A stretch of DNA of 63,951 nucleotides, counting the filler. It is 5 parts of 5 records of this genome, joined end to end, with 100 filler letters (N's around TTAATTAATTAA, not from the genome) between each part and the next. Parts side by side here need not be neighbours in the genome. Positions count along the whole stretch, not along the records: positions 19,574 to 41,798 come from DRR723986_10580; 4 more parts are not named here. The stretch is one strand, 5' to 3'. Below, in pieces: positions 1-63,951 of this stretch. How positions within the stretch are numbered: position 1 is the stretch's first letter; every line of letters starts with the position of its first letter. The position numbers and the translations under genes were made by a program. The notes below the pieces were generated by a model. The model was not told where the DNA came from. It ran no database searches and saw only the letters and a program-made list of their open reading frames with translations.

Positions 1-16
1 CCTTGATCACGCAAAA
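1..16 (+). repeat. contig-terminal repeat CCTTGATCACGCAAAA (inverted copy at 9676-9691)
   Basis: Exact 16-nt reverse complement at the other end of contig 1. Confidence 0.7.
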
Positions 17-125
17 GTATGCCCAAAATTCTCAGCCGGCCAACCCAATCACCTACACAACCCTAAGCTGCCCCCAAACCACAACCCAATCCACACAAAA
101 TGCGCCGCCAAACGCCTAAAAACAC

Positions 126-158
126 AAAAAGCGAAGTACAGTACGTACTTCGCTTTTT
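126..158. terminator. intrinsic, likely bidirectional terminator downstream of tRNA-His
   Basis: AAAAAGCGAAGTAC-AGTAC-GTACTTCGCTTTTT perfect hairpin with A and T tracts. Confidence 0.8.
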
Positions 159-168
159 GATTCACTTG

Positions 169-242
169 GGTGAACGACGGGACTCGAACCCGCGACGGCC
201 AGAACCACAATCTGGAGCTCTACCAACTGAGCTACGCTCACC
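169..242 (-). tRNA. tRNA-His (GTG)
   Basis: Reverse complement G-GTGAGCG TAGCTCAGTTGGTAGAGC TCCAGA TTGTGGT TCTGG...GGTTCGAGTCCC GTCGTTCAC-C. It has G-1 and a C discriminator typical of tRNA-His; a full CCA is not encoded after the discriminator. Confidence 0.95.
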
Positions 243-626
243 GTGTGTTTCTGAAGGCCACAAAAATACAAAAAAGCTTTCGTCACTCCAAGCATAATTT
301 TTCAGCCCATCCAGCGCCACCAACTCTGCCCCGTGCATCAGAATCTGTTGCATTGCACAGCTAGACAAAGTTTCTTAATTTTGTCGGTTCGTCATTGCCA
401 CACGTCTATGCACATGCGTGCAAAGCTGTCGGCTGGCGAACTTGAGTTTACAGGGGCAGGTCGTTTGCGGATGCGCCTGCCCTTCGGCAGTCGCAACAAA
501 ACGGCTCAACAGGTTTCCGGGCGCCGCCGCGCGCTCCTTATTGGTCATTCAGTATTGACCGTTCATTATCAGCATGCGGCCCAAAGGGCAAGAAAGATAC
601 GGAGTCTCCCCGCTTTCCACGGGAAT

Positions 627-1439
627 ATGTTACTCAAAACTCTACTGGCGCACATTGACGCTACGCTGCCGCCGGCAACGGCGATGGAAGGGGATCGTAT
701 CGGCCTGCAACTACAAAGCGGCCGAACCGAAGTCTCCTCCATACTCACGTGCATGGAAGTCAACGACGCCGTCGTTGAAGAAGCCGTCAGCTCCGGAGCC
801 GATTGCATCCTCGCCTTTCATCCCCTCATCTTTGTTCCACTTAAGGAAATAAACGAGGATAACAGGGTTGGGCGTCTCTGTAGCAAGCTCATTCGCGCCG
901 GTATCTCTCTGGTCGTCGCACATACTAACTTCGACGCCTATCCCGAAGGTACAAGCACAATTCTGGCCCGTAAATTGCATCTGACAATTGACGGATTCCT
1001 GCGTGCCGATGCCAACAGCAGCCAGCATGGAATGGGCGTACTCGCGCAGTTTCCCACGGCTAAATCAGCCACAGAGCTCTTGCATGATCTGAGCGCCGTC
1101 TGCGCCAGCCCGCTGCGTTATGCGGAGGGCCCTGCAAGTATAAAGCGGGTTGCCATCCTCGGTGGAAGTGGCATGTCCTTCTTTGGTGATGCCATGCAAG
1201 CCGGCGTTGATGCCTTTATTACGGCCGACGTCAAGTATCACGACTTCCACCTGGCCGATGGCCGCATGCTGCTGGTCGATCCCGGCCACTACGAAATGGA
1301 ACAATTTAACGCCCAGGGGCTGGCGTCACTGCTGAATGCAATCGCGCATAGCAGTGGAGAAACCCTACAGATTGCTGTCTCAGCAGTCAACACAAATCCG
1401 GTTCGTTATTTCCAGGATGGAAGTAACGTACATTCATGA
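627..1439 (+). CDS. Nif3-like dinuclear metal centre protein (GTP cyclohydrolase 1 type 2 family)
   Basis: Motifs GLQ, FHPLIF, AHTNFD, GGSG, TADVKYHD, GHYEME. Start taken at MLLKT rather than the ORF-track start at 333. Confidence 0.9.
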   Translation: MLLKTLLAHIDATLPPATAMEGDRIGLQLQSGRTEVSSILTCMEVNDAVVEEAVSSGADCILAFHPLIFVPLKEINEDNRVGRLCSKLIRAGISLVVAHTNFDAYPEGTSTILARKLHLTIDGFLRADANSSQHGMGVLAQFPTAKSATELLHDLSAVCASPLRYAEGPASIKRVAILGGSGMSFFGDAMQAGVDAFITADVKYHDFHLADGRMLLVDPGHYEMEQFNAQGLASLLNAIAHSSGETLQIAVSAVNTNPVRYFQDGSNVHS

Positions 1440-1487
1440 TGGTGAAACAAGCGTCAAATCTCAGAATATATTGAGCAGGAAGCAAGT

Positions 1488-2225
1488 ATGAAGGTCCGTG
1501 AAGAGTTGCAACGGCTCGCTGCACTAAGCGCCATCGACATTGAGCTCCACGATCTCCGCGAGGAGTTGGGTGATCTACCCTTTGAAGTGGAACAAATGGA
1601 AGGTGAACTCAAAGCGATCGTAGCCCGGGTAGAAGAAACCGAACACAAGGTTAAAGAACTTGTTCAGTTTCGGACCGATGCGCGTATCTCCACCCAGGAT
1701 ATGGAAGAACGCGTCAAGAAACTCGCCGAACAGCAGTTTCAGGCACGTAACAATAAAGAATTCGACGCGATCACTAAGGAAATCGAAAACCTCCAGCGCG
1801 AACGCCGCCGAATCGAAGAAGAACTGGGCAGCTCCAACCTTACCGAGGAAAACCTTAAGCGCACCAAAGACGGCCAACAAGCCGAATTTATGGAAGCTAA
1901 GGAACGCCTCGCCGCCAAAGAACGCGAACTTAAAGCCCTCTCCAGTGACCAAAACGAAGAGATGGCCGCCCTGCTGAAACAACGCGACGAACTACTCGAT
2001 CAACTCGAAGCCGAAAATCGCGAAATGTACGAACGCATCCGCTCCTATCACTACAATCCGGTCGTCCGGATTCACAAAGGTAGCTGCTCCGGCTGCTATA
2101 ACTTTGTGCCGCCCCAACGCATCGTTGAAATGCGCAAGTATCGCAAACTTGAAATCTGCGAAAACTGCGGACGCCTCATGTATCCTGAGGAAATGGAAAT
2201 CCCCGCGGAAATGACCGTCTCCTGA
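1488..2225 (+). CDS. coiled-coil protein with C-terminal C4 zinc ribbon (DUF164/CT398-like)
   Basis: Long heptad coiled coil, then CSGC...CENCGRL; lies between Nif3 and rnpB as commonly seen. Confidence 0.9.
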   Translation: MKVREELQRLAALSAIDIELHDLREELGDLPFEVEQMEGELKAIVARVEETEHKVKELVQFRTDARISTQDMEERVKKLAEQQFQARNNKEFDAITKEIENLQRERRRIEEELGSSNLTEENLKRTKDGQQAEFMEAKERLAAKERELKALSSDQNEEMAALLKQRDELLDQLEAENREMYERIRSYHYNPVVRIHKGSCSGCYNFVPPQRIVEMRKYRKLEICENCGRLMYPEEMEIPAEMTVS

Positions 2226-2263
2226 TCCACAGTCGCCAGTCTCATAATTGAAAATTGAAGTTT

Positions 2264-2719
2264 CACGAGGAAAACGGGCAGTCGCGGCGTGTCTAGCACA
2301 TGCTGAGGAAAGTCCGAACTCCACAGAACAGCATGCCGGCTAACGGCCGGACGGCAATGCACGGATTTTTTCCTGGCAGAGCCGATGGAAAGTGCCACAG
2401 AAAATATACCGCCCATGCGCAAGCTGGGTAAGGGTGAAATGGCGAGGTAAGAGCTCACCGCTTTGATGGCAACATCAAAGGCAGGGTAAACCCCATGCGG
2501 AGCAAGGTCAAATAGGGCGCTGCCGGCTTCGGCCCCTGGGTTGTTCGTCCAGGTGTCTGGTCTGGAAACAGATCAGTTGCAGCGTCGGGTAGACCGCTCG
2601 AGGGTGGCGGTAACGTCACTCCCAGATAAATGACTGCCTCTTCCCTTCCCGGGTCCTGGGTTCGCCCCTGGTCTCGCGGCACTGGAAAAGACAGAATTCG
2701 GCTTATAGTTTTCCTCGTG
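2264..2719 (+). ncRNA. rnpB: RNase P RNA, bacterial type A
   Basis: P1 CACGAGGAAAAC/GTTTTCCTCGTG; conserved GAGGAAAGTCC, AGTGCCACAGAAA, GGGTAAACCCC, GAGCAAG, AGATAAATGAC, ACAGAATTCGGCTTA; P18 present. Confidence 0.97.
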
Positions 2720-2847
2720 GCTCTTTTATTCCAACAGTCGTCCGCTCCTAACCGATGATCACCCACGCTCACGCCTTCCCTTCTTTGGGATAGCTAGCCC
2801 GTTCCCCCTATAACCTGCAACTCTGCAATCCATCCAGGATTCAATCC

Positions 2848-3168
2848 ATGAGTGATCGTCTCGGCAAACTTCTCGACTTCTACAATCAGGATAAGAACGA
2901 TACATTCGTTCGCTACGGTATCGCCCTCGAATACAAAGCCATCGGCGATCTGGACGAGGCCATCAAATGGTTTGAGGCCCTCCGCAAAAACTTTACCGAC
3001 TATCTCCCCACATACTATCAACTTGGCCAAACCTATCAAACCAAGGGCGAATTCTCAAAGGCGCAGGTAGTTCTGGAAGAAGGCATCCGCCTAGCCAAAA
3101 CCGAGCACGACACCCACGCACAGGCCGAACTCCAGGCCCTCCTCGACGAAGTGGAAGACGAACTCTAA
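2848..3168 (+). CDS. small tetratricopeptide repeat protein
   Basis: FVRYGIALEY...YLPTYYQLGQ...EEGI pattern of short TPR proteins. Confidence 0.85.
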   Translation: MSDRLGKLLDFYNQDKNDTFVRYGIALEYKAIGDLDEAIKWFEALRKNFTDYLPTYYQLGQTYQTKGEFSKAQVVLEEGIRLAKTEHDTHAQAELQALLDEVEDEL

Positions 3169-3293
3169 CATCTTCTCCCTCAACAAATCGCATGTCCTTC
3201 TACAACCAGCCGCAGTCATTTGTGGTCGCCGGCAGCATCTCCCTTCCCTTATCCGCCCTCACATTTTTAAGTATCACGCTTCCAAAACAAGAC

Positions 3294-3330
3294 CGCTTTG
3301 AGCCCTTCGCTTTGCTTGGTCTCAGGCTTT
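3294..3330 (-). repeat. dispersed AAAGCCTGAG...GAAGGGCTCAAAGCG hairpin repeat, copy A
   Basis: Reverse complement AAAGCCTGAGACCAAGCAAAGCGAAGGGCTCAAAGCG resembles the copies at 19271, 58165 and 60686. Confidence 0.65.
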
Positions 3331-3800
3331 CATATCCATCTTGTTAGTTTTTGGGTCCAAATCCCCCATCAATTCAGTGGCTGAGTTTGGCATTTCTTCC
3401 AGCCCCAAGCCCCGTAATATTCCGGCTCACAGCACTTAGGGAACACAGCTAAAGACATACACCTCTAAAAAAATCCCTGACCCGTGACTTTCCGGCTCAC
3501 AGCAAGTGTGAAAAACTCATTGATTCAAAATCCGACCGCTAAGTAACCGAATCTGACCGCTACGAGCCTTCCAGAATCATTTGAGACTAAATGCCTTGAA
3601 TATTGATGAAATTTGACTCCCAAATCGCCAACCCAGTGACTTGCCAGCCGGTCGGAGCCCTGAAATGCCCCCCACCAAGACCCGTAAACACTCAGATGAT
3701 AGTTAGGATCTGCGATCGGGAATTTGAAACCGCAGTCGGAAACCCAGAACCGAGAAGCGCAAAAAGGTTTCCCGAATCAGAAACCATGAGGCAGAATTCC

Positions 3801-3961
3801 GGAAGCCGGATATCGAGAAGCCAGAGCCGAGAACCGGATACCTGGAATCATGAGCCGCAATTCAGGCATCGAGTTTCGAAAACCCGGAACCTCGAATCGA
3901 AAAGACTGAACCTGAAATTGGGAACCGAAAAGCCGGAAACCAATAACCACAACCTGAAATC
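3801..3961 (+). repeat. degenerate 7-nt periodic tandem array (about 23 units, consensus near GGAANCC)
   Basis: ggaagcc ggatatc gagaagc cagagcc gagaacc ggatacc tggaatc ... tgaaatc read in 7-nt register. Confidence 0.65.
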
Positions 3962-4103
3962 TACAATTGCTTGAAACAGCAACTACCCAAAAACACACAA
4001 AACCACCAGACTAACAAGGCCGTGTGCGTGCCCACTACATACCTGCGTAGAAACTTAAGCACTTGCGGCAATAGTTCGTAGCGGGCAACTATTTCTTAAA
4101 ATG

Positions 4104-4769
4104 TTAAACGCGAAACTCGACGCCGCCGACTGATTCCAACATTTCCTTGGTAATGACACCCTGCCGCAAAATACGCGGCGGCTCGGCTGTTAAGTCCACA
4201 ACCGTGGAGGCAAGCCCTACGCGTGCGGGGCCGCAGTCCACCAGAGCAGCTACGCGGCCTCCGAGCTGCTCCAACGCGTCCTTAGCGTTCGACGGTGCCG
4301 GTTTGCCGGCAATATTGGCCGAACTGCCCACAAGCCCACCGCTACGTTCGAGTAAAGCCAGAGCAAAATCGTGATCGGGTACACGCACGCCAACACTGCT
4401 GCCACCAGCCGTAACGATATCCGGCACGTGCTGGGAACGCCGCACAATACAGGTTAAGGGGCCAGGCATAAATGCCTGAGCCAGCTGATAATACAGCGGC
4501 GGAACATCACTGGCATAGGCCACGACATCATTGGGATGCGCCAAATGAATTGTCATCGGATTGTTAAGTGGTCGTTTTTTGGCGTCGAAGACGCGCTGGA
4601 CCGCCTGGGCGTTGAGTGCCACGCCGCCAATGCCATAAACGGTTTCCGTTGGGAAAATCACCGGCATACCGGCCTGCAAAATGTTAAGTGCAGAACGGAG
4701 GGCACCGTAGGAATCATCCAGGCCGTTAAGGACTGTTGTCATTTGGAGGTGTTCCTGGGCTTCAGACAT
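4104..4769 (-). CDS. tsaC: L-threonylcarbamoyladenylate synthase (Sua5/YrdC)
   Basis: FPTETVYG, KKRPLNNP, PGPLT, GVRVPDH, SSAN, STVVD, ILRQG. Confidence 0.93.
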   Translation of the reverse strand: MSEAQEHLQMTTVLNGLDDSYGALRSALNILQAGMPVIFPTETVYGIGGVALNAQAVQRVFDAKKRPLNNPMTIHLAHPNDVVAYASDVPPLYYQLAQAFMPGPLTCIVRRSQHVPDIVTAGGSSVGVRVPDHDFALALLERSGGLVGSSANIAGKPAPSNAKDALEQLGGRVAALVDCGPARVGLASTVVDLTAEPPRILRQGVITKEMLESVGGVEFRV

Positions 4770-4928
4770 AGATTCTCCCAAGCGGCAGATTATTAACCAC
4801 AAAAAATTAGACTGTATTATGCACCCTGGCCGAAGCACCAGGAGTGGGCTCTGAATAGGCTGTGGCAGAGCTATCAGGTAGCCAAAGTCATCAACATTTT
4901 ACTGCTTGATTCTGACGCATGTGCGGCC

Positions 4929-6722
4929 CTAGGATTTGAGAGATTCGTCCAGCCACACAGACTTTAGGATGATGCGGTTCATTGGATCGAGCGGGTTATC
5001 GCGCACCCAGGGCTGCAGAAGCCGGTAGTGCATTTCGTAGAACAGCATAATCGACGGCGCTTCCAGGATCACCAGCTGTTCGGCAGCACGATATACCAGA
5101 TTGCGCTGCGCCAGGTCCGTAATGGCGACGGCACTGTCCATCAGCTGGTTAAACTCTTCGTTTTGCCAGCGTGTGTTGTTGGGATAACTGGGCTGCTCGG
5201 AGTCCTGTGGTACCAGACGTCCGTCAAAGAGGTTAAGATAGTTTTCGACGTCCGGATAGTCGCCGTACCAGCGCGTGCCCCAGAATGCCAGGCGACCGTA
5301 GTCGGCTTCTTCGAGCATGCGCGAGAATTGGAGTTTTTTGATCTCGACTTTGACGTTCAGCGTAGCGGCGAGCATGTTTTGCACAGCTTCGGCTACCTGA
5401 ACGAGGCGCGGCTCTTCGTAGACCGTCATCGTGATATTCGGAAAACCCGCGCCGTCGGGATAACCGGCGCGTTCGAGGAATGTGCGCGCTGCCGCTGGGT
5501 CAAACCTAAATCCCTTAACGGAATCGATGGGATAACCGGGAAATACCGGCGGCGTAATGCCATTCTGCGCGGGACCAAATGGCGCGCCACGCAGCACATG
5601 TTTGACCAGTTTTTCGCGATCAATGGCGGATGCAAAGGCGCGGCGTACGTCCGCATTATCAAAAGGCGCCTGCGTGCTGAGGAAACTAAAGAACCACGAG
5701 AGCATGGCCGGAGTGGCCTGCAGCTTGTATTGGCTGTATTCCGGCTTGAGTTTGCGCGTAGCAGACTCAACAACCTGCGGGTAGAACTCGGTGGGGATTG
5801 TAAAGTTCTCTTCGAGGCGGCCGGAAGTAAATTCGGCAAACTGGACACGGTCGTCCGGCACAAATGTCATCGTCACTACATCGAGCAGCGGCAGCTGATT
5901 GCCATGTTCGTCCTGCTGCCAATAGTTGGGGTTGCGCTCCAGGCGAATCTCCTGATCGGGTTTCCAGTGCACGAGCTTAAATGCGCCGGTGCCAACGGGA
6001 TTGCGGAAAAAGTCCGCACCGTAGTGTTCGACGGCTTCGCGCGGCACAATGCAGCCGAGCGAGTTGATCAGGTAATACAAAAATGGCGCGTAGGGCGCAT
6101 TCAGTTCAATCACAAATGTCGAGTCATTGGGCGCACGCAGGCCGCTGACACTTGAGGGTGTTTCCTGCTGTTTGTTGAGGGCCTGGTAATATTCGAGCGC
6201 GCCTTTGACTTTGCCACGAAAAGCCCAGAATTGGACCGACTTCGTACGCGGATCACAGCAGCGCGTTAGCGAATAACGCACGTCTTCGGCCGTCATCAGG
6301 CGGCCGTTTCCGCCGGGAAAACAGACATTATCCTGAAATTTTACGTCGGTGCGTAAATGAAATGTGTAGGTGCGTCCGTCTTCCGCGATTTCCCAGTTCT
6401 TTGCCAGCTCCGGAATAATATTGAGTTGGGCATCGAGGGAAATCAGTCGGTCGTAAATCTGGAGCGCGACGTCGTCCGAAAGTTTGCTGTTGATCCGTAC
6501 AGGATCGAGGGCATTCGGATTTCCGCGCAACATATTCAGGCGGTATTCGCCGCCGGCCAGCTTGCCGCCCCGCAGCTGTACTTGCTGTGTTTCTGCGGGT
6601 TCAGGGGCCGGTGAGCCGCAACTACTGAGTGCAATCACACCCAGTGCAAAACAAAAAAGGTATTTAAACCGTGAGCCCCCAAAAAGGCTGTGGGGGGCGC
6701 TACGGTCAGCGAATTTTGGCAT
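4929..6722 (-). CDS. ABC transporter substrate-binding lipoprotein, family 5 (OppA/DppA-like)
   Basis: Lipobox ALSSC, LDP, PELAKNWE, YTFHLR, PVGTGAFKL, NPNYW, VRRAFASAIDRE. Start codon uncertain. Confidence 0.9.
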   Translation of the reverse strand: MPKFADRSAPHSLFGGSRFKYLFCFALGVIALSSCGSPAPEPAETQQVQLRGGKLAGGEYRLNMLRGNPNALDPVRINSKLSDDVALQIYDRLISLDAQLNIIPELAKNWEIAEDGRTYTFHLRTDVKFQDNVCFPGGNGRLMTAEDVRYSLTRCCDPRTKSVQFWAFRGKVKGALEYYQALNKQQETPSSVSGLRAPNDSTFVIELNAPYAPFLYYLINSLGCIVPREAVEHYGADFFRNPVGTGAFKLVHWKPDQEIRLERNPNYWQQDEHGNQLPLLDVVTMTFVPDDRVQFAEFTSGRLEENFTIPTEFYPQVVESATRKLKPEYSQYKLQATPAMLSWFFSFLSTQAPFDNADVRRAFASAIDREKLVKHVLRGAPFGPAQNGITPPVFPGYPIDSVKGFRFDPAAARTFLERAGYPDGAGFPNITMTVYEEPRLVQVAEAVQNMLAATLNVKVEIKKLQFSRMLEEADYGRLAFWGTRWYGDYPDVENYLNLFDGRLVPQDSEQPSYPNNTRWQNEEFNQLMDSAVAITDLAQRNLVYRAAEQLVILEAPSIMLFYEMHYRLLQPWVRDNPLDPMNRIILKSVWLDESLKS

Positions 6723-6871
6723 AACGATTTTGTAATATTCAATGCGGGATGTAGAGCGGAATGCCTGACGGCACGCGCATGCGCGAATTAGTTGTTTCAA
6801 TCTACACAGAAAGGCCCTAATTTTGAATCTTTCCAGAGATTTCCAGCTTTGCGCAACTGCGGAGGAACCGA

Positions 6872-9424
6872 ATGCGACCGATTAAAACGTTCGCTGTTTC
6901 ACCTGTCTTACCTGACCGTTTACAACACTTAAAGGAACTGGCCTACAACTATTGGTGGACCTGGGACGCTGATGGACGTGAGATGTTCTCGCGGATCGAT
7001 CGTGGCCTGTGGGAGCGAGTAGCACACAACCCTGTGCAGTTGCTCAATCGCGTTCCGCAGCAGCGCCTGCACACCCTGGCGGAAGACAGTGACTATGTAA
7101 ACTTTATGGAGAGCGTCCACAGACGTTTTAAGGATTACATGGCACGCCGCAGCTGGTACGAAACATCCGGCCATCCTGAAGATGCGTCGATTGTGTATTT
7201 CTGTGCTGAGTTTGGCATCCACGAGAGTTTCCCGAATTATTCGGGCGGTCTGGGTGTGTTGGCCGGAGACCACCTGAAGTCGTCGAGTGACCTGGGCCTG
7301 CCGTTGGTTGGGATGGGACTGTTGTATCAGCAGGGATATTTCCATCAGTACCTGGCGCAGAACGGTTGGCAGAACGAATCGTACCGCGACAACGATTTTA
7401 TGTCGATGCCTTTGGTGCGCGTCCTGGATGAGAACGGCACGCCGATTGTGATTGACGTGGAGCTGCCGGAAGGCCGTGCGTACGCACAACTCTGGAAAGT
7501 TGAAATTGGGCGGACGACGCTGTACTTGCTGGACTCCAACATAGAGCAGAACAGCAATACGCTCTACCGCGGCATCACCGAGCAGCTGTATGGCGGTGAC
7601 GTGGAAATGCGTATCCAGCAGGAAATTATGCTGGGGATTGGTGGTGCGAAGGCGCTGCGTGCCATGAAGATGAATCCGACGGTGTGCCACCTGAACGAGG
7701 GACATGCGGCCTTTTCGGGCCTGCAGCGCATTCGTTTCCTGATGGAAGACCGCGGGCTGGACTTCAACTCGGCACTGGAAATCGCACGCAGCGGTAATGT
7801 GTTTACGACACATACGCCGGTACCGGCGGGTAATGAAGTCTTCTCGCTGGATTTGATCGAGCGTTACTTCAGCGATATGTTCCGGGCTTTGGGCCTGAGC
7901 CGCGAGGAGTTTTTTGCGTTGGGGCGTCAGGAATCGACGAATTCCAACGAGGCTTTCAGCATGACGGTTTTGGGCTTGCGTCTGGCGGGTTTCCACAACG
8001 GTGTGAGCCAGCTACACGGCAAGACGGCGCAGAAGATGTGGCGTCAAATCTGGTCCGACTTCCCCGTCAGCGAGGTGCCGATTGGAGCTGTTTCGAACGG
8101 CGTGCACTCTCTGACCTGGATTTCGCGCGATATGGCCGAACTCTACGATCGTTATCTGACACCGGAGTGGCGCACAAATACGCCGGACCAGTCGATCTGG
8201 AACGCTGTAGACCAGATTCCCGACGAGGAGCTGTGGCGCGCACACGAGCGGCGGCGCGAGCGCCTGGTGATTTCGGCACGTCGGCACCTGCGCAGCAAGA
8301 TGCGCAGATTCGCAACGCCGGAGCAGATTGAGAAAGTTAATGAGTATCTGAATCCGGATACCTTTACGATTGGGTTTGCGCGCCGCTTTGCGACCTACAA
8401 GCGCGGCACGCTCCTGTTTGGTGATATGGAACGCCTGGCGCGCCTGATCAACAATGCAGATGGACCGATTCAGCTGGTGATGGCCGGCAAGGCGCACCCG
8501 CATGACATTCCGGGCAAGGAGATGATCAAGCAGATTTCCGAAAAGATCAAACAATTTGGTCTGGAGCGCTCGATCGTTTTCCTGGAAGACTACGACATGG
8601 CGGTAGCACGCTACATGGTCAAGGGTTGTGACATCTGGCTGAATACGCCGCGACGTCCCCTGGAGGCCAGCGGCACGAGCGGTATGAAAGCAGCTATGAA
8701 TGGCTGCCTGCACGTCAGCACACTCGACGGCTGGTGGGACGAGGCTTACAATCGACGCAACGGCTATTCGATTGGCAGCGGCGAGGTGTATTCGACTGTT
8801 GAGGAGCAGGATGCAATTGAACGCGAGGCGCTGTTTACGCTGCTGGAGCAGGAAATTGTGCCGACCTTCTATAGCCGTTCGCGCACCAAGGTTCCGGGGC
8901 GCTGGGTGGAGCGCATGAAGGAGTCGATCCGGACTGTAGGTCCAACGTTTTCGACTTCGCGCATGGTCAGCGACTATTGCAACGAATATTACGTTCCGGC
9001 GATGCAGTCCGTTGGCAAACTTGTGGATGAGAACTGCAAACGCGCCGTGGACCTGACGAACTGGAAGCGGCATGTGCAGGCTTCGTGGCATTCGGTGGAG
9101 ATTGGCCATGTGCAGGTGGATTACACCGACAATGCGTATGTGGGCAAATCGATCCGTGTGCAGATGCAGGTGCATCTTGGTGAGCTGCAGCCGTCCGACG
9201 TAGCTGTGGAAGCCTATTACGGTCCAACTGACACGGATGGCAACTTCCAGGACGGCGAGGCGGTGCCATTGAAGCATATATCGAGCGATGGCGGCGTACA
9301 TACCTATCGCGGCGAGTATGTCTGTGAGATAAGCGGCACGCAGGGCTGTACAGTTCGTGTGAGCCCAACCAACGAGCTGATGATTCGCAACTCGGACATG
9401 TATATTTGTCGCTGGGCGACCTGA
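6872..9424 (+). CDS. glgP: alpha-glucan (glycogen/starch) phosphorylase
   Basis: YSGGLGVLAGD, HLNEGH, TTHTPVPAG, ARRFATYKR, EASGTSGMKA (PLP lysine). Confidence 0.96.
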   Translation: MRPIKTFAVSPVLPDRLQHLKELAYNYWWTWDADGREMFSRIDRGLWERVAHNPVQLLNRVPQQRLHTLAEDSDYVNFMESVHRRFKDYMARRSWYETSGHPEDASIVYFCAEFGIHESFPNYSGGLGVLAGDHLKSSSDLGLPLVGMGLLYQQGYFHQYLAQNGWQNESYRDNDFMSMPLVRVLDENGTPIVIDVELPEGRAYAQLWKVEIGRTTLYLLDSNIEQNSNTLYRGITEQLYGGDVEMRIQQEIMLGIGGAKALRAMKMNPTVCHLNEGHAAFSGLQRIRFLMEDRGLDFNSALEIARSGNVFTTHTPVPAGNEVFSLDLIERYFSDMFRALGLSREEFFALGRQESTNSNEAFSMTVLGLRLAGFHNGVSQLHGKTAQKMWRQIWSDFPVSEVPIGAVSNGVHSLTWISRDMAELYDRYLTPEWRTNTPDQSIWNAVDQIPDEELWRAHERRRERLVISARRHLRSKMRRFATPEQIEKVNEYLNPDTFTIGFARRFATYKRGTLLFGDMERLARLINNADGPIQLVMAGKAHPHDIPGKEMIKQISEKIKQFGLERSIVFLEDYDMAVARYMVKGCDIWLNTPRRPLEASGTSGMKAAMNGCLHVSTLDGWWDEAYNRRNGYSIGSGEVYSTVEEQDAIEREALFTLLEQEIVPTFYSRSRTKVPGRWVERMKESIRTVGPTFSTSRMVSDYCNEYYVPAMQSVGKLVDENCKRAVDLTNWKRHVQASWHSVEIGHVQVDYTDNAYVGKSIRVQMQVHLGELQPSDVAVEAYYGPTDTDGNFQDGEAVPLKHISSDGGVHTYRGEYVCEISGTQGCTVRVSPTNELMIRNSDMYICRWAT

Positions 9425-9466
9425 TGGCCTGGATTGGCAAATGAGTTGAATCGAGCGATCTTTTGA

Positions 9467-9498
9467 GAGCCGGAGCATGTCTCCGGCTTTTTGTTTTT
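9467..9498 (+). terminator. intrinsic terminator after glgP
   Basis: GAGCCGGAG-CATGT-CTCCGGCTT followed by a T-rich tail. Confidence 0.85.
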
Positions 9499-9695
9499 AA
9501 AGGATTTGGGTGCTGGGGGCTGAGGATTGGGTTTGTTGGCAGTAGTGCCGGGAACTGGAAGATTTTGGCGGCCGGGGTAGATTTTGCGGGGTAGGATGTT
9601 TTTGAGCGGCAGGTTTTGGGACCTGAGTGGGCAGGGATTTGGGTTTAACGGGAATGCGGTTTGGATTGGGCGGATTTTTGCGTGATCAAGGGGTC

Positions 9696-9795
9696 NNNNN
9701 NNNNNNNNNNNNNNNNNNNNNNNNNNNNNNNNNNNNNNNTTAATTAATTAANNNNNNNNNNNNNNNNNNNNNNNNNNNNNNNNNNNNNNNNNNNN
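9696..9795. other. artificial contig linker
   Basis: N-run / TTAATTAATTAA (stops in all frames) / N-run, 100 nt. Confidence 0.98.
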
Positions 9796-9912
9796 TTGCT
9801 TTTTGAGCTTCTTGTTAGTTGTTGAACAGCAAGCCCGCAGCCTAAAAGTCTGTGAGTCTTGTCTGGTGACGTGGCATTGGCCGGTAGCATCAAATGCTGC
9901 AGAGTTTTGATA

Positions 9913-9970
9913 CAGCGACTAACAAAAACAAACAACAAGCCACCAAATGGAATGCCGGGGGCGAAGTGCT
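9913..9970 (+). repeat. dispersed GCGACTAACAAAAA...AGCCACCAA...GGGGGCG repeat (inverted copy at about 18812-18870)
   Basis: CAGCGACTAACAAAAACAAACAACAAGCCACCAAATG vs the reverse complement of 18835-18870, CGGCGACTAACAAAAAGATAAGCCAGCCACCAAGTG. Confidence 0.6.
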
Positions 9971-9998
9971 CAAGACGGCAATCAACAATCGTGCAGAC

Positions 9999-11243
9999 CT
10001 AGTGCAAAGCTTGTTCGATCATCAAGGCCCGCGCCGCACGTACCTTAGCCGCGCTACGTGCCGGATACCAGCCCGCCAGGATTGTGAGTCCCAATGCCAA
10101 AACAACTGTGAAGATGACGTCAAATGCGTAGATTTCAACCGGAATTGCCGGGACGATGTACTTACTTTTGTCCAGCGAAAACCATCCGTAGGTCTGCTGC
10201 CCAATACAGAGCCCCAGGCCCAGGAGTGTGCCGCCCAAGGTTCCAATGCCGCCGATCACGATACTCTCGTTCAGGAATATCTGTATGATCATTTTGGGTG
10301 TGGCACCCAGGGCCTTCAGAATTCCAATTTCGGCATTTTTTTCTTTGACCGTCATCGTCAGTGATGCAAACACGTTAAAAACAGCGATTAAGATTATAAT
10401 CGTCAAAACTGTAAAGGCCGCCATGCGCTCAAACTGCATCACATTGTAGAGGTCGCGATGTAAGTCGTACCAAGTTTCAACGTGAAAGTCTGGCCCTAAT
10501 TTCTGGCGCAAATCAGCTGCAATTGCGTCGCTGTGTTTAACATCGTCCGAGCGAATATCAAGCTGCATCGCTGAGTTCGGTGGGGCGCGGAACAGATTGG
10601 CTGCCGTGGCTTTGGAGGTATAGCCGTGAAACGCGTCGTATTCCTTGTGGTTTAACTGGAACACACCACTTACTCTCGATTTCTGTGCTGCCGGCAAGGC
10701 AGAGTAAATAACGGTTTGTTCCAGGGCGGCGGGTGAGAGCAGTAAAAGCGAATCGCTGACAAAAGATCCGATTTTGTCTGCCAGGCCAATTCCGAGAATT
10801 ACCTGCGGTTGACCATTTACGGGGCTTAACTCAAAACTGCCGCCAATCATGTTCTGGCGCAGTCCCGAGACGGCCATAAATCCGACCGAGTCAACACCGT
10901 GTAATTGAAAGACGTGAATTGTTTTGCCGACGGATGCGATGACTTTGCCGCTGATCACGGGAGAGACAGCGCTGACATGCTCAACGGATTCGAGTTCAGC
11001 TGCGAGCGAGTCGGCACTGTCGATCCAGGCGCCATGCGCAGATGAGACTCTGACGTGTGGATCAAAACCTACCAGAAGAGATTCAGCCAACATCCGGAAA
11101 CCATTAAAGATTGACGTGACACTGATCAGCGCCGCGACGCCAATCGCGATTCCCACAATCGAAATTGTGGTAATAATGGTAATGAAGTTGAGTGAGTGCC
11201 GCGCAAATACATAACGCCGCGCAACCAAAAACGGAATGTTCAT
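9999..11243 (-). CDS. lipoprotein-releasing ABC transporter permease (LolC/LolE, FtsX family)
   Basis: ARRY...IAIGVAALI..SIFNGF, periplasmic domain, IAVFNV..LTM.V.EK..EIGILKALG, YPAR.AA. Confidence 0.9.
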   Translation of the reverse strand: MNIPFLVARRYVFARHSLNFITIITTISIVGIAIGVAALISVTSIFNGFRMLAESLLVGFDPHVRVSSAHGAWIDSADSLAAELESVEHVSAVSPVISGKVIASVGKTIHVFQLHGVDSVGFMAVSGLRQNMIGGSFELSPVNGQPQVILGIGLADKIGSFVSDSLLLLSPAALEQTVIYSALPAAQKSRVSGVFQLNHKEYDAFHGYTSKATAANLFRAPPNSAMQLDIRSDDVKHSDAIAADLRQKLGPDFHVETWYDLHRDLYNVMQFERMAAFTVLTIIILIAVFNVFASLTMTVKEKNAEIGILKALGATPKMIIQIFLNESIVIGGIGTLGGTLLGLGLCIGQQTYGWFSLDKSKYIVPAIPVEIYAFDVIFTVVLALGLTILAGWYPARSAAKVRAARALMIEQALH

Positions 11244-11301
11244 GTTTTCAGATTCTCTTCAGGACCGCTTGCCGTTCGCCTGCTATTATTTAGCGCAAAA
11301 A

Positions 11302-13476
11302 TTACGATGTCAGCAGGCGATTTGCGCGACTGCTTTGCTGATTGCGCCGGCGTAATTGCTCAAGGAAGTGTTCCTGTGCGTTGACTTCTTTTTCGCCTTC
11401 GGCCGGTTTAACATCTTCGTACGTACCATCGGGCAGCAGACGTCGTGACTTGGTATTGTCTTTCCAATAAACTTCCAGGATGCGCCGCAATTCCAGCTTG
11501 CGTTTTGGCTCCAGAATTGGAAACATTGTTTCAACGCGGCGGTACAGATTGCGCGGCATCAGGTCGGCACTGGTCAGATAGTACTCATCGTCGCCACCGT
11601 TGCGGAAACAAAGTATGCGCGTGTGTTCCAGGAAACGCCCCAGAACGCTGCGTACTTCGATATTGTCACTGATGTCTTTGAGGCCCGGTTTCAGGCAGCA
11701 AATTCCGCGAATCACAAGCCGGACTTTAACACCTGCCTGTGAGGCGCGGTAGAGCGCGCGGATGATTTTCTCGTCAACCAGCGAATTAACTTTTATCAGA
11801 ATCTCGCCGGGGGATTTGGCTGAGTGCAGGTCAATTTCGCGTTCAATCATTTTGATGATGCGTTCGCTCATATTGATTGGCGCTACTGAAAGTTGGCGCC
11901 ATTCCTTGCACTCGGAATATCCCGTCAGGAGATTAAACAAATTGATGGCGTCCTGCTCAAAGTCTTCGCGGGCGCTAAAGTAGCCGATATCGGTGTAGAG
12001 GCGCGCCGTTTTCTGGTTGTAGTTGCCGGTAGACATGTGCAGGTAGGTTCTGATTCTGTCATCATCGCGGCGCACAACCATTGTAATTTTGCAATGGGTT
12101 TTGAGGCCGATAATGCCGTACACGACGTGGACACCCGCCTGCTCCAGCGCGCGCGCCCAAATGATATTGTTCTGTTCATCAAAGCGGGCTTTAAGCTCCA
12201 CAAAGGCGATGACCTGTTTGCCGTTTTCCGCCGCGCGTTTAAGTGCTTCGATGACGGGCGAATCACCGCCGGTGCGGTAAAGTGTTAACTTGATCGCCAT
12301 CACTTTTGGGTCGATAGATGCGGCATCCAGAAACTTGACGACGTTTTGCGAGAAGGAGTCAAATGGATGATGCACCATCAAATCCTGCTTCCGAATCGCC
12401 GTGAAAACCGAGGTGCCCTCAACATTAAAGTCTTTGAGCGGGCGCGTTGCAAACGGTCTGAATTTAAGGGTCCGCAGGTTGACGGACGAGAGTGCCATGA
12501 AGTCCGTCAGGTTCAATGGACCGGTAACTTTGTAAATGTCGCTTTCGTCCAGCTCAAGGATTTCGCGCAGCATGACAGTGTGATGCGCCGGCAGGCGATC
12601 TTCGGTTTCGAGCATGACTGGAGAGCCCCAGCGCCGGTTGCGCACTTGCTCTTCCATTTCGGTCAGAAGATCACTGGCTTCGTCTTCGGCTATCTCAATG
12701 TCTGCATCGCGGATGACGCGGAAGGTGTATGACTCGTCAATTGTCAGACCCCGAAAGAGTACATCGGCATTGGCCTGGATGATTTCTTCCATCATCACAA
12801 AGTGATGTCCATGCCGGCGTTCCAGTGGAATAAAACGCGAAAGTCCTGGTGGCAGCTGCAGCACAGCATAGCGCTGTTGATCCGTTGTGTCCTCATCCTG
12901 CGAGGAAATCACAAAGAGCACATTTAGCCAGCGATTTAGTACATGCGGAAATGGGTGCGCCGGATCAACCGCCAGCGGCGTCAACAGCGGCAAGAGGTTG
13001 CGCATGAAATATTCGTGCAGATGCTGGCGATCGCGTTTCGGTAGCGAGTCGTACGGATGAATTATCAGATTGTGATTTGCCAGGCTGGGAATGATGTCTT
13101 TCTGCAAGACATCAAACTGCTGTTCGATCATCGGCTTCAGCCGCGAGCGAATTTCGGTCAACTGCTCCTGGGCCGGCATGCCGTCGGGAGATAGGTTGAC
13201 AACATTGGCTGAGAACTGTTCCTTCAAACCCGCTACGCGAATCATGAAAAATTCATCGAGGTTGGAGGTAAAGATCGAAATAAATTTGAGGCGCTCCAGC
13301 AGTGGGTGATTGGAGTCTTCTGCTTCTTCCAGGACGCGCCTGTTGAATTCGATCCAACTCAGTTCGCGATTGAAGTACAGGTCGGAGTCGTGCAAGTCCT
13401 TGCCGGCCTTGGCAGGGCGGGGCTTGGATTTGTTTTTGCTCTTGGGAGATGTTGTTGTTTCGCTGGACATGTTCAT
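11302..13476 (-). CDS. ppk1: polyphosphate kinase 1
   Basis: YFNRELSW, NLDEFFMIRVAG, HPFPH, HHPFDSF, ELKARFDE, KTHCK, STGNYN, GRFLEH, SADLMPRNL. Confidence 0.97.
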   Translation of the reverse strand: MNMSSETTTSPKSKNKSKPRPAKAGKDLHDSDLYFNRELSWIEFNRRVLEEAEDSNHPLLERLKFISIFTSNLDEFFMIRVAGLKEQFSANVVNLSPDGMPAQEQLTEIRSRLKPMIEQQFDVLQKDIIPSLANHNLIIHPYDSLPKRDRQHLHEYFMRNLLPLLTPLAVDPAHPFPHVLNRWLNVLFVISSQDEDTTDQQRYAVLQLPPGLSRFIPLERRHGHHFVMMEEIIQANADVLFRGLTIDESYTFRVIRDADIEIAEDEASDLLTEMEEQVRNRRWGSPVMLETEDRLPAHHTVMLREILELDESDIYKVTGPLNLTDFMALSSVNLRTLKFRPFATRPLKDFNVEGTSVFTAIRKQDLMVHHPFDSFSQNVVKFLDAASIDPKVMAIKLTLYRTGGDSPVIEALKRAAENGKQVIAFVELKARFDEQNNIIWARALEQAGVHVVYGIIGLKTHCKITMVVRRDDDRIRTYLHMSTGNYNQKTARLYTDIGYFSAREDFEQDAINLFNLLTGYSECKEWRQLSVAPINMSERIIKMIEREIDLHSAKSPGEILIKVNSLVDEKIIRALYRASQAGVKVRLVIRGICCLKPGLKDISDNIEVRSVLGRFLEHTRILCFRNGGDDEYYLTSADLMPRNLYRRVETMFPILEPKRKLELRRILEVYWKDNTKSRRLLPDGTYEDVKPAEGEKEVNAQEHFLEQLRRRNQQSSRANRLLTS

Positions 13477-13716
13477 TGCTCCGGAAAAAGGAGAAAGCGA
13501 TGCTGGGGCCTTGGATCACTCTGGTCTACAAAAATACTCAAATTCGCCACGCCACGGAAGTGTCTACTTGCGCGCGCCAACGGTGGCCGCACCGCAGCAA
13601 GTGCTGAAACGTGCCAGCAGGCGGTGCGCATATCCAATTTCTGCCCCGGAAATCGGGCCGGCCTGGTTGCGCTCTATCGTTTTTTCCGTCTTCAGCCACT
13701 AGTCCGCGCAAGCGGA

Positions 13717-13840
13717 GCCCAGCGTTGCGGTCCAAAGTTGCGGCCCAGAGTTGCGGCCCAGAGCTGCGACCCAGCGTTGCAACCCAGCGTTGCGACCCAG
13801 CGTTGCGGTCCAGAATTGCACACCAGCGTTGCAGCCCAGC
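13717..13840 (+). repeat. 13-bp tandem repeat, about 9.5 units (consensus RCCCAGCGTTGCG)
   Basis: gcccagcgttgcg gtccaaagttgcg gcccagagttgcg gcccagagctgcg acccagcgttgca acccagcgttgcg x2 ... Confidence 0.85.
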
Positions 13841-13936
13841 CTCCGGCGGGATCATCTTACATCCTGGCCTGATTGCTGCCGGTGTTTTGGGCTGCGGCTA
13901 TCAACAGTGACTGTTTATTACGGCTCCAGCGTTTCA

Positions 13937-15652
13937 TTAACGTCCTACCAGCAGCAGGTCAGTTTCACAATAGACGGCACTGCCCTTGTACTCGGCGGCT
14001 TCCAGGCGCACGATGTACGCGCCCGGCGCCACCCCTGCACCGCGAAAATCGCGTGCATCCCACTCGGCCATGCCTCGTGCCGCGCTGAAGTCGGCTTCCA
14101 GCAGCTGCGCCACGGCCCGCCCGTTGCTGTCAAATACTTGAATGCGCACAAATGCGTGTGTAAAGGGCAGGTGATACTCAACCCGTGCTATCTGCGGTAT
14201 TGGGCCCGACAAGAGCGGGTTGGGCAGAATGTTAATGCTGCCATTCGCGCGTACATCACTTACACTGTTGGACTCTCCGGCCGTGCCGCCGCGCGCATCT
14301 GCGCTGGTGCTCCACTCGGGATCTCGCAGCAAATTATCTTTACCAAGTTTACGCTCCAGGCTGCGCCCCTGCTGAGAGCTGGAAGGCACGATGTGCTGCG
14401 CCGGACCAAAATTGACTGAGTCAATCATCTGACCGTTTGGATCACAAAGCAGCAGAACCCCGCCGTCGGCGCGCAAGTTAAACGGACTCTCAACAAACAA
14501 GGCGTTGTCACACTCATTTAAGCCCGGAAACTGAGCGAACACTGCCGTATCCCAGCAGACGGCCAGGTAGTTTTCAGGTGCAAGCGGCAGCGTGGCGCCA
14601 CAATAGTCCGGAAGTCGCAAGTGCAGACTGTCGCTGCTGCCATTCTCAGTACTGTGTTTAACACTCCAGCCGCTGAGATCAACTCTCTGCTCTCCAATGT
14701 TAACCAGTTCCAGGTATTCAGCGGCGTCCGGCAGAGGACGAAACATGACTTCCGAGAAGACCACAGCCGGAATGCCTTGAGCCAACCAGACACGCGCCTG
14801 CAGTCTGTCATTCGCCGGCCCCTCATCGTTGAGGCTCACAACCTGCGCTTCAGCTGCAAACCACCCAGTTTCAGGCAGGGAATGCTCAAAACGGAGATGC
14901 GCTTCTTCGCCGGCCGCTAAAGCCGCCAGGCTTGTGTCCGCACTGAAAATCGCCAATCCGGCATCCATAACCGTCAGCCGAATGTTAACATCTGTGACCG
15001 CGCGCCGCCCCAGATTCTTGCTCAGGACCGTCAGCGCGCCGGGTGCGGACTGAATGTCAATACATGCCAGGTCATAGTCGAGCGGAGTGATACTGTTGCG
15101 GCGGCCGGGCGAAGCCCCAAGCGCATCCAGTGAAAGTCCCCAGGAATCCGGCTCCAGGCCCTCAGTCTCGGTGTCAATTCGCTCTATCGACTGTGCCGCC
15201 GCCACCAGACTTTTGCCATAGGCCATCGAGTCAACTAATTTATCTGTGGCAGTGCGTAGACCAAGGGCGTCGCCGCCGTTGTTTAAGGATGGCAGGCGCA
15301 TCTCAATTATGACGATGCCCTCGGGAATCTGGTAGCGCGCACGCAACTGTGCGGCGTCGCTGCTGACGAGCAGGTAGCTGTCGGCCGCCAGGATTGCAGC
15401 TGGAATTGCGCGCCGGCTGCTTTTGTCTGCAATACTCCAGTCTTGCAGCTCAAGGTCTTGTGTACCGTAATTGCGCAGTTCGATCCATTCGGGTGTTGAA
15501 TCATCGGCTCGCGCAAAAACTTCATTAAACATCACCGGCTGTGCAATTGACGTAGTGGCGCAGAGAATCGCGCCTGTCAGGCTCAATGCACAGGCACAAC
15601 TACAAACAAAAATGGTTTTAATACATTCGTAAAAACGGTCCAAATGCAGCAT
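13937..15652 (-). CDS. secreted protein with two lamin-tail domains and a C-terminal FlgD/T9SS-like Ig domain
   Basis: FNEV...EWIELRN...LNNGGD...SPGRRNS; second FSEVM...EYLELVN...TAGESNS; C-terminal PNP...WDARD..G..VAPGAYIV. Confidence 0.8.
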   Translation of the reverse strand: MLHLDRFYECIKTIFVCSCACALSLTGAILCATTSIAQPVMFNEVFARADDSTPEWIELRNYGTQDLELQDWSIADKSSRRAIPAAILAADSYLLVSSDAAQLRARYQIPEGIVIIEMRLPSLNNGGDALGLRTATDKLVDSMAYGKSLVAAAQSIERIDTETEGLEPDSWGLSLDALGASPGRRNSITPLDYDLACIDIQSAPGALTVLSKNLGRRAVTDVNIRLTVMDAGLAIFSADTSLAALAAGEEAHLRFEHSLPETGWFAAEAQVVSLNDEGPANDRLQARVWLAQGIPAVVFSEVMFRPLPDAAEYLELVNIGEQRVDLSGWSVKHSTENGSSDSLHLRLPDYCGATLPLAPENYLAVCWDTAVFAQFPGLNECDNALFVESPFNLRADGGVLLLCDPNGQMIDSVNFGPAQHIVPSSSQQGRSLERKLGKDNLLRDPEWSTSADARGGTAGESNSVSDVRANGSINILPNPLLSGPIPQIARVEYHLPFTHAFVRIQVFDSNGRAVAQLLEADFSAARGMAEWDARDFRGAGVAPGAYIVRLEAAEYKGSAVYCETDLLLVGR

Positions 15653-15814
15653 GCGCTCCTCCCTGGGTTTTCTGTACGGGTTTTGCGCAAGCTGGCCTGA
15701 GCCGAGCTTCTCTACAAGCGTGAAAGTTTAAACGGCCGTTAAACAGAGCTTAACGTACCTGAACCCTGCATAAGCGGTCAAGAATGTTTAACAAAGACCA
15801 AAGTAATTGTCACT

Positions 15815-18724
15815 CTATTTGCCCTTATACGCTTCCCCAACGCGCCACCACTCAGGCGCTTCGGCCGACTGCAAAAAGTGATCAAAGAACTCGCGCACGC
15901 GAATGTCGTAGTCCATCTGGTTCTCAAATTTCTTTAAGTGATGCGGCTCATTATAGTACTGCAACATCACACATGGTTTGTTAAAACGGCGCAGGGCCAG
16001 GTAAAGCTCGATGCCCTGAGGATATGGCACGGCGTCGTCAACATCACCAAACATAATCAGCAGGGGCGTGTTAACGCGGTCTGCATAAAAAACAGGGGAG
16101 TTTTCAATGTAGCGCAGCGGATATTCCCACAAGCTTCCGCCGATGCGGCTCTGGAAATGCTCATATTGAAACTGGCGCGCCAGCCCCGACCCCAGCCGAA
16201 TTCCACTGTACGCACTCGTCATGTTACTGACTGGTGCTCCCGCCAGGGCCGCCGCAAAAATGTCCGACTGTGTAATGATGTACGAAGTTTGGTATCCGCT
16301 CCACGAATGGCCGGTAATCCCGACGCGTTTTGGGTCTGCAACGCCCATATCAATCAGTTTTTGCACACCCGGCACAATGCAGCGCACGGCCGATGGCCCA
16401 GGGTAACCAACTTCAAAACGGACGTCGGGAATAAATACGCAGTAGCCGTTGGAAGCGTAGTACGAGGCATTTAAACCGTCGTTGATGCGCGGTCGCCAAA
16501 AGCTGTGTAAACGCCAGCTCCAGAGGCGATAGAAGTAGACAATAACCGGATACTTTTTAGCTGAATCATAATTGGCGGGTTTGATTAACACCCCCTGCAG
16601 CGCTTTGCCGTCCTGGCTGTTCCATTCTACGAGTTCGCTCGATCCCCATTGATATTCTTGCAGCTGTTCCTGGCCATTGCTGATTCGGCGTGCATCCTGC
16701 AGGTCCATGCCCGCAATCCATAAGTCCGGGAATTCGTCAAAACGTTCTTTTTTGAATGCAATGCGGTCGGCTTCCGGTGCTTTACTGACAAAACGATAAC
16801 GTTTATCTTCGCCCAGCAGCTTCTTGAGTTTTTTTGACTTGATTGTTAACTGATGAAAACTGCTGTTTTTCTTGCGCTCATTAAACGCGCCCAGCAGCTG
16901 CGATTCGTTCGGGTCAATCCAGACTCGCAGGCTGTCAGTATTAACAAAGCGGTAGCGGTCGGACTTCTCGCGTCCGTTTTTGGTGATGCGTTCACCTTTG
17001 CTGCCATTGGCGGCGTTGACTGGGAATTGCCAGATGTCAAACTGATCGTAGATCAGGACTGCTGCGTCATTTGTTGTCCAGCCCGCAATGCCGTAGGCGG
17101 GTGCCGGTCGTGGGTAATCGTGGTCCACATTGTAAAACGGCGTTTTGATGTGGCCAGTTACATTGCGCTCACGTCCACTTTCCAGGTCCAAGAGAAACCA
17201 GGTTGAGTCTTTGTAATACGCCAGATGCTGTCCATTGGGCGCCAGCTTTAAATGGTCGCTGTCGGACACAAAGTTCTTAAACAGCATTGTGCGTTCACCG
17301 CTGTGCAGATCGACGCTGTAGACGTCGTTAAACCAGCCGGCCCAGGTTGTGGCGCGCAGGTAGGGAGTGTCGTTATACCCCAGCGTGCGGCTGCCATTTT
17401 CAGGGCGCTGCACGGCCGCCATCGTTTCATCGGCGAGTTGAACAACGCGGTCGCTTTTTACGTGATAAACGGCGTCAAACAGGTAGTCGGTCACGCGTTT
17501 CCACAGTTTGCGCTGCTGGGTGGCAATCACCGAGTCACGCCAGTGCCAGACGCTCAGGCCCGCGTCTTTGCGGATGCTGTCCGGCACGAACATTCCAGTG
17601 CTGTCTACCTCTTTGTCTTTGTCCGCTTTGATTGCCGCCAGACGGTCAATTTCTGCACGCGAAGTGCGCATCAGCCCAAAGTAGAGGCGTTCGCCGTCGC
17701 GCGTCCAATTGACGGAGTTCTTAAACGGAATCACATAACCGGCTGTCTGCTGTGCCTGCGTGTTAAGCGTTTGCACGGCGTTACCGGGTTTCCAGAGCAT
17801 GATTTCGCCGACGTTAATATGTTCGTTGCTGTCTTCCGGGCAGGCCAGGTAGGCGAGTGCGCCGGACGCATTATTCCAGTTCAGGTGGCCAAAATGCAGG
17901 TATTCTTTGGCCTGAATCGGCAGGATCGCACCTTCGCCGGCGGAATTCAGCGGTTTAACAAACAGTCCGTTTTTTTTGCCGCTGCTGTCGGCCACGGCAT
18001 AAGCCAGATAGGTACCGCTGCTGTCAAATGCAAAACGTGTGACATGTTCGATGAACTCACGGCGATTATTTTGCAGGTCAATCAGCAGCAGACGGCTCCC
18101 GGCATTTTTACCGCGTATGTCTTCTTTTTCTGCTTCGTCGTCTTTGTTGGCTGTTGTATCCGCTGGATCATTTTCCGTCTCCGTCTCGCTGCTATCCTTG
18201 TTTTTGGACTTCTTGGCCGGCTCGGTTTTGTGGAACTGGAGTGCCAGCCAGCGTGAATCGCGCGCGAAAGCGTGATACTGCACACTGTCAAATTTGACCA
18301 TGGTATCGCGTTCCAGATCAACGAGTGTGCGCCCCGGCTTGGCCTTTTTCTTGGAGTCTTTAATCGACTCGCTGTAGGGAATTGCGATTGTAACGGCGGC
18401 CCAGCGCGCATCCCAGCTAAAATCGATCTTGTTTCCGCGTTCCAGCTCAAAGCGCGCGTCACTGTTCAGCGATTGAAGGATGGCGCTTCCGTCTCCACGG
18501 TCGGGTTTTTCGGTCCATCCCATCCAGCTTCCATCGGCGGCAAGTGTAGTATTGCCAACACCTTTGAAGTGCATCATGTCTACAAAGTCCAGCGGCTTTT
18601 TGCTGGATGTTTGGGCCGCGAGCGGAGAAATTCCGATCAGCAGCAGCGCAAGTGTCATGCCCGTCAAAATGGATTTTTGAGCGCGTATTTTTTGAGCACG
18701 GAGAAGGACGTAGAAAGTATTCAT
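15815..18724 (-). CDS. S9 prolyl oligopeptidase-family serine peptidase with beta-propeller
   Basis: GHSWSGY nucleophile, GDVDDAV, EPHH; N-terminal signal peptide. Confidence 0.92.
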   Translation of the reverse strand: MNTFYVLLRAQKIRAQKSILTGMTLALLLIGISPLAAQTSSKKPLDFVDMMHFKGVGNTTLAADGSWMGWTEKPDRGDGSAILQSLNSDARFELERGNKIDFSWDARWAAVTIAIPYSESIKDSKKKAKPGRTLVDLERDTMVKFDSVQYHAFARDSRWLALQFHKTEPAKKSKNKDSSETETENDPADTTANKDDEAEKEDIRGKNAGSRLLLIDLQNNRREFIEHVTRFAFDSSGTYLAYAVADSSGKKNGLFVKPLNSAGEGAILPIQAKEYLHFGHLNWNNASGALAYLACPEDSNEHINVGEIMLWKPGNAVQTLNTQAQQTAGYVIPFKNSVNWTRDGERLYFGLMRTSRAEIDRLAAIKADKDKEVDSTGMFVPDSIRKDAGLSVWHWRDSVIATQQRKLWKRVTDYLFDAVYHVKSDRVVQLADETMAAVQRPENGSRTLGYNDTPYLRATTWAGWFNDVYSVDLHSGERTMLFKNFVSDSDHLKLAPNGQHLAYYKDSTWFLLDLESGRERNVTGHIKTPFYNVDHDYPRPAPAYGIAGWTTNDAAVLIYDQFDIWQFPVNAANGSKGERITKNGREKSDRYRFVNTDSLRVWIDPNESQLLGAFNERKKNSSFHQLTIKSKKLKKLLGEDKRYRFVSKAPEADRIAFKKERFDEFPDLWIAGMDLQDARRISNGQEQLQEYQWGSSELVEWNSQDGKALQGVLIKPANYDSAKKYPVIVYFYRLWSWRLHSFWRPRINDGLNASYYASNGYCVFIPDVRFEVGYPGPSAVRCIVPGVQKLIDMGVADPKRVGITGHSWSGYQTSYIITQSDIFAAALAGAPVSNMTSAYSGIRLGSGLARQFQYEHFQSRIGGSLWEYPLRYIENSPVFYADRVNTPLLIMFGDVDDAVPYPQGIELYLALRRFNKPCVMLQYYNEPHHLKKFENQMDYDIRVREFFDHFLQSAEAPEWWRVGEAYKGK

Positions 18725-18987
18725 CTGCGGAACTGCTTGCTAGGGAGTAGGAAACAAGGAATCCCGAAATCTACGCAATTTCCGGTTTCCGTCCGTTTCA
18801 ATGGAGGTATGAGGGCTGCGCCCCCTGCGTTAGGCACTTGGTGGCTGGCTTATCTTTTTGTTAGTCGCCGATTCCCAGGCTGGAAACATCACAGTCTCAC
18901 AGTCTTTTTGCATTTGAGTCTGTGAGCATTTGAATCCTGGTGTCTGCCGATAAGCAGGGGAGTCTTCAGCTTGATTATTCGGTCAAG

Positions 18988-19230
18988 AGACTCGCAGCTG
19001 AAATGCGCAAGGTCGCGCAGCCGGGAACTGAGCTCTGAGACTGAGTTCTCAATGCGGAACCTGCGCGGCAAGACTCGCAGCTGAGATGCTCAACGCCGCA
19101 CCAGCATTCATTGAGTTTCGATTGTCAAATCTCAGCGTGAACATTGCGCGGCGAGACTCGCAGCCAAAAGTCTCTTCACTCAGCGACACACTTCAGGTTC
19201 TTAACCCAAGGTCTCGCAGCCAAAAAACTC
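18988..19230 (+). repeat. AGACTCGCAGC-core repeats, three at an exact 83-nt period plus two degenerate copies
   Basis: Cores start at 18988, 19071 and 19154; variants near 19010 and 19210. Confidence 0.6.
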
Positions 19231-19270
19231 CCAGTCTCAAGAGCTTGAGCCTGGCCACTCAGCGACAAAC

Positions 19271-19321
19271 AAACAAATCAAAAAGCCTGAGGACTGAACG
19301 CAGTGAAAGGCCTCAAAGCGC
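19271..19321 (+). repeat. dispersed AAAGCCTGAG...CTCAAAGCG repeat, copy B
   Basis: AAACAAATCAAAAAGCCTGAGGACTGAACGCAGTGAAAGGCCTCAAAGCGC. Confidence 0.65.
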
Positions 19322-19473
19322 TCAGGCAGCCGCCACCGAATTATTGCGTGCAGGCGGAACTTTTTAGAAGTCAATCGGGGGACGTGTATGGCAAAGAGAC
19401 GTGAAATACGTGGCATGAATCCCGGCAAAATGAATGGAATTTTTTGAGCGGACGGACTGCGGGCCTATATAAA

Positions 19474-19573
19474 NNNNNNNNNNNNNNNNNNNNNNNNNNN
19501 NNNNNNNNNNNNNNNNNTTAATTAATTAANNNNNNNNNNNNNNNNNNNNNNNNNNNNNNNNNNNNNNNNNNNN
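19474..19573. other. artificial contig linker
   Basis: N/TTAATTAATTAA/N spacer. Confidence 0.98.
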
Positions 19574-19658
19574 AACCATGCGTTGCAACGAAGTCGACGA
19601 GCTAGTCAACTTTACTAAACAATCCTGCACGGCGACTCGCTGAACGCGAACGACGGAT
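19574..19658 (+). mobile_element. attC-like integron cassette recombination site (5' truncated, R' box degenerate)
   Basis: AAC-CAT-GCGTT-G-CAACGAAGTCG ... CGACTCGCTG-AACGC-GAAC-G: imperfect palindrome with an extrahelical G. Confidence 0.55.
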
Positions 19659-19847
19659 GATTTTATGCGAATTTCGCAGTGCATCTTCACCGCTCTGTTG
19701 ATCGTCGCTGCCTATTGGTCGCAGGCGGCGTTTCTTTTCCACTCATCGTCGATCCTATGCTGAGGACAGGTTGTTTCCCAACAACGGATCACTGACCCGA
19801 AGCACGCGTTTCTCTTAACCCTAGTTAACAACTACCATAGCCAGTGA

Positions 19848-20405
19848 TTGAACCGGGATGTCGAGCGTGGTAAGCTGTCGCTGAAACTCTGGTTTGCATA
19901 CCTGGTTAATCACGACGTTACGCCTGAAGAGGAGCTTCCCATCGGAAAACGCATTGATGAGGCCCCAGATGCTCTCATTGCCAAGGTGAGCATAGCATAC
20001 CTGCGGGCTCGAGCGGTTATTGAGATATTGGCTTCATTGATGGTCGCGTTGATTCTCGCATCGATGAGTATTACCCTCGGGATCTTAGCAGTGTTCGTCG
20101 GGCTATGTGGGATTTGGTTCTTGTTCCACGTTCGACGCATGGATAGATATGTTGTTTCACGCAATGAATTGCTTACGAAGAAACTGTTCTCCGATCAAGT
20201 AGATCTATCAACAACCATATCACGCGTGCAAAGTGTTTCCGTACACCAGGGAATACTAGAAATCCGATACGGAGTGGGGACTGTGATAATAACGACTGCG
20301 GCTACTGATCCTCGACAATCAGAGATTCTTTGGCGGCACATATCGAATCCCGATTTCGTTGCAGACGCGATTCGAAGACTCGTGCGATCACAGGAAACGG
20401 CATAA
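19848..20405 (+). CDS. membrane protein with bacterial PH (bPH_2/YdbS-like) domain, cassette-like
   Basis: Two TM helices, then RYVVS...RVQSVSVHQGILE.RYGVGTVIITTA; stop codon overlaps GCATAAC. Start uncertain. Confidence 0.7.
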   Translation: MNRDVERGKLSLKLWFAYLVNHDVTPEEELPIGKRIDEAPDALIAKVSIAYLRARAVIEILASLMVALILASMSITLGILAVFVGLCGIWFLFHVRRMDRYVVSRNELLTKKLFSDQVDLSTTISRVQSVSVHQGILEIRYGVGTVIITTAATDPRQSEILWRHISNPDFVADAIRRLVRSQETA

Positions 20406-20445
20406 CAAAGCGATAGCTGCAGAGTCGCCGACTACGGCCGAGTTC
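20400..20445 (+). mobile_element. truncated left half of an attC-like site
   Basis: GCATAAC-AAAGCGAT...GAGTCGCCGA directly at the ORF stop; no matching right arm seen. Confidence 0.4.
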
Positions 20446-20537
20446 CGGCAGACTCCCACGATCGAAATCAGCGCGGTAATTAATCGCTGCAAGGGATGAG
20501 GCCGGCGTGAGCGGCCGAATGTGGCCGCAGCTTCAAC

Positions 20538-20766
20538 GTAGTAGGCACACTCCGTGTGCCGTGACCGAGTCGCGTGAGCGGCGGGGAACCTGATCGATGG
20601 CGGACGGCACGCGGAGCGTGCCTACTACTTTGGTTCGCGGTCAAGCTTTATCGCCGGTAGTGAAGGTGAACGAAATTGCGAACACGGAGTGTGCCGTGCC
20701 CGCGAGTCCCGTGAGAAGTAACCGCGTGGAACTTGTTTGGTGGCGGACGGCACGCGGAGCGTGCCT
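20538..20766. repeat. GTAG-family REP cluster (BIME-like)
   Basis: GTAGTAGGCACACTCCGTGTGCCGT (20538-20562); inverted ACGGCACGCGGAGCGTGCCTACTAC (20604-20628); further copies at about 20682 and 20741-20766. Confidence 0.8.
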
Positions 20767-20854
20767 CACAATCGACTCAGATGAACTGTTTAGTGCATCG
20801 GACGAACGGTGCCTCAGTGGCTTATTGACAGCGACCCAGCAGAATAAGGTCATA

Positions 20855-21229
20855 TTAAGAGAGCGGAAAGAACACTTCGAGGAAAAGGAATAGTGAAACC
20901 CATCCAAGGTCAACCGTTGCCAACACTAGAGCGACGCGAGCGATCCACGTTGACGTGCCTTGGTTGAACCCAATCGGGCCCGATCGGACGATGGATGCCG
21001 AGTAGGCGAAAGCGGGAAAAGTGCTGCCTACCATCAGGCTCGGACCGAGCCACCAGAGCGGGTGTCCTCAGCAGCCGTCGCCTTTGAAAATGAGCCCCAA
21101 TACCAAGCCAACCGCTGGGCAACACGCCAGCAGCAAGGAAGCCACCGCAGAGCGATACGCCCAACGTGCATAGATGGCCGACAACAAGCCGACTGCACAG
21201 GAAACCGCGTAGACTAGGTAAGGCGACAA
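20855..21229 (-). pseudogene. small multi-TM membrane protein with an in-frame TGA (pseudogene or selenoprotein)
   Basis: Manual translation MSPYLVYAVSCAVGLLSAIYARW...LIFKGDGC*GHPLWWLGPSLMVG...LFLEVFFPLS*; TGA at 21068-21070; TTG start assumed. Confidence 0.4.
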
Positions 21230-21716
21230 AACATAAGACCGAACAAGGTAGTGTGGCTGGGAAAGTGTCGATTTGCTGGATGACGCGTCTCTGCATCAAG
21301 CTATATTCGACGAAACACGATTGCCGCAATCGCGGTTCTGGCTCAATTCTGGGACAGGGACATCCTACTGTCGCACTCCACCAATTTATACGCTAGAGCG
21401 ACCGACCGGGGGCACATGCATGCCCGAACGGCAGGGAGTGTAAGACGTTTCACGCGGCCGCTGGAGTTTTGAGCGGTTGGCGGCGCCGTCTGGCTAGAAA
21501 ATCTCCAACTTAGTTCGTCTGCAGACAGCAACTTCTGCGTGAGTATGGGGTTCGTACGAGGGTTGCTGCACATATTGGGTGAATTGCCAATCAACCGAAT
21601 TGGAATGGCGAGCAAGAAAGCTGGACCATCGCGAAAGCCAACTCAGCCGCAAAGCTCATGCTCCACCTTGTGCTTGCAGCGTCGAACTTGTCTGCTTTCT
21701 ACTCAAAGGATTCACT

Positions 21717-23183
21717 ATGCGCCGTGCTACACCTGCACTGATGTTGCTGTTGCCAATTTCTGCATTGCTTTGTTCCGCGAACCAGGCACAGGCCGACTGG
21801 ACGCGATTTCGCGGCCCTAATGGCTCAGGTATTAGCGATAGCGAGGCGCCTACGGAATTCGGTGCCGAAAAGAACATGAAGTGGAAACTCGAGCTGCCGG
21901 GCCAGGGCGTTTCCAGTCCAATTGTCGTGGGCGACAAGGTGTTTGTGACTTGCTACTCAGGTTACGGCTTCGAAGATGGCGATATCGAAGACCTTAAACG
22001 GCACCTCATTTGCGCCGACCGAACCACCGGAAAACTCCTGTGGAAAAAGACGGTGGACGCGAAGATGCCGGAAGATCCGTGGCGACCGCCAGGGGTCCCA
22101 ACACACGGTTACGCCAGTAACACTCCCGCCAGCGACGGCACACACGTGTTCGCTTTCTTTGGCAAGTCTGGCGTCTACGCTTACGACTTGGACGGCAACG
22201 AAGTGTGGAATCAAAGCGTCGGCAACGAGCCCAGCAACAAGGGTTTTGGCTCGGCGGCAAGCCCGATTGTGACCGACGAGCATGTTATCGTAAACGCAGC
22301 CGATGAATCCTTGGCGATCGTTTGGCTCGACAAGAAGACGGGCGAAGAGGTGAACCGCGCCGAGGCCGGTGGCTTAAGTGAATGCTGGACGACGCCTGTG
22401 CTGATCGACAACAACGGCGAGAGTGAGATTGCAATCTCCGTCATCGGTGAAGTCTGGGGGCTGAATAACAGCACCGGAGATCTGAGCTGGTATGCAAACG
22501 GCGTGAATAGCAGAAACGCACAGGTAAGTCCCATTGTACACGACGGTGTCATCTACTTGTCGGGCCAAGAAAGTTACGCCATTCGAGTTGGCGGGAAGGA
22601 CGACATCTCGGACGACAACACGATTTGGAAAGGACGTTTGTCGCCGCGCTACGCGACACCGGTTCTCGTAGATGGCCGGTTGTACTCCGTCAATGGAACC
22701 GTTGTTGAATGCGTTGATGCCAAGACCGGAAAGCGTGTGTTCCAGGGCCGACTGCCCACGAGCTCAGGTGCAAGTGAAGGTCGACCGACGCCTGAGGACA
22801 ATCGCTCTGGTCAGCGACAGGCTGGTGGGCGACAGGATGAAGAGCGTCGTGGTCCTGGCGGCGGATTCGGAGGCCCCGGCGGATTTGACGGTGGTCGTGG
22901 TTTCGGCGGCGGTTTCGGCGGCGGTTTTGGTGGAGGCTTCGGCGGAGGTGGCGGGGGACGCGGCGGCAGCGATTTCGCTTCTCCAGTAGTAGCTGGCGGC
23001 AAGATCTACATCACTACGAATTCCGGCATGATTCATGTGATCAAGCCAACAACCGAACTGGAGGTCGTCGCCTCCAACGATATGTCGTTCGATTCCAGCG
23101 GTTTTGGCGGAACACCTGCAGTCAGCGATGGATGCCTATTCCTCCGCTCCAACACCCACCTATACTGCGTCGGTGACGAGTAG
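21717..23183 (+). CDS. PQQ-like beta-propeller protein (planctomycete BamB-like family) with Gly-rich insertion
   Basis: Signal peptide, DWTRFRGPNGSG, SSPIV, ASNTPASDG, ASPV...GKIY, TPAVSDG.LFLRS..HLYC. Confidence 0.9.
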   Translation: MRRATPALMLLLPISALLCSANQAQADWTRFRGPNGSGISDSEAPTEFGAEKNMKWKLELPGQGVSSPIVVGDKVFVTCYSGYGFEDGDIEDLKRHLICADRTTGKLLWKKTVDAKMPEDPWRPPGVPTHGYASNTPASDGTHVFAFFGKSGVYAYDLDGNEVWNQSVGNEPSNKGFGSAASPIVTDEHVIVNAADESLAIVWLDKKTGEEVNRAEAGGLSECWTTPVLIDNNGESEIAISVIGEVWGLNNSTGDLSWYANGVNSRNAQVSPIVHDGVIYLSGQESYAIRVGGKDDISDDNTIWKGRLSPRYATPVLVDGRLYSVNGTVVECVDAKTGKRVFQGRLPTSSGASEGRPTPEDNRSGQRQAGGRQDEERRGPGGGFGGPGGFDGGRGFGGGFGGGFGGGFGGGGGGRGGSDFASPVVAGGKIYITTNSGMIHVIKPTTELEVVASNDMSFDSSGFGGTPAVSDGCLFLRSNTHLYCVGDE

Positions 23184-23357
23184 CCAGTATTGGGCTCCGA
23201 TGGGCGGCAAGCTGATACCGTAGCTTGGATGCAGTAGTGTGTGCTATTTACGAGGCAACTATGCTGAAAAAATTAGCGATCTCGTCCTTCATGGGTTCAC
23301 CACCGCGATATTGGCATGGCGAGCATTCTGTAATGACCCGGCAGCGATGGTAAGAGA

Positions 23358-24344
23358 CTAGTTCTCAACGATAACCTTACCCATCGCCTGTCCACTTTCG
23401 AGGCGCTTGTGGGCTTGCCCTGCCTGCTCCAGTGTGAAGTTCGTGCCGTCGATAACTGGTTTTAGGGCACCGGCATCTGCCACTTTGGTTAGTGTGTGCA
23501 GGATTTCGGAGTGCTGCTCACGTTTGTAACCGTGCAGCATTGGAATGAGCATGAAGACTACATGAATCGATAGTCCTTTGAAGTGTGCTGCAGTCAGATC
23601 GATTTGGCACATAGAGACTGTTGTGATGACCTGACCATTCAGCGCTGCAGCTTCAAATGACTTCAGCATGTTTTCGCCTCCAACGCTGTCGTAGACGATG
23701 TCGAATCCAGCCCCACCGGTATGCTCCGCCACGTAGTCTTCGACGGATTCACTCTTGTAGTTAATCCCTGTCGCGCCCAAACGCTCGATGAGTTCCAACT
23801 GCTTCTCGCCGCCGCCTGTTGCATAGACGTCTGCTCCAAGATGCTTGGCGAGTTGAACGGCGATGTGCCCGACCCCGCCTGAACCGCCGTGAACCAAGAT
23901 CTTCTGACCTGCCTTCGCCCCAGCTCTTGTCAGTCCTTCGTAGGCAGTGATAGCGACCAGTGGCAGAGCCGCTGCTTCACGCATGGATAGACTGGAGGCC
24001 TTGTGGGCAACAAGGTTCGCGTCGGCAACGATGTACTCCGCGAGTGTCCCAGGCAACTCGGCCAGTCCGCCAGCGCAACCATATACTTCATCGCCGACTG
24101 AATAACCGGTGACACCCTTGCCGACGGCTTCCACGGTTCCGGCAAAGTCCATTCCAAGTATCGCCGGCGTATCCGGTGCGAGCGGCAGCTCCTTGCCCAT
24201 GTTGCGAATCATCGTGTCGACCGTATTGACGCTCGACGCAGCAATCTTAACTAACAAGTGCCCCGGTTTAACCTCCGGCTTGTCTACGTCCGCAAACCTA
24301 AAATCGCTATCGGGCCCGTAGGCCTCAAGTATCATTGCCTTCAT
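23358..24344 (-). CDS. medium-chain dehydrogenase/quinone oxidoreductase family protein
   Basis: SVNTVD, LGMDFAG, AAALPLVAITA, HGGSGGVG, GKVI. Confidence 0.9.
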   Translation of the reverse strand: MKAMILEAYGPDSDFRFADVDKPEVKPGHLLVKIAASSVNTVDTMIRNMGKELPLAPDTPAILGMDFAGTVEAVGKGVTGYSVGDEVYGCAGGLAELPGTLAEYIVADANLVAHKASSLSMREAAALPLVAITAYEGLTRAGAKAGQKILVHGGSGGVGHIAVQLAKHLGADVYATGGGEKQLELIERLGATGINYKSESVEDYVAEHTGGAGFDIVYDSVGGENMLKSFEAAALNGQVITTVSMCQIDLTAAHFKGLSIHVVFMLIPMLHGYKREQHSEILHTLTKVADAGALKPVIDGTNFTLEQAGQAHKRLESGQAMGKVIVEN

Positions 24345-24398
24345 CTTGTGTATCCCTAAAAAAATCCACCGGTTTTCGATCGGGCCGAAAAGGCTTGC

Positions 24399-25253
24399 TC
24401 ATTCGATCTCTTGGACTTTCTCGACCAAGCGGTCCCAGTTGCGTTGGTTGTCCATGTCGCGCTGCATATCTTTCTCGTCGGCGACAGTGAAACGTTTGAT
24501 GGCAGGAGTAGTGCTGGTTGCTTGATAGAGCCAATAAGCTTCTGCCTTCAGTGCCTCGTTGATCGGTTTATCGATTGACTCGTAGACGGTCTTCTTGCAA
24601 GCGTTGATGGATGCCAGCGGGAACGATGCGATGCGTCGAGCGAGCTCTTCCACGTAGGAGCCGATTTCGTCGGGATCGAGAGCTCGATTGATGGTGCCGT
24701 AAGCCTCAGCTTCGTCAGCGGTAAAGTCACGCGCACTCAGGATGATCTCTAACGCGCGCCCAAGGCCGGTTTGGCGGGCCATACGCGAAGCGCCGCCCCC
24801 GCAGGGAAGTATGCCCATACCGACTTCCATCTGCATGAGCTTGTACTTCGTTCGATCTGCAAACCGCATGTCGCAGGCCAACGCAAACTCGTGCCCTCCC
24901 CCACGGGCAAACCCTTCTAACTTCGCAATCGTGGCCTGAGGTATGCTGCTCAAACGTTGTAAAACAGATTGCAGATCTAGCAACTGTGCCTCGTCGCGGG
25001 AGCACGCTTCCGTGGACATGTCCTTCAGCAGATTCGTATCGTAATGGCAGACCCAGATTTCTGGGTGAGCCGACTGAAAGACGACGACTTTGATTTCCTT
25101 GTCGCGTTCCAATCGCAAGCAGAGTGTATTCAGATCGGCTAACATCTCCTGCCCTTGAAGATTGACCGGCGGATAGTCAATCGTTACCCATAGTACGCCT
25201 TGTTCGGCTTCGACTGAAAACGTCTTGAATCCCTGGTAACCATCGTATGCCAT
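24399..25253 (-). CDS. enoyl-CoA hydratase/isomerase family protein
   Basis: PPVN, GFARGGGHEFALACDMRF, EVGMGILPCGGG. Confidence 0.9.
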   Translation of the reverse strand: MAYDGYQGFKTFSVEAEQGVLWVTIDYPPVNLQGQEMLADLNTLCLRLERDKEIKVVVFQSAHPEIWVCHYDTNLLKDMSTEACSRDEAQLLDLQSVLQRLSSIPQATIAKLEGFARGGGHEFALACDMRFADRTKYKLMQMEVGMGILPCGGGASRMARQTGLGRALEIILSARDFTADEAEAYGTINRALDPDEIGSYVEELARRIASFPLASINACKKTVYESIDKPINEALKAEAYWLYQATSTTPAIKRFTVADEKDMQRDMDNQRNWDRLVEKVQEIE

Positions 25254-25397
25254 CTCAATCCCCAGACTAATTGTTCGAGTATTTGCTGCGGTCACTTAAA
25301 CAGCGATTTGTCCTTCATTCCCAGTTCAGTTATTGCGTGATACTATCGGTATCTAGTTTCCGTGCAAGAACTTTCATTTCAGGCAGGTACTTACAAA

Positions 25398-25760
25398 ATG
25401 GTAGTCAAGCCTAATCGGCACGTTTCGTACGGCCATCCGGCCTGTCCCGTCGAGGCGACCCTGGAGCTGATCGGGGGGAAATGGAAGGGAATTGTCCTGT
25501 ACTATCTGCTTGAGGGACGTATGCGATTCAGTGAGCTACATCGGCAAATCGGTTGCGTTACCGAACGCATGCTTACCAAGCAACTTCGCGAACTTGAGTC
25601 ATGCGGTCTGGTGCACAGGACCGTGCATCCCGAGGTACCTCCACGTGTGGAATACGAACTAACACGAGATGGCGAGAGCCTTAGACCAGTTATCAACGTC
25701 CTGAAGGACTGGGGCGACTCCCATGCCCTAGCAATTCTCGAATCGGAAAAGACGCCGTGA
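25398..25760 (+). CDS. HxlR-family winged-helix transcriptional regulator
   Basis: [38 protein letters not shown]; divergent from the crotonase/MDR genes. Confidence 0.92.
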
Positions 25761-25915
25761 GATGAAGGCCCTACTCCTCCCCAAAGTCATGCGTCAGAGT
25801 ACTGCGAGAGTATCTGTGTGCCCAACACATCCGGCGTTGCGCGGTTGGCTCTGATTGAGAGGCTCTCGGCGAAGTCTTACTACTACAGATACTGAGCAAA
25901 ACTCGTGGAATATTT

Positions 25916-27046
25916 ATGGCCCATCGAAAGATCTATCTGAACCACGCAGGAACAAGCTGGCCGAAGCCGGAATGCGTGGTGGAAGCGGTGAGAGCCGCAA
26001 TGCAGCGTTCGCCTGACGAGTGGCCTTCCCAGTTTGACGTAGCGCACCGGAAGATCGCCAAGTTCTTCGGCGTGGCAAATCGCGATGAACTATTACTGAC
26101 ACCAGGCTGCACGTCATCGCTGGCAACCGCTGTGTCGGATGTGAATATTCCTGATGGCAAGCGCGTCTTGACCAGCGGATGGGAACATCACGGCCTGATG
26201 CGACCACTTCAAAAACTCGCCGAACAGGGCATCCAGGTTGACCAGATACCGATTGCCACAGGTTCCGCCGGAGAGTTTGCGGGCTTGATCGATCTGGAAT
26301 GGCTGGAAGAACAGCTAGCTGGGGGCGACGTTGGATTGGTCGCAATCACGGCGGCTTGTAACGTCACTGGCGAAATATTGCCCTACGAAGAAGTCGCCAG
26401 AATTACGAACGAATATCGGTGCACAAGTTTGTTGGACGCCGCACAGTTGGTCGGCTTGCACAAGTTGGACTTTGACAGGATCGGTGCCAGCATCATCGCC
26501 TTCGGTGGGCACAAGGGACTTCAAGCACCTTGGGGCATCGGAGGGCTTTACGTCAAAGACGGAGCGCCGATGCAGTGTGTAGATGCAACTTGCGAACTCC
26601 CGCAGGAACGCACGGCTGCGCCAGAGCGACCGGGCTACTGTGATGTCGGTTCGGTTGATCAATTCGCGCTTGCGGGACTCAGCGCCGCAGTGGATTATCT
26701 CGAGAATCAGGACCCGGTTGCTACGTTAGAAAAAGCTAGGTCACACATTCAGATGCTTCGCTCACGTTTAGCAGCCGTTCGCGGCATTCGTTTTTACGGT
26801 GGCAGCCTTGATGGACTTCCAACTCTAGCATTTGTCATTCAGGGAGAAAGCAGCAGCAAGACTGCTCAACGCCTGGCTTCGCAAGGCATGGTTGTCGGGG
26901 CCGGTCTGCAATGCGCACCAACGGCGCACGAAACACTCGGCACAAGCGAGACTGGTGTGGCGCGCATTTCCGTGGGCATCGGACAGGACGAGGCCGAAAT
27001 TGAAGAAGCCGCTAGCCGGATAGAAAGTGCTCTTGGCACCAACTAA
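25916..27046 (+). CDS. class V PLP aminotransferase, cysteine desulfurase-like
   Basis: YLNHAGTSWPKP, EHH, CNVTG, DAAQ, GHKGL, GLQCAP. Confidence 0.88.
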   Translation: MAHRKIYLNHAGTSWPKPECVVEAVRAAMQRSPDEWPSQFDVAHRKIAKFFGVANRDELLLTPGCTSSLATAVSDVNIPDGKRVLTSGWEHHGLMRPLQKLAEQGIQVDQIPIATGSAGEFAGLIDLEWLEEQLAGGDVGLVAITAACNVTGEILPYEEVARITNEYRCTSLLDAAQLVGLHKLDFDRIGASIIAFGGHKGLQAPWGIGGLYVKDGAPMQCVDATCELPQERTAAPERPGYCDVGSVDQFALAGLSAAVDYLENQDPVATLEKARSHIQMLRSRLAAVRGIRFYGGSLDGLPTLAFVIQGESSSKTAQRLASQGMVVGAGLQCAPTAHETLGTSETGVARISVGIGQDEAEIEEAASRIESALGTN

Positions 27047-27142
27047 CTGTTGTGAACACAGGCTTGTATCACCAGTGGAACTGCGGCTACTCGCGTTGCA
27101 TTCCTTGTTATGCAACAATCGATTGGCAAGGAGGCTATGCAG

Positions 27143-27466
27143 CTACTTGAGAGAAACTTTGAGTGTGCGGCCTGCCTTGGTAAATAGCAGTTTGTCTTCC
27201 CGGGCGAGCCAACCAATCGCGGCAACGATCAGATCATTCGGGTCCGACAGATTCTTCTTGATAGCAGTCAGGGTCGCGGGCCCTTCACTTTCTAGGTAGC
27301 GCCACACCCCGCCAGCCGTTTCGCCTATATCTGCGTCGGACAAGCTTCGGGCCGGTTTCGAAGAACTCAACGCAGCCGACTTCTTCTTCGGAGACGCAGT
27401 GGCTTTTTTGCTGTCAGCCTTCGTTGGGGCTACGTTTTTTTTCGAAGGTGAACTCTTTTTCGCCAT
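27143..27466 (-). CDS. DUF2582-type winged-helix protein with Lys/Ser/Ala-rich N-terminal tail
   Basis: IGETAGGVWRYL...AAIGWLAREDKL. Confidence 0.8.
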   Translation of the reverse strand: MAKKSSPSKKNVAPTKADSKKATASPKKKSAALSSSKPARSLSDADIGETAGGVWRYLESEGPATLTAIKKNLSDPNDLIVAAIGWLAREDKLLFTKAGRTLKVSLK

Positions 27467-27688
27467 GCTTTCACTCCATTTTCACGACCAGGCACTGATG
27501 AAGATTCGAGCACCTTAAGTGCAAGCACCGACGGATGTTCGGTGTCGAACTGGTATCCAATGTACCGCCTTCCCCGGGAATCTCAAATCACCTGATCTTG
27601 TGTCAACCGGGGCCGACCTAGATCATTCCCAGGACGGACATCGCGTACGCGGCTTTTTTGTACTGGTTGTCTTAATATCGGGGTGCAT

Positions 27689-27792
27689 GTAGCACGGAGG
27701 TCCCCACCGTGAATTAGGGATGTCACAGGTAAGCGTGCGTGATACCGTTGAACGCGTCAGATAGTAAATGCAGGCAAGCTGCCTGCACTACG
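27689..27792. repeat. GTAG-family REP pair
   Basis: GTAGCACGGAGGTCCCCACCGTG and inverted ATGCAGGCAAGCTGCCTGCACTACG; the latter matches 41769-41792 with one mismatch. Confidence 0.7.
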
Positions 27793-28011
27793 ATGCTGAA
27801 GAGGCTTTCCCACGAAACGACCGTCGCGACCTGGAAGCAAGCGGTTACGCGATGTCGCGTGAACTGATCTTGGATTTCTCTGTGCTTCTGTGTCTCCGTG
27901 AGACGATTCGTACGCGCAACCGGTTAACTACGACTTCGCATCGTCGCTAACCGATGAAACATACGTGTACGGCAAGACAGACTGATCAACGAGCGAAACA
28001 CTGGGCGTTTT

Positions 28012-29349
28012 CTATTCGCTGAGCAAGTTGCGGACGGATGCAATGAGTTGCTGTGGCTCGTCACGCCATACGACCTCGATGCTGTCCTTGGTTGCGAGGG
28101 TCTTGATCTGACACTTGCCTTCCTGAAGCTCGTTGCTGCCAGCAATGATGGCAAGCTGGTGTCCTCGACCATCTGCGTACTTGAGCTGCGCGCCGAGCTT
28201 CTTGGGGTCGGGGTAGACCTCGGTACCGATTCCGGCGCCGCGAAGAATGCGAGCGATCTCGAGATACTCGGTCGAATACTCCTTGTCGAAATAAGCTACG
28301 AAGACCGGAGCCGGTGTCCTGACTTTGGGTAGCATGCCAAGTTGTTCCATAGCAGCCAGAAGTCGGTCCAGTCCCAGTGATGCACCGATGCCGGGGAGGT
28401 GCTGCTTGGTGTAAAGACCAGCGAGGTTGTCGTACCTGCCGCCCGAGCAGACGCTTCCAATCTTGGGAAGATCGTCGAGAAATGTTTCGAAGATGACGCC
28501 TGTGTAATAGTCGAGGCCTCGGGCAATGGAGACGTCGATCGAGAACCGCTCCGCTGGTACTCCGCCAGCGAGCAGGCCCTTCACAACGGTCCGCAGTCGC
28601 GCAATGCCTGCTTCTCCTAGCTCGTTACCTTCCACGAGCTTTTGGGCAGCGGCGAGCACTTCATCGGGAGAGCCCGTAGCTTCGGCAAGCTGCAGTACTC
28701 CCCCCGCGACGGACTCCGATACCTCGCAAACCTCTTGCATCTCGGCAGATACCTTGGCTGGACCAATCTTGTCGAGTTTGTCGAGGCAACGGAGAACAGC
28801 AACGCTCTTCTCGCTGAGCCCCAACTTATCAAGCAAGCCGCTAAGAATTTGGCGGTTGTTGATTCGGATCGTGAAATTCTCGATGCCGATTTCAGCTAGC
28901 AGGTCTTTGATGACTAGCCCAGTTTCGATATCAGCAAGGACACTTTCGGTGCCGATAGTGTCGAAGTCACACTGCATGAACTCCCGATAGCGGCCCGCTT
29001 GTGTGTTCTCGCCACGCCAAACCGGTGCGATATGGTACCGCTTAAACGGAGTCCCGAGTGTATTAATGTGTTGAGCTGCGAAACGTGCTAGAGGAATGGT
29101 CAAGTCGAAACGCATACCAACATCACGTCCTCCATGATCTTGGAAGCGGTACATCTGCTTGTCCGTTTCATCGCTCCCCTTCCCCGTAAGAATCTCCAGG
29201 TACTCAAGCACAGGGGTGTCAATCGCGCAGAAGCCGTAGCGGCGATAGACACCACGTGCCTTCTCAATGATCTGCTCTCGAGGCATCATGACTTCAGGTA
29301 GAAAGTCACGGAAGCCCTTCAGTGTTCTTGGCTTTATTAGGTTAGACAA
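28012..29349 (-). CDS. hisS: histidyl-tRNA synthetase
   Basis: LKGFRDF, RFDLT, WRGE..Q.GRYREF.QCDFD, RGLDYYTG, GGRYD. TTG start inferred. Confidence 0.96.
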   Translation of the reverse strand: MSNLIKPRTLKGFRDFLPEVMMPREQIIEKARGVYRRYGFCAIDTPVLEYLEILTGKGSDETDKQMYRFQDHGGRDVGMRFDLTIPLARFAAQHINTLGTPFKRYHIAPVWRGENTQAGRYREFMQCDFDTIGTESVLADIETGLVIKDLLAEIGIENFTIRINNRQILSGLLDKLGLSEKSVAVLRCLDKLDKIGPAKVSAEMQEVCEVSESVAGGVLQLAEATGSPDEVLAAAQKLVEGNELGEAGIARLRTVVKGLLAGGVPAERFSIDVSIARGLDYYTGVIFETFLDDLPKIGSVCSGGRYDNLAGLYTKQHLPGIGASLGLDRLLAAMEQLGMLPKVRTPAPVFVAYFDKEYSTEYLEIARILRGAGIGTEVYPDPKKLGAQLKYADGRGHQLAIIAGSNELQEGKCQIKTLATKDSIEVVWRDEPQQLIASVRNLLSE

Positions 29350-29531
29350 CTGTGCAAAATTCCGGTGTAAAGATGGAACGGAGTGGGATGCACCGCAGTG
29401 GTACAAGCGTTGCGAATCGCCTTGTCAAGACCTGCAATGGTTGACTCTATGTACCGAGTTGCGATCGCAATGTAGATTGCGGAATCAAGCCTACGGGGAG
29501 CTAAACAGCCAACCACAAGGCAACACGCGGC

Positions 29532-29966
29532 TTATACATTGACAACCGGCAGCAACGGAGGTTCGGCCGATCGGATGTTATCCAGTTCCCCTTGGAGCGT
29601 TGTTGCTTCCATATACTCGGCAACTTGTTCAGGGGTCTCGAAGTACTTTTCGTAAACCGAGTCTTCGTCGTATTCGCAGTTGTCGGTTGAGTACTCGCGG
29701 CAGATCTCCGGGCGAGTGTCGTAGATGCCACAGCGATTGTCGGGCAGAAGATGCTTGCAAGTCGTGTGGACTAGCAGGTACCAGCTTTCATCTTCGACGA
29801 AAACGCTGGCACGATCATGCAGAAGAAACCACCGCATAAAATCGAGGTCGCGGGTCGTGTCGGGCTCATCGATTGGCAGCGCAAAGTACTTGCAGCACTT
29901 GGCGGTGCAGTAATCGCAAAGGCTCTCACCCTTGGGCAGATTTTCCCGGGTCATTCGTTCAACCAT
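29532..29966 (-). CDS. YkgJ/CxxCxxCC Fe-S or Zn-chelating protein
   Basis: CDYCTAKCC...CKHL....CGIYDTRPEICREY. Confidence 0.88.
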   Translation of the reverse strand: MVERMTRENLPKGESLCDYCTAKCCKYFALPIDEPDTTRDLDFMRWFLLHDRASVFVEDESWYLLVHTTCKHLLPDNRCGIYDTRPEICREYSTDNCEYDEDSVYEKYFETPEQVAEYMEATTLQGELDNIRSAEPPLLPVVNV

Positions 29967-30355
29967 CGTTCGCCTCCTCTTCCACTTCAGCAGGTGGTCG
30001 CCGCCGTTTCGCTGCTGTCGTCGCATTGCTTAATTACTTTGCCAGCACCCCCTCGCAACTTGGCTTCGAGAATGGGTACAATTCCCGTCATGCTTGCGGA
30101 ACGAGATTGGTCAAAACGAGACCGCTCAATCCGGGCATGCCGCAGATGCAATTTAGGCCGCCTGAGTTCGCGAGTTTTGGTCTGTTCGCGGCGCCGGTAA
30201 ACTTGCACGCCTGGCAATTCGCACATTGTAGTCGGCTGGGCTCGGTTTGTTGACGGTGGGACAGCAATTTCCCAACCCATCCACCACTGTCCATCCTGGC
30301 ACGCAAATCTGGTAATCAGGCTTGAATTAGAAGTTGGTTTGTACGAAGGCTCGTC

Positions 30356-31207
30356 ATGGAAATTGTCGTTACTGCTGTTGGACCGGACAACGTTGGTTTG
30401 GCCGACCCAATTATTCACGAAGTGACTCGGCAGGGCGCGAGCATTTCTGAGATTCAGATGTACGACCAAGACGAAGCGGCAGTGTTTGCGATGATGTGCC
30501 GTATGAAGGTCCAAGCGAAAAAGTGGGACGCGATTCGCGATGAGATGCTGTCCATCGGCCAAAACAAGAAGCTCTCAGTCCGAGTCTGGACGCCGACACC
30601 AGTTGGACGAAGGGCGCGGATCGCAATCTGCACCACCTACCGCGAGGAGACACCGCGAGCCGTCTTAGAAGCTATACGCAGTGGCACAATTGACGCAGAA
30701 GCAACGGTGATGCTCGGCAATCGAGAAAAGTGCCGAAAGCTGGCAGAGGAATTTAATGTACCTTGGCACAACATCGGCAACCCGGATGGATCGGCGGACG
30801 ACGAAGCGTTCGTGAAACACTTGGATGAATACAATGTCGACTATGTCGTGCTAGCTCGTTACATGCGAGTCCTTCCGCCGGACACGTGCTGGAAGTTCGC
30901 CGGTGGCCGGATCATTAACTTGCACCACGGGCTCTTGCCCGGATTCCCGGGCTTTCGCCCTTACCATGATGCATTCGCGGCGCGGATGCTCACCTTTGGT
31001 GCGACCTGCCACTTCATCGTACCGGAACTAGACGCTGGCAATCAGACCATCAACCAGCGAACGTTCTCCGTACTCCCAGGGACCCCAATCGAAGACATCA
31101 TCAGTCGCGGCGAGAAAGAGAACGAACCGGCGTGCCTTGCGGAAGGCGTTCGTCGCGTGGTCGCTCAAGAGGTGAAGCTGCACTTCCATCGCATCATTGC
31201 GACGTAG
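30356..31207 (+). CDS. purU: formyltetrahydrofolate deformylase
   Basis: N-terminal ACT domain (GPDNVGL), VLARYMRVL, INLHHGLLPGF, GATCHF, LDAG. Confidence 0.88.
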   Translation: MEIVVTAVGPDNVGLADPIIHEVTRQGASISEIQMYDQDEAAVFAMMCRMKVQAKKWDAIRDEMLSIGQNKKLSVRVWTPTPVGRRARIAICTTYREETPRAVLEAIRSGTIDAEATVMLGNREKCRKLAEEFNVPWHNIGNPDGSADDEAFVKHLDEYNVDYVVLARYMRVLPPDTCWKFAGGRIINLHHGLLPGFPGFRPYHDAFAARMLTFGATCHFIVPELDAGNQTINQRTFSVLPGTPIEDIISRGEKENEPACLAEGVRRVVAQEVKLHFHRIIAT

Positions 31208-31335
31208 GCCGTCATACATGAGGCGACCTTAACCTGCTGGCGCTGTTACAGACGTCGTACCGTTGCTGACAAAAACGTTGTGCTGACAGCGTTGCCCAAC
31301 ACCGAAGCCTTAACACTTTGAAAAGATAATCAAGC

Positions 31336-32253
31336 ATGGATACCAGACCAATTACTCCAGCGCGACTGGCAGAGAGCGTCATTGCCGTTCCTCCCATTGC
31401 GCGAGACAGTGGACTTCACATCAGTCGAACCGAGAATGAGAAACTGGTCCGGTTCATCGAAGCCGGGGGCGTGAACTCCTTGCTGTACGGTGGCAACGCA
31501 GTGTTCTACCATATTCGCATGTCGGAGTTTGCGGCCACCTTGGAAATGTTGGCCGATATCGCTGGGCCTGACACGCTTGTCGTTCCGGCGGTCGGCCCTT
31601 CTTACGGCGTCATGATGGACCAGGCGGAAGTGCTCCGCGACTTTGATTTTCCTACCGTGATGGTATTGCCACAAGTTGACATTTCAGACCATGCGGGGCG
31701 GGCTGCCGGTATTCGACGGTTCGCCGAAAGCTACGGGAAACCAATCGTGCTTTACCTGAAGCACGACAACTGGCTGCCACCTGAGATCGTGGGCAAGATG
31801 CACGCGGCAGGCCTGATTTCTTGGGTCAAGTATGCCGTTGTGCGGGACGATCCCGCGCAAGATGACTATCTGAAGGCTGTTTTGGCAGAGGTCCCGTCCG
31901 AGATAGTCGTTAGCGGCATTGGTGAACAACCCGCCATCGTACACTTGCGAGACTTCGGCATCGGCAGCTTTACGAGTGGCTGCGTCTGCGTAAATCCAGC
32001 GTTGTCGATGAAGATGCTGGCTGCGATCAAGGCGGGCGACTACGACCGAGCCGAAGAGATTCGACTGCAGTTCTGCGGCTTGGAAGATCTGCGTAACGGC
32101 ATTAATCCGATTCGCGTTCTTCATCGCGCCGTGGAGCTTGCAAACATTGCCGACACGGGGCCGATGCTGCCAATGCTCGGTGAAATGACAATCTCCGAGA
32201 CCGCTCAGATTGCTGAGGCCTCTGAAACGCTCCTCAAGCTTGCCGCAAATTAA
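31336..32253 (+). CDS. dihydrodipicolinate synthase-family lyase/aldolase
   Basis: LLYGGNA, PIVLY, Schiff-base VKYA, FTSG. Confidence 0.8.
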   Translation: MDTRPITPARLAESVIAVPPIARDSGLHISRTENEKLVRFIEAGGVNSLLYGGNAVFYHIRMSEFAATLEMLADIAGPDTLVVPAVGPSYGVMMDQAEVLRDFDFPTVMVLPQVDISDHAGRAAGIRRFAESYGKPIVLYLKHDNWLPPEIVGKMHAAGLISWVKYAVVRDDPAQDDYLKAVLAEVPSEIVVSGIGEQPAIVHLRDFGIGSFTSGCVCVNPALSMKMLAAIKAGDYDRAEEIRLQFCGLEDLRNGINPIRVLHRAVELANIADTGPMLPMLGEMTISETAQIAEASETLLKLAAN

Positions 32254-32445
32254 GGTTCTAGCGACCGAGCGTTGCCCCAGTTCCTGATGGCGTGAGGCTT
32301 GGAGCGGTGAGAAGCCGGCAACACGCCATCTACAGTTCGCATCCTGCCAGCATCGGCATCGAATGCGCGCACAACATGCACGCAGCATTTGCTTTAGAAT
32401 GATGCTTCTGGTAACGGAAAATTCAACTCAATGATCGGTTGAGCC

Positions 32446-33834
32446 TTGCTACACCGCTTCCTTAGCCCTTGCTGCCCGCGTCTCGGAGTTTCCGCGGCTC
32501 TCGCGCTTTACTTGTGTGCGTGTGTGGTCGCTCCAAAAGTAAATGGCGCTGAGGCTGACTTCCCGAATCGGCCCATAACAATCATCTGCCCTTGGGCTGC
32601 AGGCGGGGGGACTGACCGTGTATCGCGGCAGATCGCGTCACAGTTGGAACGGCGTCTTGGCGTTCCGGTCAATGTTGTCAACGCGACTGGTGGCAAGGGT
32701 GTTACGGGCCATCATCGCGGCTTGACCGCACGTCCCGACGGCTACACCGTTGCGATGATGACGTTTGAACTGTGCACGATGCACTGGATGGGACTGACCG
32801 ACCTGACTTACGAAGACGCCGTGCCCTTGGTCAGTGTGAACGAAGACTATGCAGCGTTGCTCGTCGCCCAGGATGCTGCTTGGCAGAACCTTCAGGAACT
32901 GGAACAAGCGATACTCAGCTCATCGAAGCCGCTGAGTGCGTCGGGCACCGCGGCCGGTGGTGCTTGGCACCTCGCTCAAGCAGGCTGGCTGGACGCGGCA
33001 GGAATCGATCAAGATCGTGTCACGTGGGTTCCGTCACAGGGGTCCAGCCCCTCGCTTCAGCAACTGCTAGCTGGCGGCGTCGACATGGTGTGTTGCAGCC
33101 TACCCGAGGCCCGATCGCTGCTTGAAAGTGGTACCGTTCGGGCTCTTGGCGTTATGTCACCGGTTCGCGCTGTAGGATTTGAAGATATTCCGACTTTCCT
33201 CGAACAAGGCCGCACCTGGGAACTCGGCGGTTGGCGCGGCCTTGGCCTACCGAAGGGCGTTCCAGAAGAGCGAGTCCAAATCCTGCGGGAAGCTCTGACG
33301 GAAATTGTCACTCAGTCGGCCGATGATCCGGACTCTTTTGCCGCTTTCATGCGGAAACAGAAGTTCGACGCAACAACTCGCTCTGCAACGGAATTTCGAG
33401 ACTTCATGGGCGTGAATGACGAGGTGCTTGGCAAGCTGATCAGGTCACCCGCGTTTGCTTCGACACGCACCGATCGATTTTCGCCAATGACTTTCCCGTT
33501 ACTAATCGCTGGATTGCTCCTGGTGAGTGGCTTTGCTGCGTTGCCCCGGCAGCGAAAGTCGATCTCTGCCGAGCTTGATGGTAACCAAGCCGGGCAATCT
33601 CGGCGCAACTATATCGGGCCGAGCGGGGTGGTTCTGTCGATCGTGCTGTACTGCTTGCTGGCCGAACAATTGGGCTTCGTGCCGACCGCGGCCATCATGA
33701 TGGTTGCCATGCTGGCGGCGTGTCGCTCCATGACTTGGGCTCGCCTTGCCACAGCGATGGCACTGCCGGTCATCGTTTACGTCGTCTTTGCTTGGGGTTT
33801 GCGAGTCGGCTTGCCCGTCGGTCCCTGGGCATAG
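32446..33834 (+). CDS. tripartite tricarboxylate transporter TctC receptor fused to a TctB membrane domain
   Basis: FPNRPITIICPWAAGGGTD, PDGYT, PKGVP, then about four TM helices with LGFV and a terminal LPVGP. Confidence 0.85.
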   Translation: MLHRFLSPCCPRLGVSAALALYLCACVVAPKVNGAEADFPNRPITIICPWAAGGGTDRVSRQIASQLERRLGVPVNVVNATGGKGVTGHHRGLTARPDGYTVAMMTFELCTMHWMGLTDLTYEDAVPLVSVNEDYAALLVAQDAAWQNLQELEQAILSSSKPLSASGTAAGGAWHLAQAGWLDAAGIDQDRVTWVPSQGSSPSLQQLLAGGVDMVCCSLPEARSLLESGTVRALGVMSPVRAVGFEDIPTFLEQGRTWELGGWRGLGLPKGVPEERVQILREALTEIVTQSADDPDSFAAFMRKQKFDATTRSATEFRDFMGVNDEVLGKLIRSPAFASTRTDRFSPMTFPLLIAGLLLVSGFAALPRQRKSISAELDGNQAGQSRRNYIGPSGVVLSIVLYCLLAEQLGFVPTAAIMMVAMLAACRSMTWARLATAMALPVIVYVVFAWGLRVGLPVGPWA

Positions 33835-33911
33835 TATGCATTTGCAATCGAACGCATCGGCCAATTGTGAGACAAATGAGTGTAGCGATTCGAGCACTGG
33901 ATTAATGTCAG

Positions 33912-35405
33912 ATGGAATTTGTTCTACCAGCTATTGAGAGCGTTATGCAGTGGGAGGTATTGCTCACCATTGTTTGCGCGGCGGCCTACGGCCTTCTGGT
34001 TGGGGCCATTCCTGGGCTGACGGCAACCATGGCAATTGCCTTGATGGTCCCACTGACATTCTACTTGAGCGACATTCAGGCAGTTGCAGCGATCGTGTCC
34101 GCGGTGACCTGCAGCATCTTCGCGGGCGACATTCCATCAACGCTTGTGCGTATCCCGGGAACTCCCGCATCCGCCGCCTATGCTGCCGACTCGTACGCGA
34201 TGACTCGCCGTGGACTCCACCGCCGGGCCCTTGGTTTGTCTCTTATATTCAGCGTTGCTGGTGGTGTTGCTGGAACGATTGTTCTAATGATTGCCGCACC
34301 CTTGCTTGCGGGGCTGGCGACACAGTTTACGAGCTTCGAATACTTTTGGCTGTATGTGCTGGGACTTCTGTGTGCGGTTGTCGTCAGCGATCGTGGATTT
34401 TGGCTCAGTTGCATCTCGCTGAGTACTGGTCTGCTACTATCGACGGTTGGGCTCGCAACCGACTTTAGCACGCCCCGGTTCACGCTTGGGTTTGATGAAT
34501 TCATCAACGGCGTCTCGTTTATCCCTGCAATGATCGGACTGTTTGGTATCTCCGAAGTCCTCAGACTGGCTACTTTGACGGGAGAACAGCAATCTGACGA
34601 ATCCCTGCTCGCCGCCAATCGGGACGTAAGCCAACGCCCGAGCGACGGGCTATTGGGGACGCTCGTCCGACGCAAATGGAGCTTGTTGCGCAGTAGCGGT
34701 ATTGGTTCAGTGATCGGAATGCTGCCCGGGGCGGGCGCTGACATCGCTGCTTGGATCTCCTACGCAGCTTCCAAACGCTTTTCGAAATTCCCCGAAGATT
34801 ACGGTCAGGGCTCGGAGGACGGCATTGCGGACGCCGCGGGAGCGAACAACGCGGCTTTGGGCAGTGCATGGATTCCGGCACTGGTTTTCGGGATTCCAGG
34901 GGATTCGGTTACCGCAATCGCACTTGGTGTATTGCTAATGAAAGACGTTTCGCCAGGGCCAGAGATATTCACTAGCGACACGAGTGGTGTGTTGGTGATG
35001 AGCATCTACGTTACATTCTTCCTTGCAAACTTGATCTTGCTCCCCCTCGGTTGGCTGGCTATTCGAATTGGTGGATTGCTCGTTCGTATTCCAAAACTAA
35101 GTCTCATCCCGGGCATAGCATTGTTCTGCATCGTTGGAAGCTACGCGATATCGGGTAGTTACACGGATGTCTGGGTTATGCTCGCAACGGGCTTGCTAGG
35201 ATTTGCATTCGAACGGAGACGTCTACCGTTAGCACCAATAGTCCTGGGTTTGATTCTCGGAGCGCCGCTGGAGCATCGATTTATCCAGTGCATCTCGGTC
35301 AGCCATTCTCCGTCGGACTTCTTTGCCGGTCCCGTTCGAATCCTGCTAGCGATCATCTGCCTCGCAATCGTCGCAAGCAGACTTTGGGCGCAGCGGCGTG
35401 TTTGA
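33912..35405 (+). CDS. tctA: tripartite tricarboxylate transporter large permease
   Basis: GAIPGLTATM, IPGTPAS, GLFGISEV, PGAGADIA, ANNA, GIPGD, LGLILG. Confidence 0.92.
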   Translation: MEFVLPAIESVMQWEVLLTIVCAAAYGLLVGAIPGLTATMAIALMVPLTFYLSDIQAVAAIVSAVTCSIFAGDIPSTLVRIPGTPASAAYAADSYAMTRRGLHRRALGLSLIFSVAGGVAGTIVLMIAAPLLAGLATQFTSFEYFWLYVLGLLCAVVVSDRGFWLSCISLSTGLLLSTVGLATDFSTPRFTLGFDEFINGVSFIPAMIGLFGISEVLRLATLTGEQQSDESLLAANRDVSQRPSDGLLGTLVRRKWSLLRSSGIGSVIGMLPGAGADIAAWISYAASKRFSKFPEDYGQGSEDGIADAAGANNAALGSAWIPALVFGIPGDSVTAIALGVLLMKDVSPGPEIFTSDTSGVLVMSIYVTFFLANLILLPLGWLAIRIGGLLVRIPKLSLIPGIALFCIVGSYAISGSYTDVWVMLATGLLGFAFERRRLPLAPIVLGLILGAPLEHRFIQCISVSHSPSDFFAGPVRILLAIICLAIVASRLWAQRRV

Positions 35406-35428
35406 TCCCGAAATCAAACGGAGGGGAA

Positions 35429-35866
35429 CTAACGGTGCAGGTCGCAGGTACCGCCTTCGTCGCATTTTCCGGCGATCTTGTAGCGGCTTCGGGCGATGAA
35501 GCGATAAAGTGCTCGCCATAGCGGCATAGAAAATGGCAGGTGCATCAGTGGAGCGAGCGGCCAAAGCAAGGGGAGACGCCTGCTCAAGTAGCGTATCGCA
35601 TCCGCTCCTCCCACCGGCTCGGGCAAGTGCTCTGCGTCGGACGGAGAAACAACCCACAATTGTTCCATGAGTTGATCAAAGCTCAGCTCCGGAGCCAGCG
35701 TCGAAGTTAGCGGGTCGTGAAGACAGAGATAAGCCAACTTGCCTCCGTCGACCCAGCGAAGTCGCCGTACCTGCTTGTAGCAGAATTTGCACTGCCCATC
35801 CCAAATGACGATGTCGGCATCCGGCAACTCAGCGGGCATTGGTAGTTCTTCACCCAAGCTAGACAT
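35429..35866 (-). CDS. DCC1/DUF393 thiol-disulfide oxidoreductase family protein
   Basis: WDGQCKFC, GADA, YRFIARSRYKIAG.C. Confidence 0.88.
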   Translation of the reverse strand: MSSLGEELPMPAELPDADIVIWDGQCKFCYKQVRRLRWVDGGKLAYLCLHDPLTSTLAPELSFDQLMEQLWVVSPSDAEHLPEPVGGADAIRYLSRRLPLLWPLAPLMHLPFSMPLWRALYRFIARSRYKIAGKCDEGGTCDLHR

Positions 35867-36042
35867 CTGCTCTCTCGAGTCTCGCAGTTGGAGGGAATCC
35901 GATCGGCACCTAGCGGTTCGTTAGGCGGATACGCATAGCTACCTTCAGTATACAACCCGCAACCCGCCCTGACGGATTACTCTCGCAAATAGGCGCAGCA
36001 GCGGGCAGTCGCAGATCTGCTCGAGTACTCGCCAAGCAAAAA

Positions 36043-36888
36043 CTAGCCCAGCAATTCGCTCGAAAGCGAGCGGAGGAGGTCAGCAGCGTGGCTAATTTCT
36101 GCCTTCTGCCGCTCAGGCTCCTGGGGAATTTCGCGTTCGATTGTCAGTGGTCCTCGGTAGCCGATGTCCTTCAGCGTGGCCAGATAAGTGGCGATATCCA
36201 CCGATCCCTTGCCTAGTGGTACTTCTTGCCCCCAAGTCTCCCCCGGTTTGTCGCTCCACAGTGCATCCTTGCAGTGAACGCTCTTCACGTACGGCGCGAC
36301 CTGCTTGAGTGTCTCGATCGGCTCACCGGTGCCGTAAAGAATCATGTTGGCGGGGTCGAAGTTGATAAACAAATTCTCGCAATTTGTATCACCGATGAAC
36401 TGCAACAGCCCCTCGCCGGTTTCCTGCCCAGTTTCCAGGTGGACTGCTTGGTCGTTCTGCAAGGCGTGATCGCACAGCCGCCGGGTTACATCAACGACGT
36501 CTTGGTAAAGCTGGCAGGTTGTGTCATGAGGCACGAAGCCGAGATGGAGCGCGACGACGTTGCATCCAAGTAACAACGCAAAGTCCGAGATCTCCTTCAT
36601 TTCCTGAAGCCGCTCGTTGCGATACTTGGGCGGCACGAGACCAACCGTGTCGGTGACCGTTGGAATGTCCGCATAACTTTCGCCATCGAAGCCCCCGAAG
36701 ACGGCCGTCAACTCGATTCCCAGCTCCTGCAAACGGCCGATGAACCGTTCGGCATTGTCGGGGGTTCGCGTTGCTCGGTGGGGAGCGTGCATCTGGATTG
36801 ACTTGATGTCCAGCTCGCTGGCCACCTCTAGCTTGACACCAAGACCTGCGTCGATGCTCGTGAAAACGCCCACTTCCCAATCTTGCAT
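36043..36888 (-). CDS. sugar phosphate isomerase/epimerase (xylose isomerase-like TIM barrel)
   Basis: LETGQE, NFDPANM, HCKD, VPLG.G.V, LTIERE. Confidence 0.9.
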   Translation of the reverse strand: MQDWEVGVFTSIDAGLGVKLEVASELDIKSIQMHAPHRATRTPDNAERFIGRLQELGIELTAVFGGFDGESYADIPTVTDTVGLVPPKYRNERLQEMKEISDFALLLGCNVVALHLGFVPHDTTCQLYQDVVDVTRRLCDHALQNDQAVHLETGQETGEGLLQFIGDTNCENLFINFDPANMILYGTGEPIETLKQVAPYVKSVHCKDALWSDKPGETWGQEVPLGKGSVDIATYLATLKDIGYRGPLTIEREIPQEPERQKAEISHAADLLRSLSSELLG

Positions 36889-37080
36889 TGCCGTATCTCC
36901 AGCTTCAATTCGTGCGATTCAATTCGCCCTTGTGATTCTATGATGGCAAATTGTACGAAAGTTCTCGCTTCTGTGGCAGCAGTCCACGTATAACGGTCTG
37001 CGGCCGACGGTATTCACTGCGGCTTTGAGCCAGCAATCATAGTCAGCGTCGCGAACCTTGAAACTCTCAGGTCAAATGTG

Positions 37081-39672
37081 TTAGATGATTGCAAGTGGGT
37101 TCCTGGGTTGCTCGAGCGTTCCTCGGGTGACGCCAATGCGGTTGTCGGCGTTGAGTTCTTTCCAAACCGTCGCACCGTCGACTTCCCCTTTCAAGAGGCT
37201 CCGATACAGGCTTAGCAACTGACGCGTGACTTCGATCGGCGTGTCCCGAAGCAACTCGACACGAAACTGTTTCACGCCCAATTGCACCAACAGCGCGACG
37301 GCCTCAGCGCCGCTTTGCGCCGACCCGTTGTACAACGTGTTGCGGCAACCAATGTCGGCATGCAGAACATGATCAGCGCCGACGCGATCCCGCAGTTTGA
37401 CATCATGGCGGTCGCACGGACGTCCACAATCGGATTTGTTCTTTCCAGGACTTAGAACACTGCAGAACACACAATGCTCCATGTGAAACATTGGGATGTG
37501 TTGGTGGATGACAACTTCCAGCCACTTAGGCGGAGTGTGCTGGACGAGCTCGATTAGCTGGTCGCGGTTCAAATCGTAGGAAGGAGACAATCGGCTCGCT
37601 CCCCATTGCTTCAAGATGCTGGCCGTGATCGGGTTGGTTACGTTCAGCGAAAAATCCGCGGCAAACGGGATGTCGTTCTCGCGGGCGTATCCCATGGCAG
37701 CCAAGTTCCGAACCAACCAACCGCTGCACCCTGTTTGGTCAGCACTTCGCCCACGCGAATCACGATAATGTCGATGAAGCGCTTTGAACAGTCCGTCTTC
37801 GCCAGGTTTGTGAATGCGAAGCGTGGCCAGTTCGACGCTCGCCTGAGCCTCCTCGGTCAATTCGCATGCCTGCCGGTATTCTCTCACATCGTGCAATTCT
37901 GCGATGAGTGTCTTGCAGCCAAGTTCAAGTGCTTGTTTAACCTGAGGAAGGCTTCGACAAAGTACTCGCAACTCTGACTCGGCCGCACTTGCGGAGCCAT
38001 CGCTGGCGTCGCTTCCACGAATCTGATTTAGCAACCTCGGCGCTTCGGATTCACGCGTGCAACGCAACGCTTCAGGGGACGTCGCATTCAAGATGGCCGT
38101 GACAAGTTGCTTGCGAATTTCTCCAAGTATACTGTGCGGCAGCATTGGCTCTCCAACGATATCCGCGTCGAGTTTGCCAAGTCGCAGGGTTGTTCCGCCC
38201 AGACGATCCAGTTGCTCTGCGATGCGTCCGTCGTCGATAGGATGCTTGCGAGCAACCTCTGGCGTAAATGAGTGCTCGAAGCAAATCTGTGCGGAACTAG
38301 CGGACTTTGCCACAACGCGGATTGGCTCTCCAACGGCCACGCGTATCGAGACGTCTACAGGAATTCGCTTGACCGGATCTTCACCTTGAAAGGTCCTTCG
38401 AAGTCGTTTAGTCAACTGTGGATCGTCTGTTTTGTACAGTTTTACGCCCGCCGCAATGTGCCCGATCTCGGAAATGAAATGTGGCAGTGCTCCACGCTGG
38501 AAGTACAAATCAGCTAGACCGCCATCAAGATGCTTCTGCGACGACTGACGTTGCCTCGACTCTTGCTGAACCGTACGAAGCTCATAGACTCGGCCACCAA
38601 ACTCTTGCTCCGCGGCCCTGTCTCCTTCTACAACGACTCCGTCGCCAACCGAGATTGGCCCCGAGAGCTCGACGCGAAGGGCATCACCTCGCACTTCCTT
38701 AATGCGACCGATCTCAACTCCCCGCTTTGCACTACTCTGCCCAGGCACGAGACGCTTGTGGTCGCAGCCTTCAAGCCAGCCGGGAGAGAAGCCGCGTGAG
38801 AAACTCAACTCGAGTTCTCGAGATTGTTCCGCAGTGAGTTTGCGGGAGCGCCCCTCGAGCGCTTCATCGATTGCCTTGCGGTAGTGACTGCACACATTGG
38901 CGACATACTCCGGCGTCTTTAAGCGTCCTTCGATCTTCAGCGAGCACACTCCCGCGTCGATCATCTCAGTAATGTAATCATGGGCCGCCAGATCCTGAGG
39001 ACTAAGCAGGTATTGCTGCGTACCCAGATCAACTTTTTCACCGTCGCGGTAAATTTCATAGGGCAATCGACATGCTTGTGCACACTGGCCACGATTGGCG
39101 CTCCGCCCTCCCAACGACTCGCTCGTCAAGCACTGGCCAGAGTAGGCGACACACAGGGCTCCGTGAACGAACGATTCAACCGGCAATTGGGTCGCATCGG
39201 TAATCTTATCAATCTCGCGAATCGAGAGTTCGCGGGCTAGCACAGCGCGACTGACGTTGAGCTCTTTGACGATCTCAATTGCCTGCGCGTTGGTCAGGGT
39301 CATCTGCGTGCTCGCATGGATTTCCATCTCGGGGCAGATCGCACCGATCAACTTCGCAACACCCAAGTCCTGGACCAGGACCGCATCAACTCCCGCAGCG
39401 GCAAGCGCTCGCACGTTCTCTTCAAGCTTCGGCAGTTCGTCGGTGAACACGAGCGTGTTTAAGGTCACGTAGCCCCGCACGCCTTGCCCGTGCAGCATCT
39501 TCATCAGGTCAGGCAAATCGTCGAGATGGAAGTTGGCCGCCCGGGCTCTGGCGTTGAATCCGGCATCCAGGCCGAAGTAAATTGCATCAGCGCCGTTCTC
39601 GACCGCCGCCTTGGCACACTGCCAATTGCCAGCAGGCGCAAGGAGCTCAATTTCAGATGGTCGTTTGCTCAT
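37081..39672 (-). CDS. peptidase U32-family protein with DUF3656 (RlhA-like RNA hydroxylase)
   Basis: ELLAPAG, GADAIYFG, HASTQM, HGALCVAYSGQC, RSANRGQCAQACR, SLKIEGR; second degenerate U32 domain at the C-terminus. Confidence 0.9.
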   Translation of the reverse strand: MSKRPSEIELLAPAGNWQCAKAAVENGADAIYFGLDAGFNARARAANFHLDDLPDLMKMLHGQGVRGYVTLNTLVFTDELPKLEENVRALAAAGVDAVLVQDLGVAKLIGAICPEMEIHASTQMTLTNAQAIEIVKELNVSRAVLARELSIREIDKITDATQLPVESFVHGALCVAYSGQCLTSESLGGRSANRGQCAQACRLPYEIYRDGEKVDLGTQQYLLSPQDLAAHDYITEMIDAGVCSLKIEGRLKTPEYVANVCSHYRKAIDEALEGRSRKLTAEQSRELELSFSRGFSPGWLEGCDHKRLVPGQSSAKRGVEIGRIKEVRGDALRVELSGPISVGDGVVVEGDRAAEQEFGGRVYELRTVQQESRQRQSSQKHLDGGLADLYFQRGALPHFISEIGHIAAGVKLYKTDDPQLTKRLRRTFQGEDPVKRIPVDVSIRVAVGEPIRVVAKSASSAQICFEHSFTPEVARKHPIDDGRIAEQLDRLGGTTLRLGKLDADIVGEPMLPHSILGEIRKQLVTAILNATSPEALRCTRESEAPRLLNQIRGSDASDGSASAAESELRVLCRSLPQVKQALELGCKTLIAELHDVREYRQACELTEEAQASVELATLRIHKPGEDGLFKALHRHYRDSRGRSADQTGCSGWLVRNLAAMGYARENDIPFAADFSLNVTNPITASILKQWGASRLSPSYDLNRDQLIELVQHTPPKWLEVVIHQHIPMFHMEHCVFCSVLSPGKNKSDCGRPCDRHDVKLRDRVGADHVLHADIGCRNTLYNGSAQSGAEAVALLVQLGVKQFRVELLRDTPIEVTRQLLSLYRSLLKGEVDGATVWKELNADNRIGVTRGTLEQPRNPLAII

Positions 39673-39863
39673 CAGGCTTTCAACAGTTCAGACGCGTACT
39701 CGTGCCAAAAATCCGGGTTTGTATTTTCCGGCACGACTTGGCATGCGTAAAGACGCAAAGCGTTGGCGGCACGCCACTTTCCTACATTCTCCGCAATTCG
39801 TCACGGCTACGGTGGAGGCAAAGAATGCAGTTGCGTCAATCTAGAAGCCCGCGCGGTTCGTAC

Positions 39864-41438
39864 CTAGCTGACGCGGCGGAGTGCATCGCGGAGTCGTTGG
39901 CCTTCGCTGCGATCAACGGATTCGATGAAGGCGATCATTCCGGACAACCACCCGCGAAAATTCGCGTGACCATCGCGGTTCTGCGCGTCGAGCCCTTCGA
40001 ACTGTGCACGGTGGAGGATTGCCCGTATGCGACGGCGGGTCTTCCGAGAGACACCCACTCGGTCGTTAGTCGTCAGTCCCGTCACCACTTGACGTTGGTG
40101 CTTTCGAAGCACACGTGTCTTTGCTGAATTGAGTGCAAAGCCCTCGTCTTCGCAGATATGACGCAATCGTGCGAGAACGTAACCGATCTGCTTTTCTTTC
40201 TCGTGCATCGAACTCTGCTTAGCAGAGAACGATAGATCATCTGCGTAGCGAGTGTAAGTCCAGCCGAGTTTGCTAGCCAGACCACTGAGCCGAACGTCAA
40301 GATGCCTGCTGGTTAAATTAGAAAGCGCCGGACTGGTACAAGCTCCTTGAGGAAGACTGGGTAAGCCGCTGGCGACCAAGTATTGCTCTTGACGGTAACT
40401 AACGGCTGTCCGGCGACTCTCTGTACACAGGCTTGCCATCAGAGTAGCTACAGCGGGTGAATAGCCCAGGGATCGAAACAGGCCTTCGATGCGATAGAAG
40501 TGGATAGACGGAAAGAAGTCTTTCAAGTCCACACTGATGAGAATGTCCGCCCCGACGTGCGGAGTGGCCCCCGTTGTAATGCTTCGGCCTTGAACGAACC
40601 CGTGCGCCGAATCGTGAGCGGGTAACATGTTCAGCACATTGTCCAGTATCCATCGTTGGACGCTGGCCAACAATGGAAGCGGCCGTGCTAGTTCGCGTTC
40701 CCCGCCGCTTTTCTTTGGAATCGTAAAGTGAACGTAGTGGACCTGTTTTGCCGCCTGGGCATGAAAGGCGAGCCAGCGGAGTTGCGGGATCGTGATGCCG
40801 ATTGCACCAGCCAGATCAGCAGGCGTGCTCAGCAATGGAAGCTGGTTCTGGCGAAGCATCTCGATGTTACTGCGCCGATCCGACAACCCCTTGGAGATTC
40901 CTCTACCAATGTAGACAATGTCGGTGCGACGATTCTGCTCGACCCTCGCGCGGTGCTCATCGCGCCGCCGCTGTGCCTCTGCCTTCTTTTGCTGCTTGAG
41001 GCGTTCACTTTCCTGGCGAGACTGGCGAACTGCGGCATCACCGATGGCTCGCGTTGCCGCAGCATCCTTTCGGTACTTGGCCATCTCCAAGCCGACTTTG
41101 TGTATCTCGACCAAGTCATCGTCGCTCAAGATTCCCATCGATACCATGGTTCGATCAATAATGCGAATCCGTGGGAGATCAGCGGGCGGAATCTCGTTGA
41201 GCGAATCGAGATAAGCCGACTGCCAGCCGTCCGACTTCGTTAGCGAAAGTGCTTCTTCGGCGGACAGTGGTTGGAAATGTGACGCGTCCAGGCCGGATTC
41301 CAGTTCGGATGGAGCGGTGCGAGCATCGTGCAGCGAATTGCTGCTGTCGGTTAAGGTCGCGGGTAGTTGCGAATAGTCATTTCCGGGCTGTTGCTGGCCA
41401 GGCGAGACGAGACGCTTGAGGAAATCAAACAGTCCCAT
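39864..41438 (-). CDS. retron-type reverse transcriptase with long N-terminal extension
   Basis: IPKKSGGERELARP, AHGF, GATPH (region X), DLKDFFPSI, LPQGACTSPALSN, YTRYADDLSFS, VVTGL (region Y). Confidence 0.92.
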   Translation of the reverse strand: MGLFDFLKRLVSPGQQQPGNDYSQLPATLTDSSNSLHDARTAPSELESGLDASHFQPLSAEEALSLTKSDGWQSAYLDSLNEIPPADLPRIRIIDRTMVSMGILSDDDLVEIHKVGLEMAKYRKDAAATRAIGDAAVRQSRQESERLKQQKKAEAQRRRDEHRARVEQNRRTDIVYIGRGISKGLSDRRSNIEMLRQNQLPLLSTPADLAGAIGITIPQLRWLAFHAQAAKQVHYVHFTIPKKSGGERELARPLPLLASVQRWILDNVLNMLPAHDSAHGFVQGRSITTGATPHVGADILISVDLKDFFPSIHFYRIEGLFRSLGYSPAVATLMASLCTESRRTAVSYRQEQYLVASGLPSLPQGACTSPALSNLTSRHLDVRLSGLASKLGWTYTRYADDLSFSAKQSSMHEKEKQIGYVLARLRHICEDEGFALNSAKTRVLRKHQRQVVTGLTTNDRVGVSRKTRRRIRAILHRAQFEGLDAQNRDGHANFRGWLSGMIAFIESVDRSEGQRLRDALRRVS

Positions 41439-41476
41439 CGGTGTTACTCCGCGAAGCCAAGCTGAAGATGTTGAAA

Positions 41477-41714
41477 TGCCGAGTGGTGCGAGCGAGCTTT
41501 GCTAACTTCATTCCACGGACCAAAGACGTTCACCAAGGCCGACTCCGCCTATGTGGACGATCGAAAGCCTTGGCTTGATCGTGGTCGATCGCCACATAGG
41601 CGGAGTCGGCCAAACGAACAACGGCTTCTGGGGATGAATGTCTGAGAGTCTCCAACCACGGCGGATCGCCGCAGCAAGCTAGTCTTAGTTCGGCTGCGCC
41701 ACGCACCACCGGCA
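41477..41714 (-). ncRNA. putative retron msr-msd RNA
   Basis: Terminal inverted repeats 41702-41714 and 41477-41490; short msr-like stems; perfect 20-bp stem 41537-41556/41592-41611; directly upstream of the RT. Confidence 0.8.
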
Positions 41715-41722
41715 GTACCGCC

Positions 41723-41751
41723 AATGTACCGCGCCCACTAACCATTTTCCA
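41723..41751 (-). promoter_or_regulatory. candidate sigma70-type promoter of the retron
   Basis: TGGAAA-17 nt-TACATT ending 8 nt before the first inverted-repeat arm. Confidence 0.45.
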
Positions 41752-41768
41752 GGACCGCAAGTCCCCAC

Positions 41769-41792
41769 CGTAGTGCAGGCAGCCTGCCTGCA
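41769..41792 (+). repeat. GTAG-family REP at the contig end
   Basis: CGTAGTGCAGGCAGCCTGCCTGCA, same family as 27768-27792. Confidence 0.75.
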
Positions 41793-41798
41793 ACCGGC

Positions 41799-41898
41799 NN
41801 NNNNNNNNNNNNNNNNNNNNNNNNNNNNNNNNNNNNNNNNNNTTAATTAATTAANNNNNNNNNNNNNNNNNNNNNNNNNNNNNNNNNNNNNNNNNNNN
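41799..41898. other. artificial contig linker
   Basis: N/TTAATTAATTAA/N spacer. Confidence 0.98.
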
Positions 41899-42051
41899 AC
41901 AGTCGGCATGGCAGCGTCTAACTGCAGGGCGCATCGGAGGTAGTAGCCCGGCCGCGACGGGGCATGGCTCACTGGACTATGTCCGAGGGACTTCGACGCT
42001 GCCTCAACAGGACGCTACCTATCGAGCCACGGAACCAAAGGCTTGAGTGAC

Positions 42052-42094
42052 AAAAATAGAGGAGGCCGCGCAGTTGCGAGCCTGCGCGGCCTCC
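42052..42094 (-). terminator. intrinsic terminator after the C26 gene
   Basis: GGAGGCCGCGCAG/CTGCGCGGCCTCC 13-bp stem, then TCTATTTTT on the minus strand. Confidence 0.8.
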
Positions 42095-42181
42095 CGATAA
42101 CCATCCGTAGTTCTAAAGCTTGGAGAGCATCCTGCTCTCCACTGGGTACCAAACTTTGTCAGCGTTAGATGCTGGTTTGGC

Positions 42182-42949
42182 TTAGGCGGCGCGGACGAGC
42201 ATCTCCTCTCCGGCCTCTTGTGTGCTGAGCTGTGGCTTGGAAAGTGCTTCCAAGAACTCTTCAAAGATGCGGATATCCAGAGCACTCGCGGCTTCGCACT
42301 CTGGGTGGAATTGAGTCGCGATGGCGAACCAATCAACCATTTCGCTTTCCATGACTTCGACAACGCCATCCTGGCATTTTGCCGTAACACGGAAACCTTC
42401 TGCAATGTCGTCAACTGCCATATGATGACGGCTGGTGACGCGGATTTCACCTTCGCCGTAAACACGCCCGATCAGCGAATCAGACTCAATGACCAACGAG
42501 TGGCGGTGGCTTGGGTCTTGCGAGTCACGGTGAGGTAGGCAGTTTGGAATGTCTTCAGGAATGTGCAGTAGCAAGGTTCCACCACAGGTCACGTTCAGAA
42601 GTTGCATTCCGGAGCCAATTGCCAAGACTGGCATGCGTCGTTCAACGATCTCCCGCATCAGCAAGCGGTCGAAGTGTTCGCGACGTGGTTCCATTGGCTT
42701 GGTCGTGGAGTGCAACATGTATCCATCGTTGCGAGGATCCAAGTCAGCACCTCCAACCATGACGAATCCGTCGAGCGTGTCGAGGATTCGGTTCATGCCG
42801 TCGGTGTCCATTGCCGGTGGCAGGATCACCGGAACTCCGCCAGCGCGGGCGATGCTATCGTAATAGCCGGATGCAAGGTAAGAGAAAGAAGGCTGCGATC
42901 CGTTTGCGCCACGAAATTCGGCATTGATGCCAATAATTGGCTTGTTCAT
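42182..42949 (-). CDS. peptidase C26 / gamma-glutamyl-GABA hydrolase-family protein, catalytic Cys absent
   Basis: PIIGI, AGGVPVILPP, GGADLDP, AIGSGMQLLNV, SRHHMAV, QFHPE. Confidence 0.88.
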   Translation of the reverse strand: MNKPIIGINAEFRGANGSQPSFSYLASGYYDSIARAGGVPVILPPAMDTDGMNRILDTLDGFVMVGGADLDPRNDGYMLHSTTKPMEPRREHFDRLLMREIVERRMPVLAIGSGMQLLNVTCGGTLLLHIPEDIPNCLPHRDSQDPSHRHSLVIESDSLIGRVYGEGEIRVTSRHHMAVDDIAEGFRVTAKCQDGVVEVMESEMVDWFAIATQFHPECEAASALDIRIFEEFLEALSKPQLSTQEAGEEMLVRAA

Positions 42950-43529
42950 CTGAGTATCCCTATCAGATTTGTTCTGGTTGCCAGCTTTACGCATGCAAGG
43001 CAGCAGGGATAATTAGCGAACACCGAGCCCGGAAGCTTTGTGCGGGGCATCGATGAAACAGTCATTTGCTTCACTAGAGCCCGGGTGTTTTTTTGAGTTA
43101 CACTGGCTGCCAAATCGCATTACCGTCCCGGTGATGTTTGCCGACTTGGCTGGTCGAGTGTTGATTCAAACGTTTCGCGAATTCCCTGCGAACGATCCTT
43201 GTTTGCTAATTCTGACTTCCGTCAAGCAAAGCGACTTGGCCCCTTGCCAGTCGCGTTAGGGCAAGAGAATAGTGGGGATCTGAGACTAATCAACGGTGCC
43301 CCTAGATTTGGTGCCAGATCCTTTTGCAGGCACAATTGAGTGTGCTAGCAATCACCTACGGCCCCCCGCAACTCGCCGCAACGACTTACTCCCACACTTA
43401 TTGAACACCTTAAAGCGACTCGTTTTCATAGCCTTGCACCAAGTTCAATTCTGCCTACTAACCCTGGTTTTACGGGCTCAAACGAGCATTTAAGACAACT
43501 AAATACGAAGCCCTAAAAGGGAATACACA

Positions 43530-44642
43530 GTGAAATTTCAACGCGTGGTCATTGATTCGATCGGTTTTACGCTGCCGCCGGTCGTCATCTCAAGCGAGGA
43601 CGTCGAAAACCAGCTAGGTGCTACGTATGAGCGTTTGAAGCTGCCTCATGGGCGACTGGAATTGATGAGCGGCATTGCGCAGCGACGCATGTGGGAGCCG
43701 AGAACACCGATTCGCGTGCCGTCGGTCCAAAGCGCGAAATTGGCTCTAGAGAATTCAAGTGTCAATTCTCAAGACGTTGGAGCACTGATTCACGCAAGTG
43801 TATGTCGCGACTATTTGGAACCCGCCACCGCCTGCAGCGTGCACGCTGGACTTGGACTACCGGGCAGTTGCTGGGTCTACGACCTATCCAACGCCTGCCT
43901 AGGATTGCTCAATGGCATGGCACAGATAGCCACTTTGATCGAACAAGGCACTATCAAAGCTGGAATTGTCGTCGGCACCGAAAGCTCGCGATCGCTTCTC
44001 GAAGCGACCATCGCGTCGCTGAACGCCGATACCACTCTCACTCGCAAGACGATTAAACCGCATTTCGCTTCGCTTACCATTGGTTCAGGAAGTTGTGCAA
44101 TCCTGTTGGCTGACCGAAGCCTGTCCCGCCGCGAAAATCCTTTGCGTGCTTGCGTTGCCAATACCAATACGCAGCATCACGCCTTGTGCCAAAGTGACAC
44201 CGATCAAGCTGGTGCACAAATGGAACCACTCATGCAAACCGACTCCGAAAGTTTATTACATGCTGGGGTCAGGGTTGGAAAGGACACTTTCGACCTGCTT
44301 ACGCAAGAAGGTCACTCCGTTGACTCGTTCGACGCATCCGTTTGTCATCAAGTTGGAAGCACGCATCGCAACATGATGCTCGAAGCGATCGGCTTGCCCG
44401 CGGAGCGAGATTACAGCACATTCAGGTGGCTAGGAAACACAGGCGCCGTTGCCTTGCCAACAGCCCTGGCGATGGCCCTCAAGTCGGGCTTCCTCTCTTC
44501 GGGCAGCAGCACTGCGCTCCTCGGTATAGGATCTGGAATCAACTCCGTCATGATGGCCACGGAATTCAACGAAGATTGCGTCGCCGGCGAGCTCGATGCC
44601 ACCGCCGAGGCGCACATCCAGCAGGGGCAAGCGGTATCTTAG
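43530..44642 (+). CDS. 3-oxoacyl-ACP synthase III family, OleA-like condensing enzyme
   Basis: SGIAQRR, SVCRDYLEPATA, DLSNACLG, HQVG, GNTG, GIGSGINS. Confidence 0.85.
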   Translation: MKFQRVVIDSIGFTLPPVVISSEDVENQLGATYERLKLPHGRLELMSGIAQRRMWEPRTPIRVPSVQSAKLALENSSVNSQDVGALIHASVCRDYLEPATACSVHAGLGLPGSCWVYDLSNACLGLLNGMAQIATLIEQGTIKAGIVVGTESSRSLLEATIASLNADTTLTRKTIKPHFASLTIGSGSCAILLADRSLSRRENPLRACVANTNTQHHALCQSDTDQAGAQMEPLMQTDSESLLHAGVRVGKDTFDLLTQEGHSVDSFDASVCHQVGSTHRNMMLEAIGLPAERDYSTFRWLGNTGAVALPTALAMALKSGFLSSGSSTALLGIGSGINSVMMATEFNEDCVAGELDATAEAHIQQGQAVS

Positions 44643-44677
44643 TCCAGTCGTCTTGATCACCCGTCCCCGGTCTCAAC

Positions 44678-46108
44678 GTGGTTGCGGTCGAATCCAAAGT
44701 CGCACCAGCAATTCTCCCGCTTCCTCAAGTCGAAGGGCATGTCATGCAACATCTGGGCTTTCGGGATGCGAGAATCCACATTTTGCCAGGCATGCTCTGT
44801 GTGCTTTCTGTTGTTTCTTTACCGCAGATTGCTTTCAGCGACGACCTTCATATTGCAAGCGGTATTGTCCCCAATGCTCGAAGCTTCAGCCTGAATGAGA
44901 CTGGGGAGCCGAGCTTCGATATCGAAGGGTCCGCCCCCCTATCACCTTCAGGATATTTTGCTTGGGGTAGTTTGCGGCTGCCGCTGGCGGCTGGAGCTGG
45001 CACGGAATCACGAATCGCACGAGCGGCCACGCCACCGAGCCAATATGTGTTGCTTTCTGATGGTAGCCGGATTGCTGGCCAGATACTCGCATCCGATGGG
45101 CTGCAGGTCGTATCGCCACAGTTGGTCAGCACATCTGTTACTTGGGCGCACGTCCGTGGCGTCCTTGTTCATCCGCCCGCAAACCCACAGACCGGTTCTG
45201 ACCTAGTGCAGCAACTAGAGAGCGACGATTCGAACGATCGGGTCTGGCTACGCGATGGCCAAGTCTTGGCAGGCATACTGCAGCCCAAATTCGCAGATGG
45301 TGAATGGGATTTACAGTTGAAATCGGGAAACGACGGGCCTGTCGCAAGTGTGCCCGCCGAAAAGGTGCAGGCTTTTGCAATGAGCGGCGACTTGTTTGAT
45401 GCAGTAGAAGCCATTGAAGGCCAGCTTACCATTGGCACCAAGGATGGCAGCCTGTTCAATGTCCGACAAGCAGAAGTCAGCGCTGGTGGCGTAAAGCTCA
45501 TTCTCGGCTGTGGTGTAGAAGTCCGTCTGCTCAAAGAAGGTTTCTCCAATGTATGCTTTGCTGCACGCGGGGCGCCTTCTATTGCGGCGTCGAACAACGA
45601 TAGCGGCGTCGATCCTGCCGAGAACAAAGAGGTGCTTCACGTGCAACTGCTCGGTGATTCCGTAGCGGCATCCTACAAACAGTCGGGGCAATCGCTCTTG
45701 CAATGGCCGCTTGGCCAGAACGCCGACTGCAGCGGTCGCCCGCTTCGCATCGAGAGTGGCGTTGTACCCAGCGGGATCTCCCTGCATGCGACAAGTCGTG
45801 TTGCCTATAAACTCAAGCCGACCGCCGAGAAATTTCATGCAACGCTCTGTCTGCCTCAAAGGCGAGATTCGCGCGGTGTTCGACCTGTCGCGGCGGACGT
45901 CGAGATCCTGGTTGCCAGGTCAGGCAAATTGGAGCCGCTAGAAAAGATCTCGCTTGATGGAGATTCTAATCTTCAAAACGTGAGTTGCGACCTTCGCGGC
46001 GCGCAGTTGCTGGTCATCGCCGTCCGTGGCGGCTCAGAAGGCACCCGCGGCGAATTCGGCGCAGAAGTTCACTGCTTGAACGCGAGGATCGCCCATCGCA
46101 CAGAATAG
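44678..46108 (+). CDS. secreted planctomycete protein with C-terminal NPCBM/NEW2-like domain
   Basis: Repeated L.DG..(I/L).G motifs; C-terminal G.PLRI....GISLHATSRVAYKL....F.A. Start uncertain. Confidence 0.6.
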   Translation: MVAVESKVAPAILPLPQVEGHVMQHLGFRDARIHILPGMLCVLSVVSLPQIAFSDDLHIASGIVPNARSFSLNETGEPSFDIEGSAPLSPSGYFAWGSLRLPLAAGAGTESRIARAATPPSQYVLLSDGSRIAGQILASDGLQVVSPQLVSTSVTWAHVRGVLVHPPANPQTGSDLVQQLESDDSNDRVWLRDGQVLAGILQPKFADGEWDLQLKSGNDGPVASVPAEKVQAFAMSGDLFDAVEAIEGQLTIGTKDGSLFNVRQAEVSAGGVKLILGCGVEVRLLKEGFSNVCFAARGAPSIAASNNDSGVDPAENKEVLHVQLLGDSVAASYKQSGQSLLQWPLGQNADCSGRPLRIESGVVPSGISLHATSRVAYKLKPTAEKFHATLCLPQRRDSRGVRPVAADVEILVARSGKLEPLEKISLDGDSNLQNVSCDLRGAQLLVIAVRGGSEGTRGEFGAEVHCLNARIAHRTE

Positions 46109-46203
46109 AAACAAAGCATTGGGGCCCCGCTGTGCGATTTGCTCACACCCTGAATCTTGCCGCGTAATTCCGGGCCGCAAAGCGCTCGGGCGAATCGAAG
46201 GGG

Positions 46204-47010
46204 TTAATCCGAAATCACTTTCTCGACGGACTCGGCCCAACCGGTTGGACCGGGCGAGTCCGCGATGAGCCCATTTTCTGTGACGGTAACGAGTACTTCG
46301 CCATTTGGCTGGGGAATGCCGATTGGCACCGATGCAACGTCGAGCATAGATTGATCAATAGGGCTGTCTCCGATGGCCAGCGAACGGGCACTAGGGAAGC
46401 ATTGCTGAATCACTTCCAGCATGGCGGCTCCCTTGGTGGTTTGGCCGGCTAAGTGCCAGAATCTGCCGCCCCGAGTCAGCGTCAGGCCCCGAGCTTGGAC
46501 GGCTTTCCGAAATGCGTTGATCGCGTCGTCCTCATCGTCCCAAAGGAGAGGTTCGGTGGCACTGCGATCCGCCGCTTGTGCCGCCCGCTGGAGGTCGAGC
46601 CCAGTTGCTTCGGCTATTCCATCGACCCCCAAGTCTTGGAAACTGCGAAACTTGTACTCAGCTTTCAGCTCGCCGAGCACTTCCAAAATGTCTTGCCGAG
46701 AAACCCCTAGGACAGTCTTCTGCTGCTCTGTAATTTTCTTTTCAAATTGTTGCTGCGCTGCGTCGGGTTGGCGGCCTGGGCGCAGTGGGTTCCAAAGGAT
46801 TGCTCCACCGTTTTCGCAAATGATGGGTGCTGGAGCGAGGTTCATTTCACTTGCGATCCGCAGCATCTCAGGCTCAGTCTTACTGCTAGCCAGCACGACC
46901 GGAATCCCGAGCTGCTTCGCTCGCTCGAGTGCGGAGATTGCCGGAGCGAAGGAGTACGTCTGCTTATCGAGCAGGCATCCGTCCAAGTCTGAGAAGATAA
47001 CCGTCTGCAT
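46204..47010 (-). CDS. HAD-IIB hydrolase, mannosyl-3-phosphoglycerate phosphatase (YedP/MpgP)-like
   Basis: FSDLDGCLL, ASSKT, ENG, TEP, GGRFWH, KG.A, GDSPID. Confidence 0.88.
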   Translation of the reverse strand: MQTVIFSDLDGCLLDKQTYSFAPAISALERAKQLGIPVVLASSKTEPEMLRIASEMNLAPAPIICENGGAILWNPLRPGRQPDAAQQQFEKKITEQQKTVLGVSRQDILEVLGELKAEYKFRSFQDLGVDGIAEATGLDLQRAAQAADRSATEPLLWDDEDDAINAFRKAVQARGLTLTRGGRFWHLAGQTTKGAAMLEVIQQCFPSARSLAIGDSPIDQSMLDVASVPIGIPQPNGEVLVTVTENGLIADSPGPTGWAESVEKVISD

Positions 47011-47232
47011 TGGTGCACCGCGCTAAATGCTGAATGAATCGAAGTTGCGAGCAAGATGAAAGAGTAGGCAACAAACACAATCTGACCAGAAAAATCTGGG
47101 CCTGCCACCCCAGTTAAGCCGGTGAAGAGATGCTGCCGATCTATCTTGATTCGAGAGAGCATCTTGATTCGAGAGAGCACTGTGAAAGGGCTCCACCGAA
47201 GTGAGGAAAGAAGCACTGCAGACTGCGCAATA

Positions 47233-47281
47233 AAAAACACGGGACTGTGGCGGATGCGACAATCCCGTGTTTGGATTTTTT
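47233..47281. terminator. likely bidirectional terminator after the AP2/H1-like gene
   Basis: AAAAAACACGGGA...TCCCGTGTTT stem with flanking A and T tracts. Confidence 0.65.
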
Positions 47282-47321
47282 GTGCCGCTAACGCCTGGTG
47301 GTTAGTGGCATGCCTTGATGA

Positions 47322-47954
47322 TTATCGACGCTTCTTGGTCGACTTCTTCTTGGCGGTCTTCTTCTTCGTTGCCTTCTTAGCTACTGGAGCTTTCTTGGCA
47401 TTCTTCTTCTTAGCGGTCTTTTTCTTCGCTGGAGCCTTCTTAGCTGCAGGAGCTTTCTTGGCGGTCTTCTTCTTGGTCGCCTTCTTCAGCTTGCCCTTGC
47501 TCTTTTCGAACTTAGCAAGAACTTCTTCACGGTCGCGAAGGCGCTCAGCGCGGCAGATGCAGGCTAGGTCGAAAGCAGCCTTCTTACCGTACTTGTTGAT
47601 AGAGAAGCGAATGTTACGACGCTTGCCATCATCGTCTACCCAGCTTGCGACGTACGATTCGTACTTGCAATTTGGAAAACGGTTGTCTTGATCCCAAGAA
47701 TGGTGAACACCAACAACACCTGTTGTGTTCCGCTTGCCAAGCTTGTCCAAGGAAGTCTCTGGCTCAGGCAGTTCTTCTACCCACTCCTCGTAAACTTCCT
47801 TAGCAACCTTTTCACTCTTTCGCTTGCCGCCGTGCGTCGAATCAGAGATGAATCGTGATCGTTTGATGTCGCCGCGCTTAATGCGGACGAGCCATCCATG
47901 TGCGTTGTTTTCGTCAGAATCGACTCGGGAATAACCCTTGAGTTTGCGAGGCAA
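47322..47954 (-). CDS. AP2-like DNA-binding protein with histone-H1-like Lys/Ala-rich C-terminal tail
   Basis: GWLVRIKR...RFISDSTHGG; RNTTGVVGV...YVASW...RFSINKYG..AAF.LA...R; KKATKK/KKAPAKK repeats. TTG start. Confidence 0.75.
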   Translation of the reverse strand: MPRKLKGYSRVDSDENNAHGWLVRIKRGDIKRSRFISDSTHGGKRKSEKVAKEVYEEWVEELPEPETSLDKLGKRNTTGVVGVHHSWDQDNRFPNCKYESYVASWVDDDGKRRNIRFSINKYGKKAAFDLACICRAERLRDREEVLAKFEKSKGKLKKATKKKTAKKAPAAKKAPAKKKTAKKKNAKKAPVAKKATKKKTAKKKSTKKRR

Positions 47955-49227
47955 TGCTCCGTCTCCTAAAAATTACGTCTGAAACAAACAGTTCAGCTAG
48001 TCATTTGCATTCGGCGGATCATTCCGCACGAAGCAACAATCTATTTGCGTTCGGTTGATGAAAGACTACGACACAAAATCACATTGAGTCGAAATTAGAT
48101 CACCAACACAAACTTAATCTCGCCGATGAGCCACTCACCTGCGAGTCTTTCTCAAAAAAGTATGCGGGGCCGTCCGGTTGGCAGACGTGGTTACGACTGC
48201 CTAACTCTATCAGGCAGAGTAGGCCAGCGAGTAACATCGCATGTCTCTGCATCAAGAGCTGACGGCAAGTTTCAGTTGGATGTCTTATGACGGTCAACAA
48301 TTCTCTGCGACCTGGTCTCAGCCAATTAAAGGCCTGGACGTTCAGGTGTTCAAAAAACAGTTAGTGGTAGAAGACGCTGGTTCCAAAGAGGGCGATTATG
48401 AAACTTGGTTGTTACGGTGGATCTGATCGTCGAGAGAATTCTCAACGCCAGGTCCAACGGACTTAACGCCACTTTTCAACAGTGTAGCGAACAACACCTA
48501 TCTGTGTATGGCATTTCTGCAAAATGCTACCAAAAAAAATCGCTTCCGTGGCAGATCGACATCATGAACCGGATATTGGCTGCTCTAGGTGCACTTGAAA
48601 GTAGGCTAAAGTGGCACACTAGTGTTCGTGTTCTGAACATCGACAGAACCATTCTGCGTACTACTCGATGCTCAATACAGTTGCCAAAAATGCTCGAGAA
48701 TCAAACAATACATTGCCCAAAACGACTTTTACACTCGAATTGCAACATTGCACTCGGCCTGTTTCACGTACGCTGCCAGGGGGTATAACCACGTAGTTCT
48801 CCAGAGCTAATTCTCGCGGCCGCAATATTAGCAAGAAGGCTTGGCGTACTTACGCCAAAGTGCTCAAATCCCGTGTCCGAACCGCTGTAGCGGTATATGC
48901 AAACGCATCCACCGGGTGGAAAAGTGATGTACTTAACGCGGCTGAGCATGTGGTATTCAACAACCAGGTCGAGGGGTAACTAGCTGACAACAGCTCTGTA
49001 GAGCTGTCCGAGTACTTCCCCAGGGGGCCCATGATCAACGATCACGTGGAGCGTCTGAGCTTCATGCCGCGCGAAGTGTTTCGCGAAGAGTGTTTTGAAC
49101 AGGCCTGCACCAATATTTGACAAGGGCTGCACCAAGGAAGGTGTCGGGTCGCTTGCCTACGCAGTAAAACTGTGCCTCAAAAAAAACTGTTGCCTCACCC
49201 CTGTCGCCTTGCTTCCCACGAACACCA

Positions 49228-51216
49228 ATGCCAAGGAACACCCAATTGTCGCGCAATGAACATTCCGAAATCGATCAATGGTTCGACTTCACCGACGACG
49301 ATGCGGCAAAGGTAGCCACCAAGGGCGAGGGCCCCGGCGGGAAACTGACGCTGACGGACCAGATGCTGCGTAATTGGCCAAGTGGCGACCTGTTCGGGCT
49401 AACGCAGAACGCCGGGATGGGCTGGGATCCTCAAATGATGGCCGGTTCTCAATTCCTCATTTTGAGCACCATGGGCGGACTTCGAGCAGAGGATGGCGGG
49501 CCAATTGCACTTGGCTATCACACCGGACACTGGGAAGTCGGCTTGCAAGTTCGTGCGGCCGCAGAAACTTTCACTGCATCCGGATGTATCCCTTACGCTG
49601 CCTACTGTAGCGACCCCTGCGACGGACGGACGCAAGGCACCACGGGAATGTTCGATTCCTTGCCATATCGTAATGATGCAGCCGTAGTCATGCGCCGGCT
49701 GATCCGTTCGCTTCCGACTGGTCAAGGCGTTTTGGCAGTGGCGACGTGTGACAAGGGCCTGCCGGCTGCGATGATGGCCGTCGCCGGTAGTCAGCATCTG
49801 CCGGGGATTATCGTTCCTGGAGGCGTTACGTTGCCGCCCGTTCAAGGCGAGGATACCGCTAAAGTTCAAACCATTGGTGCGCGATATGTTCACGGCGAAC
49901 TGACACTGGAAGAAGCTGCCGAGGCTGGTTGTCGAGCGTGCGGTAGCCCCGGAGGAGGATGTCAGTTCTTAGGAACCGCTGCGACCAGTCAAGTTGTAGC
50001 CGAAGCAATGGGAATCACTGTCCCCCATGCGGCTCTTGCGCCAAGTGGACAACCTGTGTGGCTAGACATGGCTCGTTATTCGGCCCGAGCCCTAATGCGA
50101 CTGAGCGAGCAACGCCTGACGATCGCCGATATTCTGACGCAAGATTCAATTCACAATGCGATTGCCGTGCATGCTGCATGCGGCGGTTCGACCAATCTCC
50201 TTCTGCACATCCCTGCCGTTGCACATGCCGCTGGACTCAAACGCCCCGAGGTGGAAGACTGGCACGAGATCAACCGAACCGTTTCCCGGTTTGTTGATGT
50301 CCTGCCCAATGGCCCAGCGAACCACCCAACGGTTCGTTTGTATCTGGCCGGCGGCGTACCTGAAATCATGCTCCATCTACGCGAGCTTGGCGTCGTGCGA
50401 ACGCACTGCAAAACGGTCAGTGGCCACACCTGGGATGAAATCTTGGACGCGTGGAAGGACAGCACGCGCCGCAAGCAGATGCGACAACTCTTGCGAGACC
50501 GTGACGGTGTCGACCCTGACGACGTGATCATTCCACCAGCAGAAGCTAAGCGACGTGGAATGACCAGCACCGTCGTATTTCCTCGCGGCAACCTTTGCCC
50601 TCAGGGGGCCGTCATTAAGGCAACCTCAATCGACCCTTCGGTTGTGGGCGACGACGGCGTGTACCGCCACACTGGTCCGGCCAAAGTGTTTCCATCAGAG
50701 AAGGCTGCCATAGCGGCCATCAAGGGCCAAGGAGAACAGACCGTCGAGCCTGGCGATGTCCTGGTACTGATCGGCTGTGGTCCGATGGGGACAGGCATGG
50801 AAGAGACTTACCAGCTTACCAGTGCGCTGAAACATATTCCCTGGGGAAAGCATGTCGCCATTGTCACCGACGCTCGCTTTTCGGGCGTAAGCACAGGAGC
50901 TTGCATCGGTCATGTCGGCCCAGAAGCCCTGGCTGGTGGCCCGATCGGGAAGGTCTGCGATGGCGATACGGTTGAAATCGTGGTTGATCGCACTACACTC
51001 TCCGGTAGCGTCAATTTGATCGCTGAAGATGCCGACGCAGTATTGCGGGACCGTTCCGGGCATCCTGAAATGCGTCCTGATCCGCGGCTACCAGATGACA
51101 CTCGACTGTGGGCCGCGCTCCAGCAATTCGGCGGTGGCACTTGGGGCGGTTGTGTATACGATGTCGACGCGCTGTGCGACGGTCTCTATTCGCACCTCAA
51201 ACGCAATGACGCTTGA
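49228..51216 (+). CDS. YjhG/YagF-family D-xylonate dehydratase (IlvD/Edd superfamily)
   Basis: [60 protein letters not shown]. Confidence 0.92.
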
Positions 51217-51258
51217 TCCAAAGACGAGCGTCTCCCAGCTAGCCGGGCAACGTCAGGT

Positions 51259-51756
51259 ATGCGATCCACAATCTTTCACATCCTTCTAGTCGCCTTAGCC
51301 TGGTGCATAGCGTTCTCGATCGTCAGAACGCAGGATTGGTCTGGTCTTTCGCGGCGGCCACTAGACAAAAAGACATATTCTGAGATCGCGGTTTATTGCA
51401 GTGCCGAACTTGAAGGATTTGAGCCTGAGATACCGCTCACCGACGATGCTTGGGGCAATCCCTACACCTTCGTTCCACGAGAAGAGCTCACAAGCGAGAT
51501 CGAGATTCCGACTCGGGCAGAACAGAAGACGCACGTTTTTTCCATGGGAGCAGACGGTGTTAGCGAGTCGGCTGGCAACGACCCCGATGACATCAACTCG
51601 TGGAATAGCAACTCGATGAAACTTTACGAACGTCGCTGGCAAAAAGAGGTTCTCGATCGCGAGGCAATGGTACCATCGATCATTGTGACGCCATTCATTT
51701 ACCTAGCCGGCCTTGTCCTCTTTCGGCTCTGCGCGCTTCTCGTGCCAGCAAGGTAG
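51259..51756 (+). CDS. membrane protein with GspG/T2SS-pseudopilin-like C-terminal motif
   Basis: DAWGNPY...SMGADG....DDINSW between two hydrophobic helices. Confidence 0.6.
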   Translation: MRSTIFHILLVALAWCIAFSIVRTQDWSGLSRRPLDKKTYSEIAVYCSAELEGFEPEIPLTDDAWGNPYTFVPREELTSEIEIPTRAEQKTHVFSMGADGVSESAGNDPDDINSWNSNSMKLYERRWQKEVLDREAMVPSIIVTPFIYLAGLVLFRLCALLVPAR

Positions 51757-51999
51757 CAGCGGATGATCGCGAGACTGCCTTGCAGCATCGGCATTGATCA
51801 AGGCCGATACTCATCAAGCACGTAGGAACACCACTGTTCTTCTCTGGTGCAAACCAGTGCATTGGTGCAGGTTGGCCTAGAAGAATCGCCCCTGCCGCAG
51901 GTCAGAAATGCGGCAGGGGATTATGAGAAAGCCAGAGGCTCACGTTCGCAGAGGCTGTTGCACAGCCGAAGAATTCAACGATCGCGAACCGTCAACGAA

Positions 52000-54090
52000 T
52001 TAGTCGAGCCTGTCGGCGACGTAGGCCTGCATGCTGCGGTAGGTCATCTCGACCTTGCGGTTGGCTGGTGCAGCGGGACCGTTGAGCTCAGGGAAAATGT
52101 CGCTACCAGATTCACCAGCAGTGTCAATCAGGAGACTCCACCGGAGGCCTCTGATCTGATCTGGCAAGTGGAACGTCATCTCGTCACCTGTCCCGTTGAA
52201 CAGCAGCAAGAGATCGCGCCCCGTGCCGTCTGGGTCGTCGGCCGGTGCAGGAGCTGGCAACCAACACACTAGTCCACCGCTCGGATTTTCCCAGTTGAAG
52301 GTCAGACCGAGGTGATTGAACCAGTTGACGTCTGCGACGCCACGAGCATCGAAGGGCCGTCCGGTCAGGAAGCGTGTTCGCCGGAGTGTCGGTTGACTCT
52401 TGCGAAGTGCAATCAGACCTTTGACAAAGGTCAGCAGGCTGTCATTCCGCTTGACCAGTTTCCAATCGAACCAGGAGACGTCGTTGTCTTGGCAGTAGGC
52501 GTTGTTGTTGCCCTTTTGAGTTCGGCGGATTTCGTCACCCATGACCAACATCGGCACGCCCTGACTGAGCAGCAGCGTCGACATCATGTTCTTGATCTGT
52601 CGGAGCCTTAGGCGTTCAATCGGCTTCCGTCGCGTCGGTCCTTCTACTCCGTAGTTGTCGCTTTCGTTGTTGTTATCGCCGTCACGATTCCCTTCGCCAT
52701 TTGCCTCGTTATGCTTGTCTTTGTAGCTAACAAGGTCGTTCAGCGTGAATCCATCGTGACTGGTGATGAAGTTAATGCTGCAGTACGGTGCTCGGCCGGC
52801 GTGCTCGTATAGGTCGCTTGATCCAGCCAATCGAGTTGCCATTGGGCCAATCATCCCGTCGTCACCGCGCCAGTACTTCCGTACGTCATCGCGGTAGCGA
52901 CCATTCCACTCAGCCCAACGCAAGTCACCGAAGGAGCCAACCTGGTAAGCACCTGCGGCATCCCAAGCTTCTGCGATGATCTTCGTATCGGCCAACATTG
53001 GGTCTTCGGCGATCATCTCGACCATTGGAGGATTCGGCATCAGGTTGCCGTAACGGTCCCGTGACAGAATGCTCGCCAAGTCGAAGCGGAAGCCGTCGAC
53101 GTGATAATTGTGCACCCAGTGTCGCAGGCAGTGGAAAATCAGCTCGCGACAGATTGGGTGATTGCCGTTGAACGTATTGCCGCACCCAGAGTAATTGCTG
53201 TAATGGCTGCCGCCGCTGTTCAAGATATAGTAGACCTGGTTTTCAAGGCCCTTGAAGCTCAGCACTGGGCCATGTTCATTGCCTTCGCAGGTATGATTGA
53301 AGACAACGTCCAAGATGACTTCGATGCCTGCCTGGTGCAGCGCCTTGACCATTGTCTTGAATTCGTTCACCTGTGCGCCAGGCTCACTACTGGAGGCGTA
53401 GCCACGGTGAGGTGCGAAGAACGCCATGGGGTCATAGCCCCAGTAGTTGCCACGCTCGGGCTCGTTGCCGTGGATATCCAGAATTGGGAATTCATGCACC
53501 GGCATCAGCTCGACTGCGGTGATGCCCAGTTCTTGCAGGTACGGAATCTTCTCGATTAAGCCGAGGTAAGACCCCGAGTGCTTGACGCGCGAACTCTTGC
53601 TCTGTGTGAATCCACGAACATGAGTTTCGTAGATGACCGTTTCCGCCAGAGGACGACGGAGGTGGCGGTCACCGGCCCAGTCAAACGAGTCGTCAATGAC
53701 AACGCACTTCGGTGGACGAATGATTCCATCGGTGCTTTTCTGAAAGCAGCCCGCCAGCGATTTTGCATAGGGGTCGATCAGTCGTGCGTTGCCGTCGAAC
53801 CACTGGCCCGACTCGGGATCGAACGGTCCATTGGCTTGGAAGTGGTAGAGCTGCCCAGGGCCGATGCCTGGCACGAACGCACTCCAAACGTCGCCCCAAC
53901 GATCGGTGTCGCGGTCGAAGTCGATGACTTCACTTGGTTCGCGATCGTCTACCGAATCGTACAACAGCACTCGCATGGCCGTTGCACTTCTGGAGAACAC
54001 TACGAATTGAACTCCCTGGTCGGAGACAACTGCTCCGTAGGGTAGTTTGTAGGGGAACTGTAACTCAGGATGCGGGTGTCGCATGAGCAT
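52000..54090 (-). CDS. glgX: glycogen debranching enzyme (isoamylase, GH13)
   Basis: IDPYAK, VELMPVH, NYWGYDP, DVVFNHT, DGFRFDLAS, AEAWD, HDGFTL, QGVPM, NNNAYCQDN. Confidence 0.95.
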   Translation of the reverse strand: MLMRHPHPELQFPYKLPYGAVVSDQGVQFVVFSRSATAMRVLLYDSVDDREPSEVIDFDRDTDRWGDVWSAFVPGIGPGQLYHFQANGPFDPESGQWFDGNARLIDPYAKSLAGCFQKSTDGIIRPPKCVVIDDSFDWAGDRHLRRPLAETVIYETHVRGFTQSKSSRVKHSGSYLGLIEKIPYLQELGITAVELMPVHEFPILDIHGNEPERGNYWGYDPMAFFAPHRGYASSSEPGAQVNEFKTMVKALHQAGIEVILDVVFNHTCEGNEHGPVLSFKGLENQVYYILNSGGSHYSNYSGCGNTFNGNHPICRELIFHCLRHWVHNYHVDGFRFDLASILSRDRYGNLMPNPPMVEMIAEDPMLADTKIIAEAWDAAGAYQVGSFGDLRWAEWNGRYRDDVRKYWRGDDGMIGPMATRLAGSSDLYEHAGRAPYCSINFITSHDGFTLNDLVSYKDKHNEANGEGNRDGDNNNESDNYGVEGPTRRKPIERLRLRQIKNMMSTLLLSQGVPMLVMGDEIRRTQKGNNNAYCQDNDVSWFDWKLVKRNDSLLTFVKGLIALRKSQPTLRRTRFLTGRPFDARGVADVNWFNHLGLTFNWENPSGGLVCWLPAPAPADDPDGTGRDLLLLFNGTGDEMTFHLPDQIRGLRWSLLIDTAGESGSDIFPELNGPAAPANRKVEMTYRSMQAYVADRLD

Positions 54091-54946
54091 ACTTCGTAAG
54101 GTCCTTCATGGATCGAGTCTAAGGGCTTCCCGTTGCGGCGTCAGGGTGACAAGTGAAACATACCACTCGAAATTCTGAGGCAACGAGATCGCGCCGGACG
54201 CACATTGGAATTCCGCTGTGCGCGGTTCCCGTTGTGCGACCTACCCCGGACCTTATCGACCAATGAAGTAGTGATGTTGGGCGAAGAAGTATCGATTCTC
54301 CTGGTTTATAGCGGTTTTCCGCGGTAATTTACAGCGTCCCCGGTGACTTTAACGCCGCGCCCAGTGCGCTGCGCAGGTCTCTTGAGGCGATGGAAGATCG
54401 GCGCGAAGACGACTCAGCGGACGGTCAAGATCTCCGCGATTGCCCGCTCAGTTTGGTGCAGTGGTTTGCTCGCTTTCGCATTACGGGGCCGATCACTACC
54501 ATTAGCTGAACTTTAGTGTGGGCGTACGCACCGAGCGGAAAGTTGCCGACAATCCATCGGTTGGGATGCTAGCAGCCGGCCAGAGCAAATGAGGAAGCTG
54601 TACTGGCGGTTTTGTGGCCCGCCAAAGCGAGGCCTCAGCCCTCGTTCCCTTAGATTTTTCTGAACTTTGTCTCGGGCCATTCGCCAATCTGCCAGCCTAT
54701 TTTGCCTGTGCTGCCTATTCGGCAACCGCCGCCAAGGTCGCAGATCGGTGCTCAGAGGCTGGCACTTTCACGCCACATCCGTTCGTCGAGCTTCGAAGAT
54801 ACTTGTCGCGGCCCCACATTCTGGCTACTATCTAGGGACCTTAGGGATTTGCGGCCGCTTGCAGCCTAAACTGCTAAAGAGCCACCAGAGACGTTTCATG
54901 CCAGTCCGCCACGCGCGACGATGATCGACTCCGAAAGTGCTGTGAC

Positions 54947-54983
54947 AGCCGCAATTCCAGATTGGAGAGTTGCGGCTTTTTTT
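54947..54983 (+). terminator. intrinsic terminator in the leader of the met operon (possible attenuator)
   Basis: AGCCGCAATT-CCAGATTGGAG-AGTTGCGGCT followed by a T run, about 75 nt before the ORF. Confidence 0.7.
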
Positions 54984-55057
54984 GTGCGCCCACATGCGGA
55001 CCGCCACAGGCAACTTTCCCATAAAAGAAAATTGGCAATCGTAAGCAGGCCTAAGAC

Positions 55058-56293
55058 ATGTCAACGCGAGTGACCATGGACAACCAGAATAAATCCGAAA
55101 GCGGCCAGTCAGCAAACGCTCAGAATCGGTTGGGCGAGTCGACCGTCAGCGTACATGGCGGTGAAGCGAGATCGAAGCCGCTGGATGCAATCACCGACTC
55201 CATTGTATGCAGTTCGACCTACACATTCGAAGACTCCGATTCGATCATTCGTTTTATCGAAGAAGGGCAGCAGCGCGAGGAGTACGGTCGCTACGGCAAT
55301 CCGAACGAACGTGTTGTCGAGCGTAAACTTGCCGAGCTGGATGGGGGCGAAGACTGCGTCGTTTACTCAACGGGCATGGCCGCCATTGTTGGATTGCTGA
55401 TGGCTAAGCTAAGCGCCGGCGACGAGATTGTGTTCTTTGATCAGTGTTACCACCGCAGTCGTGAGTTCTGCTACAAGCATCTTTCGCGATTCGGCGTGGT
55501 CACACATCAGGTGCCAACTGGTGATTTCGATGCGATGGAAGCGGCCATCAACAAGAACACCAAAATGTTGGTCAGCGAGTCGCCCACCAATCCTCACCTG
55601 ACGTGCGTGGACCTTGAGCAGTTTGTTGCACTAGGGAAAGACCACGAGGTAGAAACGCTGATCGACGCTACCTTGGCGACCCCCTTCAACATTAAGCCGT
55701 TGGATTTTGGCGTCGACTATGTTCTCCACTCCGCGACCAAGTACCTTGGCGGACACAACGACCTGCTTGCGGGCAGCATTACCGGTGCAAAGGACAAGCT
55801 GGAAGATGTTCGCAGCCTGCGAGGCGTGATGGGCGGAATTAACTCGCCGCACAATCTCTACTTGCTACAACGAGGGCTCAAGACGTTTTCACTGCGGATG
55901 CAACGTCACAATGAAAACGGCATGGCACTCGCAAATTTCCTATGCGACCATCCGCGAGTCGAAAAGGTCTACTATCCAGGGCTTACCGATCATCCGTCGC
56001 ACGAAATCGCAACGCGCACCATGAACGGCTTCGGAGGGCTGGTTACGTTCTTGGTCAAAGATGCTGACTGGCGAGCGACCGCCGATATCGTTGACCGTGC
56101 AAAGCTGGCGCGAATTGGTCCCAGCTTGGGCGGTGTCGAATCGCTTATTGAGCAGCCCCTTGTGATGAGCTACTACCAACAAACGCCTGAAAATCGCAAG
56201 AAATTCGGAATCCCCGACAACATGATCCGCTTGGCCTGCGGGATAGAAGACACGGATGATCTTCTGGCCGATATTGCCCAAGCTCTTGGGTAA
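55058..56293 (+). CDS. metB: cystathionine gamma-synthase (Cys/Met metabolism PLP enzyme)
   Basis: EYGRYGNP, STGMAA, ESPTNP, HSATKYLGGHND, SLGGVESLIEQP. The YGRYGNP and EQP..MSY signature fits the plant-type CGS subgroup; start may be 55076. Confidence 0.8.
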   Translation: MSTRVTMDNQNKSESGQSANAQNRLGESTVSVHGGEARSKPLDAITDSIVCSSTYTFEDSDSIIRFIEEGQQREEYGRYGNPNERVVERKLAELDGGEDCVVYSTGMAAIVGLLMAKLSAGDEIVFFDQCYHRSREFCYKHLSRFGVVTHQVPTGDFDAMEAAINKNTKMLVSESPTNPHLTCVDLEQFVALGKDHEVETLIDATLATPFNIKPLDFGVDYVLHSATKYLGGHNDLLAGSITGAKDKLEDVRSLRGVMGGINSPHNLYLLQRGLKTFSLRMQRHNENGMALANFLCDHPRVEKVYYPGLTDHPSHEIATRTMNGFGGLVTFLVKDADWRATADIVDRAKLARIGPSLGGVESLIEQPLVMSYYQQTPENRKKFGIPDNMIRLACGIEDTDDLLADIAQALG

Positions 56294-56332
56294 GATTTGC
56301 CGCAACACATTTTTTGATTGTGAAGAAAGATC

Positions 56333-57484
56333 ATGAAGTTTCGAACTCGCGCGATCCATGTCGGCAATGCTCCTGATCCACAGACGGGCGCGGTGGTGCA
56401 GCCGATTCACACCGCCACCACCTACGTACAGCCTGGCGCTGGTGACTGGGGGAAGTTTGACTACTCGCGCAGCGGCAATCCGACTCGGTCGGCCGTCGAG
56501 CAAACACTTGCATCGCTAGAAGGAGGCTGTGGAGCACTCGCGTTTGCCTCCGGTATGGCTGCCACTCACGCGGCCACGATGCTTCTTTCTGCTGGCGACC
56601 ACGTGCTAGCGGGCATGGACATCTACGGAGGCAGCTATCGCCTCCTGCACAACATCTGCAAGGCAGCCGGCATCGAAGTAACGTTAATCGATCTCGATGA
56701 TCCTGGCTCGATCGCGAACAATATCAAGCCCAATTCCAAGATGCTTTGGCTGGAGGGAATTGGGAACCCGTTGATGACCGTTCCCGATCTGCCTGCACTG
56801 ACGGGGCAGGCGCACAAGGCTGGGTTGATCGTTGGAGTCGACAACACGTTCGCGACTCCGGTCCTCTATCGACCGATTGAACATGGTGTTGACATCGTGA
56901 TGCACTCGGGAACGAAGTACTTGGGCGGACACAGCGATTGCCTGGCTGGTGTACTGGTCAGCCGCGAACAAGAAATGCACGACCGCTTGTACTACATACA
57001 AAACGCCACAGGCGCAGTGCTTTCGCCCTTTGATTCATTCTTGTTGGGCCGAGGACTCAAGACACTGCAGTTGCGTGTGCTAGAGCAATCTCGAACAGCG
57101 CTCCGCATTGCAGAGTTCCTTGAAGGACACAGCCGGGTTGCAAAAGTGCTCTACCCAGGGCTTGCTTCCCACGCTGACCACGCTCGTGCCAAAGAACTAC
57201 TAGACGGCGGATTCGGCGGTATGATCACCTTCGAGGTCGATGGCGACTACGAGGCAACGAAACGAGTCGTTAAGGAAACGAAGCTCTTTGGGTTAGCCGT
57301 CAGCTTGGGGGCTGTTGAGTCGTTGATTGAGCAACCGGCTAGCATGTCGCACGCCAGCTATGATGCCGAGGCGAGAGCAAAAGCGGGGATCACTGATGGG
57401 CTAATTCGTTTGTCCGTTGGCTTGGAAGATGCCGACGACTTGATCCAAGACCTCGACCAGGCAATTGAACAAGGATGCTCCTAA
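56333..57484 (+). CDS. cystathionine gamma/beta-lyase-like trans-sulfuration enzyme
   Basis: YSRSGNPTR, FASGMAA, DNTFATP, HSGTKYLGGHSD, SLGAVESL, RLSVGLED. Confidence 0.9.
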   Translation: MKFRTRAIHVGNAPDPQTGAVVQPIHTATTYVQPGAGDWGKFDYSRSGNPTRSAVEQTLASLEGGCGALAFASGMAATHAATMLLSAGDHVLAGMDIYGGSYRLLHNICKAAGIEVTLIDLDDPGSIANNIKPNSKMLWLEGIGNPLMTVPDLPALTGQAHKAGLIVGVDNTFATPVLYRPIEHGVDIVMHSGTKYLGGHSDCLAGVLVSREQEMHDRLYYIQNATGAVLSPFDSFLLGRGLKTLQLRVLEQSRTALRIAEFLEGHSRVAKVLYPGLASHADHARAKELLDGGFGGMITFEVDGDYEATKRVVKETKLFGLAVSLGAVESLIEQPASMSHASYDAEARAKAGITDGLIRLSVGLEDADDLIQDLDQAIEQGCS

Positions 57485-57485
57485 G

Positions 57486-57956
57486 ATGTCTGATCCGGCA
57501 CCTCAAATCCGAGTCGTCCAGCTATACACAGACGGTGCATGCAGTGGTAATCCTGGCCCTGGCGGTTGGGCATTCGTTCTGCGCGACGTCAAGACTCGCA
57601 AGGAACTAACCGACTCCGGCGGGGATTACGAAACCACCAACAACCGGATGGAAATGCAGGCGGTTATCGAAGGCCTCTCACGACTGAAGAAGAAGTGCCG
57701 CGTCGAGCTGTATTCTGATTCTAGCTACGTGCTCCAAGGGCTGCGGGAATGGATGCGAGGCTGGAAAAAGAAGGGCTGGGTTCGCAAGGAGGGCGGCAAG
57801 AACAAGCCCGTCAAGAACGTCGAACTGTGGCAGCAACTCGATGTCTTGGTCAGCAAACACGACATGTCTTACCATCACGTGAAGGGCCACAGCGGTCACC
57901 CCGAGAATGAACGCTGCGACGAAATGGCCGTCGAGGCATCGATGCGTTTTCGGTAG
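57486..57956 (+). CDS. rnhA: ribonuclease HI
   Basis: YTDGACSGNPGPGGW, TTNNRME, SDSSYV, VKNVELW, HVKGHSGHPENERCD. Confidence 0.96.
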   Translation: MSDPAPQIRVVQLYTDGACSGNPGPGGWAFVLRDVKTRKELTDSGGDYETTNNRMEMQAVIEGLSRLKKKCRVELYSDSSYVLQGLREWMRGWKKKGWVRKEGGKNKPVKNVELWQQLDVLVSKHDMSYHHVKGHSGHPENERCDEMAVEASMRFR

Positions 57957-58015
57957 GTCATGCCTGGCTTCACGATCGGTGTAGTGGAGCGCCTAGGCGA
58001 AGCACGCGAGTTGCG

Positions 58016-58060
58016 TTAACCACCGCAGCCGCCACAACCACCGCAGCCGCCCCCTCCACA
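58016..58060 (-). CDS. truncated C-terminus of a protein ending CGGGGCGGCGGCGG (TIGR04222-like Gly/Cys tail)
   Basis: Minus-strand translation at the contig edge ends in TAA at 58016-58018. Confidence 0.55.
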   Translation of the reverse strand, partial: CGGGGCGGCGGCGG

Positions 58061-58061
58061 T

Positions 58062-58161
58062 NNNNNNNNNNNNNNNNNNNNNNNNNNNNNNNNNNNNNNN
58101 NNNNNTTAATTAATTAANNNNNNNNNNNNNNNNNNNNNNNNNNNNNNNNNNNNNNNNNNNN
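58062..58161. other. artificial contig linker
   Basis: N/TTAATTAATTAA/N spacer. Confidence 0.98.
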
Positions 58162-58164
58162 ACA

Positions 58165-58214
58165 AAACAATCAAAAAGCCTGAGACCCGAATAGAATGAA
58201 GGGGCTCAAAGCGC
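58165..58214 (+). repeat. dispersed AAAGCCTGAG...CTCAAAGCG repeat, copy C
   Basis: AAACAATCAAAAAGCCTGAGACCCGAATAGAATGAAGGGGCTCAAAGCGC. Confidence 0.7.
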
Positions 58215-58350
58215 GCAAGACACGCCCCAAATCCGTCAATAAACAGACCAACCCGCGAGAGTTTATACAATCGAGAGTTGGCCACTTTTCAGCACGTTGA
58301 CTGAACCTGACAAACATGGATCTTGAGCACGACACGCGCTAAACACGTGT

Positions 58351-60339
58351 TTAACGCACAACCCCAAAACGCACAGTCTCAAACCCGCCAGACTTAAACT
58401 CAATCCGCACAACGTAAAGTCCCACAGCTAGTGAGTGAGTGTCAATCCGCAGAGACTCACCCACGGCACGTAGCTGCATAACACCGCGCCCCAACTGATC
58501 GTGCACCTGCACTTTTGCGCCGCTTAAGTTAGGATGTTCGATATTTAAACGCTCCGTACTCGGATTTGGGAATACACGCAAGCTAAGCTTTGCATCATCC
58601 TGGCCTTCAACTGAACTGACGACGGCGCCAACCCGGCTCGTAACGATATTGCTGCTTAACAACTCTTGTGCCGGCCGCTCCTCGTCCGCAGTTGCGGCAT
58701 ATTCAAGCTTAACCTTCACGTAGTTCTCCAGGTAATGCCCCTCCGGCAAATCCTGACGCAGCTGCGCACTTAAACGCAGGAAAGCCCTGCCGCCCAAGCC
58801 GTCGGCATTTGCGGGCTCCAGGTTAACATTGTCAAACACAAAATCCGTTGCACCGTCAGCACCTTGCACAATTGAGTACGGGTGACTGGCAGCAAGCGGC
58901 GCTACACTGCCCGCAACAAAGTCCTGGTGAAAAGGCACGGAAATCCGCATCGACTTTACCGGCCGCGCATCAGAATTGTTAATCTGCAGCATAAACTCCA
59001 TTTCCTCGTCGGCCTCAACGCTATTACTCCCCGCAGCATCACGCTCGCGTTTTAGTCGTGAGAGCAGAATCTGATCCATTTTGCCGACAATCGTTTGGCA
59101 ATAGTTGTCGGTCTCGCTGAAATTCGGCACGAGTGAAGTGAAAGTAGCAGCGACACACAGAGCTTCGCCCTGCAACAGCGGATCGTTGGGCAGCATCATA
59201 TCAACAAAGATGATAAAACGCTCACCCGGTGCCAGGTCATTAAACCGCCAGCCGGCGATATCAGAAGCCTGGCTGCCTGCAGCCGGACGCGCAGAGACAA
59301 AACTTAACAAGTTATTAAACTCAAGCTGGACTTCACCTGAGAGCGGTGCATCCGTGGTATTCATCGCAAAAAGTCGGTATTGCATAGGCTTGCCCGGCAG
59401 GGCTGCGTCTGCACCGACAGAAATAAACGCATTATTGATGGGTTCAAATGATTTGCGCAGCGGAATATCGACGATATCGGCAGAACCCTCCGTAAAGTCA
59501 TGCCTGATTGCCGCCGTGCCGCAGCTGAGTCTGTATTCCCGTGCATCATTGTCAACTGCCAGCGAAAGGCTGTTTTCCTGCGTGCGCAGCAAACCCAGTC
59601 CCTCCGTATTAAACTGGATGGGGTTTCCGGGATCAGCAACATCAATCAGGCCGGGCGGCTGCAGCATTTTTTCGCCGCGGTCAAAAAGGCAGTTGCCGTT
59701 CAGGTCTTCAAAGGCACGCAGGAATACAACTCCACCTACAGTTTCAGTGACTTTGTACTCGAGCACGCGCACGGTAAAACTTACTGTTTTAAGGTCGTTT
59801 ATGTCCAGTTCGTTGTAGAAACGAATTGTCTGCATACTCCAATCGGCCAGGTCCACACCCTGAGGCCGTTCAAATTGGTCTTCACCATAACATTCGCTGT
59901 TTTCCCAGGCGACAGTGAGTTTGGGAAATGCAAATGGTGTGTTGGAACTCGGAATCATGTCATTAGAGAAAAACATCGAAAGTTCGTTGCGGCAGACCCC
60001 GTTGTCGCGCTCTTCTTCCGTCACTCTGTGAGAGACGACCTGATAGTTTTGATCTGCCGGCGCTTCGGTCGTGACATTCTGATTCCAGAGGCGCAGGCTT
60101 CTGGACAAGGCAGGGCCGAATATGGACTCCTGGCGCGGTAACGTAGACAGGTAGGTTTCCAGTTCGGCCGTCATGGCATCACCTAGCGCGATTTTGCCCT
60201 CTAAAACGTTGGACTCATCGCGGATTTCAATTACTTCACATTTTGCTTCAATCTTCACGGCCTGGGCCGCTTGTACCCCTTGTGGAATGCTCAATATTCC
60301 GGCGCCTAACAGGGCCACAACAATAATAGTACTACGCAT
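58351..60339 (-). CDS. T9SS type A sorting-domain protein, divergent paralogue of 61357-63339
   Basis: Signal peptide, FEDLNGNC..D.GE, DUF11-like segment, C-terminal VFPNPS...G.YVV. Confidence 0.8.
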   Translation of the reverse strand: MRSTIIVVALLGAGILSIPQGVQAAQAVKIEAKCEVIEIRDESNVLEGKIALGDAMTAELETYLSTLPRQESIFGPALSRSLRLWNQNVTTEAPADQNYQVVSHRVTEEERDNGVCRNELSMFFSNDMIPSSNTPFAFPKLTVAWENSECYGEDQFERPQGVDLADWSMQTIRFYNELDINDLKTVSFTVRVLEYKVTETVGGVVFLRAFEDLNGNCLFDRGEKMLQPPGLIDVADPGNPIQFNTEGLGLLRTQENSLSLAVDNDAREYRLSCGTAAIRHDFTEGSADIVDIPLRKSFEPINNAFISVGADAALPGKPMQYRLFAMNTTDAPLSGEVQLEFNNLLSFVSARPAAGSQASDIAGWRFNDLAPGERFIIFVDMMLPNDPLLQGEALCVAATFTSLVPNFSETDNYCQTIVGKMDQILLSRLKRERDAAGSNSVEADEEMEFMLQINNSDARPVKSMRISVPFHQDFVAGSVAPLAASHPYSIVQGADGATDFVFDNVNLEPANADGLGGRAFLRLSAQLRQDLPEGHYLENYVKVKLEYAATADEERPAQELLSSNIVTSRVGAVVSSVEGQDDAKLSLRVFPNPSTERLNIEHPNLSGAKVQVHDQLGRGVMQLRAVGESLRIDTHSLAVGLYVVRIEFKSGGFETVRFGVVR

Positions 60340-60685
60340 CTTATAACCTTTCAGAAAATGTGTGCAAGCGGACCAGGATCGCACATTGAGGGTAGCTGCA
60401 TTGCCAGGAAACCACCACGCCGTATAACTGACTGTTACTGCTGACTGTAAGCAGCGTGGGTCTGGAAAAATACAGGGTCAATACAGATTAGTTAAGCAGC
60501 CCATTTTTGGTGCGCTGCCCGCCACAGAATACTGGCCGGGTGCTACTCTGCAGTAAGTTAACACACGATAGATTTTGCGCAGGCAGACCAAAAGAGTGGC
60601 TCCAGGCTGCATGCAGGGGTGGTGGGTAATGTGCAAAAACATTAAGTACAAAACAAATGCTGCATTAAGAATCAATTACAAACAA

Positions 60686-60733
60686 AAAAATCAAGAAGCC
60701 TGAGACCCGAATAACATGAAGGGGCTCAAAGTG
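60686..60733 (+). repeat. dispersed AAGCCTGAG...CTCAAAG repeat, copy D
   Basis: AATCAAGAAGCCTGAGACCCGAATAACATGAAGGGGCTCAAAGTG, near-identical to copy C. Confidence 0.75.
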
Positions 60734-60808
60734 ATTCTCTGGGCGATTCTCAGGGCAACACTCTGGGCAACACTCTGGGCAACACTGCGAACGATTTTAA
60801 GGGTAACA
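60725..60808 (+). repeat. 12-bp tandem repeat, about 7 degenerate units (CTCTGGGCAACA)
   Basis: ctcaaagtgatt ctctgggcgatt ctcagggcaaca ctctgggcaaca ctctgggcaaca ctgcgaacgatt ttaagggtaaca. Confidence 0.75.
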
Positions 60809-60944
60809 CATGACATAGAACGGCAACGCAAAACAATGCAGGCGAAAACAGCAAAGAGTGGACCGCGAAGCGACAGTATATTAAAGAGTCAGGCCCGTCC
60901 TCGTGCAAAGAGCAGGCCTGACTCAGTGGTGGATGTTTGCGCTG

Positions 60945-60983
60945 AAATCTACGTGAAAATCTACGTGAAAATCTACGTGAAAA
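60945..60983 (+). repeat. 12-bp tandem repeat x3 (AAATCTACGTGA)
   Basis: Three exact copies. Confidence 0.85.
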
Positions 60984-61232
60984 AAACAGCTTTAAACTGG
61001 CATACAAACCGCAAATTTTGTTTGGCGGATGGCATCGAGGGGTTTATTTATTGTTCCTGGGGAGTTCCAGGTGGCATTTGATGGCGGCGAGCAGCGGGAC
61101 ACATGCTCTATTCTGTCGGACTGTCCTGTCGGACTGTCCTGCTAACAGCCAAAGCGGCTTTTTGTATCGCACCTTTTTTGACAAAACTGAAATTGCCTGG
61201 CACAAAGCCGCCAGGGCCCGCTAATCATTAAC

Positions 61233-61273
61233 AAAAAAAAACGCCTACACTTCGAGAGCTCGAAGCATAGGCG
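61233..61273 (-). terminator. intrinsic terminator after the upstream T9SS cargo gene
   Basis: Minus strand CGCCTATGCTTCGAG-CT-CTCGAAGTGTAGGCG followed by T9. Confidence 0.88.
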
Positions 61274-61356
61274 CTGCTTAGAAGGCGGACAGATCTTCGG
61301 CTAAACTGCGTTCTTCATTGCATTATGCCTGGATGTTGTCCGTAGTTTTACGCGGC

Positions 61357-63339
61357 TTAACGTACAACGTTAAGTGGCTTAACTGTGATACCTTCGCTAT
61401 CGCTGATAGTCAGGAAGTACGTACCAGCGGCGACACTCTGCAGGTTAAGCGTGTGTGAAACGCCATTGACCGTTTGTGTCAGGAGCGTCTCACCAACTGC
61501 ATTGCGCAGGGTAAGAACAGCGGGGCGGGCTTCTTCAAACCGCACAGTCACTTTCTCTGTGCTTGGGTTTGGATAGACCATGACACTCGTATCATCTTGA
61601 TCGTAGTTAACTGACGTTGTGCTTGACGCAATGCGGCTAATCACGGTGTTTGTGATAATTGGGCTGTTGAAGTCAAAGAAGATTGCAGCTGAATTCGGGA
61701 TTTCCGTGCCGATCGGCAGCTCACCAGTCAGGTGCACGTCAAAGCTGACATAACCCATGCTACCGGCTTCGTCTTCGGACTTAGCAGGCAGGTTAATGTC
61801 GTTAAACGTCCAGACAAGTTCACCTGCGTCAGTGAAGTTAAAGCTGTAATCGTGGCTGGAAGCGCCAAGACGGATCTTCTCAACGTTGTGGAATTCACTC
61901 AGCGCGTCAACAACGCGAACTGTGATAGCGTCTTCGTTACCTTCGTTCTGGAAACGAACCAGGTAGCGCAGAACCTGATCATCCTGTGAGATTTCGCCGT
62001 CGGCGTTGGCTGTACCAACAAAGACCTGCATGTCGTTAGGATCATATGCACCACGGATCTCCTGGCACATTTCGCCTGTGCTTTCGCGCAGGATTTCATC
62101 GTTGCCTTTGTCATCTACATCGGCATTAACCGATGCGCAGATGCGTGTACCCAGCAGTTGCTCGTCGGCAGGTACTTTCAGCGTTACTTTGATAACAACA
62201 AGGCCGTCAACAGGAAAGTCTTCCAGGCTCCAGGTAGCAGTCTGGTCAGCATACATGTCGGCAGCCGGCTCGCTTGCAAAGTCCGTCAGCAGCGCATCGT
62301 GTACAAAGGTCACATCGCCGTTATATGGCAGTGTACCCGTGTTCTGGATGCGGATCGTATATGTCATCTCAAAACCTGGACGTGCCAGTGAAGACATGAT
62401 GTGAACGCTGAGAGCTTCCGTCAGGGACTTTGGCTCAAGGTTAAAGTTGGCAATGACTTCATCGCCGTTGTCTACGATATCAGCATCGGCTGGGCCTGTT
62501 GGGCAGGACTGCTTCCAAACTGAACGCTCGTTAACATGTACTTTATAGTTGCCAACTGGAACGCCAATTTCGTACTGACCTTCGGCATCCGTTGCAACGT
62601 AGTAAGGACCAGGCGTGATTTTTACGATGCGCTGACGCAGACCAAAGTCCTCGGCGTCAAGCTCACAGTCGCCATCATAGTCGGAAACTACCTGACCTTT
62701 GATCGTGCCACCATCTTCAACCGTGGTGTACATCGATGTGATTTTGGCCTGAACAGCATAACCATTCATGCGGTCAAATGTACGGAGTGTAAGTGTGGCC
62801 TGATCGAATGCTCCCAGGTCGATTTCACTCGGAAGGCGATCCAGGTCCAATTCGTAGTCACAGTCCGAACTCCACAAGCTAATTGCCATACTCGTGATGT
62901 TTGATGGAATATCTCCAGGGAAGGTATTGTTGCCACTCTCCCAACGAATGCTGGTGTTACATGTGTCAACCGTATCCATGCGCTCTGCCCAGGAGAACAT
63001 GTTGGCTCTGAAACCGGGCGTGTTAGGCGTCGGCTCTTCCAGAAATGCGGATTTGAACTCAAGACCGTTGATCGTCGCACTCATGCTATTTGCATCGTTG
63101 TTCAGATCAAAGTTGCTGCTGAAATCATCCGATGAAATTGGTGCCAGATCTTTCAGAAATGTCAGCTGACCAATTACCAGATCGCTCTCCTTAATCTGAT
63201 CGCCTATATTTCCGCCCACAGCGGAAACGCCGGTGACTTCTGCGGTGAAGTTAAGGGTCACAAATTCCTGTGCCTGCGCAGACTGGCTCGTCAGCATGCC
63301 AAAGCACGTCATTACGGCCAGTAGTAGAAGTTTTCGCAT
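61357..63339 (-). CDS. T9SS type A sorting-domain protein with SdrD-B/DUF11/DUF7619-like Ig modules
   Basis: Signal peptide, G.V..DYDGDC..D, GAYDPND, Y.VRFQNEG..A, NSAAIFFDFNSPIITN, VYPNPS...GTYFL. Confidence 0.88.
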   Translation of the reverse strand: MRKLLLLAVMTCFGMLTSQSAQAQEFVTLNFTAEVTGVSAVGGNIGDQIKESDLVIGQLTFLKDLAPISSDDFSSNFDLNNDANSMSATINGLEFKSAFLEEPTPNTPGFRANMFSWAERMDTVDTCNTSIRWESGNNTFPGDIPSNITSMAISLWSSDCDYELDLDRLPSEIDLGAFDQATLTLRTFDRMNGYAVQAKITSMYTTVEDGGTIKGQVVSDYDGDCELDAEDFGLRQRIVKITPGPYYVATDAEGQYEIGVPVGNYKVHVNERSVWKQSCPTGPADADIVDNGDEVIANFNLEPKSLTEALSVHIMSSLARPGFEMTYTIRIQNTGTLPYNGDVTFVHDALLTDFASEPAADMYADQTATWSLEDFPVDGLVVIKVTLKVPADEQLLGTRICASVNADVDDKGNDEILRESTGEMCQEIRGAYDPNDMQVFVGTANADGEISQDDQVLRYLVRFQNEGNEDAITVRVVDALSEFHNVEKIRLGASSHDYSFNFTDAGELVWTFNDINLPAKSEDEAGSMGYVSFDVHLTGELPIGTEIPNSAAIFFDFNSPIITNTVISRIASSTTSVNYDQDDTSVMVYPNPSTEKVTVRFEEARPAVLTLRNAVGETLLTQTVNGVSHTLNLQSVAAGTYFLTISDSEGITVKPLNVVR

Positions 63340-63951
63340 ATAAAACTCTCCAATGAAAGTGTTAGTGAAGCTGTATAAAATTTGAAGTTTCTGTCCGGAA
63401 TCTTCTGTAGATGGGGCCAAGAACCGGGTAGCCGAATTTCCGTTACACCTTTATCTATGCAGCTGTTTTCAGGCAATTTTGGACCTTTTGTGGTGTGTCC
63501 TCTTACAACAGCCTCAGCTGGCGCTGGTCTGTCATGAGCTTCTTGTTAGTCTTTAAGACTTCAGTCTCAAGTCTCTGAGCCCGCCGCAAGCCACTCAGTC
63601 GCGCGGCTGTTCAGTCTAACACAGTCCATTCAGTGGCGCAGCCGCCCGGTTCTGCGCAACTCACTCGGCGGCACAGGCGTCCAGCCCGGCACACAGAATC
63701 TCAACCGCAAGTCTCAGTGACGGTCCTGCGCAGCAGTGTGCTCGTGAGCTTCAGACCTTGGGCGGCGACTCAGCGACTTTGGGATTCCGCCTCGGTGCCA
63801 AACAAAAAAAGGCCGTGCGGGCTTACGCAGTAAAAGCCCCTTCAGGTCCGCAGTGTGATCAAACAGCACCATACATGTACATTCTGCAGTAGCGCACTGC
63901 CGACGGCCGCCCAAAAAAACGAACAAAAAAGGCCCGCCCTCAATCAAGGGG

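Follow-up and report, generated by a model that had tools for sequence, protein, structure and literature searches.

Our study identifies the reverse transcriptase (RT) gene and the adjoining non-coding RNA, which occupy the right-hand end of the window's third contig (19574-41798), as the core of a type XIII retron, probably an ordinary one whose accessory genes are present past position 41798 and are missing here through a break in the assembly. The window, that is, the whole stretch of 63,951 nucleotides that was analysed, is composed of five contigs with four artificial joiners (N44, TTAATTAATTAA, N44) between them and is not one molecule. The features of the locus and its surroundings are collected in Table 1.

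Table 1. Features at the end of the third contig, in window coordinates
Feature	Position	Strand	Basis or remark
Peptidase_U32 gene, downstream of RT	37081-39672	(-)	E 1.3e-97
Retron RT, type XIII, 524 aa	39864..41438	(-)	PADLOC RT_XIII, tree, motifs, model
msr-msd non-coding RNA	41478..41714	(-)	bounded by a2/a1 inverted repeats; profile match, covariation
a1 repeat	41498-41478	(-)	long-range pairing with a2 (41714-41694)
Long msd hairpin, ~28 bp, near-perfect	41537..41612	(-)	predicted template for msDNA stem
Apical loop motif AAGCCAAGGCUU of msd hairpin	41565-41576	(-)	
Conserved msr stem-loop (GCUGCGGCG-AUC-CGCCGUGGU)	41655..41675	(-)	helix 3
a2 repeat	41714-41694	(-)	long-range pairing with a1 (41498-41478)
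Promoter-like hexamers TGGAAA (41751-41746), 17 nt, TACATT (41728-41723)	41723..41751	(-)	weak candidate
REP-like repeated GC-rich palindrome at contig end	41762..41798	.	recurs in window and metagenome runs
Artificial contig joiner (N44, TTAATTAATTAA, N44), non-biological	41799..41898	.	N run starts at 41799

By its sequence, the RT belongs to type XIII (clade 10 / RT_XIII). Its best PADLOC model is RT_XIII (495.9 bits, E 3.2e-149), followed by RT_other at 352.8 bits and then a model at 332.1 bits, while RVT_1 is the only Pfam domain found in the 524-aa ORF (E 3.5e-14) and the NCBIfam retron models match below their cut-offs. The reading frame contains no stops and keeps all catalytic motifs; the QG (Q364 G365), YADD (398-401) and VTG (452-454) pointed out by an earlier, sequence-only reading of this DNA are all found, and they occupy invariant columns in the alignment with relatives. 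An AlphaFold model built from a 13-row alignment has a mean pLDDT of 81.9, and the nearest solved structure is the retron Ec86 RT, in which the core is aligned over profile positions 207-534 (E 3.3e-65).

We placed the RT in a maximum-likelihood tree of 39 rows, made up of the window and 38 loci chosen out of 218 to span the type XIII subgroups and outgroups. It falls within an 11-row clade with support of 100/100, together with RTs from eight planctomycete genomes, an Isosphaeraceae MAG (L001) and a Polyangiaceae MAG (L036); the sister of this clade, with weak support (95/77), is L204, a locus that has ARM-SWIM. Identity to the clade members and L204 is 45-50%, and no closer relative was found in a set of one genome per species, in JGI metagenome contigs (none above 48% identity) or in 401 sampled Planctomycetota genomes. 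The phylogenetic placement, which the sequence-only reading had proposed as a check, is thus that of a retron RT among planctomycete and myxobacterial type XIII RTs, and together with the top RT_XIII score and the homology of the msr-msd RNA it upholds the proposal of an Mx162-like type XIII retron with a long N-terminal extension. We also observed another group of retron RTs (L189-L202), present in many planctomycete genomes and 37-49% identical over residues ~190-520, which is without the N-terminal extension and has SWIM upstream in 0 of 14 cases; one of its members, L193, groups with an Acidobacteriaceae RT outside type XIII.

The planctomycete host assumed in the sequence-only reading is supported by the HisRS encoded on the retron contig, which shares 66% and 64% identity with its counterparts in two of the sampled Planctomycetota genomes; some 34 of the sampled genomes fall within 56-66%, and the rest at no more than 48%. 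The hosts of the RT clade are distant from the window host (HisRS 43-47%). Since the two genomes nearest by HisRS contain no orthologue of the RT, and a weak SWIM-like match or none, synteny gives no help, and the window's U32, AP-endonuclease, Tct and HisRS genes give no matches in the related retron loci. Elsewhere in the window, we found a bacterial RNase P RNA of class A (2266-2721; 291 bits), which carries insertions, its 456 nt being set against a model of 367 positions, and a tRNA (169-241). The last contig (58162-63951) has a GC content of 0.508 compared with 0.53-0.55, and two of its proteins carry DUF7619 and Por_Secre_tail (type IX secretion sorting) domains. Such proteins are typical of Bacteroidota rather than planctomycetes, and this contig may be a binning contaminant.

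The region upstream of the RT was analysed in the same way. The 360 nt between the RT ATG and the contig end give a fold z of -5.0 against shuffles, and the a2/a1 span lies 40-276 nt upstream of the ATG, where the sequence-only reading had seen a structured non-coding region (40-280 nt); the 39-nt gap between RNA and RT contains no ORF, also as described there. Aligning the region upstream of the window RT with intergenic sequences from nine clade members (10 sequences) brings out a strongly conserved core formed by the msr stem-loop, a CCCCA...GCCGUUGUUCGUUUGG block and a variable-arm hairpin, with further conserved parts in the apical AAGCCAAGGCUU motif and in the GGUGAACG...UGGUCC and GAAGUC blocks. 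The msr stem-loop is nearly invariant across the 10 sequences, with 97.8% of its cells paired, and the arms of the msd hairpin (helices 5 and 6) vary in sequence among relatives while keeping their complementarity. In the RNAalifold consensus, 25 of the 45 pairs are compensatory; 89.4% of cells are paired on this structure, a share that falls to 33-50% if the partners are shifted by 1-3 columns, and for none of the five pairing measures is the observed value attained by any of 500 shuffles; as the structure was derived from the same alignment, these figures favour it somewhat. All seven helices are kept in the window RNA. An nhmmer profile of the relatives' RNAs matches 41469-41716 with an E value of 7.6e-51, the window being among its 10 training rows, and also finds the RNA of L036, which is outside the training set (E 1.7e-19). 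Rfam has no matching retron family for this RNA and returned only chance-level miRNA-hairpin matches to the msd stem. The window RNA is homologous to the RNAs lying between SWIM_XIII and RT_XIII in eight canonical loci and, judged from those homologues, it is a genuine msr-msd RNA of the same family as the RNAs beside canonical type XIII systems.

Special attention was given to the accessory genes of the relatives. In the parts of Mestre et al. 2020 (PMC7736814) that were available to us, type XIII is defined by a linked SWIM/winged-helix/DEDE protein (cluster 114), often preceded by a HEAT/ARM protein, and the gene order of the relatives agrees with this definition. The layout given by PADLOC is HEAT-ARM_XIII or WGR_XIII, then SWIM_XIII, a gap and RT_XIII, all on one strand (L036, L002, L005, L009 and L011); the WGR gene was also matched at L003 and L004, where the ORF filter had dropped the SWIM frame. 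Eight of the ten other members of the RT clade have HEAT/ARM and SWIM genes upstream of the RNA on the same strand, one has a SWIM remnant and one has none. When up to 20 kb around each of nine full-length planctomycete homologues was searched by tblastn with ARM, WGR and SWIM proteins, ARM and SWIM were found directly upstream in seven (L203-L208 and L210, the ARM gene of L204 being cut by a contig end); L209 has the last ~210 SWIM residues only, and L001 has neither gene upstream. Among the best 30 planctomycete loci, SWIM lies upstream in 15 of the 16 whose RT scores at least 274 bits and in 0 of the 14 weaker ones, which have no N-terminal match and which, where they were placed in the tree, fall outside type XIII. 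Across all phyla, SWIM is upstream on the same strand in 45 of the 53 loci with an RT above 250 bits; among the remaining eight, four offer under 700 nt of DNA upstream, L037 and L018 have their accessory genes downstream, L030 has ARM only, and L001 has nothing.

This comparison of homologous neighbourhoods, which had likewise been suggested at the outset, gives no support to the claim that the retron is a self-contained unit lacking an effector, since only 84 nt separate a2 from the contig end, on the very side where most relatives carry HEAT/ARM and SWIM. That no effector gene is visible is literally true: the window contains no linked SWIM_XIII or HEAT/ARM gene, PADLOC detected no SWIM, ARM or WGR protein in 33 of its 50 ORFs of at least 180 aa (the 17 left out overlap longer ORFs), and tblastn with seven ARM/SWIM/WGR queries gave no window match above 60 bits. 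However, these 84 nt are all the sequence available on the side where an effector would be looked for. The gene that follows the RT downstream, likewise on the minus strand, is the housekeeping-type U32 gene, as had been noted; the small ORFs of the 191-nt gap between it and the RT were checked and offered nothing of note. It is also correct that upstream there is only a REP and the contig end.

The contig end itself also points to an assembly break. The REP-like palindrome, GTGCAGGCAGC[C/T]TGCCTGCA, has two copies in the window (41762-41798 and 27767-27795, the palindrome at 41773-41794 being repeated at 27767-27788) and more in metagenome runs. Four sequencing runs, all listed as DNA, contain part of the stretch as short contigs, and the parts without cover in X2-X4 carry no information. 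The likeness of other contigs from X1, X2 and X4 to the window is confined to 41762/41767-41798, beyond which they diverge; one near-identical contig of X4, with 5 differences over 197 nt, extends 123 nt beyond 41798. We conclude from this divergence and this extension that the assembly broke at the repeat and that the DNA continues. Because the contig is broken at a repeated palindrome located 59-80 nt upstream of msr, the accessory genes would most likely lie just past 41798, absent only from the assembly. A standard SWIM/ARM cluster just beyond the contig end, which the sequence-only reading had itself named as the arrangement that would speak against it, is therefore the most likely one.

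The letters before the break were also considered. The last 84 nt were compared in three frames with the tails of the relatives' proteins as a possible SWIM C-terminus, and no likeness was seen; the sole frame that stops before msr has 19 codons, too few to judge, and shows no likeness to SWIM C-termini. The palindromic repeat is unlikely to be coding. The distance from the SWIM stop to the RT start, with starts as chosen in our analysis, is 300-474 nt in planctomycete relatives; the same stop precedes a2 by ~10 to 230 nt, as judged visually in the alignment, and by no more than ~84 nt in about half of them. Because these 84 nt show no likeness to a SWIM tail, a SWIM gene, if present, ends further upstream than in half of the relatives, and this lowers our estimate for its presence from highly probable, as the clade frequency alone would have it, to probable. 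At the start of the next contig (41899-42010), an inverted repeat (41910-41921 / 41992-42003) was observed, together with the only window copy of the motif GCCGCGACGGG-N-GGCTCAC (41951-41972); letters resembling this motif come after a REP copy in run X2. The contig ends at 41798 and 41899 both seem, from these letters, to lie in one repeat family; the shared letters show only that a repeat is present at both ends and were not taken as a sign that the two contigs join.

A different explanation, which we consider unlikely while still giving it some weight, is that the system is split, the RT-RNA module being unlinked and its accessory genes lying elsewhere in the genome and acting in trans. There is a precedent within the same RT clade. 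In the Isosphaeraceae MAG G001, the RNA and RT (L001; contig 41, 3484-5422) are flanked by SpoVG and a TadA-like deaminase, and the 3.7 kb upstream contain neither SWIM nor ARM, while contig 29 (L214; 8309-12088) carries an intact, abutting HEAT/ARM-SWIM pair in mid-contig with no RT or RNA after it. The orphan SWIM most resembles those partnered with this RT clade (45-53% identity) and is only 36% identical to the other, frameshifted SWIM of G001. As judged from these gene neighbourhoods, the RT-RNA module of G001 is truly unlinked, a split type XIII retron. In the window itself, the adjoining U32 gene and the GC content, which is even across the RT and both flanks, would fit the same arrangement, and the REP-like element and the sensibly spaced hexamers would fit an intergenic region with its own promoter. 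Nevertheless, such an arrangement was found in just one of the ten other clade members and one of the 16 planctomycete type XIII loci, the promoter match is at chance level, and 84 nt is too little sequence to tell.

Regarding the promoter, the letters and the spacing given in the sequence-only reading are present, and their position, 9 nt before a2, is plausible for a candidate; however, the match reaches 8 of 12 consensus positions, no better than chance, and the hexamers are not conserved in the relatives of the 10-sequence alignment. With a cut-off of 9/12, the scan of 39600-41798 returned 0 sites against 0.9 expected, and nothing usable came from the promoter and terminator scan. If the split reading were true, it would mean that the parts of a tripartite retron do not have to share an operon and that RT-RNA cassettes are able to move, or to persist, without depending on their effectors.

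We regard as quite improbable that this is a decaying or effector-less retron, in which the accessory genes were lost or truncated and the RT and RNA alone have a reduced or non-defence role. Such a state is exemplified by L209 (G336 contig 244, 8307-11060), where the RT and RNA are intact and the upstream SWIM is reduced to its C-terminal ~210 residues; L208 of G181, whose RT is near-identical, carries the complete ARM-SWIM pair, and from this comparison the accessory gene of L209 looks to have decayed recently. Mestre et al. 2020 (PMC7736814), in the part available to us, also indicate that type XIII tracks the host 16S and may be domesticated. The locus described here, on the other hand, has kept every catalytic motif of an RT frame free of stops as well as the seven helices of its RNA, and no remnant is visible, as the sequence ends.

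The proposal that the N-terminal extension doubles as the effector, which would give a one-gene retron comparable to types XI and XII or I-C, can practically be set aside: the extension is indeed long (~190 aa) and its residues 1 to ~124 lie outside the RT_XIII match, but it is conserved in L204, L207 and L210, all with ARM-SWIM, Pfam adds no domain to RVT_1, no extra globular domain is modelled, and a PDB search gave no solved structure matching profile positions 1-206. The extension comprises residues 1 to ~190, the RT fold beginning at about residue 180-200, and its elements follow each other as an MGxFDWL start, a proline-rich linker, a PW.GR.D.IPPA...LIDRAMV...EIH.VG.EM block, a charged helix and a DIVFLGRGVS motif. 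All of them are common to clade members having ARM-SWIM, and the MGxFDWL start and the PW.GR.D.IPPA...LIDRAMV block are kept in the three loci just named. In the AlphaFold model, residues 11-47 are disordered and are followed by short helices and one 67-residue helix (106-172). Because it is common to ARM-SWIM-bearing relatives and models without an extra globular domain, the extension is a feature of the clade and not a substitute effector. It could serve as a docking site for the HEAT/ARM protein, whose co-evolution with the type XIII RT is reported by Mestre et al. 2020 (PMC7736814).

Returning to the ordinary type XIII retron as the preferred reading, we can outline how it would work. The RNA, which precedes the RT gene, would be transcribed on the minus strand over ~41714 to 41478. 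The RT would, by analogy with retrons that have been studied, bind the msr stem-loops and prime from the 2'-OH of a guanosine next to the a2/a1 duplex, and the msd part, including the 28-bp hairpin, would be copied into multicopy single-stranded DNA (msDNA) still joined to the RNA. The RT and msDNA would then act with a SWIM zinc-finger/winged-helix protein bearing a DEDE motif and with a HEAT/ARM-repeat protein, both of which are encoded, in this retron type, directly upstream of msr on the same strand. Since no functional study of type XIII retrons was found in the literature searched, this mechanism rests on analogy with other retron types, and msDNA production and any defence role of the present locus are presumed.

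As it stands, this retron matters little, being one more planctomycete member of type XIII, and its one unusual feature, the lack of an effector, is most likely an assembly artefact. The comparison nonetheless defines a well-supported subclade of Planctomycetota and Polyangiaceae marked by an extra-long N-terminus of the RT and by strong covariation in the msr-msd RNA; it could serve as a model for a type that, as far as the searched literature goes, has had no functional study. The unlinked RT-RNA module and orphan ARM-SWIM pair of G001 offer a better place than the window to ask about action in trans.

With respect to known systems, type XIII corresponds to RT clade 10 and includes Retron-Mxa1/Mx162, Mxa2/Mx65, Nex2/Ne144 and Sau1/Sa163 (Mestre et al. 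2020, PMC7736814, in the part available). Like this type, the locus described here has RT_XIII as its best score, an N-terminal RT extension and an msr-msd directly upstream of the RT, and its nearest relatives carry SWIM (cluster 114-like) and HEAT/ARM genes; unlike it, no accessory genes are visible, as the contig ends. It also departs from the RT_XIII profile by ~120 more residues before the matched part, which are common only to the planctomycete/Polyangiaceae subclade. The Ec86 RT (PDB 7v9u, 7v9x and 8qbk) is alike in its aligned core, but it has no counterpart of the N-terminal ~200 residues and is paired with another accessory protein; our PDB search returned no type XIII structure. Finally, a 2026 SPIRE survey (PMC13712802), in the portion available to us, includes 143 type XIII candidates, 26 of them in Planctomycetota, a group that it rates a 'known-type expansion'. 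Our locus is of the same retron type and from the same phylum as those candidates, and it represents a combination of type and phylum already published in that survey.

Follow-up and report, generated by a model that had tools for sequence, protein, structure and literature searches.

The minus-strand segment at positions 41477-41714 can be identified with high confidence as the msr-msd template RNA gene of a type XIII retron of the Mx162/Mx65/Ne144 class, with the reverse transcriptase (RT) gene (39864-41438, minus strand) lying 38 nt downstream. The locus is an ordinary type XIII bacterial retron, and the kind of element to which it belongs is already known. What is directly established is the architecture of the RNA, its conservation and covariation beside homologous RTs, and the family of the RT itself. 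A preliminary description, made from the sequence of the window, had proposed a readable msr-msd architecture with a long msd hairpin at this position, and this proposal is borne out both by the presence of an RT_XIII gene downstream and by the recurrence of the architecture, with compensatory change, upstream of homologous RTs.

Genomic setting of the locus

The window, by which is meant the whole stretch of 63951 bases that was analysed, consists of at least five contigs strung together by linkers of the form N44-TTAATTAATTAA-N44 at positions 9696-9795, 19474-19573, 41799-41898 and 58062-58161, so that gene neighbourhood can be read within each contig but not across those points. The msr-msd gene sits on the contig at 19574-41798, approximately 85 nt from the contig end. 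The order on the minus strand is msr-msd followed by RT, and the gene downstream of the RT encodes a U32 peptidase (Pfam) that is 51% identical to one in the genome carrying locus L001, a relative discussed below; no relative of this peptidase was found in four other genomes at 1e-20. A promoter scan of 39700-41798 returned no sigma-70-like promoter, a scan of this type being uninformative for this kind of organism. A search of the RNA against Rfam 15 at E<=1 gave no match to a retron family. Two miRNA-precursor families matched on the palindrome, but at 33 and 32 bits they fell well below their gathering scores (62 and 100) and were treated as chance.

Architecture of the template RNA

The RNA gene, bounded by the outer limits of a1 and a2 (41477-41714, minus strand), is supported by its fold and by two covariance models, R1 and R2, that are described in the next section. 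Its predicted folding energy is -122.6 kcal/mol, compared with -84.5 kcal/mol (sd 4.8) for dinucleotide shuffles (z = -7.9), and none of 200 shuffles folded as well. The fold, the inverted-repeat search and the alignments together support an a1 arm, the 5' inverted repeat, at 41685-41714 and an a2 arm, the 3' inverted repeat, at 41477-41505. The two arms (41714-41685 with 41505-41477) pair in blocks of 5, 8, 4, 3 and 4 bp, approximately 24 bp in all, separated by bulges and a 4x4 internal loop. The inverted-repeat search recovered 8 nt at the heart of this pairing (41483-41490 with 41702-41709). The terminal pairing originally proposed, 41714-41702 with 41490-41477 and a single bulge, is present in the fold as a 13-bp stem with one bulge, but the a1/a2 helix is longer than was claimed, this stem being lengthened by GGCG/CGCU and AGC/GCU.

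Inside the a1/a2 helix lies a short msr hairpin at 41655-41675 on the minus strand, GCUGCGGCG-AUC-CGCCGUGGU, with 9 bp and a 3-nt loop. Its helix (helix 2) is 98% paired in A4 and its sequence is nearly invariant, and it is likely to serve as a putative RT recognition element. The GGCG-ATC-CGCC hairpin of the preliminary description is recognizable as the top of this 9-bp stem. The neighbouring stem that had been drawn between CGCAGC (41698-41693) and GCTGCG (41675-41670) appears neither in the minimum-energy fold nor in either of the consensus structures obtained by comparison; its bases belong instead to a1 and to the msr hairpin. One contig from a public sequencing run (X4, depth 2.7) differs from the window at 41668, with G>A on the plus strand and hence C>U in the msr hairpin RNA, a change that turns a C-G pair into U-G; among the relatives that column holds CG in seven cases and UG in four.

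The msr hairpin is followed by a single-stranded msr-msd linker, CAUUCAUCCCCA, at 41629-41640 on the minus strand, which includes a CAUGCUUCCCCA-like block conserved in alignments A4 and A6. The msd long stem-loop occupies 41520-41631 on the minus strand, is found both in the fold and as an inverted repeat, and corresponds to helices 4-7 of A4, which are 85-96% paired. The base of the msd stem is conserved (CCA.AAG.CGUU / AACG.CUU.UGG and GGCC/GGCC). Above it stands a perfect 20-bp stem (41592-41611 with 41537-41556), the sequence of which is variable among relatives, with a further 7-bp extension, CGAUCGA/UCGAUCG; the inverted-repeat search and the fold both contain the stem and the extension, as had been predicted. 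Every helix, together with the two invariant G residues considered below, is intact in the RNA of the window.

Conservation and covariation upstream of homologous reverse transcriptases

Pattern-seeded scans yielded 160 loci with RT relatives, none of them exceeding 50% identity to the RT of the window. The two closest, L001 (titled an Isosphaeraceae MAG) and L036 (titled a Polyangiaceae MAG), both have an architecture like that of the window just upstream of the RT, with terminal repeats that are long and entirely different in sequence, an msr hairpin nearly identical to that of the window, and a long stem, with arms that have no sequence in common, set between conserved flanks, GUUGUUCNUUUGGCC ... 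GGCCUUGGUGAACG. When the window, L001 and L036 were aligned, 64 consensus pairs emerged, and 25 of these show compensatory change. The nhmmer profile built from these three sequences matched only the two seeds among the 160 loci, indicating that sequence alone does not carry the family and that covariance models are needed. The first such model, R1, was derived from the three-sequence alignment; R1 and the second covariance model, R2, match 41490-41700 on the minus strand with 194.9 and 182.8 bits, and no other site in the window matches strongly.

Of 401 Planctomycetota genomes searched in six frames, 94 contained RT relatives at E<=1e-40. Nine of the relatives were full-length, at 46-51% identity, and for every one of them R1 has a match immediately upstream of the RT (97-196 bits; the seed L001 is among the nine). 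Strong R1 matches were also present in three of 151 Myxococcota genomes (83-197 bits, again with one seed among them). Alignment A4, which comprises 11 sequences, is fitted to the structure of the model, so that its pair counts are biased towards that structure: 90.0% of its cells pair, as opposed to 33-46.5% when the partners are displaced by 1-3 columns; both members have changed in 40 of 64 pairs; and none of 500 shuffles reached the alignment on any of five measures. Compensatory change affects 15 of the 16 modelled pairs of the a1/a2 helix and all 10 pairs of helix 7, the modelled msd stem. Because of the bias in A4, a structure-blind control, A6, was made from 13 sequences aligned with MAFFT alone and subjected to free RNAalifold prediction; the helices of A4 were recovered, with compensatory change at 37 of 52 pairs.

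The reach of the family is extended by R2, which at E<=0.01 matched 39 of 94 sources, the window not being counted among them. Each of these matches lies upstream of the RT and on its strand, and they include loci titled Burkholderiales, Niastella/Chitinophagaceae and Bacteroidota, the Niastella/Chitinophagaceae loci having been missed by R1. A simple rule, which asks for a hairpin of 14 bp or more inside an outer stem of 12 bp or more, is passed by 36 of 61 stretches upstream of RTs, by none of 58 stretches inside the RT gene and by none of 53 further upstream. The structured RNA that characterizes retrons, with its a1/a2 helix, msr hairpin, long msd hairpin and covariation, is present beside the RT.

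The reverse transcriptase gene

The retron RT gene (39864-41438, minus strand) encodes a protein of 524 amino acids (P0001) with an N-terminal extension of approximately 190 residues. The best PADLOC model for it is RT_XIII (3.2e-149, 495.9 bits, residues 125-523), the runner-up is RT_other at 352.8 bits, and the best 25 of 60 PADLOC matches are all to retron RT models; Pfam RVT_1 matches at 3.5e-14. By its RT_XIII profile the protein belongs to RT clade 10, the clade of type XIII retrons. The reading frame is open, and the catalytic YADD and VTG motifs (RYADDLSFS and RQVVTGLTTN, read from the translation) are intact. Region X lacks the expected NAXXH motif, having GATPH at residues ~290-295, and the Asn of this motif (NA..H) is retained in 11 of 12 RT relatives, the exception being L169 with SARVH. 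The validated Mx65 and Ec48 RTs also carry another residue in place of this Asn (PMC6868368), so GATPH is best regarded as a variant that need not inactivate the enzyme.

The N-terminal sequence MGLFDFLKRL is kept in relatives, which supports the assigned start codon. Residues 1 to ~125 fall outside the RT_XIII match and are nevertheless common to the full-length Planctomycetota and Polyangiaceae relatives, including an MG(F/L)FDWL start; as judged from the sequences compared, they form a conserved N-terminal module. The nearest RT relatives are only 46-51% identical to the protein of the window.

Priming site and proposed synthesis of msDNA

In all 13 sequences of A6 the a1/a2 stem ends in an invariant A-U pair, followed by an invariant unpaired G on the 5' side and an invariant G on the 3' side. 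In the window the invariant A-G lies 3' of the a1 stem at 41685-41684 and the invariant G-U lies at the inner end of a2 at 41506-41505, so that a G at 41684 (minus strand, context CUAA-G-AC), the predicted priming or branching residue, faces a G at 41506 (minus strand, context GAA-G-UUAG), the predicted first templating base. Two opposing G residues at the inner end of a1/a2 have been described for retron RNAs (PMC7736814), and the priming motifs CAGC and GAGC, of the general form xAGx, are quoted for Mx162, Sa163 and Mx65 (PMC6868368). The corresponding motif is GAG(A/C) in 12 of the 13 sequences and AAGA in the window. By analogy with these xAGx motifs, and from its invariance, the priming G is most likely 41684. 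The earlier suggestion of a branching G at 41700 does not hold up, that position being located inside the a1 arm.

The steps of msDNA production proposed for this locus follow the established retron pathway (PMC7736814, PMC6868368). The transcript would fold with a1 (41714-41685) paired to a2 (41505-41477), and the RT would bind the conserved msr hairpin (41675-41655), probably its docking point on the folded transcript, and prime from the 2'-OH of G 41684. Copying would begin opposite G 41506, proceed towards the 5' end of the RNA through the msd stem-loop (base at 41631), and stop in or near the conserved CAUCCCCA linker, at approximately 41631-41640; the linker at 41629-41640 is the likely zone in which reverse transcription terminates. 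RNase H would then clear the template to leave a branched, RNA-linked single-stranded DNA of ~126-135 nt, which would refold into a long hairpin with a conserved tip of the AAGC-CAAG-GCUU type. On this scheme the sense sequence of the predicted msDNA corresponds to 41506-41635 on the plus strand, as deduced from the template start at 41506 and the msd base at 41631, with a predicted 5' end at the complement of G 41506 and an uncertain 3' end. The predicted length is in keeping with the RT-DNA of roughly 120-150 nt that was originally envisaged. Any role in defence is inferred, as are the priming G, the point at which copying starts, the stop site and the length of the msDNA.

The tip of the msd hairpin

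The msd stem ends in an apical mini-hairpin, AAGC-CAAG-GCUU, at 41565-41576 on the minus strand (helix 9; 88.6% paired in A4 and present in A6). The tip motif CAAGCC(R)AGGCUU recurs among relatives as AAGC-CRAG-GCUU, and covarying forms, AACCC/GGGUU and GACUC/GAGUC, also occur, with variants in L036, L164, L192 and L193. The middle apex helix, by comparison (modelled helix 8), is not conserved, being 53% paired in A4.

The preliminary description had envisaged a two-state or branched tip, in which an alternative pairing, ACGATC..AAGCC/GGCTT..GATCGT, competes with the simple hairpin. Such a switch, in which CGAUCG-like repeats would re-pair into two functional conformers, is feasible on paper, as three CGATCG-type repeats allow ACGAUC/GAUCGU to replace CGAUCGA/UCGAUCG, and the AAGCC/GGCTT portion of the pairing survives as the conserved apical mini-hairpin. 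The energetics do not favour it, however: the best fold makes up 88.5% of the ensemble for RNA and 56% for DNA, the alternative is worse by 5.1 kcal/mol as RNA and by 3.8 kcal/mol as DNA, and no such state appears within 2.5 (RNA) or 2.0 (DNA) kcal/mol of the optimum. The CGAUCG repeats are, in addition, not conserved in relatives, and helix 8 is paired in barely half of cases. A functional switch at the tip is very unlikely.

The contrast between the msd stem, which varies freely, and its 12-nt tip, which is conserved and covaries across Planctomycetota and Myxococcota, raises the possibility that the tip of the msDNA, or of the RNA template, is a docking site recognized by its sequence, either by the SWIM/winged-helix partner or by the long N-terminal extension of the RT. 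This suggestion is tentative, and the odds are rather against it. If it were true, the tip would constitute a recognition element that is not pointed out in the type XIII literature consulted, and retrons of this class would be an example of a specific DNA loop being read by the partner protein.

Partner genes and the contig end

Type XIII retrons are expected to have an adjacent SWIM/winged-helix (DEDE) protein, usually accompanied by a HEAT/ARM or WGR protein. In the window, no SWIM_XIII or HEAT-ARM_XIII match was obtained with PADLOC among 33 other ORFs, the expected slot for these genes being cut by the contig end at 41798. Of these ORFs, 30 had been chosen by eye, so as not to overlap, from a set of 50 that were 180 aa or longer, and three were additional. 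The order in L036 is HEAT-ARM_XIII (3.3e-142), SWIM_XIII (4e-168), RNA and RT, and in eight of the nine full-length Planctomycetota relatives the RNA is directly preceded by a SWIM_XIII gene that has the orientation of the RT and terminates 400-577 nt before the RT match. In the window the contig continues for just 360 nt upstream of the RT; a partner gene, if present, would therefore lie wholly beyond the break, and its absence cannot be read from the window.

The exception among the nine is L001, for which no SWIM_XIII or HEAT-ARM_XIII was found in nine picked flanking ORFs, within 3.5 kb upstream and 6 kb downstream. In that genome (G001) the RNA-RT cassette is on contig C41 and a full-length SWIM_XIII stands alone on C29, and on a further contig, C9, a second RT adjoins a SWIM_XIII that is split into two frames. 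The L001 system may be dispersed or decaying, or its arrangement may be an effect of the assembly.

A perfect short palindrome, (CGTAG)TGCAGGCAG-N-CTGCCTGCA, is found at 41774-41792 and again at 27769-27787, two copies on the contig where shuffles predict none, and the copy at 41774-41792 is common to contigs from public runs whose flanks are unrelated. The palindrome resembles a scattered repeat of the REP type, and it is probably responsible for the end of the contig at 41798, the point at which partner genes would begin. None of the sequencing runs listed for the locus is an RNA run. The contigs of the four DNA runs that contain it are fragmentary, with depths of 2-10, and none spans the stretch; one 58-nt run contig of depth 2 matches 41534-41563 and then diverges, and is too weak to interpret. 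Elsewhere on the same contig, the ORF at 25916-27046 on the plus strand matches PADLOC SspA (6.7e-29) and DndA (9.7e-28), and it is most likely a housekeeping cysteine desulfurase, since other Dnd/Ssp components were lacking among the ORFs scanned.

Alternative interpretations

The existence of a scattered palindrome at 41774-41792, which recurs at 27769-27787 and in run contigs with other flanks, shows that this genome carries elements of that type, and it might be asked whether the long hairpin is itself a genome-wide REP/MITE-type palindrome, or a terminator, that adjoins the RT by chance. Several observations make this scarcely credible. The 20-nt msd arm occurs once per strand in the 63951-base window, R1 and R2 find a single site there, and no terminator-like site was called on the hairpin; across several phyla, moreover, the stem keeps its place relative to the RT while its sequence changes wholly, with every pair of helix 7 compensated. 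A reading of the hairpin as a repeat or terminator is largely refuted on these grounds. Recurrence of the hairpin as a scattered repeat, and a lack of covariation upstream of homologous RTs, had been named in advance as the findings that would tell against the msr-msd assignment; what emerged from R1, A4, A6 and R2 was conservation with heavy compensatory change upstream of RTs and no sign of a scattered repeat within the window, and neither contrary finding was therefore made. The coding alternative, an 87-aa ORF at 41530-41793 on the minus strand, owes its place to mechanical ORF listing. That frame crosses both arms of the perfect 20-bp palindrome, and the variation among relatives is compensatory pair by pair and includes indels of 1-2 nt that would break the frame, so that the chance of the region encoding this peptide instead of an RNA is close to nil.

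A different question is whether the retron, although structurally intact, is an orphan or in decay, without partners or with an RT weakened by the N-to-G substitution, and so forms no functional complex of msDNA and effector. The 33 scanned ORFs without a type XIII partner are compatible with this, as is the presence of GATPH in place of NAxxH, and the closest Planctomycetota relative, L001, likewise has no partner in its nine flanking ORFs, its SWIM_XIII being on another contig. The RT frame is nevertheless open with YADD and VTG in place, the helices and both invariant G residues of the RNA are undamaged, and the position occupied by SWIM in eight of the nine relatives would fall just past the contig end. 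An orphan or decaying retron is improbable on this balance.

Relationship to known retrons

Type XIII retrons have been defined by their own ncRNA family and by SWIM and HEAT/ARM partners (Mestre et al. 2020, PMC7736814), and RT clade 10 type XIII includes Retron-Mxa1/Mx162, Mxa2/Mx65, Sau1/Sa163 and Nex2/Ne144 (PMC7736814). A full-text search of the literature found no functional study of type XIII retrons, and a defence role for the retron of the window is assumed by analogy with other retron types. The finding leaves general knowledge of retrons unchanged, and it is mildly new only in the invariant apical mini-hairpin and in the Gly of RT region X. Its contribution to the class is one further msr-msd gene with well-defined limits. 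The alignment pins a predicted priming site for the whole subfamily, the A-G and opposing G of all 13 sequences, and separates the part of the template that is free to vary, the long stem, from the parts that are fixed, namely the msr hairpin, the stem base and the apical mini-hairpin. Such data are of use in designing expression tests or in reusing the retron as a DNA-producing tool.

The likeness to the Mx162/Mx65/Sa163/Ne144 group, drawn by profile and from published descriptions, is evident in both the protein and the RNA. RT_XIII is the best profile, and the RT has an extended N-terminus, as do the myxococcal RTs (PMC6868368). The order of msr-msd followed by RT, the long a1/a2, the short msr hairpin and the long msd hairpin are all of the type XIII pattern; the a1-to-a2 span of 238 nt in the window is comparable with the 241-nt primary transcript of Mx162 (PMC6868368), and AAGA conforms to the xAGx priming context seen as CAGC and GAGC in Mx162, Sa163 and Mx65. 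Relatives with the window type of RNA carry SWIM and HEAT/ARM partners. The differences are that the RT of the window is at most 51% identical to any relative found, that its region X has Gly for the Asn of NAxxH, and that its partner genes are past the contig end. Three type XIII RNA models have been published, firmi, Ne144 and Mx162/Mx65 (named in PMC13712802), and because R1 is strong in just three of 151 Myxococcota genomes, the RNA of the window may belong to a subfamily other than Mx162/Mx65, perhaps one that is Ne144-like. The SPIRE survey of 2026 listed 26 type XIII candidates in Planctomycetota with SWIM as a recurrent partner (PMC13712802), a description that agrees with the adjacent SWIM_XIII in eight of the nine full-length relatives identified here. 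Retron-Eco1 (Ec86) and other enterobacterial retrons share the general layout (PMC7736814), in which a1 and a2 form a stem, the priming G at its inner end faces another G, msr has stem-loops and msd folds into a hairpin; the RT clade and the partners are different, and the msd of the window is much longer.
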